From Eledone cirrhosa (lineage: Eukaryota): a stretch of 64,000 nt of DNA. The stretch lies in NCBI GenBank assembly GCA_964016885.1, contig OZ024765.1:6882001-6946000 (forward strand), read 5' to 3'. This document shows, piece after piece, positions 1-64,000 of this stretch. Made by a program: the position numbers and the translations under genes. Each line of letters starts with the position of its first letter. The stretch's first letter is position 1. Below the pieces are notes generated by a model, which searched no databases, was not told the DNA's origin, and saw only the letters and a list, made by a program, of their open reading frames with translations.

Positions 1-408
1 CCTGTAATGTGGTTGCCATTAATAAGGAGATCCTACTGCAGAAACCCTAGCCAAAATACAATTACAGATCCATATGAGTAAGATGTGGCTCACCTGACCT
101 GACTTGTCTCATAACATGCCAACCTGTCCAGCCCATGCTTGTGTGGAAAATGGACGTTAAACAATGATGATGAATCCTAAATACAGTATGTCTGAATAAA
201 AAATAAGACCATCATGGCTGGATCTCAGAGGGGCTGACCCAGGGCTAAATAATAACAAGGGTCTTATAGGTCTTGTTGTGCTTTTATTTGTTTATTTTTT
301 AATCTTCAATGCCAAGGTTCTTTCTTACTGTGTTTTTCTTTAATTTTTTTTTATTAAAGTTTTTTTTTTTTTTTAATTAAAAAATTTTTTTTTCTTTATT
401 AAAAATGT

Positions 409-625
409 TTAACCCTTTAGCATTTAAACCAGCCGTATCCTCGCCAGAATTCTCTCACCTCTTTCTGTTCAAACCCGCCATAACTGGTTGCTCATACTGA
501 TATTAAGGTATTGTTCTCAAAATAAATAATATCAAAATCTCATAGATTCGATATTATGTGAGGTAAAGCCTTTACTGTGAAAATAGAACAGTATATATAA
601 AGTAATGTAAATGTTAAAGGGTTAA
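409..625. mobile_element. piggyBac-type MITE (~215 bp), representative of ~20 copies in the window
   Basis: TTAA-CCCTTTAGCATTTA...TAAATGYTAAAGGG-TTAA terminal inverted repeats. Other copies near 968, 6578, 7111, 20306, 22049, 31975, 34404, 38298, 38916, 39288, 40795, 45598, 51252, 54830-55505, 55860, 60563, 62454 and 62979. Confidence 0.85.
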
Positions 626-687
626 AGAAAATATTTTTCTATATTAAAAAAAATTCTTTTTTTTTTAAATTCTTTTTCTCTGTCTAG

Positions 688-849
688 GCTGTCTGCTGTG
701 CTGATTACAAACATTGCTGTCCTCAAAACTTCATTTGTGACCTGAATGAGGAGAGATGTGTGAAAAATCGTTTTGCTTTCTCGTTTTTCTCTGACCTGAA
801 GCCTGCCAAACAAATAAGAGCAGCATCAGTAGCAGTATCAACAAATTAA
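688..849 (+). CDS. GRN: Terminal coding exon of a granulin/progranulin-family gene (upstream exons lie outside the window)
   Basis: Polypyrimidine acceptor ttctctgtctag| at 687, then AVCCADYKHCCPQNFICDLNEERCVKNRFAFSFFSDLKPAKQIRAASVAVSTN*. CCxDxxHCCPxxxxCxxxxxxC is the C-terminal half of a granulin module. Not in the ORF track (no start codon). Confidence 0.85.
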   Translation, partial: AVCCADYKHCCPQNFICDLNEERCVKNRFAFSFFSDLKPAKQIRAASVAVSTN

Positions 850-2405
850 ACATGTATGTATCATATGAAAATATTTACTGTACATACTTTATGTAGAAGT
901 CGACTATTTTAGACAAATTCGTTTTTTAAAAAGTTAATAAATTTAGTAAACTCCTCAAATTTCTTTTTTAACCTTTTAGCATTTAAACCGGTCATATCCA
1001 GCCAGAATTCTCTCACCTCTTTCTGTTCGAACCAGCTGTAATTGGCTATTCATTCTGACGTTAAGGTATTGTTCTCAAAATAAATAACATCGAAATCTCA
1101 TAGATTCGATATTATGTGAGATATTTATGTAAGATAAAGCCTTTACTGTGAAAATATAACAGTAAATATAGTATAATGTAAATACTAAAGGATTAAATTT
1201 ATGAGTGGAGGCACATGGCCTAGTGGTTAGGGTGTTGTACTGTATTTTTATCTGTTGGTCAATCAATGAGAGATATTGCCAGATAAATTAACTATGGTGA
1301 TATAAAAGATACAGAAGTGGAAACCAATCCAAACTAAACTGAGTATGTTTTATTATTATTTCTGGCAATATTATAACAATATGACCCTCCCCAAGTATAA
1401 CATTATTTGTTTCAATACACAATTTCATATCAAAAAGCTTGCAAAACAAATATAAATATACATATCTGTACACAATAATTTCATTATTATATTATTTTAT
1501 ATATACAAAAGATCTGTTAGAGAACACTATGTATATATAGTGTTATAACACTATATATATATAGTGTTATAACACTATATATAGCAGGGAAAAGCGGACG
1601 TAAAATGATAATGATGATGAATATATATATATATATAACGAAGGAAATGTGGTAAGGAACCAGATGGACCATAACGCACCAAAGTACTCAATACTTAGGG
1701 TAGTAGAGTGGGTAATAGGAACAAGTATGACCTTGACGGCAGAGCTCAAGCCGTTTCGAACCAGCGTCCACCAGAATTAGCCGTTGAAACGTCTTGAGCT
1801 CTGCTGTCGGGGTCATACTTGTTCCTATCATCATCATTTTCATTTCATTCTACGTCCGCTTTTCCCTGCTTGCAAGGGTGGGACGGGAACACTTATATAT
1901 ATATATATGTGAAGGCACACTTATATATATGTATAAGTGAAGGCACATGGGTAATAGGAGCAAGTATGACCCCGACGGGTCATGGCTTAGTGGTTAGAGC
2001 ATTGGGCTTGCAATTGAGAGGTTAGAGCATTGGGCTTGCAATTGAGAGGTTGTGAGTTCGATTCTCGAACTGGGTGATGCGTCCAAGACACTTTATTTCA
2101 AGTTGCTCCAGTTTACTCAGCTGTAGAAATGAGTTGCGACGTCATTCGTGCCAAGCTGTATCAGCCATTGCCTTTCCCTTGGACAACATCGGTGGCGTGG
2201 AGAGGGGGGACTGGTATGCATCGGCGACTGCTGGTCTTCCACAAAACAAACTTTGCCCAGGCTTGAGCCTCGGAGGGAAACTTTCTAGGTGCAAAACCAT
2301 GGCCATCCGTGACCGAGTGGGGCCAAAGCTAAATATATATATTATCCAAGGAAAATTCAACCGTATTTTCCTTGGTTAGGTCAAAATTTATAAAACACGC
2401 ATCGT

Positions 2406-2464
2406 ATTTTATCTGATGAAAGCGTACCAAAATTTTGGCACCCTTGAAATATATATAATAGAAT
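2406..2464 (+). ncRNA. Type I hammerhead ribozyme motif (same family as the 36.3-36.6 kb copies)
   Basis: ATTTTAT-CTGATGA-AAG..hairpin..CTT-GAAAT-ATAT-ATA-ATAGAAT: 7-bp stem I (one G-U), intact core, AUA triplet. Confidence 0.7.
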
Positions 2465-2504
2465 AAATATGGTTTTATAAATATAGTTTCCATTTATTTA
2501 ATAT

Positions 2505-2545
<41 letters not shown>

Positions 2546-2952
2546 TATATAAATATATATAAATATATACATATATACACACACACGTACATACATATTA
2601 AACTTTGGTTCACAAATGTTGATCTGTTGTCTGTAGTGTCATGTGACATGTAAACATTCACATATTTTAGGGTTCAAATTAGGAGAGTCGACTTTTACAT
2701 TAGTATATATGGTACATCATGTAAAAACATTTATCTTTCAATTTTCAGTTTCACTGTCTTTTTCATTTCCTCTTATTCATTTTTTGTATTTTTTTTAAAT
2801 TTTATTGTTTGTTTGTTTGTCAAATTTTCAAAAAATAGTTTTCAGTAATGAAGAAATAAAGGCCTTATAAACGTCGTATGATTTTCAGTTTTTCTTTGTG
2901 TCTTATTCTCTAACTGGTTTTTAAAAAATACACAGATGGGTTGTCAAGTTAT

Positions 2953-3751
2953 GAGGAGATTAGTGAGGTGGCCATATCTTGGTCATATAAGGTATGGGGA
3001 GATTAGAGAGGTGGCCATATCTTGGTCATATAAGATATGGGGAGATTAGAGAGGTGGCCATATCTTGGTCATATAAGATATGGGGAGATTAGTGAGGTGG
3101 CCATATAAGGTATGGGGAGATTAGTGAGGTGGTCATATAAGGTATGGGGAGATTAGTGAGGTGGTCATATAAGGTATGGGGAGATTAGAGAGGTGGCCAT
3201 ATCTTGGTCATAAGATATGGGGAGATTAGTGAGGTGGCCATATAAGGTATGGGGAGATTAGTGAGGTGGCCATATCTTGGTCATAAGGTATGGGGAGATT
3301 AGTGAGGTGGCCATATCTTGGTCATAAGGTATGGGGAGATTAGTGAGGTGGCCATATCTTGGTCATATAAGGTATGGGGAGATTAGTGAGGTGGCCATAT
3401 CTTGGTCATATAAGGTATGGGGAGATTAGTGAGGTGGCCATATCTTGCTCATAAGGTATGGGGAGATTAGTGAGGTGGCCATATCTTGGTCATATAAGGT
3501 ATGGGGAGATTAGTGAGGTGGCCATATCTTGCTCATATAAGGTATGGGGAGATTAGAGAGGTGGCCATATCTTGCTCATATAAGGTATGGGGAGATTAGT
3601 GAGGTGGCCATATCTTGCTCATATAAGGTATGGGGAGATTAGTGAGGTGGCCATATCTTGCTCATAAGGTATGGGGAGATTAGTGAGGTGGCCATATCTT
3701 GGTCATATAAGGTATGGGGAGATTATAGAGGTGGCCATATCTTGGTCATAT
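2953..3751. repeat. Minisatellite, ~41-43 bp unit with ~32 bp variants, ~20 copies
   Basis: Unit ATGGGGAGATTAGTGAGGTGGCCATATCTTGGTCATATAAGGT. Confidence 0.95.
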
Positions 3752-5729
3752 GTTCCATTTTCGGCTAGTTTCTATGGCTGGATGCCTTTCCTGACACCAC
3801 CAGCTTTATATATATATATATATATATTTATTAAAATAACAGATTAAAGTTTAAGCAAAGAATCGCTGCTTTCACCCTTAACGGGATCTTCTGAAACTAA
3901 AAAAAAATCAATCTGTTTATCCTTATTGAGCCCTCTTTGGATTTTAGTTTTCACATTTATTATTATTACTCTATATATATCATCATCATCATTTTACGTC
4001 CACTTTTTCCCTGCTTGCAAGGGTGGGACGGGAACTGATTCTGGCTTGATTTCTACAGCTGGATGCCCTTCCTAACACCAACCTCATTTATAGTGAGTGC
4101 TGGGTGCTTTTTTGCCGTGGCACCTCCACGACCACTTTGCAGTGGAATTATAGGGACACCAGTCCCTATCAATTCATTTCTACAGCTGAGTAAACTGGAG
4201 CAATGTGAAATAAAGTGTCTTGCTCAAGGAAACAACACATCACCCGGTCTGAGAATTGAACTCACACTCTTTCGATTGCAAGGCCAATGCTCCAACCATA
4301 AGCCATGTGCCTCCACATATATATATATATATACACACACACTGTACCCCGTCATTTGCAGCCCCGGTTATTTGCTGAATTTTCCTTAGAACCTAACTAA
4401 TAATTGTTTGCGTAATCGTAAATATCTTCCTCAAATTTTTTATGGTTTTTTTCGTGGCAATAAATATATTTTTAATGCTAAATTATTAATAACAATATTC
4501 CATATTTGTCAACCTATTGGGCGCCCTGTCACATTAGACACTCCGTGTCCAATATTTGCAGTTTTTCACTCTTCGCTGGTGATCTAGGAAAGTAACCCTT
4601 GCGAATACCAGGGTGTGGTGTGGTGGGGGACACACAACTGTGCTATTAAGTTAGACATGGCCTGGGGCAATACTGGCCGAAACCTATCAAAGTTATATAT
4701 CATCATCATTTTACGTCCGCTTTTCCCTGCTTGCAAGGGTGGGACGGGTCTTATTCAGCACAGCATCTCTCCACTCGTCATCTCCACCGTGAGCTTCAAT
4801 GATCTGAGGTCTGTTCTCACCACCTCCGCCCATGTTTTTCGTGGTCTACTTCTACCACGTCTTCCTTCAACTGGCATATATGTATATATGTATATATACA
4901 CACACACACATGTATAGGCAATATATATATAATCATAATGAAAGGGTTTCATGTATTGAAAAAAATGATAACAAAGGTGTTTTGTGTTTTCGTTGTTATA
5001 ATTTATTTGAAAATAAAATAAAATAGTTTTAAAATTTACAAAATAAACAGAAAAAAATATCACCAAAACGCTTTGTTAGTAAGAGAGAGAGAGGAAGACA
5101 GGAAGAAGTGGTGTGTTATTTATTACTATCACCATTACATTATTATTATTATTATTACTACTACTGCTACTATTGGCAGTATCGGTAGAGGGTCGGACAT
5201 GCTTTGAAACACAGTTACCTCCCTTTAAGCCAAAAGTAGAAACAATTATTATTACTACTCTACTATAGGGCAGTATCGGCAGAGGGTTGGATGCCATGCT
5301 TTGCAGCATAGAGTTACGACCCTTTACAGTCTGAGTTCAAATACCGCCGAGGTTAACTTTGCCTTTCATCCGTACGGGGGTCGATAAAGTAAAGTACCAG
5401 TAATGCACTGGGGTAAGTAATTGCTGGCCTTGTGCCAAAAATAGAAACAATTATTATTATTATTAAGGGCGGTGGATTATCAGAGTGCTGGGCATGTTGC
5501 TTTGCAATGTAGAGTTAGGTTCTGAGTTCAAATCCCACTGAGGTTAGCTTTGCCTTTTATCCTTACAGGGTCAATAAAATAAAGTACCAGTATGCACTGG
5601 GGTCGATTTTCCCTTCTCCCAAAATTGCTGGCCTTGTGCCTAAAGTAGAAACAATTATTATTATTATTATAACTGAACACTATGTAGACAAAAGTCATGG
5701 CAATTGTCACTGGGGTGCCTGGTTCGGTC

Positions 5730-6225
5730 TGTAAACACCTTATATCTTTCATCAAAAGCCTTGGGATCCCATCTTCATAGGTAGTGCCCAAATTTCTACC
5801 ATCCCTAGCACAGCTAGAATCCTGCATGATATAGTGAGCCTCTGATATCAGGGACTGAATGGAGGCCAATTAAAACACTTCACTTAACAACTGATTGCTA
5901 CAGAAACCCTCAACACTTTACATGTTTCATCAAAATCCTTGGGATCCTCACCTTCATAAACAATTTCTACCATCCCTTATTCTGCCAGAACCCTATGTGA
6001 TTCATTGAGCCTTTGAGATCAGGGACGGATCTGAAGTCAATTAATGTTTCACCTAACAACTGTTTGCAAAAGAAACCCTAAACACCTTATGTCAATCATC
6101 AAAAGCCTTGAGATCCCCACCTTTATAGGCAGTGCCCAAAATTCTATCATCACTAGCACTGCCAGAATCCTGTATTGTGCCTCTGAGGTCAATTCACCTA
6201 ACAACTGGTTGCAAGAGAAACCTTA
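5730..6225. repeat. Diverged tandem repeat, ~165-175 bp unit, ~3 copies
   Basis: Recurrent AAACACC.TA...CATCAAAAGCCTTGGGATCC...CAACTG.TTGC...AGAAACC. Confidence 0.7.
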
Positions 6226-7029
6226 CAAAACAAATTATTGTGGCCATTTTTGTTACTTCTCTTTACTCAGTATTTCGTTGTTCTTCTGCCAGTATTTGAA
6301 TTACTAAGTACTAAGCTGTCTCCTATAGTCTTTGGTATATCTAGCACCTTTCATAAGGTTTTTGCTGTCCCAAGCAAATTAGCTTTCTATAGAGCCAGGA
6401 AGATTCACCTTTATATCCAATGGCTTCACTGGTGGTTGGTGTTCTTTAATAGTTCAAATTTTACACTGTCATTATTGGTATTAGTTCTGGTAAATCCTTG
6501 TTAACTTTCTTGGGAACTTTCTCAAATCTACTACCAGAACTAATACCAATAATGACTTACTGTAAAATTTGAACTATTAACCCTTTAGCATTTAAACTGG
6601 CTGTATCTGACCAGAATTCTCTCACCTCTTTCTGTTTAAACTGGCTGTAACTAGCCACTCATAATTATGTTAAGTTATTGTTCTCAAAATAAATAATATA
6701 AAAATCTCATAGATTTGATGTGTGAGGTAAAGCCTTTACTATGAAAATATAGAGTAATCTAAATGGTTAAATCGGCTGTATCTGGCCAGAATTCTCTCAT
6801 CTCTTTCTGTTGTAACCAGCTGCTCATGCTGATGTTAAGGTATTGTTATCAAAATAAATAATATAAAAATCTCATAGATTCAATATTATGTGAGGTAAAG
6901 CCTTTACTATGAAAATATAATAGTAAATATTGAGTAATGTAAATGCTAAAGGGTTAAAGAACACCAACTACCAGTGAAGTCATGCTCCTTTTTTTTTCAA
7001 ATATATTCATATATATATATATAAACATA

Positions 7030-7402
7030 TCGTATTTCCCGGCACCGAAGATGCTTCACCCTCGAGGATGCACCCTAATTTTGACAACCAAAAATTTTAG
7101 AAAAAAAATATTAACCCTTTAATGTTCAAACCGGCCAGAATTCTCTACCTCTTTCTGTTGAAACTGGCTGTAATTGGTCACTCAAACTGATGTTATGGTA
7201 TTGTTCTCAAAATAAATACTTTCAAAATCTCATAGATTCGATATTATGTGAGGTAAAGCCTTTACCATGAAAATATAATAGTATTTATAGAGTAATGTAA
7301 ATGCTAAAGGGTTAAACAACCTTCAGCCTTTAGGACACATGGTAGATTTTTGAGACTTATTTTAGGAAAAAATGTAGTGTCTTCAACGCTGGGAAATATG
7401 GT
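7030..7402. mobile_element. Small Tc1/mariner-pogo-like element with a piggyBac MITE nested at TTAA
   Basis: Ends CGTATTTCCCGGCACCGAAGA / TCTTCAACGCTGGGAAATATG are imperfect inverted repeats; MITE inside at 7111-7314. Confidence 0.5.
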
Positions 7403-7575
7403 GCATTCATGTATGTGCATGTATGCACCATATTTCCCAGCATTGAAGACACTACTTTCATGCACATACATGAACAAAATATCAGGTTAGTATATACAAA
7501 ATACAACACAGTCCAAAACACACAATCACACACATGCACATGTCCACAAACACACAACAAGATTCTGAACTTGCT

Positions 7576-9792
7576 TTAAAACTCATCTTTCCGTCGTGTT
7601 CCTTTCGGTCTGTTGTTGTACTTCATGCCGTAAGCTTTCCTACCACCACCATCATCATCATCATCATCATCATCATCGTCATCGTCATCATCATCATCGT
7701 CGTCATCTTTCGTCCCTTTGCCTCTGTTTTGTCGTTTTGTTGCCTTCCGATCCCGTCGTTCTTGTTTCATGTCTCTCTTTGTTCCCCCTGAGGGGTTGAC
7801 CTCTGGAGCCATGTTAGCTTTTATTATGTCCTCGTGCCTTTCATACACCATGTGGCCCTTCGAGCTGTCCCCTCCAACCCTGCTCGTGTCTCCATCACGT
7901 TGAGCATGACCAGTTTCTCTTCCACCACCACCAGTATCACCAGCTCGACCATGATAGCCAGCCCTGCCACTGCCACCACCACTACTGCTACCACCACTGC
8001 CACCGCCAGCCCTACCACCACTGCTACCACCACCGCCACCACCACCACCACTACCACCACCGCCACCACCACCACCGCCGCCGCCACTACCACCACCACT
8101 ACCACCACCGCCACTACCACCACCACTGCCACCACCACCATCACCACCACAGAGACAGGCATTCCTCTGTGATTGCTGGAAAGTCTTGCAGCCAACGGCA
8201 ACTGTTGTCTTGTAGGCCAGGGCTGCTATACTGACACAACCTGGCAAATAGAGAGAGAAAACAATGAGAATATAGATTGGTAAATTGTATATATGTTGAG
8301 TATCTATCTATCTATCTATCTATATCATAATATTTGTCCCCTTCTTTTGAGCCCCTGTGGCTAATAAAGAAATATATCTATATCATAATATAATAAAGTA
8401 AGGAATGCGGGACTGTGTCCTGAATATATTTTTTTATCTCATTTGTAAAATAAGTTGGATTACTTTTAATAAATAATTGTTTCTACTTTTGGCACAAGGC
8501 CAGCAATTACCCCAGTGCATTACTGGTACTTTATTTTATCGACCCTGCAAGGATGAAAGGCAAAGTAAACCTCAGTAATGAATAATTTATCTACTAAATT
8601 TCGTAACTGTTGATTAAATATAAATAATTTTATTTGGTTATTTCAAGATTCACTTCTTTAAAATTTTCAAATGTTAACACTTCCGGTTAGCGTCCATTAT
8701 ATTATAACACTTATCACATCACTTATATAAACTTTCATATATTTGCATCGTTATATAAGGTTTATATTTCTGTCGCTAATTTTCTCCTAATGGAATTTAT
8801 ATATAATATCATCTTTTTTAAATGTATCATGGATTACTTTACTGATTAAATAAGACAGTGTAACACAGTCTCTCTTCAATCTGTGCATATTGTCAAATAC
8901 GATTTTATTTGACGTATCATATCTACATGTATATATATTTGTGTATAATATCAATATGTACACTACACTAAATGGTGGTTTTTCTGCTAGTAATTGTTTC
9001 TACTTTAGGCACAAGGCCAGCAATTACCCAGTGCATTACTGGTACTTTATTTTATCGACCCCCGTAAGGATGAAAGGCAAAGTCAACCTCGGCGGGATTT
9101 GAACTCAGATTGTAAAGGGACGTAACTATGCTGGAAAGCATGGCGTCCGACTCTCTACTGATACTGCCAATCCACCACCCGCTAGTAATAATAACAAATA
9201 AGAAGACCAAAATCCAATATATAGCCCGAAAAAGCCAAGAGGCCAATACACACCTTCATATAACTCTGTACCTCCAGTAGCTGTGTGTAAGTTCTTACAT
9301 ATCAACTTGAGGCAGTCCTGAAACTGGTTGTCACAGACGCTCTTGTTACTGTTACAGAGATCATAGCAAAAGTCATGGGTCTCACAGCATGCTGTGACGG
9401 CAGGGAAGAGTTGGGAATCAATCTGAAACAGAAAATAGCAGGTATATATCACCATCATCTTCATATAGACATCTAATATGCACCACTAAACACCTACCCT
9501 CCCTCCCTCCCCCTTCCATACACCCCCCCCCCGCGCCCTATTCACCCCCACCCTTCTCCAGTCCACACTGTAAAGTGATTGTGAAGGTTGTCATGCCAAA
9601 AAGCACCCTGCACACACTGTAAATTTGGTTGGCATCAGGAAGGGCATCCAACCATAGAAACCAAACCTGAAACAGTCCTGTAGGTCACCTGACCTGACTT
9701 GCCTCAAATGGGACAACATGTCTAACCCATGCTTGTGTGGAAAGTAGACGTTAAACGATGATGATGATGTAAATATATATATATATATATAC

Positions 9793-9845
<53 letters not shown>

Positions 9846-10842
9846 TATGGAGGCACATGGCTTAGTGGTTAGAGCATTGGCTTTGCAATCGAAAGGTTGT
9901 GAGTTCAATTCTCAGACCGGGTGATGTGTTGTTTCCTTGAGCAAGACACTTTATTTCACATTGCTACAGGTTTACTCAGCTGTAGAAATGAGATGATAGG
10001 GACTGGAGTCCCTATCATTCCACTGCAAAATGGTCGTGGAGGCGCCACGGCAAAAAAGCACCCAGCACCCACTGTAAATGAGGTTGGTGTTAGGAAGGAG
10101 GGCATCCAGCTGTAGAAATCAAGCCAGAATCAGTTCCCGTCCCACCCTTGCAAGCAGGGAAAAGCGGACGTAAAATAATGATGATGATGATGATATATAT
10201 ATATATAGTAACATGTGCTTTCGCTGTATTTGACTAAATAGAATTAGTCTGTTAGTTGGGATTTTATAAAGCCTTCTAAATGTAAAAATTCAGAGGATTT
10301 TTTAAAATCCTAACTAACAGACTAATTATATTTAGTCAAATACAGTTATGTTACTGATGATGATGTTACTATCTAATTTCCAAATTCACGAGCTGTTTAT
10401 AAGCAAAGCCTGCTTTGTGTCTCCCTATTTATATATATAGTAATAATAATAAATTTGAAGACTAAAATCCGAAGAGGGCTCGATAAGGATAATATATATA
10501 TCAAAATATATATAAAAACCATAGAGCAAATATTTATTAAAATAACAGATTAAAGTTGCTTTCACCCTTAACGGGATCTTCTGTAAGCAGCGATTCTTCA
10601 CTTAAACTTTAATCTGTTATTTTAATAAATAATTTATATATATATATATAGGAGAAAGTATGACCCCAACGGCAGAGCTCAAGCCGTTTCGACGGCTATT
10701 TCTGGACTAAAGAAATAGCTGTCGAAACGGCTTCAGCTCTGCCGTTGGGGTCATACTTTCTCCTATTACCCACTCTACTACCCTAAGTATTGAGTACTCT
10801 GGTGCGTTATGGTCCATCTGGTTCCTTACCACAACTCCTCCG

Positions 10843-10894
<52 letters not shown>

Positions 10895-11962
10895 TATAAA
10901 TGCGAGGAAAGAATAGACAAAGAATTTTTTCTTCAAAGTCTCTACTGCAGTTTCTTCAACCGTTTTTCAACATTGTTGCACCAGAGAAGTGCACCAATGC
11001 TGTAAGGATCTCGAATTTTCAGGAGACCTCTATAGGAAATTGCCAGATAAATTAACTATGGAGATATAAAATATACAGAAGCAAAAACCAACCCAAAACG
11101 ATAGTGTGTTCTGTTATTGTTGCTGGCAATATTATAACAATATGACCCTCTCCAAATATAACTATCTGTTTCAACACACGATTCCATATAAAAAACCTTG
11201 CAAAACAAACATATATATATATGCATGCTCCATTGTATGTGCAATGTCAATGTGCGTGAATGACAGAGCATGGATGTGTTGAGAGAGAGACTGTGTCTGA
11301 AAGGGATAAATTGTAGTGTACGGGAGAGAAGACTGTGATGTTATGGACATATGATGTGCATTGAGGATGACCGATGGGTGAAGAAGTGTCAAGAAATGCC
11401 AGCTGAAGGAAGACGCAGTAGAGGAAGGCCACGAAAAACATGGGTGGAGGTGGTGAGAGCAGACCTCAGATCGCTGAAGCTCACGGAGGAGATGACGAAA
11501 GGCCGTGACAAGTGGAGAGATGCTGTGCTGAATAGGACCCGTCCTAACCTTGCAAGCAGGGAAAAGCGGACGTAAAATGATGGCGATAATGATTCATATG
11601 TATGTATATATGTATTTAGGAATGCATATATCTATGTGTAGATATGTATATGCTTATGTATGTGAGTAGAACACGCTATGCACAATGCTGCACGATAGAC
11701 ACAAACCTGGAAACCAAATGCACCGCAACCATTTGTAGTTGAGGCATGGACAGGATTGGGCCTTGGTTTACTGCCTGTAATATGACACAGAAGATATAAT
11801 ATACAGATTATTATATGACCACAGTAAGTAAGGTACTCAATACATAGCAGTGTATAAATATTTAATATAGAATTTATTAGAATGCTGTTGAAGTGTGTAT
11901 CCATTTTTTTACACACCCTGTACATATATATTTCTCTCTTTCTCTCTCTCTCTATATATATA

Positions 11963-11993
<31 letters not shown>

Positions 11994-12040
11994 TTCTATA
12001 TATATCATCATCGTTTAACGTCCATGTTCCACGCTTGCAT

Positions 12041-12076
<36 letters not shown>

Positions 12077-12509
12077 CTATATCTATATATATATTTCTAT
12101 ATCTATATATATTTCTATATATATATTTCTCTCTCTATATATATATATTTCTATATATATATATATATATATTTCTATATATCATCATCATCATTTCATT
12201 TTACGTCCACTTTTCCCTGCTTGCAAGGGTGGGACGGGAACTGATTCTGGCTTGATTTCTACAGCTGGATGCCCTTCCTAACACCAACCTCATTTACAGT
12301 GAGTGCTGGGTGCTTTTTTTTGCCGTGGCACCTCCACGACCACTTTGCAGTGGAATGATAGGGATCCCAGTCCCTATCATCTCATTTCTACAGCTGAGTA
12401 AACTGGAGCAATGTGAAATAAAGTGCCTTGCTCAAGGAAACAACACATCACCCGGTCTGAGAATTGAACACACATCACCCGGTCTGAGAATTGAACACAT
12501 ATATATATA

Positions 12510-12548
<39 letters not shown>

Positions 12549-12737
12549 CTATATATATATATATTTCTATATATATATATATATATATATTTCTATATAT
12601 ATATATATATATTTCTATATATATATATATATATTTCTATATATATATATATATATTTCTATATATATATATATATATATTTCTATATATATATATATAT
12701 ATATTTCTATATATATTTCTATATATATATATATATA

Positions 12738-12799
<62 letters not shown>

Positions 12800-12845
12800 T
12801 TTCTATATATATATATATATATATTTCTATATATATATATATATA

Positions 12846-12890
<45 letters not shown>

Positions 12891-12987
12891 CTATATATAT
12901 ATATATATATATATTTCTATATATATATATATATATATTTCTATATATATATATATATATATATTTCTATATATATATATATATATA

Positions 12988-13018
<31 letters not shown>

Positions 13019-13089
13019 TTCTATATATATATATATATATATTTCTATATATATATATATATATTTCTATATATATATATATATATTTC

Positions 13090-13132
<43 letters not shown>

Positions 13133-13171
13133 TTCTATATATATATATATTTCTATATATATATATATATA

Positions 13172-13248
<77 letters not shown>

Positions 13249-13626
13249 CTATATATATATATATATATAAATGGCTTCTACAGGACTAGAACTGTTTCAT
13301 TCGTGAGAAATCATCAGGAAGTCTGATGATTTGTGACGTAGTGCTGAAGTGAAAGTGACGTGTTGCTGTCCAGGTGGTTGATGAGACGGAGAAATGTAAA
13401 AACTGGATTGTTTTGGTGAAAAACGAAACATTCCAAATAAGAAACTCTCTGGGACAATGCACGCCTAGACGGGGTTGTCATAATTGGAGTGTCTTTGAGC
13501 ATGGGTATACAGGATCACATTTGATCTGAGATTAAAAATTATTAATAACAATAGCTACTACTAATATACTTTTTAAATATACCGGGGTTAAAACAAACAG
13601 GTGATAAACAACTATTTAACCGCTAA

Positions 13627-13669
<43 letters not shown>

Positions 13670-13697
13670 GCAACATGACCCTCCCAAAGTATAACAA

Positions 13698-13761
<64 letters not shown>

Positions 13762-14047
13762 CATGGAAAAACCGTTAAATGATGATGCATATACATGGTC
13801 CCCCCAAAAAATGTATATATACTTTGATTAGAATGCTGTTGAAGTGTGTATACATTTTTGGGTAAAACCTTGTATATATAGAGAGAGAGATACGTATGCT
13901 GGTCGGAGTTTAAAGAATAATTATATAGCCACTAATATTAACTACAGCACACACACATACATACATACATATGTATTATTATTTAAATAGCTCTGTACAA
14001 TACAGAGAGCACTCTTCGTTCCTTTACCTTTTCTACGTAAATACATA

Positions 14048-14080
<33 letters not shown>

Positions 14081-14435
14081 CACATACACTCACAAGCGTG
14101 CGTTATAAATTTATATAGCCACTCGCAGTAAATACATCACACACACATGTACATATATATATTTATATAATATATATATATATAAGCAATAGTTTATGCA
14201 ACTCACCGTCAGGGCATTTGAATTGACAAGGTCCACTTTTACTGAATCCGGCCACCGATTCTATGAGGTTGCCGACTGAACTGAGCAAGTTTGTGATATT
14301 AAAAAGGGACATAGTTTGTCCGAGGACGGTAATTATAGCTCCTGGCCCCACTAGAGCCATTAAGAAACAGCTAACAAGACACATAGAACTGAAATAACGC
14401 TTCAACCGTCGTGGGACTCGAACATTGCCGTCCAT
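7576..14435 (-). CDS. PLA2G12: Group XII secretory phospholipase A2 (PLA2G12-like), 4 exons, ~376 aa
   Basis: Exons 14435-14207, 11774-11707, 9422-9254, 8240-7576; all GT-AG, phases 1/0/1 consistent, total 1131 nt. Motifs: [17 protein letters not shown] Ca2+ loop, CCETHDFCY catalytic His-Asp, [24 protein letters not shown]. Hydrophobic N-terminal signal region; ends KDEF*. The start could be a downstream Met. Confidence 0.92.
9849..10193 (+). mobile_element. tRNA-derived SINE family A (~340 bp) with RTE-LINE-type tail, representative copy
   Basis: Box A TGGCTTAGTGG, box B GTTCAATTC, body CCTTGAGCAAGACACTTTATTTCAC, tail GAAAAGCGGACGTAAAA(TGA)n. Near-identical copies at ~3980-4315(-), 12182-12495(-), 18290-18840(+), 44125-44460(+), 44625-44870(-), 46173-46510(-) and 59540-59875(+). 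Confidence 0.88.
11250..11585 (+). mobile_element. RTE-clade LINE 3' fragment
   Basis: ORF2 C-terminus ..[38 protein letters not shown].. followed by the same 3' tail as SINE A. Similar fragments at ~4700-4878, 28636-28995 (tandem), 43500-43690 and 44900-45082. Confidence 0.8.
11920..13268. repeat. Compound (TA)n/TTTC microsatellite array with an embedded SINE A
   Basis: Runs of (TA)n punctuated by TTTC; source of the IYIY ORFs. Confidence 0.95.
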
Positions 14436-15684
14436 ATTTCGGTTCTGCCGGACAAGGGTGTCGAACTTCAATACAACAACGATGACGACCGCAACGAAAG
14501 GTATTTAAAATAAAACAAAGCTTTTTGTTTTTGGTTTTAATCTCCTTGTTACGGCACCCTACTACCATCAGGCTATATCTGTCTGACTGTTTCTATGTGA
14601 CGGTGTCTGTGTCTGCCAATACGAGCAAGTATGTTGTTATGTATGTATATATGAATTAGATAGCATTCGTCATTACCGTAAATACATGTGCGCGTGTATG
14701 AGTGTATATAAATATATTCCCCTCTATCTCTCTCTATCTCTCTCTCTAGATATATATATATATATATAGTTAAGGGAGTGTAATGTCAAGTTATTGTAGG
14801 TTCACCAAAGTGAGCACTCAATGCGTAGTCTCCAGTATGTACTTTAGGGTTGTACTAAGTAGTGTAGTAGTAATAATTGTTTCAACTTTAGGCACAAGGC
14901 CAGCACTTTGGAGGAGGACAAGTCTATTAAATCGACCCCAGTGCGTTACTGGTACTTTATTTATCGACTCCGTCAGGATGAAAGGCAAAGCTAACTTCGG
15001 CGGGATTTGAACTTAGAACATAAAGGGCCGCAAAGCATGTCGTCCGACGCTCTACCGATACTGCCAATCCACCGCCCTGGTAATAATTGTTTCTACTTTT
15101 GGCACAAGGCCAGCAATTACCCAGTGTATTACTGTTACTTTATTTTATCGACCCCCGTAAGGATGAAAGGCAAAGTTAACCTCGGCAGGATTTGAACTCA
15201 GAATGGCAAGGGCCGTAACTCTATGCGTCAAAGCATGGCGTCCGACCCTCTACCGATACTGCCAATCCACTGCCCTTGTAATAATAATAATTGTATGGAT
15301 GAGGTGTTAAATTTTCATGACATGATTGAGGTGTGACGGGAATCATTCCGTCATTACACTAACAGATGAGCTTTTGATTTCTGAGCTGGGCCCGATCGAC
15401 ACAGATCGAACCTCGAGCTGATCAATCGCAAAACGTGCGTCATACCTCAATAAATGTAAGGAAGATTTGTTCATATTATTATGATTTGAGGGCGGTGGAT
15501 TGGCAGTATCGGTAGAAAGTCGGACGCCATGCTTTCCAGCATAGTTACGTCCCTTTACGATCTGAGTTCAAATCCCGCCGAGGTTGACTTTGCCTTTCAT
15601 CCTTACGGGGTCGATAAAATAAAGTACCAGTAATGCACTGGGTAATTGCTGGCCTTGTGCCTAAAGTAGAAACAATTATTATGA

Positions 15685-16146
15685 TTTGAAACATCCTTTG
15701 CGTTCTGCTTCTTTCCAAATTATGCCGAGTGTCAACCTGGCACCTGAAGCAAAATTTAATAATACACACATTGTACAATCAATTGTCACACAAACAACAG
15801 ACCTACATGGTTTTCCTGCTGCCTGAATGCTGGTCGTTTTGCCAGTCACACCGAGTTAAACCTGATCCTCAAACGGGCCTTGGCTCGGGTTAATATATCC
15901 ACAGTTCTGGAGCCAGATGGTTTATCCAGAAGTGATTGGAAAAGACCAGATGGTCTTACCCTTTGTCCCTGGGTAAGAGGCAGATGTCTCATCTGGAACG
16001 CCACTGTCAGTGACTCTTTTGCTCCCTCCTACATCATGGACGTTGTGGTAAATGTTGGGGTCACTGCTTCTGTTGCCAAACGGAATAAAATTCGGAAATA
16101 TCTAGATTTATCTAATAATTCTTTTTACTTGCCTCAAAGTGTGTAG
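15685..16146 (+). mobile_element. Degenerate CRE-like (restriction-like endonuclease) non-LTR retrotransposon fragment
   Basis: HG(fs)SCCLNAGRFASHTELNLILKRAL zinc-knuckle remnant, then EPDGLSRSDWKRPDGLTLCPWVRGRCLIWNATVSDSFAPSY...NKIRKY, the RPD-type RLE signature of CRE/NeSL-type elements. Confidence 0.75.
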
Positions 16147-17659
16147 TTAACCCCTAACCTCTTGTTTGGCAAAGTTTTTACGGCTTGATAGCCTTTCTAC
16201 CACCAACCACTTTACAGAGTGTACTGGGTGCGATTATCATTTAAATCACCAACGCGAGGAAAGTTGTCATCTCTTTAACACAAATGGTGTTTCTGATCTT
16301 TTGTTTCACAAGTTTCCTATGACTGGATGTCCTTCTAATGCCAACCATGTTACAGAGTGGACTGGGTGCTTTCGTGACACCATCACTTCCAATATACAGA
16401 GTGAACTGGGTACATTCTATTGTGACACCAGAACCACCACATTACAGTGTGGGCTGGTATTGTGCCACCAACACTACCACTTTACAGAGTGTACTGAGTG
16501 AATATTGTTGTGGAAACCAGCACTACCACTTTACAGAGTGTACTGGGTGTATTTTATCATGGCATCAACACTACCACTTTACAGAGTGTACTGGGTGTAT
16601 TTTATCATGGCATCAACACTACCACTTTACAGAGTGGACTGGGTGCATTTCATTGTGGCACCAACACTACTACTTTACATCACATTAACATTATCTTTGT
16701 GAAAAAAACCCCATCAAGGAACTTGTTTTATTCAGAGTGTACTGGGTGAATTTTATCATGACGGCAGCACTACCAGTTTACAGAGTGCACTGGGTGTATT
16801 CTATCATGGTGGTGATGATAATGATGGTTATTAAAATAGTGATGATGATGATGATGATAATGATTATGGTAATGATGGTGATAATGTTTATAATGATGAT
16901 AATGCTGTTGCTTGTGGTGATGATGGTAAGTGACAATTAATAATTAACAGAGTTTGAATTTCAAATTTAATATTTACAAAAATATTTATTTTATTTCATT
17001 TATTACAAGTAGTTTTCATTGTTTTTCTTTCGAGTGTCTGGTAAATGCGTCTTTTGTTGTCTGTAAAGTCTTCCATACAAATAAATCTGGATAATTTCAG
17101 GTTTTCTGGACTTCCATACTTATATGTCCCTGTTTAGTTAAAGAAATTTAAAAACAATGAATGAAAGAAGAAAAGAATAAGAAAGAAAAGGCAAAAGAAA
17201 GAGAGAAAGCTCCAGCATGGCCCTGTCTCTCTGAAGGAGATTTATAAGTCCATACTGATCCCTCCAAATCCTACACTGTTAATTGCAATAATAATTGTTT
17301 CTACTTCTTGGCACAAGGCCAGCAATTACCCAGTGCATTACTGGTACTTTATTTTATCGACCCCGTAAGGATGAAAGGCAAATTTAACCTCGGCGGGATT
17401 CAAACTCAGAATGGCAAGGGCCGTAACTCTGTGTCAAACCGACCCTCTACCAATACTGCCAAAATAATAATTGTTTCTACTTTAGGCACAAGGCCAGCAA
17501 TTACCCAGTGTATTACTGGTACTTTATTTTATTGACAAAGTAAGGATGAAAGGCAAAGTCAACCTCGGCGGGATTTGAACTCAGATCGTAAAGGGAGGTA
17601 ACTCTTTACTGTAAGGCATGGCGTCCGACCCTCTACCGATACTGTCAATACACCGCTCT

Positions 17660-18010
17660 ATGGTGGTAATAATGATGATAAAGGTGATGGTGGTGGTGAT
17701 GATAATAGTGGTGGTGGTGACGATTATGATGATAATGATGATGGTGGTGGTGGTGGTGATAAGGATGATGGTGGTGGTGGTGATGGTGGTGATGATAAGG
17801 ATGATGATAATAGTGGTGGTGGTGACGATTATGATGATGGTGGTGGTGGTGGTGAAGCTAATGTTGGTGATGGTTATGGTGATAATTATGACAGTGGTGG
17901 TGGTGGTGGTGATGATGATGGCAGTGGTGATGGTGATGGTGATAATGATGACAGTGGTGGTGGTGATGATGATGGCAGTGATGGTGCTCATGATGATGAT
18001 GATGATAATA
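17660..18010. repeat. (GGT/GAT)n trinucleotide low-complexity array in the ALDH9A1 3' UTR
   Basis: Direct inspection; a similar array lies at 29240-29650. Confidence 0.9.
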
Positions 18011-18027
18011 CCTGTGTGCTGTCTGTC

Positions 18028-29174
<11,147 letters not shown>

Positions 29175-29671
29175 TTCAGAGTAGATTAAATGGATGGTGG
29201 ACTGTGGAAATAGAGTTTAACAGATTGAGGGATGTCGGCGGTGGTGATGGTGTAGGTGATTGTGAGGATGGTGATTGTAGTGATAGTGGTGGTGGTGGTG
29301 ATTGTTATAGTGATAATGATTGTGGTGGTGATGATTGTTATAGTGAGAATGATTGTGGCGGTGTTGGTGTTGGTGATTGTGATGATTGTTATAGTGATAA
29401 TGATTGTGTTGGTGTTGCTGATTGTGGTGGTGGTGATGATTGTTATAGTGATAATGATTGTGTTGGTGTTGCTGATTGTGGTGGTGGTGATGATTGTTAT
29501 AGTGATAATGATTGTGGTGGTGTGGGTGTTGGTGATTGTGGTGGTGGTGATGATTGTTATAGTGATAATGATTGTGGTGGTGGTGATGATTGTTATAGTG
29601 ATAATGATTGTGGTGGTAATGGCTGTGTTGTTGGTGATGGTGGTGGTGGTGATTTCAGTTGTGTATGTCCA

Positions 29672-30360
29672 TGAATAAAACAAGTTCCTTGATGGGGTTT
29701 TTTCACAAAGATAATGTTAATGTGATGTAAAGTAGTAGTGTTGGTGCCACAATGAAATGCACCCAGTCCACTCTGTAAAGTGGTAGTGTTACAATACACC
29801 CAGTCCACTCTGTAAAGTGGTAGTGCTGGTGTCATGATAAAATACACCCAGTCCACTCTGTAAAGTGGTAGTACTGTTGGTGTCATGATAAAATACACCC
29901 AGTACACTCTGTAAAGTGGTAGTGCTGGTGTCATGATAAAATACACCCAGTACACTCTGTAAAGTGGTACTGTTGGTGTCATGATAAAATACACCCAGTA
30001 CACTCTGCAAAGTGGTACTGTTGGTGTCATGATAAAATTCACCCAGTCCACTCTGTAAAGTGGTAGTGCTGGTGTCATGATAAAATACACCCAGTACACT
30101 CTGTAAATTGGTACTGTTGGTGTCATGATAAAATACACCCAGTCCACTCTGTAAAGTGGTAGTGCCGGCGCCATGATAACATACACCCAGTACACTCTGT
30201 AAAGTGGTAGTGCTGGCGCCATGATAACACACACCCAGTCCACTCTGTAAAGTGGTAGTGCTGGCACCATGATAACACACACCCAGTACACTCTGTAAAG
30301 TGGTAGTGCTGGTGCCATGATAACACACACCCAGTACACTCTGTAATGTGGTAGTGCTGA
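29672..30360. repeat. ~48-bp minisatellite amplified from a retroposon tail; inverted relative at 16190-16805
   Basis: Unit CACCCAGTACACTCTGTAAAGTGGTAGTGCTGGTGTCATGATAAAATA. Confidence 0.9.
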
Positions 30361-30689
30361 TCATGTCTAACCCATGCATATGTGCAAAATAGAAATAAAA
30401 CACGATGATGATGGTAACTGGTTATGATATTGAGGTGGTGGTGGTGGTGGTGGTGATACTGATGGTAGGAAGGGAGTTTGAATGCCTTGGCATAAATGTA
30501 CCAGCTATCTATAATGTGTGTGTTGTTTGGGTGTATGTGTATGAGAGAGATAAAGGGTATGTGTGAAGGGCTGTTTATCTGTGAGTGGTTGTGTGTTTAT
30601 GTGGGGGAGGGGTTGGCTTGTGAGAGTCTGTGTAAGTAGTGGTGGCATGTGAGAGTGTGTGGGGAGGACTGTTTTGTTGTGTACATATG

Positions 30690-31540
30690 TGTGTGGTGAA
30701 GGTTGTTTGACTGTGTGTGTATATATGTGTGTGTGTGTGTGAATATGTATGTATATATATGTATATATATACATATATATGTATATATATTTATACAATA
30801 TATATATGTATGTGTGGAGGGTTGTTTGACTGTGTGTGTATATATATATGTGTGTGTGTGAATATGTATGTATATATATATATACATATATTTTTTTCAA
30901 TCGATCGACTTTCGTCAAATCGGACCGAGGAAAGAATGTTTCCGTTGGTCTTTCCAGTTGCTAATACTATCTATCGGTCGCAACTCCAGGTAGAAGGAGC
31001 AACGTGAAATAAAGTGTCTTGCTCAAGGACATAACGCATCGCCCGGTCCAGGAATCGAACTCACAACCTCAAGATTGTGAATCCAATTCTCTAACCACTC
31101 AGCCACACGCCTTCACATATACATATATATGTATATATATTTATACAATATATATATATAAATACATATATATGTATGTGTGGAGGGTTGTTTGACTGTG
31201 TGTGTATATATATATGTGTGTGTGAATATGTATGTATATGTATGTATATATATACATATATATGTATATATATTTATACAATATATATATATAAATACAT
31301 ATATATGTATGTGTGGAGGGTTGTTTGACTGTGTGTGTATATATATGTGTGTGTGTGTGTGAATATGTATGTATATATATATATATATATATACATATAT
31401 ATGTATATATATTTATACAATATATATATATATGTATGTGTGGAGGGTTGTTTGACTGTGTGTGTATATATGTGTGTGTGTGTGTGAATATGTATGTATA
31501 TATATGTGTGGAGGGTTGTTTGACTCTGTGTGTGTGTGTG
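30690..31540. repeat. Higher-order (TA/TG) repeat with anchor GTGGAGGGTTGTTTGACTGTG, interrupted by a SINE fragment (30900-31115)
   Basis: The anchor recurs ~6 times at ~70-130 bp spacing. Confidence 0.85.
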
Positions 31541-32433
31541 GCACTTATCTGTAAACAACCAATCGAATACATTAAAGCTATATGTCTCACTCTACCACCA
31601 AATTGAGGTCAAACTGAGGTCAAGGTTTAAAATATAGATTGGGCCATTAATCCTTGCCCTTTCTCCTCACATTTATTGTCCTTTCCAATACTACTTTAGC
31701 AGAAATTGTTCTTTAAAATAATTGTTTCTACTTTTGCCACAAGGCCAGCAATTATCTCAGTGTATTACTGGTACTTTATTTTATCGACCCCGTAAGGATG
31801 AAAGGCAAAGTTAACCTTTATTTTGGCTGCGAGAAGGATCCTTAATGAAGATTAGGTTATAAGGCTGCATGTTTAATGTTGGTAGTCCACGTGGAAGGAT
31901 CAGACAAGAAAGTACAGTGAGGAATAAAAGCAATGGTTTATTTTTCTCTGTAAATTATTACAAGTACTAAAAGATTAACCCTTTAGCATTTACATTACTT
32001 TATATTAACTATTGTATTTTTGTGGTAAAGGCTTTATCTCACATAATATCTCACATAATATTGAATCTATGAGATTTTGATATTATTTATTTTGAGAACA
32101 ATACCTTAACATAAGTATGAGCAGCTGGCTATGGCTGATTTGAACAGAAACAGGTGAGAGAATTCTGGCCGGATATGGCCGGTTTAAATGCTAAAGGGTT
32201 AAAAAGCTGCTGGCATGCCGCATGATTAAGTTGAACTAGTTGTTGGGCCCTTGCCGACAGGGCCAAAGTTTCTTGGTAAGTTCTACATCTTGCCAGTTGC
32301 TCGAGGGAATAGATTTAGTAACATCTTGTCTCTATGAAAATGAAGCTGGAACTGTTTCTGAAGTAAAAAAAGAGACGCAAATTTTCTAGCTGGGTGGAAG
32401 TCATTTGTCGATATTTCTACGCCGTTGACTTAC

Positions 32434-32500
32434 CAGCCTGACGACTGACCAAGTGTAGCCCAGTTGTTCCGCCGCAATAAGTAGAGCCTTTGCTCACTAC
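32434..32500 (-). other. Candidate non-coding first exon (5' UTR) of ALDH9A1
   Basis: Strong donor CTG|gtaagt at 32434/32433 in unique, relatively CpG-rich sequence. A matching acceptor (ttccacag|) sits at 29201, 27 nt above the ATG. An in-frame stop lies upstream, so it is non-coding. The 5' end is approximate. Confidence 0.4.
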
Positions 32501-32889
32501 ACTACTTTCTATAAACAATATACTACAGTATTATTGGAGCAACACACACATGTACACCAGGACTGAATACAGAGGAACCGAACTTCCACTGTTATTGCCT
32601 CCATCTTTCACTCTCACTATTATGAGCAAATGGGGTCCATACACTCGCCACCCCACGGCCCTGGCAGACAAAATGGAGAAGGTTGTCCCCAGAGATGGTG
32701 AGGGAGATGAGTTATTTATGGAATATATCATGTAAATACAATTTAATAGAAAAAGAAAAAAAGAAAATTTAGATTGAGAAGAATTGAATGTAAAATAGGA
32801 AAATATAAAGAAAAGGGGGAAAAAACTGAAAGAGGCGACAATGGCAAGAACTCTAGGGTCACAGAAGAATGGGGAGGGGAGAAGAAGGA

Positions 32890-33350
32890 TGTGTGTCTGC
32901 ATGTATGTATGTGCGTGTGTTTGTATGTGTCTGTATGTGTGTTTGTCTGGTGTATGTGTGTTTATGTCCGTATGTGTGTGTGTTTGTCTGGTGTATGTGT
33001 GTTTATGTCCGTATGTATGTGTGTGTTTATGTGTCCGTATGTGTGTGTGTTTGTCTGGTGTATGTGTGTTTATGTGTCCGTATGTATGTGTGTGTCTTTG
33101 TCTGGTGTATGTGTTTATGTGTCCGTATGTATGTGTGTGTCTTTGTCTGGTTTATGTGTCCGTATGTATGTGTGTCTTTGTCTGGTGTATGTGTTTATGT
33201 GTCCGTATGTATGTGTGTGTGTTTGTATGGTGTGTGTGTCTTTGTCTGGTGTATGTGTTTGTGTCTGTATGTGTGTGTGTGTTTGTCTGATGTATGTGTG
33301 TCTTTGTCTGGTGTATGTGTGTTTATTTGTCTCTGTGTGTGTGTATGTGT
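32890..33350. repeat. GT-rich degenerate microsatellite
   Basis: Direct inspection. Confidence 0.9.
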
Positions 33351-35251
33351 ATCATCATCATCATCATCTATGGGAAGAGACCAGATGGTCTTACTATTTC
33401 TCCTTGACTAAAAGATAGGCATCTCACAAGTGAGATGCCTATCTTTTAATGACTATTTTGCTCCTTCCCACGTCCTGGATGTAAGAGTGTTAGACTTACG
33501 ATTAGAATGTCATGGCTTTGATTCATGGACTGAGTTGTGTGTTGAGTTCTTGAGCAATGCACCTCATTTCACGTTGCTCCAGTATACTCATCTGAAAATG
33601 AATGCCAGCAGTAGCTACAGGTTTAACTCTACGATGGACTGGCGCCCTGTCCAGGGGAGGGGAAGTATTGTACTCTCCATCGCTTAACGCTATAGAAACT
33701 GGGGTTAAACATCGGCATGATGAACCTCTAGGGACCAGATTTTAGACATCCTGGAAGCTATAACGTAAGTGAGAGTCACTGCACACGTAGACGGAAGAAA
33801 TAGAGTTTTGAAATATCGTACCTAGAATTCGCTGATAACGAAATTATTGTCAGTGTTGGTGATTCACCTTACTGAAATATCAAGTGGTGCGGGGTAAAGT
33901 GCTTGGCTGATTCAGCGGCTTACCCTCGTCATCACCTGGCCCTACTGAAGTAGCAGGTGATGGCGCTTGGCTATTTCGAGCGCCTCGGCCACGCTATCAT
34001 CCTCAGTCTTTCATGGCTTGCTTTAAAAAAAATCTTTTAAATGGACACATCAATATTACCGCCAACGAAATTTTACTCACAAAGCACTGATCGTCTAGAG
34101 GCTATAAACATACATGTACAAAGTGCCATGCAGTAGAAGCGAACCTGAAACCACGGGAATTATAAAGAAATTAGAATGGCTAACCTTGTTATGATCTCAG
34201 CCACGATGTTGAGTCTCCTGGCAAGTATAATTCAACAGGGGAGATAACTACCATACAACTACCGGCAAACTATTTTGGTCTCAAAGTGCATATGTAAACA
34301 TGTAAATGTGTCTATTGATGCGTATAAAAGTTTGTATGTGTATACCTATTTATGCGTGTAAAAGCGTGTGTGTAAACCTATTGATGTATATATATATATA
34401 TATCTTAACCCTTTAGCATTTACATTACTCTATATATACTTTATTTTACATAATATCTCACATACTATCGAATCTACGAGATTTTGATGTTATTTATTTT
34501 GAGAACAATAGCTTAAAATCAATACAAGCGGCCAGTTACGGGGGGTTTGAACAGAAAGAAGTGAGAGAATTCTGGCCAGATATGGCCGGTTTAAATGCTA
34601 AAGGGTTAAAGATATATCTTAAGTATGGTCATTGGTACTCGGTAAAGGTAATTAGACTCGTACCAAGGTAGAGATGATCGTCTTCTGAATACCGAGCATC
34701 ACTTGGTATCGATGTCTCCCAGATGGGCATCAATATAAAAGTGTGTGTGAGTGTACCAATTGATGCGTGTAAAAGTGTATGTGTAACTATTGATGCGTGT
34801 AAGGCCCGATCGTGAAAGTAACGTGCAAGTGACCGACGTTCCACTGATACGTGCAACCTTGGGAGATTCCAGACATGTCAAATCTCCCAGGCCGACGGGG
34901 AGATTTGCAAAAGCCTCTGGTTGAGGGGCTGCGCCCCGCGGACAAAACCGCAAAAGCATTCCTGCGGACAATGACCAGCGACATTCGCTGCGACAGCCAC
35001 CCAACCTCGCGGGGCTTCTTCCTCAGACGGGCCGCCGGCGTTGCGATCTTGCGGAGGAACTCGACTGTGCGAGGTCCAATTACGCCTCAGGTCTCACTAT
35101 ATGTCTCACTCCACCATCAAATTGAGGTCAATGCTGCGACGAGGGTCCGTCTCGTGTGGGTTTATATTTCAGTGCACTCTAGAGTTAAGACAGTGTAAAT
35201 ACATGCAAGTAGGAACGAAATCAAAGTTGCCCCATAAATAAACTTAATTAA

Positions 35252-35337
35252 ACATGACAAATGTTTCGATATCAATCAGCTCAGGGTTCGATCATAATTA
35301 TCGGGTCCCGACTCTACATCGACATCTCATCAGATAT
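35252..35337 (-). ncRNA. Type I hammerhead ribozyme motif with extended stem II and GUC triplet
   Basis: Minus strand: ATAT-CTGATGA-GATGTCGAT...ATTGATATC-GAAAC-ATTT-GTC-ATGT. 9-bp basal stem II with G-U pairs and further inner pairing; 4-bp stem I. Confidence 0.78.
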
Positions 35338-35640
35338 GTGAGTTCAGGTTCGTAGGCACAGAGCTCATTCAGAGTTTAAATGCGCTCTGTACGCACACAC
35401 ACACACACATGTATCAAATTTAAATGTGGCGTTAAAAACTCTCAATAATCCCCTATAAAATCAAATAATCTCAAGGAACAAATTCCGAGCTCTTTATAAA
35501 ACAGTAAGGAGAGAAATACACATAAATAATATCCTCTATGAACGAACACATATATTTATGTGTATTTATACATATATGTTTTATATATATGTTATTCAAA
35601 ATATTAATAAATGAAGACGTTCACATAATAAAAATATATG

Positions 35641-35702
35641 TTTTATTATGTATATTTCGGAGGTACTGTGCTGTTTTTTCAGTACGTCCTCATCAGATAA
35701 AA
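35641..35702 (-). ncRNA. Type I hammerhead ribozyme motif
   Basis: Minus strand: TTTTAT-CTGATGA-GGAcGTACTG-(11 nt loop)-CAGTACcTCC-GAAAT-ATAC-ATA-ATAAAA. Perfect 6-bp stem I, G-C closed stem II, AUA triplet. Confidence 0.8.
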
Positions 35703-35994
35703 TACATGAATTGATGTATGACATACCTCAACTGTGTTGATGGTTTAATTCCAGTCTTGGCAGTATGTTATACATATATATACTTTTGACAATCACTTGT
35801 AACGTAATAAATATGAGCAACAGGAAATGACCGATGGCAACTGATACATAAACAATCAGTGTCACAAGGTGGCCTGACACCGTATTACATATCGTCGTAA
35901 ATACGCACTTACCCACATACATATATATATATATATACATACATACACATATACACACACATTATGTATATATATATATACATATATACATGCA

Positions 35995-36043
35995 CGTATT
36001 GTTTGAAACCTGTTTATTAAAGTTATGTTTTGTATGATAACAG
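35995..36043 (+). other. Candidate non-coding upstream exon of the chitinase
   Basis: Consensus donor CAG|gtaagt at 36043. The first coding exon has an acceptor (tttctatttcag|) at 38044, 7 nt before the ATG, so an upstream exon is expected. The start coordinate is a guess. Confidence 0.3.
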
Positions 36044-36375
36044 GTAAGTTCTAAACAAGAAGCAGTGTACGATTTAACATTTACATCACACAAAGTAATG
36101 TTCTTTTGTTAATAAGATAGTTAAAATATTGGCTTTTATTGGTAATACATCTATAACTAACACAGTGGAAATATCTCGTACGATTCATTGCGTAAATATA
36201 TATATATATATGTATATAAATATATATATATGTATAAATATATATATACATATCTATTTAAATTGTTGGGATACAATAAGCAAATATTTTTATAACTGAT
36301 ATAAAGCACTCAACAAATAATTGGAGTAAAAATACGATATTAACAAATGGAAACTATATTTATAAAACCATATTT

Positions 36376-36438
36376 ATTTCATTATACCTATTTCAAGGAC
36401 ACCAAGTTAAATTATGGTGTGCTTTCATCAGATAAAAT
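36376..36438 (-). ncRNA. Type I hammerhead ribozyme motif (left arm of palindrome)
   Basis: Minus strand: ATTTTAT-CTGATGA-AAGCACACCA-(loop)-TGGTGTCCTT-GAAAT-AGGT-ATA-ATGAAAT. Confidence 0.72.
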
Positions 36439-36537
36439 TTAATATAGAGCAGTTTTATAAATCGGGAGCTTCCAACAGAAATGGTTGCATTCTTTAAGGG
36501 TATGTCAATATTTATTTATAAAACTGCTCTATATTAT

Positions 36538-36598
36538 ATTTTATCTGATGAAAGCGCACCATAATTTAAATTGGTGTCCTTGAAATGTATAATGAAAT
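36538..36598 (+). ncRNA. Type I hammerhead ribozyme motif (right arm of palindrome; minimal stem III)
   Basis: ATTTTAT-CTGATGA-AAGCGCACCA-(loop)-TGGTGTCCTT-GAAAT-GT-ATA-ATGAAAT. The stem III loop is only 2 nt, as in dimer-dependent minimal hammerheads. Confidence 0.68.
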
Positions 36599-36644
36599 AA
36601 ATATGGTTTTATAAATATAGTTTCCATTTGTTAATATCGTATAT

Positions 36645-36708
<64 letters not shown>

Positions 36709-36793
36709 TACAAATGTGACAAATCGAAACATCAAATATGTTTGATTCTTGTGCTTCTCAATAAACAAGCTCGATAGACTGTCTATAGCCATG

Positions 36794-36794
<1 letters not shown>

Positions 36795-36831
<37 letters not shown>

Positions 36832-36874
36832 GAAATACTGTTGGCTTCACGTTCACAATAATTTCTATACTTTC

Positions 36875-36919
<45 letters not shown>

Positions 36920-36941
36920 GGTGTGTGTGTGTATAAATATA

Positions 36942-36991
<50 letters not shown>

Positions 36992-37026
36992 TATGGGAGT
37001 GTATAATATTTACATATGTATATGTA

Positions 37027-37060
<34 letters not shown>

Positions 37061-37091
37061 CTTATTTATGTATATATATATGTATATATTA

Positions 37092-37126
<35 letters not shown>

Positions 37127-37511
37127 TTATTTATGTATATATATTATATATTCTTATTTGTGTATATATATATATATATATATACTTATTTATGTATATA
37201 TATTATATATATATACTTATTTGTATATATTTATATATGTGTGTATATATATATATACTTATTTGTATATATATATATGTGTGTATATATATATATACTT
37301 ATTTATGTATATATATATATATATATATATATACTTATTTATGTATATATATTATATATATACTTATTTATGTATATATATTATATATATACTTATTTAT
37401 GTATATATATTTTATACATATTTGTGTATATATATATATTATATATACTTATATATGTATTTATATATATATATATATACTTATATATGTATTCATATAT
37501 ATATATATATA

Positions 37512-37578
<67 letters not shown>
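36795..37578. repeat. (TA)n compound microsatellite
   Basis: Direct inspection. Confidence 0.95.
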
Positions 37579-37582
<4 letters not shown>

Positions 37583-37641
37583 CAAGGCTCTGATACAATC
37601 AACACTATAAACACAGAGCTGGCATATCTAAGAACTGACTA

Positions 37642-37697
37642 ACTGCCTGATGAGGTCATAGCCACTCAATTGCTATTATCGAAATATATATAGCAGT
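37642..37697 (+). ncRNA. Type I hammerhead ribozyme motif upstream of the chitinase first coding exon
   Basis: ACTGC-CTGATGA-GGTcATAGC-(CACTCAATT)-GCTATtATC-GAAAT-ATAT-ATA-GCAGT. Perfect 5-bp stem I, intact core, palindromic stem III loop. Confidence 0.82.
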
Positions 37698-37742
37698 AAA
37701 TCAAGGATTATGAGTTCATGCAATTGACTTATGTGTCGTCAC

Positions 37743-37784
<42 letters not shown>

Positions 37785-37898
37785 CAACCTAGTGACTGAC
37801 ACCATCTGATTTGTTCCCTCATAGCTTTCTCACTAACGTAAATTTTTAAATGAAATTTTGCAGATATATTTTCACACATATCTCTCTCTCTCTCTCTC

Positions 37899-37975
<77 letters not shown>

Positions 37976-38051
37976 CTGTGTGGTATACATGTATCAACAT
38001 TTTATAAAGTTTGTAATAAAGTTATATTTTTCTTTCTATTTCAGTATTTTA

Positions 38052-41000
38052 ATGATGTCTTCCATCTACATATATATTTTGGCTGTGTTTTGTCTAACTT
38101 CTGCCATTGCTAGTAAGTCTAAATTTAATCCTATTTATTTCTCCTATCCTTTATTAGTTTGATCCAAAGTATATTTTATCATGGAATTCTTAAGTTATTT
38201 TCCAGAATCCATGGAGCCCGTACTTATATTTTACTTTAACTCTTAACGTCAAATGCAACATGAAACCACCTTAACAGACATTCTTGACTGTATCACATTA
38301 ACCCTTTACCATTTATATTACTCTATATTTACTATTGTATTTCCACTGTAAAGGCTTTACCTCACATAACATTTACATTACTCTATATTTACTATTGTAT
38401 TTCCACTGTAAAGGCTTTACCTCACATAACATTTATATTACTCTATATTTACTATTGTATTTCCACTGTAAAGGCTTTACCTCACATAACATTTACATTA
38501 CTCTATATATACTATTATATTGTCACAGTAAAGGCTTTACCTCACATAATATCTCACATAACATTTACATTACTCTATATTTACTATTGTATTTCCACTG
38601 TAAAGGCTTTACCTCATATAACATTTACATTACTCTATATATACTATTATATTTTTGTGGTAAAGCTTTACCTCACATAATTATCTTACATAACATTTAC
38701 ATTACTCTATATTTACTATTATATTTTAACAGTAAAGGCTTTATCTCACATAATATTGAATCTATAATTTTGATATTATTTATTTTGAGAACAATACTTT
38801 AACATCAGTTTGAGTGGCCAATTACAGCTGGTTTGAACAGAAGGAGGTTTGAAAATTCTGGCCAGATATGACTGGTTTAAATGCTAAAGGGTTAAACATT
38901 CTTGACTGCATCACATTAACCCTTTAGCATTTAAAACGGCCGTATCCAGGCAGAATAATTCCCTCACCTTTTTCTGTTCAAACTGGCCATAACTGGCTGG
39001 TCATACTAATGTTAAGGTATTGTTCTCAAAATAAATAATATCAAAATCACATAGATTCGATATTATGTGAGATAAAGCCTTTACCGTGAAAATACCATAA
39101 TATATATTGAGTAATGTAAATGTTAAAGAGTTGGTAGACATCAAAGTCTTTACTTTAATACTGTAAATTTTCTCAACAATCTGTCCTCCAGTAAAGATAC
39201 TATAAACATTTGTATTAACAAACCACATGAAACCATATTGACAGGACATTCTCAAAAAGTACAAAACAGCTCTATGACTGCATTACATTAACCCTTTAGC
39301 ATTCACATTACTCTATATATACTATTATATTTTCATGGTAAATGCTTTACCGCACATAATTATCTCACATAATATCGAATCTATGAGATTTTGAAAGTAT
39401 TTATTTTGAGAACAATACCTTAACATTAGTTTGAGTGACCAGTTACAGCCAGTTTCAAGAGAAAAGGGTAGAGAATTTTGGCCGGTTTGAACATTAAAGG
39501 GTTAAACATTAAAGTCTTTACTGTAATACTGTAAATTTTCACAGTAAAGATACTATAAATATGTTTTGCTGTTATTTGTAGTTGTTATACTTTCTGTTAA
39601 TGTTGTAGCTGTTGTTGTTGCTGTTCTTGTTACTGTAGCTGTTGTTGTTGTTGTGTACTACTTCCATTGGTAGTTGCTGTTCTTGTTGCATACCACCTGT
39701 GTTGTTGTGTACTACCGCTCCAGTTTACTAGTATCTCTGCTTTCACTTCCAGATGCTGGGGCCTCCAAAAAAATAGTGTGTTACTATGTAACAAGTCTTT
39801 CAAATTATTCCACCCCACTGCCACCCGGGCTTGACCCCACCCTGTGTACCCACATCATCCTAATCGGAACAGCCATTATCGATGGACAGATCAAGCCATC
39901 GAAACCTGTCGACACAGAGATTTACTACAAGAAGATCCCTTTAATGAAAAAACTGAACCCTAATTTAAAAGTGTTGTTGTGTAATGGAGGAGATTTCAAT
40001 GGCGTCCTTGCCACTAGTGAGAACCGAACCAGGTAACACAACATACAGTACCTGATTTTGTCAATTATATATATATATCATCATCATCATTTTATGTCCA
40101 CTTTTCCCTGCTTGCAAGGGTGGGACGGGAACTGATTCTGGCTTGATTTCTACCCAGCACTCACTGTAAATGAGGTTGGTGCTAGGAAGGGCATCCAGCT
40201 GTAGAAATCAAGCCAGAATCAGTTCCCGTCCCAGCCTTGCAAGCAGCGAAAAGCAGACATAAAATAATGATGATGATGATAGTAGAACATTGGTGAGTTA
40301 TATCTGTAGTAGTAGAGCACTCAGTCTATGGGACGAGTTTGGTAGAAGTATTTTATTACAAATTTTCCAGTTGGTTGGTTGGTTATTTTGTCTCTCCTTT
40401 GTTCTGTTCTACACCATCTTGTGTAGGTCAGAACAAAGGAGGGATACAAAATAACAAATTTGTCATTGAAGAGGTTACAGAATGTGTGACAAAAGAGCTT
40501 TGACAATAAATAAACAACCATCTAGTTGATTCTAAACTTATATTTCGTTTCAACAATTGTTTTTATCGTTCTTTGTCTTTTATTTTATTTTTTCTAGATA
40601 TGTCAACAGTTCTTTGCCCTTACTCAGGAAATATGGTTTTGATGGCTTGGACCTTGATTTTGAATTTCCTGCTTGGCAGGGTTTACCCAAAGCACAGAAA
40701 CATTCCTTCAGCCTGTTGTTAATGGTAACTACTTTCAGTATAGAATACTTCCATTAGTTATATGTACGTATGCGAGTGTGTATGTATGTATAGCATTTAA
40801 ATCGATCGTTTCCAGCCAGAATTCTCTCACTTCTTTCTGTTCAAACCGGCTGCTCATACTTATGTTAAGGAATTGTTCTCAAAATGAATAAAATCAAAAT
40901 CTTGTAGATTCAATATTATATAAGATAAAGATTTTACCACGAAAATACAATAGTATATACAGAGTAATGTAAATGTTAAAGGGTTAAATATTAAAATCTA

Positions 41001-44000
41001 TATTTCTGCTAAATCCTTACAAGATGTTAGAAGAAAGGTTGATCAACAAGATCCAAGACCTCATTCGCTTAACAAGTGGGATGGAGCTCGTCAAATCGGA
41101 CCGAGGAAACATTTCTGTTGGCCTTTCCAATTGCTAATACTATCTGTCGGTCGCAAGACAAGATGTTAACAGATAAAAATATGTCAGAGTTTTTTGATGT
41201 AATGTTGCAGGAACTGTATGGTGTCTTTCAACAAGAAGCTGCTCTTACCATGAGACCACGGCTAATGTTAACTGCTGCAGTAGCTGCAACAAAAGCAATA
41301 ACTGATGCATCTTATGAGGTGCCGATTCTTGCCAAGTCAGTATCTGTCCTGTATTACTGTACAATGTCTCTATATATCCTTAATGAACACACATATATAT
41401 ACACATTCACACACATATATACACATACACACACATATATACTCATACACACACATTTCACCATATTACGGGATATTCAGAAGATCCCATAATAGGGTGG
41501 AAGCAGTTTTTTTTTTTGCTTAAACTTTAATCTGTACTAATAATAAATATTTGCTTGATGAGTTTATATATACTTTTTTATATATATTTATACAATCCTT
41601 ATCAAGCCCTCTTCAGATTTTGGTCTTCATATTTATTATTATATTGATCAGTAAGGTCCCAGACATAATTCGCTTCCCAAATGGGGTGGAACTTGTGAAA
41701 ATCAGACCAAGGAAACAATGTTTCCATTGGTCTTTCCATTACTGATACTATCTGTCAGTCACAACTCCTGGCAGAAGAAAGGAGCTGATCATCAGATCAG
41801 ACCAAAGAAACAATGTTTCCATTGGTCTTTCCATTACTGATACTATCTGTCAGTCACAACTCCTGCCAGAAGAAAGGAGCTGATCATCAGATCAGACCAA
41901 AGAAACAATGTTTCCATTGGTCTTTCCATTACTGATACTATCTGTCAGTCACAACTCCTGCCAGAAGAAAGGAGCTGATCATCAGATCAGACCAAAGAAA
42001 CAATGTTTCCATTGGTCTTTCCATTACTGATACTATCTGTCAGTCACAACTCCTGCCAGAAGAAAGGAGCTGATCATCAGATCAGACCAAGGAAACAATG
42101 TCTCCATTGGTCTTTCCATTACTGATACTATCTGTCAGTCACAACTCCTGGCAGAAGTAAGGAGCTGATCATCAGATCAGACCAAGGAAACAATGTCTCC
42201 ATTGGTCTTTCTATTACTGATACTATCTGTCAGTCACAACTCCTGGTAGAAGGAGCAACATGAAATAAAATGTCTTGCTCAAGGAGATAAACACATCATC
42301 CAGTCCAGGAATCAAACTCACAACCTCACAATTACAAATCCAGTTCTCTAACCAATAAGCCATATGCCTTCATTTGTCCTCTTTAACCTTCTCTCTCTCT
42401 CCCCTACCAGAGTGTTGGACTTCATCAACCTTATGTGTTATGACTACCATGGTTTTGCCTACTATGATCCCTTTACTGGCTTCAACAGTCCTCTCTACCC
42501 AGAAAAACACGACAGTATCTATGGTAACCGATCCATTGTAAGTCTGAAACTTATTTAATCTTTTATTATTTTACACGTTTGAGGGCAGTGGATTGGCAGA
42601 ATAGGGAGAGTGGCAGACGCCATGCTTTGCACCATAGAGTTATGGTTGGATTATCAACTCATCTAAACTCTTAATTAGTTTTCATTCCAACATAGCTGTA
42701 CACATATAAGTATGGGAATTTTGTATATCTAATAATATATGGTATGTTTACGAATAAACATTTGAAAGCCTTTAGCTATGAATTTTGGAAGCTGATGGCT
42801 AACGCCATCTAGTGGAATCCAGCTGAGGCAGTAGAGGATAACTATCGACAATCATTTCTGGTTTGTATAATAATAATGAAATTATTGTGTACAGTGCTCA
42901 GGTGCACTACAACTCATCAAAGGTGCATGTATAGTACATAGAATAATGTACAAATGTCAGGAAAATGAAGTGTATGAGTCATGATATAATAATAATAATA
43001 ATAATAATAATGAAATATTGTGTACAGTGCCCAGGTGCACCACAACTCATCAAAAAGTGCATGTACAGTACATAGGGCAATGCACAAACATCAGTAAAAT
43101 GAACAGTGCACGAGTCATGATACACACATGTGCATGTGTATGGAAGGGGTACATCAGGTGTAGTTTTGGCGTATTTCGGGAAGCATGAGTGTCTTAAAGA
43201 ATGCAGGTAGTGCTTCCCCTACTTTGCTCTTTGCTGGAATTTAATACAGGAGAAAATATATAGATTTGACACCTATGTACATGGACTGATTAGCTTCATT
43301 TGTATATGGAGCTGTCAGGCCGACTCAGCCTGATATATCATCATCATCATTTTATGTCAGCTTTTCTCTGCTTGCAAGGGTGTGATAAGTCCTTCTTCAG
43401 CACAGCATCTATATCATCATCATCATCATCATCATTTTATGTCAGCTTTTCTCTGCTTGCAAGGGTGTGATAAGTCCTTCTTCAGCACAGCATCTATATC
43501 ATCATCATCATCATCATCATTTTATGTCCGCTTTTCCCTGCTTGCAAGGGTGGGATGGGTCTTATTCAGCACAGCCTCTCTCCACTTGTCACGGTCCTTC
43601 GTCATCTCCTCGGTGAGTTTCAGCGATCTGAGGTCTGCTCTCACCACCTCCGTCCGTCTTTTTTGTGGTCTACCTCTACTGCATCTTCCTTCTATATATT
43701 ATATATAGTAGTGTATATATAATATATAGAAGTGTATGTATACTAGTGTATGTATAATATATATATACACTAGTATATATAATATATATACACAAGTATA
43801 TATATTATATATTCACTAGCATATATATATTATATATACACTAACATATATATATATATATATATATTTTTTTTTTTCTAAAAAATATATCATACAGAAA
43901 ACGCCAGCACCTACAGTTTTCCAAGAGATGTCAACATGAAAGGACCTATTATTTTTATCTAAAGACATTTTTTCCAATTCCAACCCACCCGTCCCCTGAA

Positions 44001-44585
44001 TCTATCTTATTTCTCATTCTTTCTTCTGATGAAGGACTAGTGTTAACCTAATATATTCCTTCCATATACTGTACCGATTGTGTTGTTATTTCTGTTTACC
44101 TTTTACACATATATATATATATATGGAGGCACATGGCTTAGTGGTTAGAGCATTGGCCTTGCAATCGAAAGGTTGTGAGTTCAATTCTCAGACCGGGTGA
44201 TGTGTTGTTTCCTTGAGCAAGACACTTTATTTCACATTGCTCCAGTTTACTCAGCTGTAGAAATGTGATGATAGGGACTGGGGTCCATATCATTCCACTG
44301 CAAAGTGGTCGTGGAGGTGACATGGCAAAAAAGCACCCAGCACTCACTGTAAATGAGGTTGGTGTTAGGAAGGGCATCTAGCTGTAGAAATCAAGCCAGA
44401 ATCAGTTCCCGTCCCACCCTTGCAAGCAGGGAAAAAGCGGACGTAAAATGATGATGATGACGATATAATATAAAACAAAAAATCAGTGATGCATCTGAAC
44501 TCAATTTATTGTGTGTTACTGCTCTGTAAGAGCATATAGTGCTCAACCGGCATACCACCTATGGAAGCATCTTCGCTACCATCAT

Positions 44586-44626
<41 letters not shown>

Positions 44627-45412
44627 TCATCATCATCATCATCATCATTTCATTTTACGTCCACTTTTCCCTGCTTGCAAGGGTGGGACGGGAACTGATT
44701 CTGGCTTTATTTCTACAGCTGGATGCCCTTCCTAACATCAACCTCATTTTCAGTGAGTGCTGGGTGCTTTTTTGCCGTGGCACCTCCACGACCACTTTGC
44801 AGTAGAATGATAGGGACCCCAGTCCCTATCATCTCATTTCTACAGCTGAGTAAACTGGAGCAATGTGAAATATATATATATATATATAATATTATCATCA
44901 TCATCATCATTATCATCATTTTACGTCTGCTTTTTCCCTGCTTGCAAGGGTGGGATGGGTCCTATTCAGCACAGCATCTCTCCATTTGTCACGGTCCTTC
45001 GTCATCTCCTCCGTGAGCTTCAGTTATCTGAGGTCAGCTCTTACCATCTCTGCCTATGTTTTTCATGGCCTTCCTCTACTGTGTTTGTGTTTCAGGTGTT
45101 TTCTGCTAACTACTGGGTAGCAAAAGGAATGCCCAAGTCTAAAGTTGTTGTTGGGATCCCTACATATGGGCACAGCTACAAACTGCTCTGGAAATTCGTC
45201 CATGGGGTTCATGCGCTCAGTTATGCACCTGGGGACAATAGTGGATATGTCAACTACCCACAGGTAACTACTACTACTACTACTACTGTCATTACTACTA
45301 CTACTACTATTATTGCTGCCATTACTACTACTACTATTGCTGCCATTACTACTACTACTACTACTACACCTGCCATTACTACTACTACTATTACTACTAC
45401 TACACCTGCCAT

Positions 45413-45451
<39 letters not shown>

Positions 45452-46952
45452 CTTCTTCACCATCTTCTCCTCTTTCTTCTCTTTCTTTCTCTTCTTCTCC
45501 CTCTTCTTCTCCTCCTCATGTCTTCTACACAACACAATCAACTTACCAATGTTGTTTAACTCTTAACACCATGTAATAATTTAGCAGGAAATACCTTTTA
45601 ACCCTTTAGCATTTACATTACCCTATATATACTATCATGTTTTCACAGTAAAGGCTTTACCTCACATATTTATCTCACATAGCATTTACATTACTCTATA
45701 TATACTATTGTATTTTCATGGTAAAGGCTTTACCTCACATAATTATCTCACATAATATCGAATCTATGAGATTTTGAAAGTATTTATTTTGAGAACAATA
45801 CCTTAACATCAGTTTGAGCGACCAGTTACAGCCAGTTTCAACAGAAAGAGGTAGAGAATTCAGGCCGGTTTTGGCCGGTTTGAACATTAAAGGGTTAATA
45901 AATCATTGAATTACTTCAGATATTTATAGTATCTTTACTAGTGGTCATTCTGTATCTCCTTCTTCACAGGTGTGTCAAAACCTCCAGAACCACTTTACTA
46001 GGGTCTTCAGTACAGAATGTCAAGTCCCTTATATGTACAAAGATCACCTTTGGATCAGTTATGAAGATGAGCAAAGCATGCAAATAAAGGTATTGTCTTA
46101 TCTCTTTCTCTCTCTCTCTCCCTAATCTTTACCAGGACATATACTGGTAAACTCTAATATAACCTTATATATATCATCATCATCATCATCATTTTACGTC
46201 CGCTTTTCCCTGCTTGCAAGGGTGGGACGGGAACTGATTCTGGCTTGATTTCTACAGCTGGATGCCCTTCCTAACACCAACCTCATTTACAGTGAGTGCT
46301 GGGTGCTTTTTTGCCGTGGCACCTCCACGACCACTTTGCAGTGGAATGATAGGGACTCCAGTCCCTATCATCTCATTTCTACAGCTGAGTAAACTGGAGC
46401 AATGTGAAATAAAGTGTCTTGCTCAAGGAAACAACACATCACCCGGTCTGAGAATTGAACTCACAACCCTTCGATTGCAAGGCCAATGCTCTAACCACTA
46501 AGCCATGTGCTGCCATTGTATATGTATATATATATCATCACAACCGTTTAACGTCCATCGTCCACGCTAAACAATGATGATGATGATATATCTATATTTA
46601 TATATATATGTATGTAAAAGGTAAACAGAAATAACAACACAACCGGTACAGTATACGGAAGGGATGTATTAGGTTAACGCTTGATATAGCAGGAAGAGGG
46701 TCTTAACGTTTCGGACACTAGTCCTTCATCAGAAGAAAGAATGAGAAATAAGATAGATTGAGGGGACGGGCGGGTTGTAATTGGATAACTAATCCATTAC
46801 CAAAGGTTTCAGGGCATATGTTAATATTGTCTAGGATCCTGAAACCTTTGGTAATGGAGTAGTTATATATTGTTGTTCACTTTCTAATTAAATAGCTCTG
46901 TTTTATATATAGAGCACTCTTTTTTCCTTTGCTTTTTCTTCGGAAATACTTA

Positions 46953-46996
<44 letters not shown>

Positions 46997-47595
46997 GAGA
47001 GTATTGAAGTTTGCTTGAAGGATTGTGGAACAATAAGTAAATATCTTTAAGTCGTTTGGAAGCCTCGACAATGCAAATGGGTAAATCTCCGGGTAACAAG
47101 GTCCGGTGGTGGAGAGAGAGATGTAAGTGGGTGTACGTTGAGATGCGTGGTGTGTATAAGATGTGTGAGATGTGTAGAATGGAGGGAAGAGTAAAAGGAT
47201 AAAAATAAAAATAACAACACAAGAGAGAGTTACCTTGGGAGAGATTTAATAGTCCCTATATATTTCGGATTCACATCCATCAACTGGGGTTTTTTTCCGG
47301 GGTGGGGGAAAAGGTTGTCTGTCGGACAAGAGAGAGGGAGATGTATAGCTTTAACTTACAATGCAATAAGAAAGTTTGTGGTAGAATTTAACCGAGGATG
47401 AAGCGGTTTGGTTGTCCAGGTGTGTACCCTCTACTCTAGCAACATTCTCCTCTCTTTCAGGTCAATTGGATCAGGAACAATGGCTACCCAGGTATTATGG
47501 TGTACTCAATGAACTCTGACGACTACCTGGGTACCTGTGATGGCGGCAAAACAAAGAACCCACTTCTGAAGGTCATCAACAAGTTCCTACAATAA
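38052..47595 (+). CDS. Secreted GH18 chitinase (catalytic domain only, no CBM14), 8 coding exons, ~380 aa
   Basis: Exons 38052-38112 (signal peptide MMSSIYIYILAVFCLTSAIA), 39753-40032, 40598-40724, 41211-41335, 42411-42537, 45096-45263, 45970-46089, 47461-47595; GT-AG, in phase, 1143 nt. Motifs: KIVCYY, LDPTLCTHII, FDGLDLDFEFP (DxxDxDxE intact), LDFINLMCYDYHG, NSPLY, KVVVGIPTYG, WISYED. Confidence 0.93.
41700..42255. repeat. 95-bp tandem repeat, ~6 copies, amplified from a SINE body
   Basis: Unit ATCAGACCAAAGAAACAATGTTTCCATTGGTC...GGAGCTGATCATCAG; runs into a minus-strand SINE head at 42255-42370. Confidence 0.92.
42802..42816 (-). promoter_or_regulatory. CTCF-consensus motif
   Basis: Minus strand CCACTAGATGGCG matches the CTCF core. 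A weaker match (CATTAGGTGGCGCTG) lies at ~52786-52800, between the chitinase and MIOS. Motif only. Confidence 0.3.
46701..46736 (-). ncRNA. Minimal type I hammerhead motif in a Penelope-like terminal fragment
   Basis: Minus strand: TCTT-CTGATGA-A-GGAC-TAGT-GTCC-GAAAC-GTT-AAGA. Palindromic AACGTT stem III with no loop; one extra purine after the core. Confidence 0.68.
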
Positions 47596-48413
47596 CCCCC
47601 CCAATTTTCCTGTGAGCCCCCTTTCCCTCCTTTTTTTGTAAGCCACCTCTTCTGCTACCAATAATCCAAGCCCCACCGTCTCCATCTCATGAGAGCCACA
47701 TTTCCTTCCCTTGTAACTGATGCACCCTCCCTCATTTCATGAGAGATCCCACCCCTAATAACCTATACCACACCACGTTTCATGAAAAACCCCACTCCCA
47801 GTAATCCAAGCCAGTCCCCCTATTTCTTGAGAGCTACCTTTCCAACCCCTTATAATGTAAACCCTTGTCCCTTTTTATGAAAAAAACCCACCCCTAGTAA
47901 CCCAAACCACTCCCCGCTTTTTATGAGATCCACCAGAATGATGAAAGTGGAGAGAGAAGTTCCTAAAAATATTTGAAATTTGAAGGATTTCAAAGGGGCC
48001 CGGAGCTTTTGCTGTCTACCTTACATTTTTGGGGACATATTTAGTTATTTACTATCACAGTTTATATTTTATATACCGATAAGTCCATACAAAAGGATGT
48101 ACTAATACCCCACTTTTTCCCTTCAGTGGTTTTATATGCCCCAGGATTGGCAGTATCGGTAGAGGCTCGGACAACAAGCTTTGTAGAGTTACGTCCCTTT
48201 ACAGTCTGAGTTCAAATCCTGCTGAGGTTAACTTTGCCTTTCATCCTTACGGGGTCGATAAAATAAAGTACCAGTAATGCACTGGGATAATTGGTGGCCT
48301 TGTGCCAAACGTAGAAACAATTATTAGACTATAGCATAGTAAAAAATATTATGGCGAAGCTTTTATTTCTGTTTTAATTCTAAATTTCACTCGCTTCATT
48401 CCAAATATACTTC

Positions 48414-48477
<64 letters not shown>

Positions 48478-48904
48478 AATGGAGAATAGCAAGGCTGTGT
48501 AGTTGCTAGTTAAGGTAGGCTTAAAATTAAGAAGAAAGCAAGAAGTGGTGGGGAGTTTTCCTCATCAGTTGTCTACTGGTGTCTCGGATATTTCAACCCA
48601 CATGCTTTAGAACTTACGTTCAGCACCGTTGTGGACTTGGATTTTCTTTCTTCAGTTGCTCGCACATTCTCCGGTTTGTTGGGTTTTTTTCGCTGTTTTT
48701 CTCTTCTCTTCCCTTTTTTCCCTTTTCCATTCTATTTTCCTTCCCTCTCTCCTCCGTTTTCCCAATAACTTACCTAGTTATCGAACGCTCTGGGGGTAGA
48801 TATATTGTCTTTAAAGCGTTGAAATATCTGAGACCCCCAGTAGACAACTGATGAGGAAAATCCCCCCCCCCCCCTCCGTTCTTGCTTTATTCTTAATTTT
48901 AAGC

Positions 48905-48942
<38 letters not shown>

Positions 48943-49051
48943 TTCACTCTTTCACTATATATATATATATATATTCTTCACTCTTTCACTATATATATAT
49001 ATATATATTCTTCACTCTTTCACTATATATATATATATATTCTTCACTCTT

Positions 49052-49087
<36 letters not shown>

Positions 49088-49497
49088 AAGAGTGAAGAAT
49101 AACATGGTCAACAATACAAAAAGCGTTTTATTTACAGTATTAACAATTGTTTCATTCACCAAATGAGTCTAAAGTATTCCGATGATTTGATCAGAGACAC
49201 CCACTGTATTTAAGGTCAAGTGACGCAATTTCTAGGGATCAGCGGCCTTTAGACTCATTTGATCAATGAAACAGTTGTTAACACTGTAAATAAAACCCTT
49301 TTTGTACAGCCGACCATGTTATTCTTCACTCTTTCACTACTATTACTCCAAGAATGACCTGCATGGGAATTCTCTTAAACTCGCCACCTAACTAAGGAAA
49401 CATCTTGTTGAGTCAAACAATGGCGTACATTAAAACAATCCACAGTACAGAGTACTCACAACCTCTAACTTGATTACCTTAAACAATAACTTGTTAT

Positions 49498-49533
<36 letters not shown>

Positions 49534-50271
49534 AGGGCGGTGCCTAAGCATGGCCTCAGCCGGATGGCTGAAACAGGTAAAAGAGTAAAAGAGTATACAA
49601 GTAGAAGCTTAGTAAAATCGAAGCTTTGGCTGTGGCCGAGCAAAGTCGACCTACAATAAGGAATGAGTAGCAAAGCACTCAATAAGGGTAGGTCCTTAGA
49701 GTAATAACATTACGTTTAGATAGCTTGACAAATTGAAAATTGCGGTAGGCAAAATCCAACCATACTATACCAAAACAACGAAAGAACTAATCAGGTTTAA
49801 ACAACAGACCTGGACAGATTGGACGATATTCTGCAATACGTCCGATGCGTTTCTATGAATCCGAAATCATCTATCCAACTTACGTAACACGTAAACTTGT
49901 GGTATTCCATAATCGAACAGGGGATTCATATCATCAACAAGCATTCCTTTCTATTACCTCAAACTGGTGTGAACAAACTAAATGTGACTGCCACAATAGA
50001 CAGCCTTCAAACATTTCATTGTCACGTGTTATATATTTATATATATATATATATATTTCGTTTCTGAATTTGTTTAGCAAGATTCTTTATCTGAAATCGT
50101 GTGTTGAAACCGATATTGTTATACTTTGGGAGGGTCATGTTGCCAATAAGAAACACACGCACCAGTTGCTTTCACTTCAATTTATTATATATTTATAAAT
50201 TTACAAATGCATAAATTTATAAATTTCTGGTTGGTTGGTTGGTTCCACAACCAGATAGTTGTTTATATATA

Positions 50272-50314
50272 GTTATAGTCCTTTCGTCACACACTCTGTG
50301 ACCTCTTCAGTGAC
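50272..50314 (-). ncRNA. Minimal type I hammerhead motif
   Basis: Minus strand: GTCA-CTGAAGA-G-GTCACA-GAGTG-TGTGAC-GAAAG-GA-CTA-TAAC, with one stem I mismatch. A homologous decayed copy at 40462-40504 (+) has perfect GTCA/TGAC. Confidence 0.6.
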
Positions 50315-50802
50315 TGGGGATTCCTTTCTTTGTTTCTGTGCCTCTCCTTTATAAATATATAATAAATATATAATAAATTGAAGTGAAAGCAACTGGTGCG
50401 TGTGTTTCTTATTGGCAACATGACCCTCCCAAAGTATAACAATATATATATATAGGAAAATGTTTGACCCCGACGGCAGAGCTCAAGCTGTTTTGACGGC
50501 TATTTCTGGACCCAGAAATAGCCGTTGAAACGGGTTGAGCTCTGCTGTTTTCCAATTCCCCACTCTACTACCCTAAGTATTGAGTACTCTGGTGCGTTAT
50601 GGTCCATCTGTTTCCTTACCACATCTCCTTCGTTATATATATATATAAACAAGCCCACCTTGTACTTTATATTTATTAAAAGCTACCTCTATCAAAACAA
50701 TATAACACTTTCTTTGTGTCTTTCTTTTACAATCCTGCTGTAAATAAAGAAATGTTTATTCTTCATATTGTTGTTGTTGTTTTGGATCTTATTGTTATTA
50801 TT

Positions 50803-51245
50803 ACTGTGGCCATGCTGGGGCACCACACTCTTGTACACTTTTACTGCTTTCAGTCATTAGACTGTGGCCATGCTGGGGCACCACACTCTTGTACACTTTT
50901 ACTGCTTTCAGTCATTAGACTGTGGCCATGCTGGGGCACCACACTCTTGTACACTTTTACTGCTTTCAGTCATTAGACTGTGGCCATGCTGGGGCACCAC
51001 ACTCTTGTACACTTTTACTGCTTTCAGTCATTAGACTGTGGCCATGCTGGGGCACCACACTCTTGTACACTTTTACTGCTTTCAGTCATTAGACTGTGGC
51101 CATGCTAGGGCACCACACTCTTGTATACTTTTACTGCTTTCAGTCATTAGACTGTCGCCATGCTGGGGTAATGCCTTGAAGGGATTAAGTCTTGTATTTA
51201 CTGGTTTCAGTCATTAGACTGTGGCCATCCTGGGGCACTGCCTTG
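50803..51245. repeat. 58-bp minisatellite, ~6-7 copies
   Basis: Unit ACTGTGGCCATGCTGGGGCACCACACTCTTGTACACTTTTACTGCTTTCAGTCATTAG. Confidence 0.95.
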
Positions 51246-52159
51246 AAGGGATTAACCCTTTAATGTTCAAACCGACCAGAATTCTCTACCTCTTTCTGTT
51301 GAAACTGGCTGTAACTGGTCACTCAAACTGATGTTAAGGTATTGTTCTCAAAATAAATACTTTTAAAATCTCATAGATTTGATATTATGTGAGGTAAAGC
51401 CTTTACTGTGAAAATACAATAGTATATATAGAGTAATGTGAATGTTATGTGAGATATTTATGTGAGATAAAGCCTTTACCATGAAAATACAATAGTATAT
51501 ATACAGTAATGTAAATGTTATGTGAGATAATTATGTGAGGTAAAACCTTTACTGTGAAAATACAATAGTATATATAGAGTAATGTAAATGTTATGTGAGA
51601 TATTATGTGAGGTAAAGCCTTTACTGTGAAAATAAAATAGTATATATAGAGTAATGTAAATGTTATGTGAGACATTTATGTGAGATAAAGTCTTTACCAT
51701 GAAAATACAATAGTATATATATAGAGTAATGTAAATGTTATGTGAGATAAAGCCTTTACCATGAAAATACAATAGTATATATAGAGTAATGTGAATGCTA
51801 AAGAGTTAAGTCTTGTATTCTTTTACTGGTTTCAGTCACAAAACTACGAGTTTGTCCCTGTAACAGATTCTAACCCTAACTTTAACACTAATATAAAAAA
51901 AATGCTGCTGATGATGATTCGCTGTAACCCTGGTTCTAACCCTAAAATGTATGTAGTGCACATGGGTGAGCGAGGGTATGTACCTCATCTACCTCACAGG
52001 ACATCACACTGGTTGAACTTCTCCAGAATGGGGTATATTTGGTTCTGTAAGTGGCCACCCCAACATAAACCCCTGACCAGAAGATATAACCATATAATCC
52101 CAGCACATTCTGTGGTTACTTGCTGCTTTCCATTACATGATTTCACTCCACCATTTTTC

Positions 52160-52590
52160 TCCTGACACATCTCTGGTCCTTACACTCCCAGTAAGGTCCT
52201 CAGGCCTCATGACATCACTGGTCCTATATTCCCAGTAAGGTCCTCAGCCCTCATGACATCTCTGGTCCTTACACTCCCAGTAAGGTCCTCGGATCTCATG
52301 ACGTCACTGCTCCTTATATTTCTAGAAAGGTTTTCTGACCCCATAGCGTCACTGGTCCTTCTACTCCTGATAAAGCCCTCTGGCCCCATGAGATCATTAG
52401 CCCTCATACTTCTGACAGTCCTCCAGCTACATGACATCACTAGGTCTTTCTACTTCCAGCTTCATGACGTCACAGGCCCTCATACTTCAGACAAGGTCCC
52501 CCTCCGGCTCCATTACGTCACTGGCTTTCTACTGGAAATATCCTCCATTTCCATGACTTCCATGGCCTTTCTACTTCAGGCAAAGCCCGA
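52160..52590. repeat. Diverged ~45-bp minisatellite
   Basis: Recurrent CATGACATCACTGGTCCTTA.ACTCCCAGTAAGGTCCTC. Confidence 0.75.
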
Positions 52591-53189
52591 ACCTCCTCAC
52601 CGTATATTGACATTGAATCCACGGAATCGGATAAGATATTTTTGTTTTCTAATTTTGAGATCTATTGCTAATAATTGTCTCAATTCGGGTGATTTTATGG
52701 AGATTTGGCTGCTATTTTTAGCAAATCGAGTGACCAGGAAACAGAAACCTTGTGGTTCAGAGTTATCTGCCGTTGATGACAAAACAGCGCCACCTAATGT
52801 CGGACGTTTTACGGTGTAATAGAAAGATATGTCTCCTACAGTAATCGCTCTACTAAAGTGACCCCACCTCCTATATATTTATACATATATAAATATATAT
52901 ATATATATATATACATATATATTTATATATACATGTATATTTATATATACGTAGTATTGGAGTAACGAAAATATAACAGAAAGCTGTAAAGTAAACTTTA
53001 ATGCGAGTCGCTTTGTGAAACAGATCTACTGAAAATGTTCCATTTTGGACGACATGATTTGATTGCTTGCTGACAACATGTGAAGCAAATGTAGAATCTA
53101 AAGACGAACGAGTTCAGTTATAGAATATTAACAATATTATAATAATAATAATACAACGATGTTTCGATCCATAGTTTATTTTTTCCTGT

Positions 53190-53294
53190 CATGCGACTTC
53201 TTGTTAAATACGTATAAGTCCAAAGTTTGATTTTAACCGACGAGAGATTCGAAGTGTTGTTATTGTTGTTGTCTCAGTTATTATATACACACAG
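53190..53294 (+). other. Candidate 5' UTR exon of MIOS
   Basis: CAG|gtaagt donor at 53294 in CpG-containing unique sequence. Acceptor-like AGs directly precede the MIOS ATG (55581, 55591). Start approximate. Confidence 0.35.
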
Positions 53295-53324
53295 GTAAGT
53301 TTTATACACATACATTACATACAT

Positions 53325-53384
<60 letters not shown>

Positions 53385-53396
53385 GCATATACACAA

Positions 53397-53432
<36 letters not shown>

Positions 53433-55592
53433 CACACATATATATATATACATACACACACATATATATATATCAGAATGCATGCAGTAAAAGCAAGTTA
53501 GACCATTACTCACCATAGTACTCAATACTTCTTGTAGTAGAGTGTGTAATAAGAAACATTTGGGACCCCGACGGTTGAGCTCCTGCCGTTTCAACCGCTA
53601 GATAGCTGTTGAAACGGCAGGAGCTCAACCGTCGGGGTCCCGAATCTTTCATATGTGTGTATCAATATATATATATACATACATAGGATATAATTACAGT
53701 GCAGTGCCTTCTCGAATTCTGTTTTATCATTATGTTCTTACTAGTGTATATTTTACAGAGATATGTTTTACGTAGTATAAAGGATATGTTGATGACATTA
53801 AAATAAATCAGTTAAATATTTTATGATATTTTCATTATTGTATATAGTTCCTTTCGTTAACGTTATCATTTCCTAAATACTTTACAATCTGTGTTTATAG
53901 AAGACTAAACACACTGGAAAATTTGTTCATCATAACCGTCCAATTACATGTGTATAAATAAATAATATCAGTCTTGTTAACGCCAAGGTTTTTAAACAGG
54001 AGCGTGATGTCAGTTCTACAGCTATTAATATATAATACACACATAATATACACATTCGAAAATATATCTGCGAAATTTCAGTAAAAAATACTCATTATTA
54101 AGAAAGTTATGGGGAAACGAAGACCGAGGGCCCACTAAGCTAGAGTTATGTCAATAATTCTTCGTAAGCTTCTATTTAAACAACTTCGTACTAAAGACAC
54201 CCACTTTTTCTTAGAATAGATTCTACACAGATATTATATATATCCTATCCTATCCAGAGACCTTCTCACCCCCGCTGGAGGAACCCCTCCCTGGTTGACC
54301 TCCACCGATTTCTGATTAGTTTTGGTCATATCTTCAGGGGTGCACACGTACTCACCTCGCTTGACCAATTGCGGGTTGGTGAGAAATGATATATATATAT
54401 ATGTGTGTGTATATAAAAGGTAAACAGAAATAACAACACAATCGGTACAGTATATGGAAGGAATGTATTAGGTTAATATATATATATATATTTATTTATA
54501 TATCGATGGCCTTCTCACTCCTGTTGAACGAACTCCTCCCTGGTTAACCCCCACCATTTCTGTTATGTTTTGGTCATGTCAGGGATGTAGCTGTACTCAT
54601 CATGCTTGGCCAATTGCGGCTTGGTGAACTATTTAACCCATAGTTAGGGTGGATGGCCATTGGTTTAAAGGAATCGATCCACCCTTTTAACAGCTCTTGT
54701 TTTTGGGTGCTGCTGGGGGTTCCACTTACCCTCCTCACGAGACCAGGGTACGGCATGGCCAATACTGGCCTGACTTGTTTCGCAACGTGGACGACCTGTC
54801 TAACCCATGCAAGCATGGAAAATGGCCATCCATACTGATGTTAAGGTATTGTTTTCAAAATAAATACTATCAAAATCGCATAGATTCGATATTCATCATC
54901 ATCATCATCATCATCTTCGTTTAACGTCCATCTTCCACGCTAGCATGGGTTAGACGGGAGTTGTCTCACTTGAGGCAAGGCTGGTCGGGTGACCGTGTCT
55001 CGCTCATATAGGACTGTCTGGCAGGTTTTCTACGGTTTTCTACGGCTGGATGCCCTTCCTAACACCAACCACATTTACTGTGTGGAACTGGGAACTTTTT
55101 ACCGTGTTACCTACACGGCCACATTACAGCGTGGACTGTGTGTTTTTTTTTTCTCGTGACACCTACACGATCTCAATCATCTCATTTATTTGGACTGGAT
55201 GTTGTGGTACCAACTTTATAGAGAGAGGATGGTGTTGGTGGGTGGATAGGGTAGGGGTAGTGGATATTATGTGAGGTAAAAGCCTTTACCAGGAAAATAT
55301 AATAGTAAATATAGAGTAATTAAATGTTATGTGAGGTAAAGCCTTTACTGTGAAAATATAGTAAATATAGAATAATGTAAATATTATGTGAGGTAAAGCC
55401 CTTACTGTGAAAATATAATAGCAAATATAGAGTAATGTAAATGTTATGTGAGATAAAGCTTTTACCGAGAAAATATAATAGTAAATATAGGGTAATGTAA
55501 ATGCTTTTTTTTTTTCTTCAATTTCAGTATATTTTATTTATTTATAAATTTATTTGTTAATTTTTCTGTTGTATCTGCCAGTTGTTTTCAGA

Positions 55593-58500
55593 ATGAGTAT
55601 CTGCAAGTGGGATGTCTGTTGGTCAAACAGCAACCATGATAATTTCATCATGTGTGGTTCATCAGTCACCCAGTACAGGGTGGAAAATAAAACCAATTTG
55701 GCACAGAACCAGATGAGTAAGTAGTTTATTTAATGCTTTTTTTCTTCTCATACTACATTAACTGTTTTCTCATTATATCTCTAATGGGGTAGATTGCCCA
55801 TGTCTTTAGAGTAACCCTTTCATTACCATATTTCTAATGAAAGACACTGCCTAGGGTTATTAACCCTTTAGCATTTAAACTGGCCGTATCCAGCCAGAAT
55901 TCCCTCACCTCTTTCAGTTCAAACTTTGCTCAAAATGAATGGAACCTCAAGATAACACATTCACTATACAGTTTCCTGATTTTTTAAAAAATGTCTCTCC
56001 CCTGATGTAATTTCTGAATTATTTCCTATTTCCTTATATATTTTCTGCCATATTTTCAGTGAAAGCTGTTTCGTTATCCACCAACACCTGTGCCATTCCT
56101 CTCTACACTTGTATGTCTTCCGATGTACAGTTTATGAAGGTTAGTACTGTAATAGATAAACATGTTTTACAACTGATACTTGGGCTATTCCCTTCACTTG
56201 AACTAGCTGAAAGCAGTGTATCCACAGTACTGGAAACAAGTCAGTTATGTGTGGCAATCATAGATGCAACATGAAGATATTGTCAGCCAGTCTAAAGTCT
56301 GTCTCGAGCCCAGAGGCTCAGAATGGCTGGTGCTTATCCAGGTTTCTGTGGCGTTAAGTAACTGAGAGTAGAAACTCTCCCCTGGATAGAATACCAGTCC
56401 TTCAGAGGGTTAAAGTCTGTCTCGAGCCCAGAGGCTCAGAATGGCCAGTGCTTATCCAGGTTTCTGTGGCGTTAAGTAACTAAGAGTAGAAACTCTCCCC
56501 TGGATAGAATACCAGTCCTTCAGAGGGTTAAAGTCTGTCTCGAGCCCAGAGGCTCAGAATGTCTGGTGCTTATCCAGGTTTGTGTGGCGTTAAGTAACTA
56601 AGAGTAGAAACTCTCCCCTGGATAGAATACCAGTCCCTCAGAGGGTTAAAGTCTGTCTCGAGCCCAGAGGCTCAGAATGTCTGGTGCTTATCCAGGTTTC
56701 TGTGGCGTTAAGTAACAGAGTAGAAACTCTCCCCTGGATAGAATACCAGTCCTTCAGAGGGTTAAAGTCTGTCTCGAGCCCAGAGGCTCAGAATGTCTGG
56801 TGCTTATCCAGGTTTGTGTGGCGTTAAGTAACTAAGAGTAGAAACTCTCCCCTGGATAGAATACCAGTCCCTCAGAGGGTTAAAGTCTGTCTCGAGCCCA
56901 GAGGCTCAGAATGTCTGGTGCTTATCCAGGTTTCTGTGGCGTTAAGTAACAGAGTAGAAACTCTCCCCTGGATAGAATACCAGTCCTTCAGAGGGTTAAA
57001 GTCTGTCTCGAGCCCAGAGGCTCAGAATGGCCAGTGCTTATCCCTGTTCCCATGGCGTTAAGTAACAGAGTACAAGACTCTCTCCTGGATGGGATGCCAG
57101 TCCTTCAGAGGGTTAAGACTCACAATGGCCAGTGCTTATCCCTGTTCCCATGGCGTGAAGTAACAGAGTATAAGACTCTCTCCTGGATGGGATGCCAGTC
57201 CATCACAGAGTTAAAGTCTGTCTTGAGCCTGGTGGCTCACCAGGCCGGTGCTTATCCTGGTTTCTGTGGGTGTGTGTGTGTGGTGTGTCTTGCGTGTGTG
57301 TGTCTGGTGTGTGTTGTGTGTGTGTGTCTGGTGTGTCTTGTGTGGTGTGTGGCTGGAGTGTGTATGGTGTGTCTTGTGTGTGTGTGGCTGGAGTGTGTAT
57401 GGTGTGTCTTGTGTGTGTGTGGCTGGAGTGTGTATGGTGTGTCTTGTGTGTGTGGTGTGTGGCTGGAGTGTGTTTTGTGTGTGTCTGGTGTGTCTTGTGT
57501 GTGTGTGTCTGGTGCGTCTTGTGTGGTGTGTGTATGGTGTGTCTTGTGTGTGTGTGGCTGGAGTGTGTATGGTGTGTCTTGTGTGTGTGGTGTGTGGCTG
57601 GAGTGTGTTTTGTGTGTGTATGGTGTGTCTTCTGTGTGTGAGTGGTGTGTCTTCTGTGTGTGTGTTTTGTGTGTGTATGGTGTGTCTTCTGTGTGTGAGT
57701 GGTGTGTCTTCTCTGTGTGTGTGTGGTGTGTCTTCTGTGTGTGTGTTTTGTGTGTGTATGGTGTGTCTTCTGTGTGTGTATGGTGTGTCTTCTGTGTGTG
57801 TGTGGTGTGTCTTCTGTGTGTGTGTGTGGTGTGTGGCTGGAGTGTGTGTGTGTGTCTGGTGTGTCTTCTGTGTGTGAATGGTGTGTCTTCTGTGTGTGAA
57901 TGGTGTGTCTTCTGTGTGTGTGTGTGGTGTGTCTTCTGTGTGTGTGTGTGGTGTGTGGCTGGAGTGTGTCGTGTGTGTATGTGGTGTCTTGTGTGTGTGG
58001 TGTGTCTTGTGTGTGTGTGTGGTGTGTCTGGAGTGTATGATGTGGTGTGGTGTGTCTGTGCCACCCCAATTACCCCCTCAGATGTTCAGGGTTCACACCA
58101 TACAACATTGCGTTCTTTCTTATTTCTTATTCTTCAGTGTGTGGCGCTTTACCCCAGACCTGAATATCCGAACCTCGTAGCTATTGGACAAGTCATTGGC
58201 AAAGTACTTCTGACCAAGTAAGCAAACTCTTGTTGTTGTTGTTGTTGTGTGTATATATCATCATCATCATTTTACATCCCCTTTTCCCTGCTTGCTATAT
58301 CAGCCCTAGCCATTCTCTTGGACGGCATCAGTGATGTGGAGAAGGGAGACTGGTATGCATGAGTGACTGTTGGTCTTCCACAAAAACACCTGGAGGGGAA
58401 CTTGACAGGTGCAAAACCTTTGGTTATTCATAACCGAAGGGTGTGTTTAACTCTTTACCTGGCAGGTTTAGAAGGAGGAGCAGTGCCCATGGTTTTCACA

Positions 58501-58757
58501 GACACTCATAAAACAGGCCATAGAGATTGATGTATATAGAAACCCTAGTGCATTGCTTTGTATGGGAACCCACTGGCTCTAAGAGCCTCATACTAATCTA
58601 TGTATTCTGTGGTTGTGTTTGTTGAGGCCTCCAGTACATTGCTTTGCATGGGGCCTCTCATCTCACATCCATCTCTCTCATCTCACATCTCTCTCTCTCT
58701 CTCATCTCACAGCTCTCTCTCTCTCTCATCTTATATCTCTCTCTCTCTCATCTCACA

Positions 58758-58794
<37 letters not shown>

Positions 58795-61700
58795 TCACAG
58801 CTCTCTCTCTCTCTCTCATCTCACAGCTCTCTCTCTCTCTCCTCTCTCTCTCTCATCTTATATCTCTCTCTCTCTCATCTCACATCCATCTCTCTCTCTC
58901 TCTCTCATCTCTCTCTCTTCTCATCTCACATCCTTCTTTCTCTTCTCACATCTCTCTTCTTATCTCACATCCCTCTTTATCATCTCACATCCCTCTTTAT
59001 CATCTCACATCTCTCCTTCTCATCTCACTTCTCTCTTTATCATTTCACTTCTCTCTTTATCATTTCACTTCTCTCTTTATCATCTCACTTCTCTCTTTAT
59101 CATCTCACTTCTCTCTTTATCGTCTCACTTTTTTCTCTCTCATCTAACATATCTCTTTATCACCTTCTCTCCACAGTCTTGGAGATGTCAGGAACTGTGA
59201 TTTGGCTGGCAAGGAATTTGGTATGTTAATCATTATATATTGATTTTTTCATTGATTTCTGTTACTTTTATATACAATGTACCCCTGACATTCACGGTCC
59301 CAACATTCGCGAAATTTTCTTTAGAACCTAACTAATAATTGTTCATGGAAACCACCACATATGGTATCGTAAATATCTTCCTCGATTTTTTAAATGGATT
59401 TTTTCATGACAATATATATTTTTTAACGCTAAATTATTAATAACAATATACTGTATTTGCTGGCCTATTGGACACCCCTTCACATAAGATGCTCCCTCTT
59501 TTTTAAAATTATATTTTACATTATATTTTGACATTTATAGGCGCATGGCTTAGTGGTTAGAGCATTGGCCTTGCAATCGAAAGGTTGTGAGTTCAATTCT
59601 CAGACCGGGTGATATGTTGTTTCCTTGAGCAAGACACTTTATTTCACATTACTCCAGTTTACTCAGCTGTAGAAATGAGATGATAGGGACTGGGGTCTAT
59701 ATCATTCCACTGCAAAGTGGTCGTGGAGGTGCCACGGCAAAAAAAGCACCCAGCACTCACTGTAAATGAGATTGGTGTTAGGAAGGGCATCCAGCTGTAG
59801 CAATCAAGCCAGAATCAGTTCCCGTCCCACCCTTGCAAGCAGGGAAAAGCGGACGTAAAATGATGATGATGATGATAGGCATTTTTATGGACCATGTCCA
59901 ATATTCACGGTTTTTCACTTTTCATGGGTGCTCCAGGAACGTAACCCCTGCAAATACCGGGTGACAACTGTCTGTGTTTTTATATAATAAATATTTATGA
60001 GGTTATAGTATGTATTAAAGACGCATGGCTTAGTGGTTAGAGAGTTTAATTTGCAATCGTGAGGTTGCGTGTTCAATTCTCAGACCGGGTGATGCATTAT
60101 GTCCTTGAGTATTATGCCCTTGTTCTTACTGCCCAGAGTTGTGACTGACTGATAGTACCAGCAATAGAATGACCATTGGAAATATTGTTTCCTTGGTCTG
60201 ATTTGACGAGGTCCCATTTGGCAAGCAAACGAGGTCTGGGATCTTGTCGATCGATCAGAGCGAGCATGTACTGGAAAATTTAAAGTACAATATGTACACT
60301 GTATTTCTCTGTGTCATGCATGCTTGGTCCTGTAACTCTCGAGGGAGTCTAAGGGGCTCTGTATTGACATATACCATTTCTAAGGCCTCTGCATTATGAG
60401 AAACAACTAAAAGGTTTGGTGTCAGGGAGGGCATCCAGCTGTAAAGCATTACTTCAGAAAGTCCCATTCAGCTCTTATACGGTCTATTAGAAGAATTAAG
60501 GTCGATTTAATGTAGATATGTAACTAATTTTTGAATTTGAAGACTATGGTCATAAATGTTGGTTAACCCTTTAGCATTTAAACCGGCCGTATCCAGCCAG
60601 AATTCTCTGACCTTTTTCAGTATAAACTGGCCATAACTGGCCACTCATATAGACATTAAGGTATTGTTCTCAAAATAAATAATATCAAAAGCTCATAGAT
60701 TCAGTATTATGTGAGGTAAAGCCTTTACTGTGAAAATACAATAGTAAATATATAGAGTAATGTAAATGCTGAAGGGTTAAGAAAGGTTCTTACATAAAAT
60801 TATAATGGAAGATTTTTAGATAAATATAAACATGTCTGCTCAGGAATAAGTAGGCAAAGTAGTCTTCACTGTGACAAGAAGGATGTGTAACCACTTTATT
60901 TTTCCTACTGTTCTAATAACCCTTCTAAGTGTCTTCTATGTTTCTTGATTTGGTTACAGCTCAGAGACATACGCGACAGTGTAACTATTTAGCATGGAAC
61001 CCAATTGAATCTAATTTGGTAAGTTGAAAACAAATCCATTTTATCTCAGCACTAGCACTACTTTTTTGTTCACTAGCTGCTTGTAGTGTGTTTGCTATCC
61101 AGTCATTGGATAGCAAAAAAATAATAATGAAAATTGTATACAGTGTTCAAGTAGACTACAACTCATCAAAAGTGGATGTATAATATATAGAATAATGTAC
61201 AAATGTCAGGAAAGTGAACAGTGTACGAGTCATATCTATACACAAACATATACACACACACATGTGTATGGAGGGGCATATCAGGTGTAGTGTTGGCGAA
61301 TTTCGGGAAACATAGAAGTTTTGAAAGATGCAGTGTCCCGACAGCTAACAACTGATGCAGGTAGTTTGTTCCATGCTTCAGCAACTCTGAGTGGGAAAAA
61401 TTGCTTCCAAAAGTCATGGGAGCAGTACTGTTTTCTTATTTTGTAAGCATGTCCATGGTGTTAGACATATATTTCAAGTAAGTTCACTAGTTGTTTTCTA
61501 TGTGTTCACCAGATATTTGCAGTCTGTTCACCATGTGTTCACTATCTGTTTATTATGTGACCACTAACGGTTCACCATCTGTTTGCTGTGTGACCAATGT
61601 CTGTTCATTATTTCTTCATTATGTGCCCATTATCTGTTTACTCTGTTCACTTTATGGTCACACTGTATGTTTGTTGCTTACACTGTGTTCACTATCTGCT

Positions 61701-63843
61701 AACTGTATGTCCATATTGTAAATTGGTTGCTTACTTTGTGTTTCCTGTGTTCACTTATGTTCACATCATACACTGGTTGCTTACACTGTGTTCACTATAT
61801 ATTTACTGTATGTTAACTATCTGTTTACTGTGTGTTCATTATATTTTCACACTGTACACTGGTTGTTTACTGTATGTCCACTGTGTTTGTACTGTACACT
61901 GGTTGATTAGTATGTGTTCACTATATGTTTACTGTGATCACTGTATGGTTGCTTACTCTGTGTTCACTATATGTTTACTGTATGTTCACACTGTGTTCTG
62001 GTTGTTTAGTCAGTTTTCTCTGTATGTTCACTGGTTGTGTCCTGTATGTTCACTCTCTGTTTATTGTATGTTCACTGGTTGTATCCTGTATGTTCACTAT
62101 CTGTTTACTGTATGTCCACACTGTACACTGCTTGTTTAGTCAGTGTTCACTGTATGTTCTCTCTGTTTACCGTGTGTCCATTGTTTGTTTACTTTATGTT
62201 TGCTGTATGTTCACTGTTATATTGTCTTTTATTCCAGTTGGCAGCAGGACTTGAGAAGAATCGCCATGATGGCTGTATTGCCATCTGGGATGTGAACAGC
62301 AAGTCTGTGGAATCGACAATGTCTCTTGAACGTAAACATTATGTTTCTAACGAAGTCACTAAACCATATTTAGATATTGGTAAGTCAGCATTGGATTGGT
62401 TCTAGGTTAACTCCTTTGTTACCGTCTTTCTAATATAATTAACTTTCTTATAATTAACCCTTTAGCATTTACATTACTCTATATGTACTATTGTATTTTT
62501 GCAGTAAAGGCTTTATCTCACATAATTATCTCACATAATATCGAATCTAAGAAGTTTTGATGTCATTTATTTTGAGAACAATACTTTAACATAAGTATAA
62601 GTGGCCTGTTATGGCCAGTTTGAACAGAAAGAGGTGAGAGAATTCTGGCCGGATACAGCCGGTTTAAATGCTAAAGAGTTAAACTTGTCTTTGGAACATA
62701 ACTTGAAGGTTCTTACATAAAATTATGATGGAAGATGTTTAGATAAATATAAAGACTTTAATCTTTTCGTGACTGTATTTCTCAAGAAATTGGAGGATTT
62801 AGTAATATAAACTCTCTCATTCTCAAGCTGGTGTTTGGAACATAACTTAAGAAAAGTTCTTACACAAAATTATGATGGAGGATTATTAGATAAATATAAC
62901 CACTTTAACTCTTTCGTTTTTTTAATTTTTAATGGAACATAACTTAACAAAGGTTCTTACTTAAAATTTGATGGAAGCTTAACCCTTTAGCATTTAAACT
63001 GGCTAGAATTTTCTCACCTCTTTCTGTTCAAATCAGCTGTAACTGGCCACTCATACTCATGTTAAGGTATTGTTCTCAAAATAAATAACATCAAAATCTT
63101 ATAGATTCGATATTACATGAGATAAAGCCTTTACCACAAAAATACAATAGTAAATATAGAGTAATGTAAATGCTAAAGGGTTAAACTAAACTGCTACAAT
63201 GCAGATTGTTTTAAATGGCAGTTACTTGCAATACAAGTTTCACCGAATGGCTGCACACATCTCTGCTGCTATTCATTCACTACTCAATGATATAAGATAT
63301 ATTATCTCACTCTAAAAAATCTAAAACAAACAGTTTGGTGACGTAAACTTGGACCCCATAGTCGAGCTCTTCCGCAAGATCAGAACATCACCTGCCCGTC
63401 TGAGGAATGAGGCCCAGAAGGTGGGATGGCTGTTGTAATGGGTGCCGCTGGCCATTGTCCGCGGGAATGCTTTTGCGGTCTTGTCCACAGGGTTGGGCCC
63501 CTCTACAGCCGCACCCTAGTCCCAGAGCCCAATCATCCTCTCCCTTCACCCCTCCTCATTCTTCTGTGACACTAGAGTCCTTGCCATTCCCTCCCCTTTA
63601 CATTTTCTTCTCTTTTACTATTTTTTTCCTTATATTGTCCTATTTTACAGTTCATTCTTCTCAATCTAAATTTTATTTTTTATTTTTCTATTAAACTCTA
63701 TTTACACGATATATTCCCATATATATTCTTTATTCCCCACATAGGAATAGCCGAATTTAGTACATCTTTTTGCTGGCAGCCAAGGGAATCAAAGACATTT
63801 GTAGCTGGAGTGAATAAATGCCTGCGTGTTTATGATATCCGCG
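55593..63843 (+). CDS. MIOS: GATOR2 complex WD40 protein MIOS (missing oocyte), first 7 coding exons; continues past the window
   Basis: Exons 55593-55716, 56060-56139, 58138-58217, 59177-59220, 60960-61018, 62238-62379, 63745-63843; in phase. Translation MSICKWDVCWS...QFMKCVALYP...LVAIGQVIGKVLLTNLG...[39 protein letters not shown]...FCWQPRESKTFVAGVNKCLRVYDIR parallels the vertebrate MIOS N-terminus. Confidence 0.92.
56293..57270. repeat. ~118-bp tandem repeat, ~8 copies, in MIOS intron 2
   Basis: Unit TAAAGTCTGTCTCGAGCCCAGAGGCTCAGAATG..GGTGCTTATCCAGGTTTCTGTGGCGTTAAGTAAC..GAGTAGAAACTCTCCCCTGGATAGAATACCAGTCC.TCAGAGGGT; resembles a SINE 3' region read antisense. Confidence 0.93.
57270..58060. 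repeat. GT-rich compound microsatellite
   Basis: Direct inspection; source of the CV/HT ORFs. Confidence 0.93.
58655..59165. repeat. CT-rich compound microsatellite running into the MIOS exon 4 acceptor
   Basis: Direct inspection. Confidence 0.9.
59277..59971. mobile_element. pogo/Tigger-like MITE interrupted by SINE A; uninterrupted relative at ~4341-4640
   Basis: End ACAGTTGTCACCCGGTATTTGCAGGGGTTACGTTCC (minus strand). The internal segment is shared with 4380-4620. The SINE at 59540-59875 is flanked by ATAGGC repeats. Confidence 0.6.
61125..61465 (-). mobile_element. CR1-like LINE 3' fragment; second copy at ~42870-43215
   Basis: Minus strand encodes ..RVAEAWNKLPASVVSCRDTASFK.., the CR1/L2 ORF2 C-terminus, with an (ATT)n tail. 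Confidence 0.72.
61490..62220. repeat. Old degenerate short-period repeat (TGTTCACT/TGTTTACT motifs)
   Basis: Recurrent CTGTATGTTCACT variants. Confidence 0.75.
63345..63722 (+). mobile_element. CRE-like non-LTR 3' end; related pieces at ~34900-35080(-) and ~32700-32890
   Basis: Encodes ..LAIVRGNAFAVL.. (the RLE C-terminal xRGNA motif); the 34787-34984 ORF has SLVIVRRNAFAVL. Nucleotides 63540-63722 match the reverse complement of 32710-32890. Confidence 0.65.
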
Positions 63844-64000
63844 GTGAGTTTTGGGGGTGGTTCCATTGTCGAAATATGGGTACAATATATTGGTAAGCTT
63901 CAGAAAAGAGTGGATGCTTGCAGGAGAATATTCTCTATTCTGCAACACTGATGATTATTAAACTAGTGATATATTAACCTGCTCACTGTCGAGTATATTT

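Follow-up and report, generated by a model that had tools for sequence, protein, structure and literature searches.

Five hammerhead ribozyme motifs lie within 2.5 kb of DNA between two divergent genes of Eledone cirrhosa, one similar to ALDH9A1 and the other to a chitinase, and it may be asked what brought so many of them together and whether they serve their neighbours. The window analysed is a stretch of 64,000 nucleotides (contig OZ024765.1 of assembly GCA_964016885.1, positions 6,882,001 to 6,946,000), and the coordinates below count from its first letter. In a sequence-only reading of the window two answers were offered, either a hotspot for hammerhead-bearing elements such as Penelope-like elements (PLEs) beside (TA)n tracts, or a retained array that cleaves divergent or upstream transcripts. 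Our analysis supports the first of these and sharpens it to the 3' ends of Hydra-type PLEs. The five motifs are very probably the hammerhead-bearing 3' ends (pLTRs) of four Hydra-type PLE families, left by four independent 5'-truncated insertions beside TA repeats, with no function for the neighbouring genes.

A descriptor made up of CTGANGA, stem II, GAAA, helix III, UH and a stem I of at least 4 bp recovered all five minimal type I motifs, each with an intact core and in its reported place. On the minus strand they lie at 35252-35337 (family A), 35641-35702 (family B) and 36376-36438 (inverted C), and on the plus strand at 36537-36599 (forward C) and 37642-37697 (family D); for the forward C motif the reported place stands and the ends, previously 36538-36598, move slightly. 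The cleavage triplet is GUC in A and AUA in B, both C motifs and D, with cuts predicted after 35256 (A), 35647 (B), 36383 (inverted C), 36591 (forward C) and 37692 (D). A sixth motif, at 2405-2465 on the plus strand, was absent from the earlier list; it belongs to a C-related family and has its palindromic helix III intact. In 600 kb of grid samples the descriptor gave 28 matches, and in three dinucleotide shuffles it gave 0, 0 and 0. Three of the 28, all within a (GAT)n run at locus L149, were rejected as false, leaving 25. Among 12 motifs picked from the descriptor matches (5 from the window, 7 from the grid), double-sided changes were found at 13 of 19 stem pairs, a count equalled by 0 of 500 shuffles, and of the 6 distal stem II pairs, which the descriptor left free, 5 covary; this set comprises families B, C and D with their relatives, family A being left out, and kinship among its rows inflates the counts. 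The five motifs are real and not a product of chance. None of the 103 Rfam matches in the window at E<=1 is to a hammerhead family, and AT-rich minimal variants may score under the Rfam filters; the matches that fell at TA hairpins were set aside as miRNA-like noise. Further hammerhead families were seen in grid samples L125, L158, L108, L126, L133 and L141, with a helix III of AUGCGCAU, ACGCGU or ACAAUUGU or with a 4-bp stem, the AUGCGCAU family being common among them.

Each of the window motifs has many relatives in the same genome. Searching the 3.0-Gb assembly yielded at least 953 first-look candidates for family C, 340 for D, 706 for B and 784 for A, of which the best 40 of each were scored; among these the best other copies are 75-86% identical to the window copy in A, 95-97% in B and 96-98% in D. 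Homology around each window motif spans just 175-400 nt and stops in TA tracts. As judged from this search, A appears to be an old, 5'-truncated Hydra-type PLE 3' end with part of its tail (35128-35373, minus), linked to an EN-like frame at L282/L283, and B a 5'-truncated PLE 3' end (35589-35764, minus) whose relatives at L197, L194, L274 and L275 have a Hydra-type frame upstream on the same strand. Family C is represented by an inverted 5'-truncated copy (36250-36462, minus) with a tail of about 90 nt (about 36250-36331) and by a forward 5'-truncated copy (36463-36642, plus) that finishes at the short end, and in L190, L191 and L192 the family is joined without a break to a Hydra-type frame. 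A (TA)n/(CA)n target tract follows on the right (36643-36700) and a matching TA tract precedes on the left (about 36190-36250). The D copy, a 5'-truncated PLE 3' end assigned by genome search and frame linkage, has TA tracts on both sides (37578-37748, plus). When compared with its nearest copies only, window A is off the commonest letter at 14 of 132 columns, and the B, C and D copies are off at 2-6 of 131-174, a sign that the insertions differ in age. The association with TA is general: across the 251 non-overlapping loci kept for such counts (54 that overlapped others were dropped, as were 6 that were the cluster's own or adjacent to it), 210 of 219 motifs have (TA)4 in the 200 nt downstream, versus 1401 of 5000 random pieces. 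It had been proposed that the four families differ in their stems; B and C, however, are related in stem I and in the layout of stem II.

Other repeats share this neighbourhood. A GC-rich repeat at 34920-35096, with at least 3304 first-look candidates at 85-87% identity, abuts the truncated family A tail. A repeat family that has 60-nt tandem subunits and inverted copies surrounds the cluster (38247-38810, 31954-32164, 34405-34610 and 38916-39075) and also occurs in L010 and L019. Two hairpins with near-perfect arms of about 45 bp each, at 53553-53650 and 26961-27059, are possibly small inverted insertions.

The mirrored C pair had been taken for a local duplication, and this view we reject. 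An inverted-plus-forward insertion is the structure of the whole family: both arms are present at 30 of 39 other scored places, most of the pair is present at 1, and a single arm or another arrangement is seen at 8, the count of 30 being biased upward because the places were ranked by likeness to the mirrored pair. Over about 130 nt, the two arms in the window are distinguished by 3 substitutions and one 2-nt gap. Since the pair is one inverted-plus-forward insertion, the five motifs reduce to four events. A neighbouring inverted copy was also seen at 10 of 39 scored places in family B, and the unselected grid holds 3 head-to-head pairs among 22 events. Family C elements end in two ways, at a short end followed by TA (18 cases) or after a tail about 90 nt longer (23 cases); in the window the long end is on the inverted arm and the short end on the forward arm.

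Upstream walks from the longer copies enter a microsatellite-rich 3' UTR of 1.0-1.8 kb and then a coding frame with reverse transcriptase (RT) and GIY-YIG parts. Of 29 family D loci, for which 1.5-1.7 kb upstream of each hammerhead was read, 13 have the end of the frame upstream in the same orientation (one of them seems to belong to another family) and 1 has it on the opposite strand; the DNA between frame and hammerhead is continuous in 8 of 8 comparisons. In family C such continuity was found in 2 of 5 comparisons, L191 matching L190 and L192 over about 2.4 kb. Locus L190 carries the tandem order hammerhead, tail, start codon, internally deleted frame, UTR and second hammerhead, that is pLTR-frame-pLTR, and there the family C tail runs into the start codon of the next element, about 185 nt past the predicted cut. 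Four family B loci have a same-strand frame upstream, in two upstream types that have in common only pieces of the frame and the last 50 nt. In family A an EN-like end is continuous with the hammerhead in 2 loci at 67% identity, with weak protein matches and partial overlapping support elsewhere; the upstream walk from L081 gave weak matches only, and the frame link was reached from L266. On these sequence comparisons the link from hammerhead to frame is firm for C and D and weaker for B and A, A being the weakest. Neptune-like frames near L038 and L098 were considered as parents and rejected, as other repeats intervene between them and the hammerheads.

The frames themselves point to the Hydra clade, for which Craig et al. 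give as marks, in the part of their text available, a CxCX5C linker, the lack of CCHH and a DKT motif (PMC8557442). The linker is present in all 3 C loci and all 3 D loci, in 2 of 4 loci related to B and in none of 5 A loci. In the B, C and D frames read, one cysteine stands between the GIY-like and YIG-like motifs, so the CCHH cysteine pair is absent, and DKT in place of DKG was read in family D (L270). None of the family A frames, from 5 loci, had a readable Hydra motif. Family D tracks Hydra-1_Obim motif by motif when set by eye against the published alignment. The B, C and D frames share the linker and the lack of CCHH with the Hydra clade, and D also DKT, which makes them putative members by motifs and by eye. 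Unnamed proteins of 594-904 aa, 36 in number, are related to the frames. Pfam gave no name to any of 5 Hydra-type fragments, and of 5 unnamed full-length relatives not one passed the Pfam cut-offs, though one gave a weak GIY-YIG match. At L277:4197-6263 on the minus strand the family D frame is open over 689 codons and its linker contains a long low-complexity insert, and L271 holds several nested Hydra-type frames from different families.

Dispersal, 5' truncation, two alternative 3' ends, TA flanks and the inverted-plus-forward trait of the family were all seen directly. Published PLE biology suggests how they may have arisen: the endonuclease would nick a (TA)n target, reverse transcription would prime at either of two internal sites immediately beyond the hammerhead and stop early, and an oppositely primed second strand would yield the inverted copy. 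Two internal priming sites would account for the optional tail. The hammerhead of a parent element would act as a dimer, joined through its palindromic helix III, and cut tandem transcripts about 185 nt before the next start codon.

Setting the false matches aside, the grid samples from the contig of the window hold 15 motifs, from 13 events, in 200 kb, and those from elsewhere 10 motifs in 400 kb, 25 in 600 kb in total; hammerheads are thus about three times as dense on this small contig (grid L120-L139) as in the rest of the grid. At 5 motifs in 2.45 kb, the cluster is about 27 times denser than its contig. It had been argued that an equal density genome-wide would help to reduce the cluster to ordinary debris; taken literally the densities are far from equal, yet five motifs within 2.45 kb recur at four other loci (L034, L054, L063 and L174) among the 251 non-overlapping loci, most of which had been chosen for one such element. 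These four clusters comprise three events each (three or four at L174, by a rough grouping), versus four events from four families in the present cluster. Under a plain Poisson model about 0.9 four-event clusters would be expected on the window's contig. Events are also more frequent in the flanks of hammerhead loci than in the grid (103 versus 37 per Mb), which shows that these elements cluster. As the motifs are the tail ends of a common element, probably brought by four separate insertions beside TA repeats, the cluster is likely to be ordinary retroelement debris. Outside this contig a density of about 25 per Mb gives an estimate of roughly 75,000 copies, from just 10 matches in 400 kb. 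The genome holds several Hydra-clade families and tens of thousands of their copies, and such a high copy number would make a genome-wide test of minimal PLE hammerhead activity in vivo feasible, through depletion of or damage to sense intronic copies.

The alternatives turn on the neighbouring genes and on the state of the ribozymes. The identity of the two divergent flanking genes was upheld, and the ALDH9A1 start codon proved to lie about 6 kb from the cluster. The best PDB match of the minus-strand exons is 4-trimethylaminobutyraldehyde dehydrogenase (ALDH9A1), and the plus-strand exons encode a GH18 chitinase. In the ALDH9A1-like gene the first coding exon (29006-29201, minus) has its ATG at 29174, and in the chitinase gene the signal-peptide exon (38045-38112, plus) has its ATG at 38052. 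An acceptor-like site stands just ahead of each start codon, and a non-coding first exon is therefore likely upstream of both. Between B and C lies an island (35765-36190) that is a candidate for first exons or promoter. Its non-microsatellite parts look single-copy: in the genome search its TA/CA part alone had matches elsewhere, and the absence of a match does not show rarity. Each strand of the island has a donor-like GTAAGT, at 35912 (minus) and 36044 (plus). Were the first exons in the island, four of the motifs would lie sense in first introns. A group XII secretory phospholipase A2 gene has an exon downstream of ALDH9A1, at 9129-9485 on the minus strand. Inside the chitinase gene, at 41606-42347, about six copies of a 95-nt unit lie in tandem and resemble 41080-41160; each has CTGATGA on its minus strand and none matched the descriptor. 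To the left of the window (contig positions 6872001-6882000, L200) are cysteine-rich exons that we take to resemble granulin repeats.

The motifs had been described as complete, which is true of their cores; in their stems, helix III or stem II is damaged in each copy relative to its family. An intact core was found in 8 of 18 copies of family A, 18 of 22 of B, 66 of 76 of C and 44 of 48 of D. Departure from the commonest letter is somewhat lower in core than in other columns in A (0.067 versus 0.118), D (0.008 versus 0.015) and C (0.012-0.016 versus 0.019-0.020), a point against plain debris, and equal in B. Helix III departs from the family in 4 of the 5 window copies: family members have another letter than the window in 17 of 18 copies of A, 20 of 22 of B and 75 of 76 for the inverted C, and the forward C has a 2-nt gap relative to 62 of 75 family copies, which leaves its helix III shorter and still self-complementary. 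A palindromic helix III is the family norm; in the window it is fully self-complementary in D and in the shortened forward C, and has 6 of 8 pairs in the other three. The comparison copy C_L006 carries a helix III change of its own and is no intact control. D has two changes in stem II, with a stem II energy of -3.3 kcal/mol versus -9.5 in an intact copy. These lesions in helix III point to decay or disarming rather than to a retained array. Judged from their sequences, the window copies are likely inert, because each is a lone copy, or has as neighbours copies on the other strand or from another family, and helix III is damaged in most.

Disarming by the host is the form in which a function for the neighbours fares best. 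The insertions would have the same origin, the two genes would start in the island, A and B would lie sense in intron 1 of ALDH9A1 and forward C and D sense in intron 1 of the chitinase gene, and selection would have favoured copies with a damaged dimer helix, since active ones would cut the pre-mRNA. The acceptor-like sites ahead of both start codons, the single-copy look of the island with its donor-like site on each strand, the departures in helix III and the stem II changes of D all agree with this, and drift alone explains the excess of helix III lesions only moderately well. Nonetheless, the excess (2 of 5 self-complementary in the window versus 37 of 43 unselected motifs, p=0.039) comes from a post hoc test of a region picked after looking, the forward C helix remains self-complementary, and the inverted C is damaged too, though it would be antisense or upstream in that layout. 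Donor-like hexamers occur by chance in AT-rich DNA, and on general grounds the loss of sense intronic insertions would be simpler than their tuning. We consider this course of events very unlikely, and still less likely the proposition drawn from it, that ALDH9A1 and chitinase share a start region in the island with four of five hammerheads sense in first introns and disarmed or tuned at the dimer helix by selection. If it were true, a genome with 10^4-10^5 hammerhead-bearing Hydra ends would show a host filter on active sense-intron ribozymes, and such a filter would be the first population-level evidence of RNA cutting by minimal PLE hammerheads in vivo, a matter not settled in the available part of the literature on these elements.

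That the ribozymes form a retained, co-opted and active array, which cuts divergent or upstream transcripts of both genes, is highly improbable. All five cores are intact, as is the norm in their families. The polarity does flip at the palindrome axis, with motifs pointing outward from the centre, as had been observed; once the C pair is set aside, its polarity being forced by mechanism, that of A, B and D has a 1-in-8 chance. B and the inverted C lie 735 nt apart on one strand with cross-compatible stems I (6 and 6 bp), but the helix III of the mixed dimer reaches just -1.6 kcal/mol, and all other window pairings fail in stem I. The folds of both C motifs contain a long stem I and a long stem II (z -3.4 to -3.6), and the short form of B also folds with stems I and II, but the lowest-energy structure of D is not a hammerhead (z -0.7). 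In the available text of published work, minimal PLE hammerheads did not cleave as monomers and cleaved little as dimers (PMC4209133), and for an anole element the predicted RNA ends were missing, not one read stopping at the cut site (PMC11167929). With the C pair explained as an insertion structure, similar clusters at four other loci and lesions in the stems, the cleaving array of the sequence-only reading has found no support. That the motifs are units of non-LTR retrozymes, or the palindrome a MITE-like DNA element, is barely credible: most copies are short and non-coding, one family C tandem dimer with 221-nt spacing exists (L034), and a 2026 preprint, in the part available, regards retrozymes as PLE derivatives (10.64898/2026.07.22.740005), but the cluster has no head-to-tail tandem units, the 5' ends are variable and run into a coding frame, a linkage that largely refutes this origin, and the arms of the palindrome hold hammerheads and tail while its centre is variable, its outer ends are unlike and single arms are common.

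The nearest published counterparts are the Hydra-clade PLEs, the minimal hammerheads of metazoan PLEs and the retrozymes of animals. In the available text of Craig et al. 2021 all Hydra-clade families insert into (TA)n and bear hammerheads (PMC8557442 / 10.1101/2021.04.23.441226), and the supplement lists Hydra-1_Obim from Octopus bimaculoides. Like these C-terminal EN+ PLEs, the elements described here have RT followed by GIY-YIG in a single frame, (TA)n targets, a hammerhead near the 3' end, 5' truncation and a tail. Their hammerheads differ from those of File S2, with no match in the part of it compared: stem II is longer, with a mismatch after three pairs, and B, C and D have the triplet AUA, U15.2-A16.2 and a helix III palindrome of AU only. 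The Hydra-clade families of this genome carry an AU-rich form of the hammerhead, which escapes Rfam and is missing from the clade's listed hammerheads. The family C tail, at about 90 nt, is longer than the 30-40 nt quoted for the clade in the available text (PMC8557442), and the 3' UTRs are long and rich in microsatellites. A search of the literature on hammerhead ribozymes and Octopus gave, judged by title, none on octopus hammerheads; the main text of the O. vulgaris repeat paper, as available, has no "hammerhead", "ribozyme" or "Hydra", and its supplements and repeat library may include these families.

With the non-LTR retrozymes of animals the motifs share a type I hammerhead within a short non-coding dispersed repeat, but retrozymes are described in the accessible text as head-to-tail tandem units, and here single or head-to-head truncations of coding elements are found (10.64898/2026.07.22.740005). 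The likeness to the minimal hammerheads of metazoan PLEs is closer, with type I topology, a short palindromic helix III and many families per genome (PMC4209133, from the part available). Cephalopods are not among the hosts in the available part of that survey, by Cervera and de la Pena in 2014, where mostly single truncated copies were reported; the estimated copy number of roughly 75,000 here exceeds the 4,000-9,000 quoted there for coelacanth and frog, figures obtained with different descriptors. Frangieh et al. report, in the text available, that a PLE protein nicks AT-rich DNA on both strands, that reverse transcription starts from two internal sites and that the hammerhead is dispensable for insertion in vitro (PMC11167929). 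PLEs also tend to land beside earlier copies, according to the accessible part of a review (PMC6765202). In Schistosoma, hammerhead pairs lie 100-700 bp apart on opposite strands (PMC4209133, as available), and in the supplement of Craig et al. Penelope-13_HM has a 5'-truncated inverted copy with a hammerhead on each strand (PMC8557442), an arrangement also seen in the mirrored C pair of the window.
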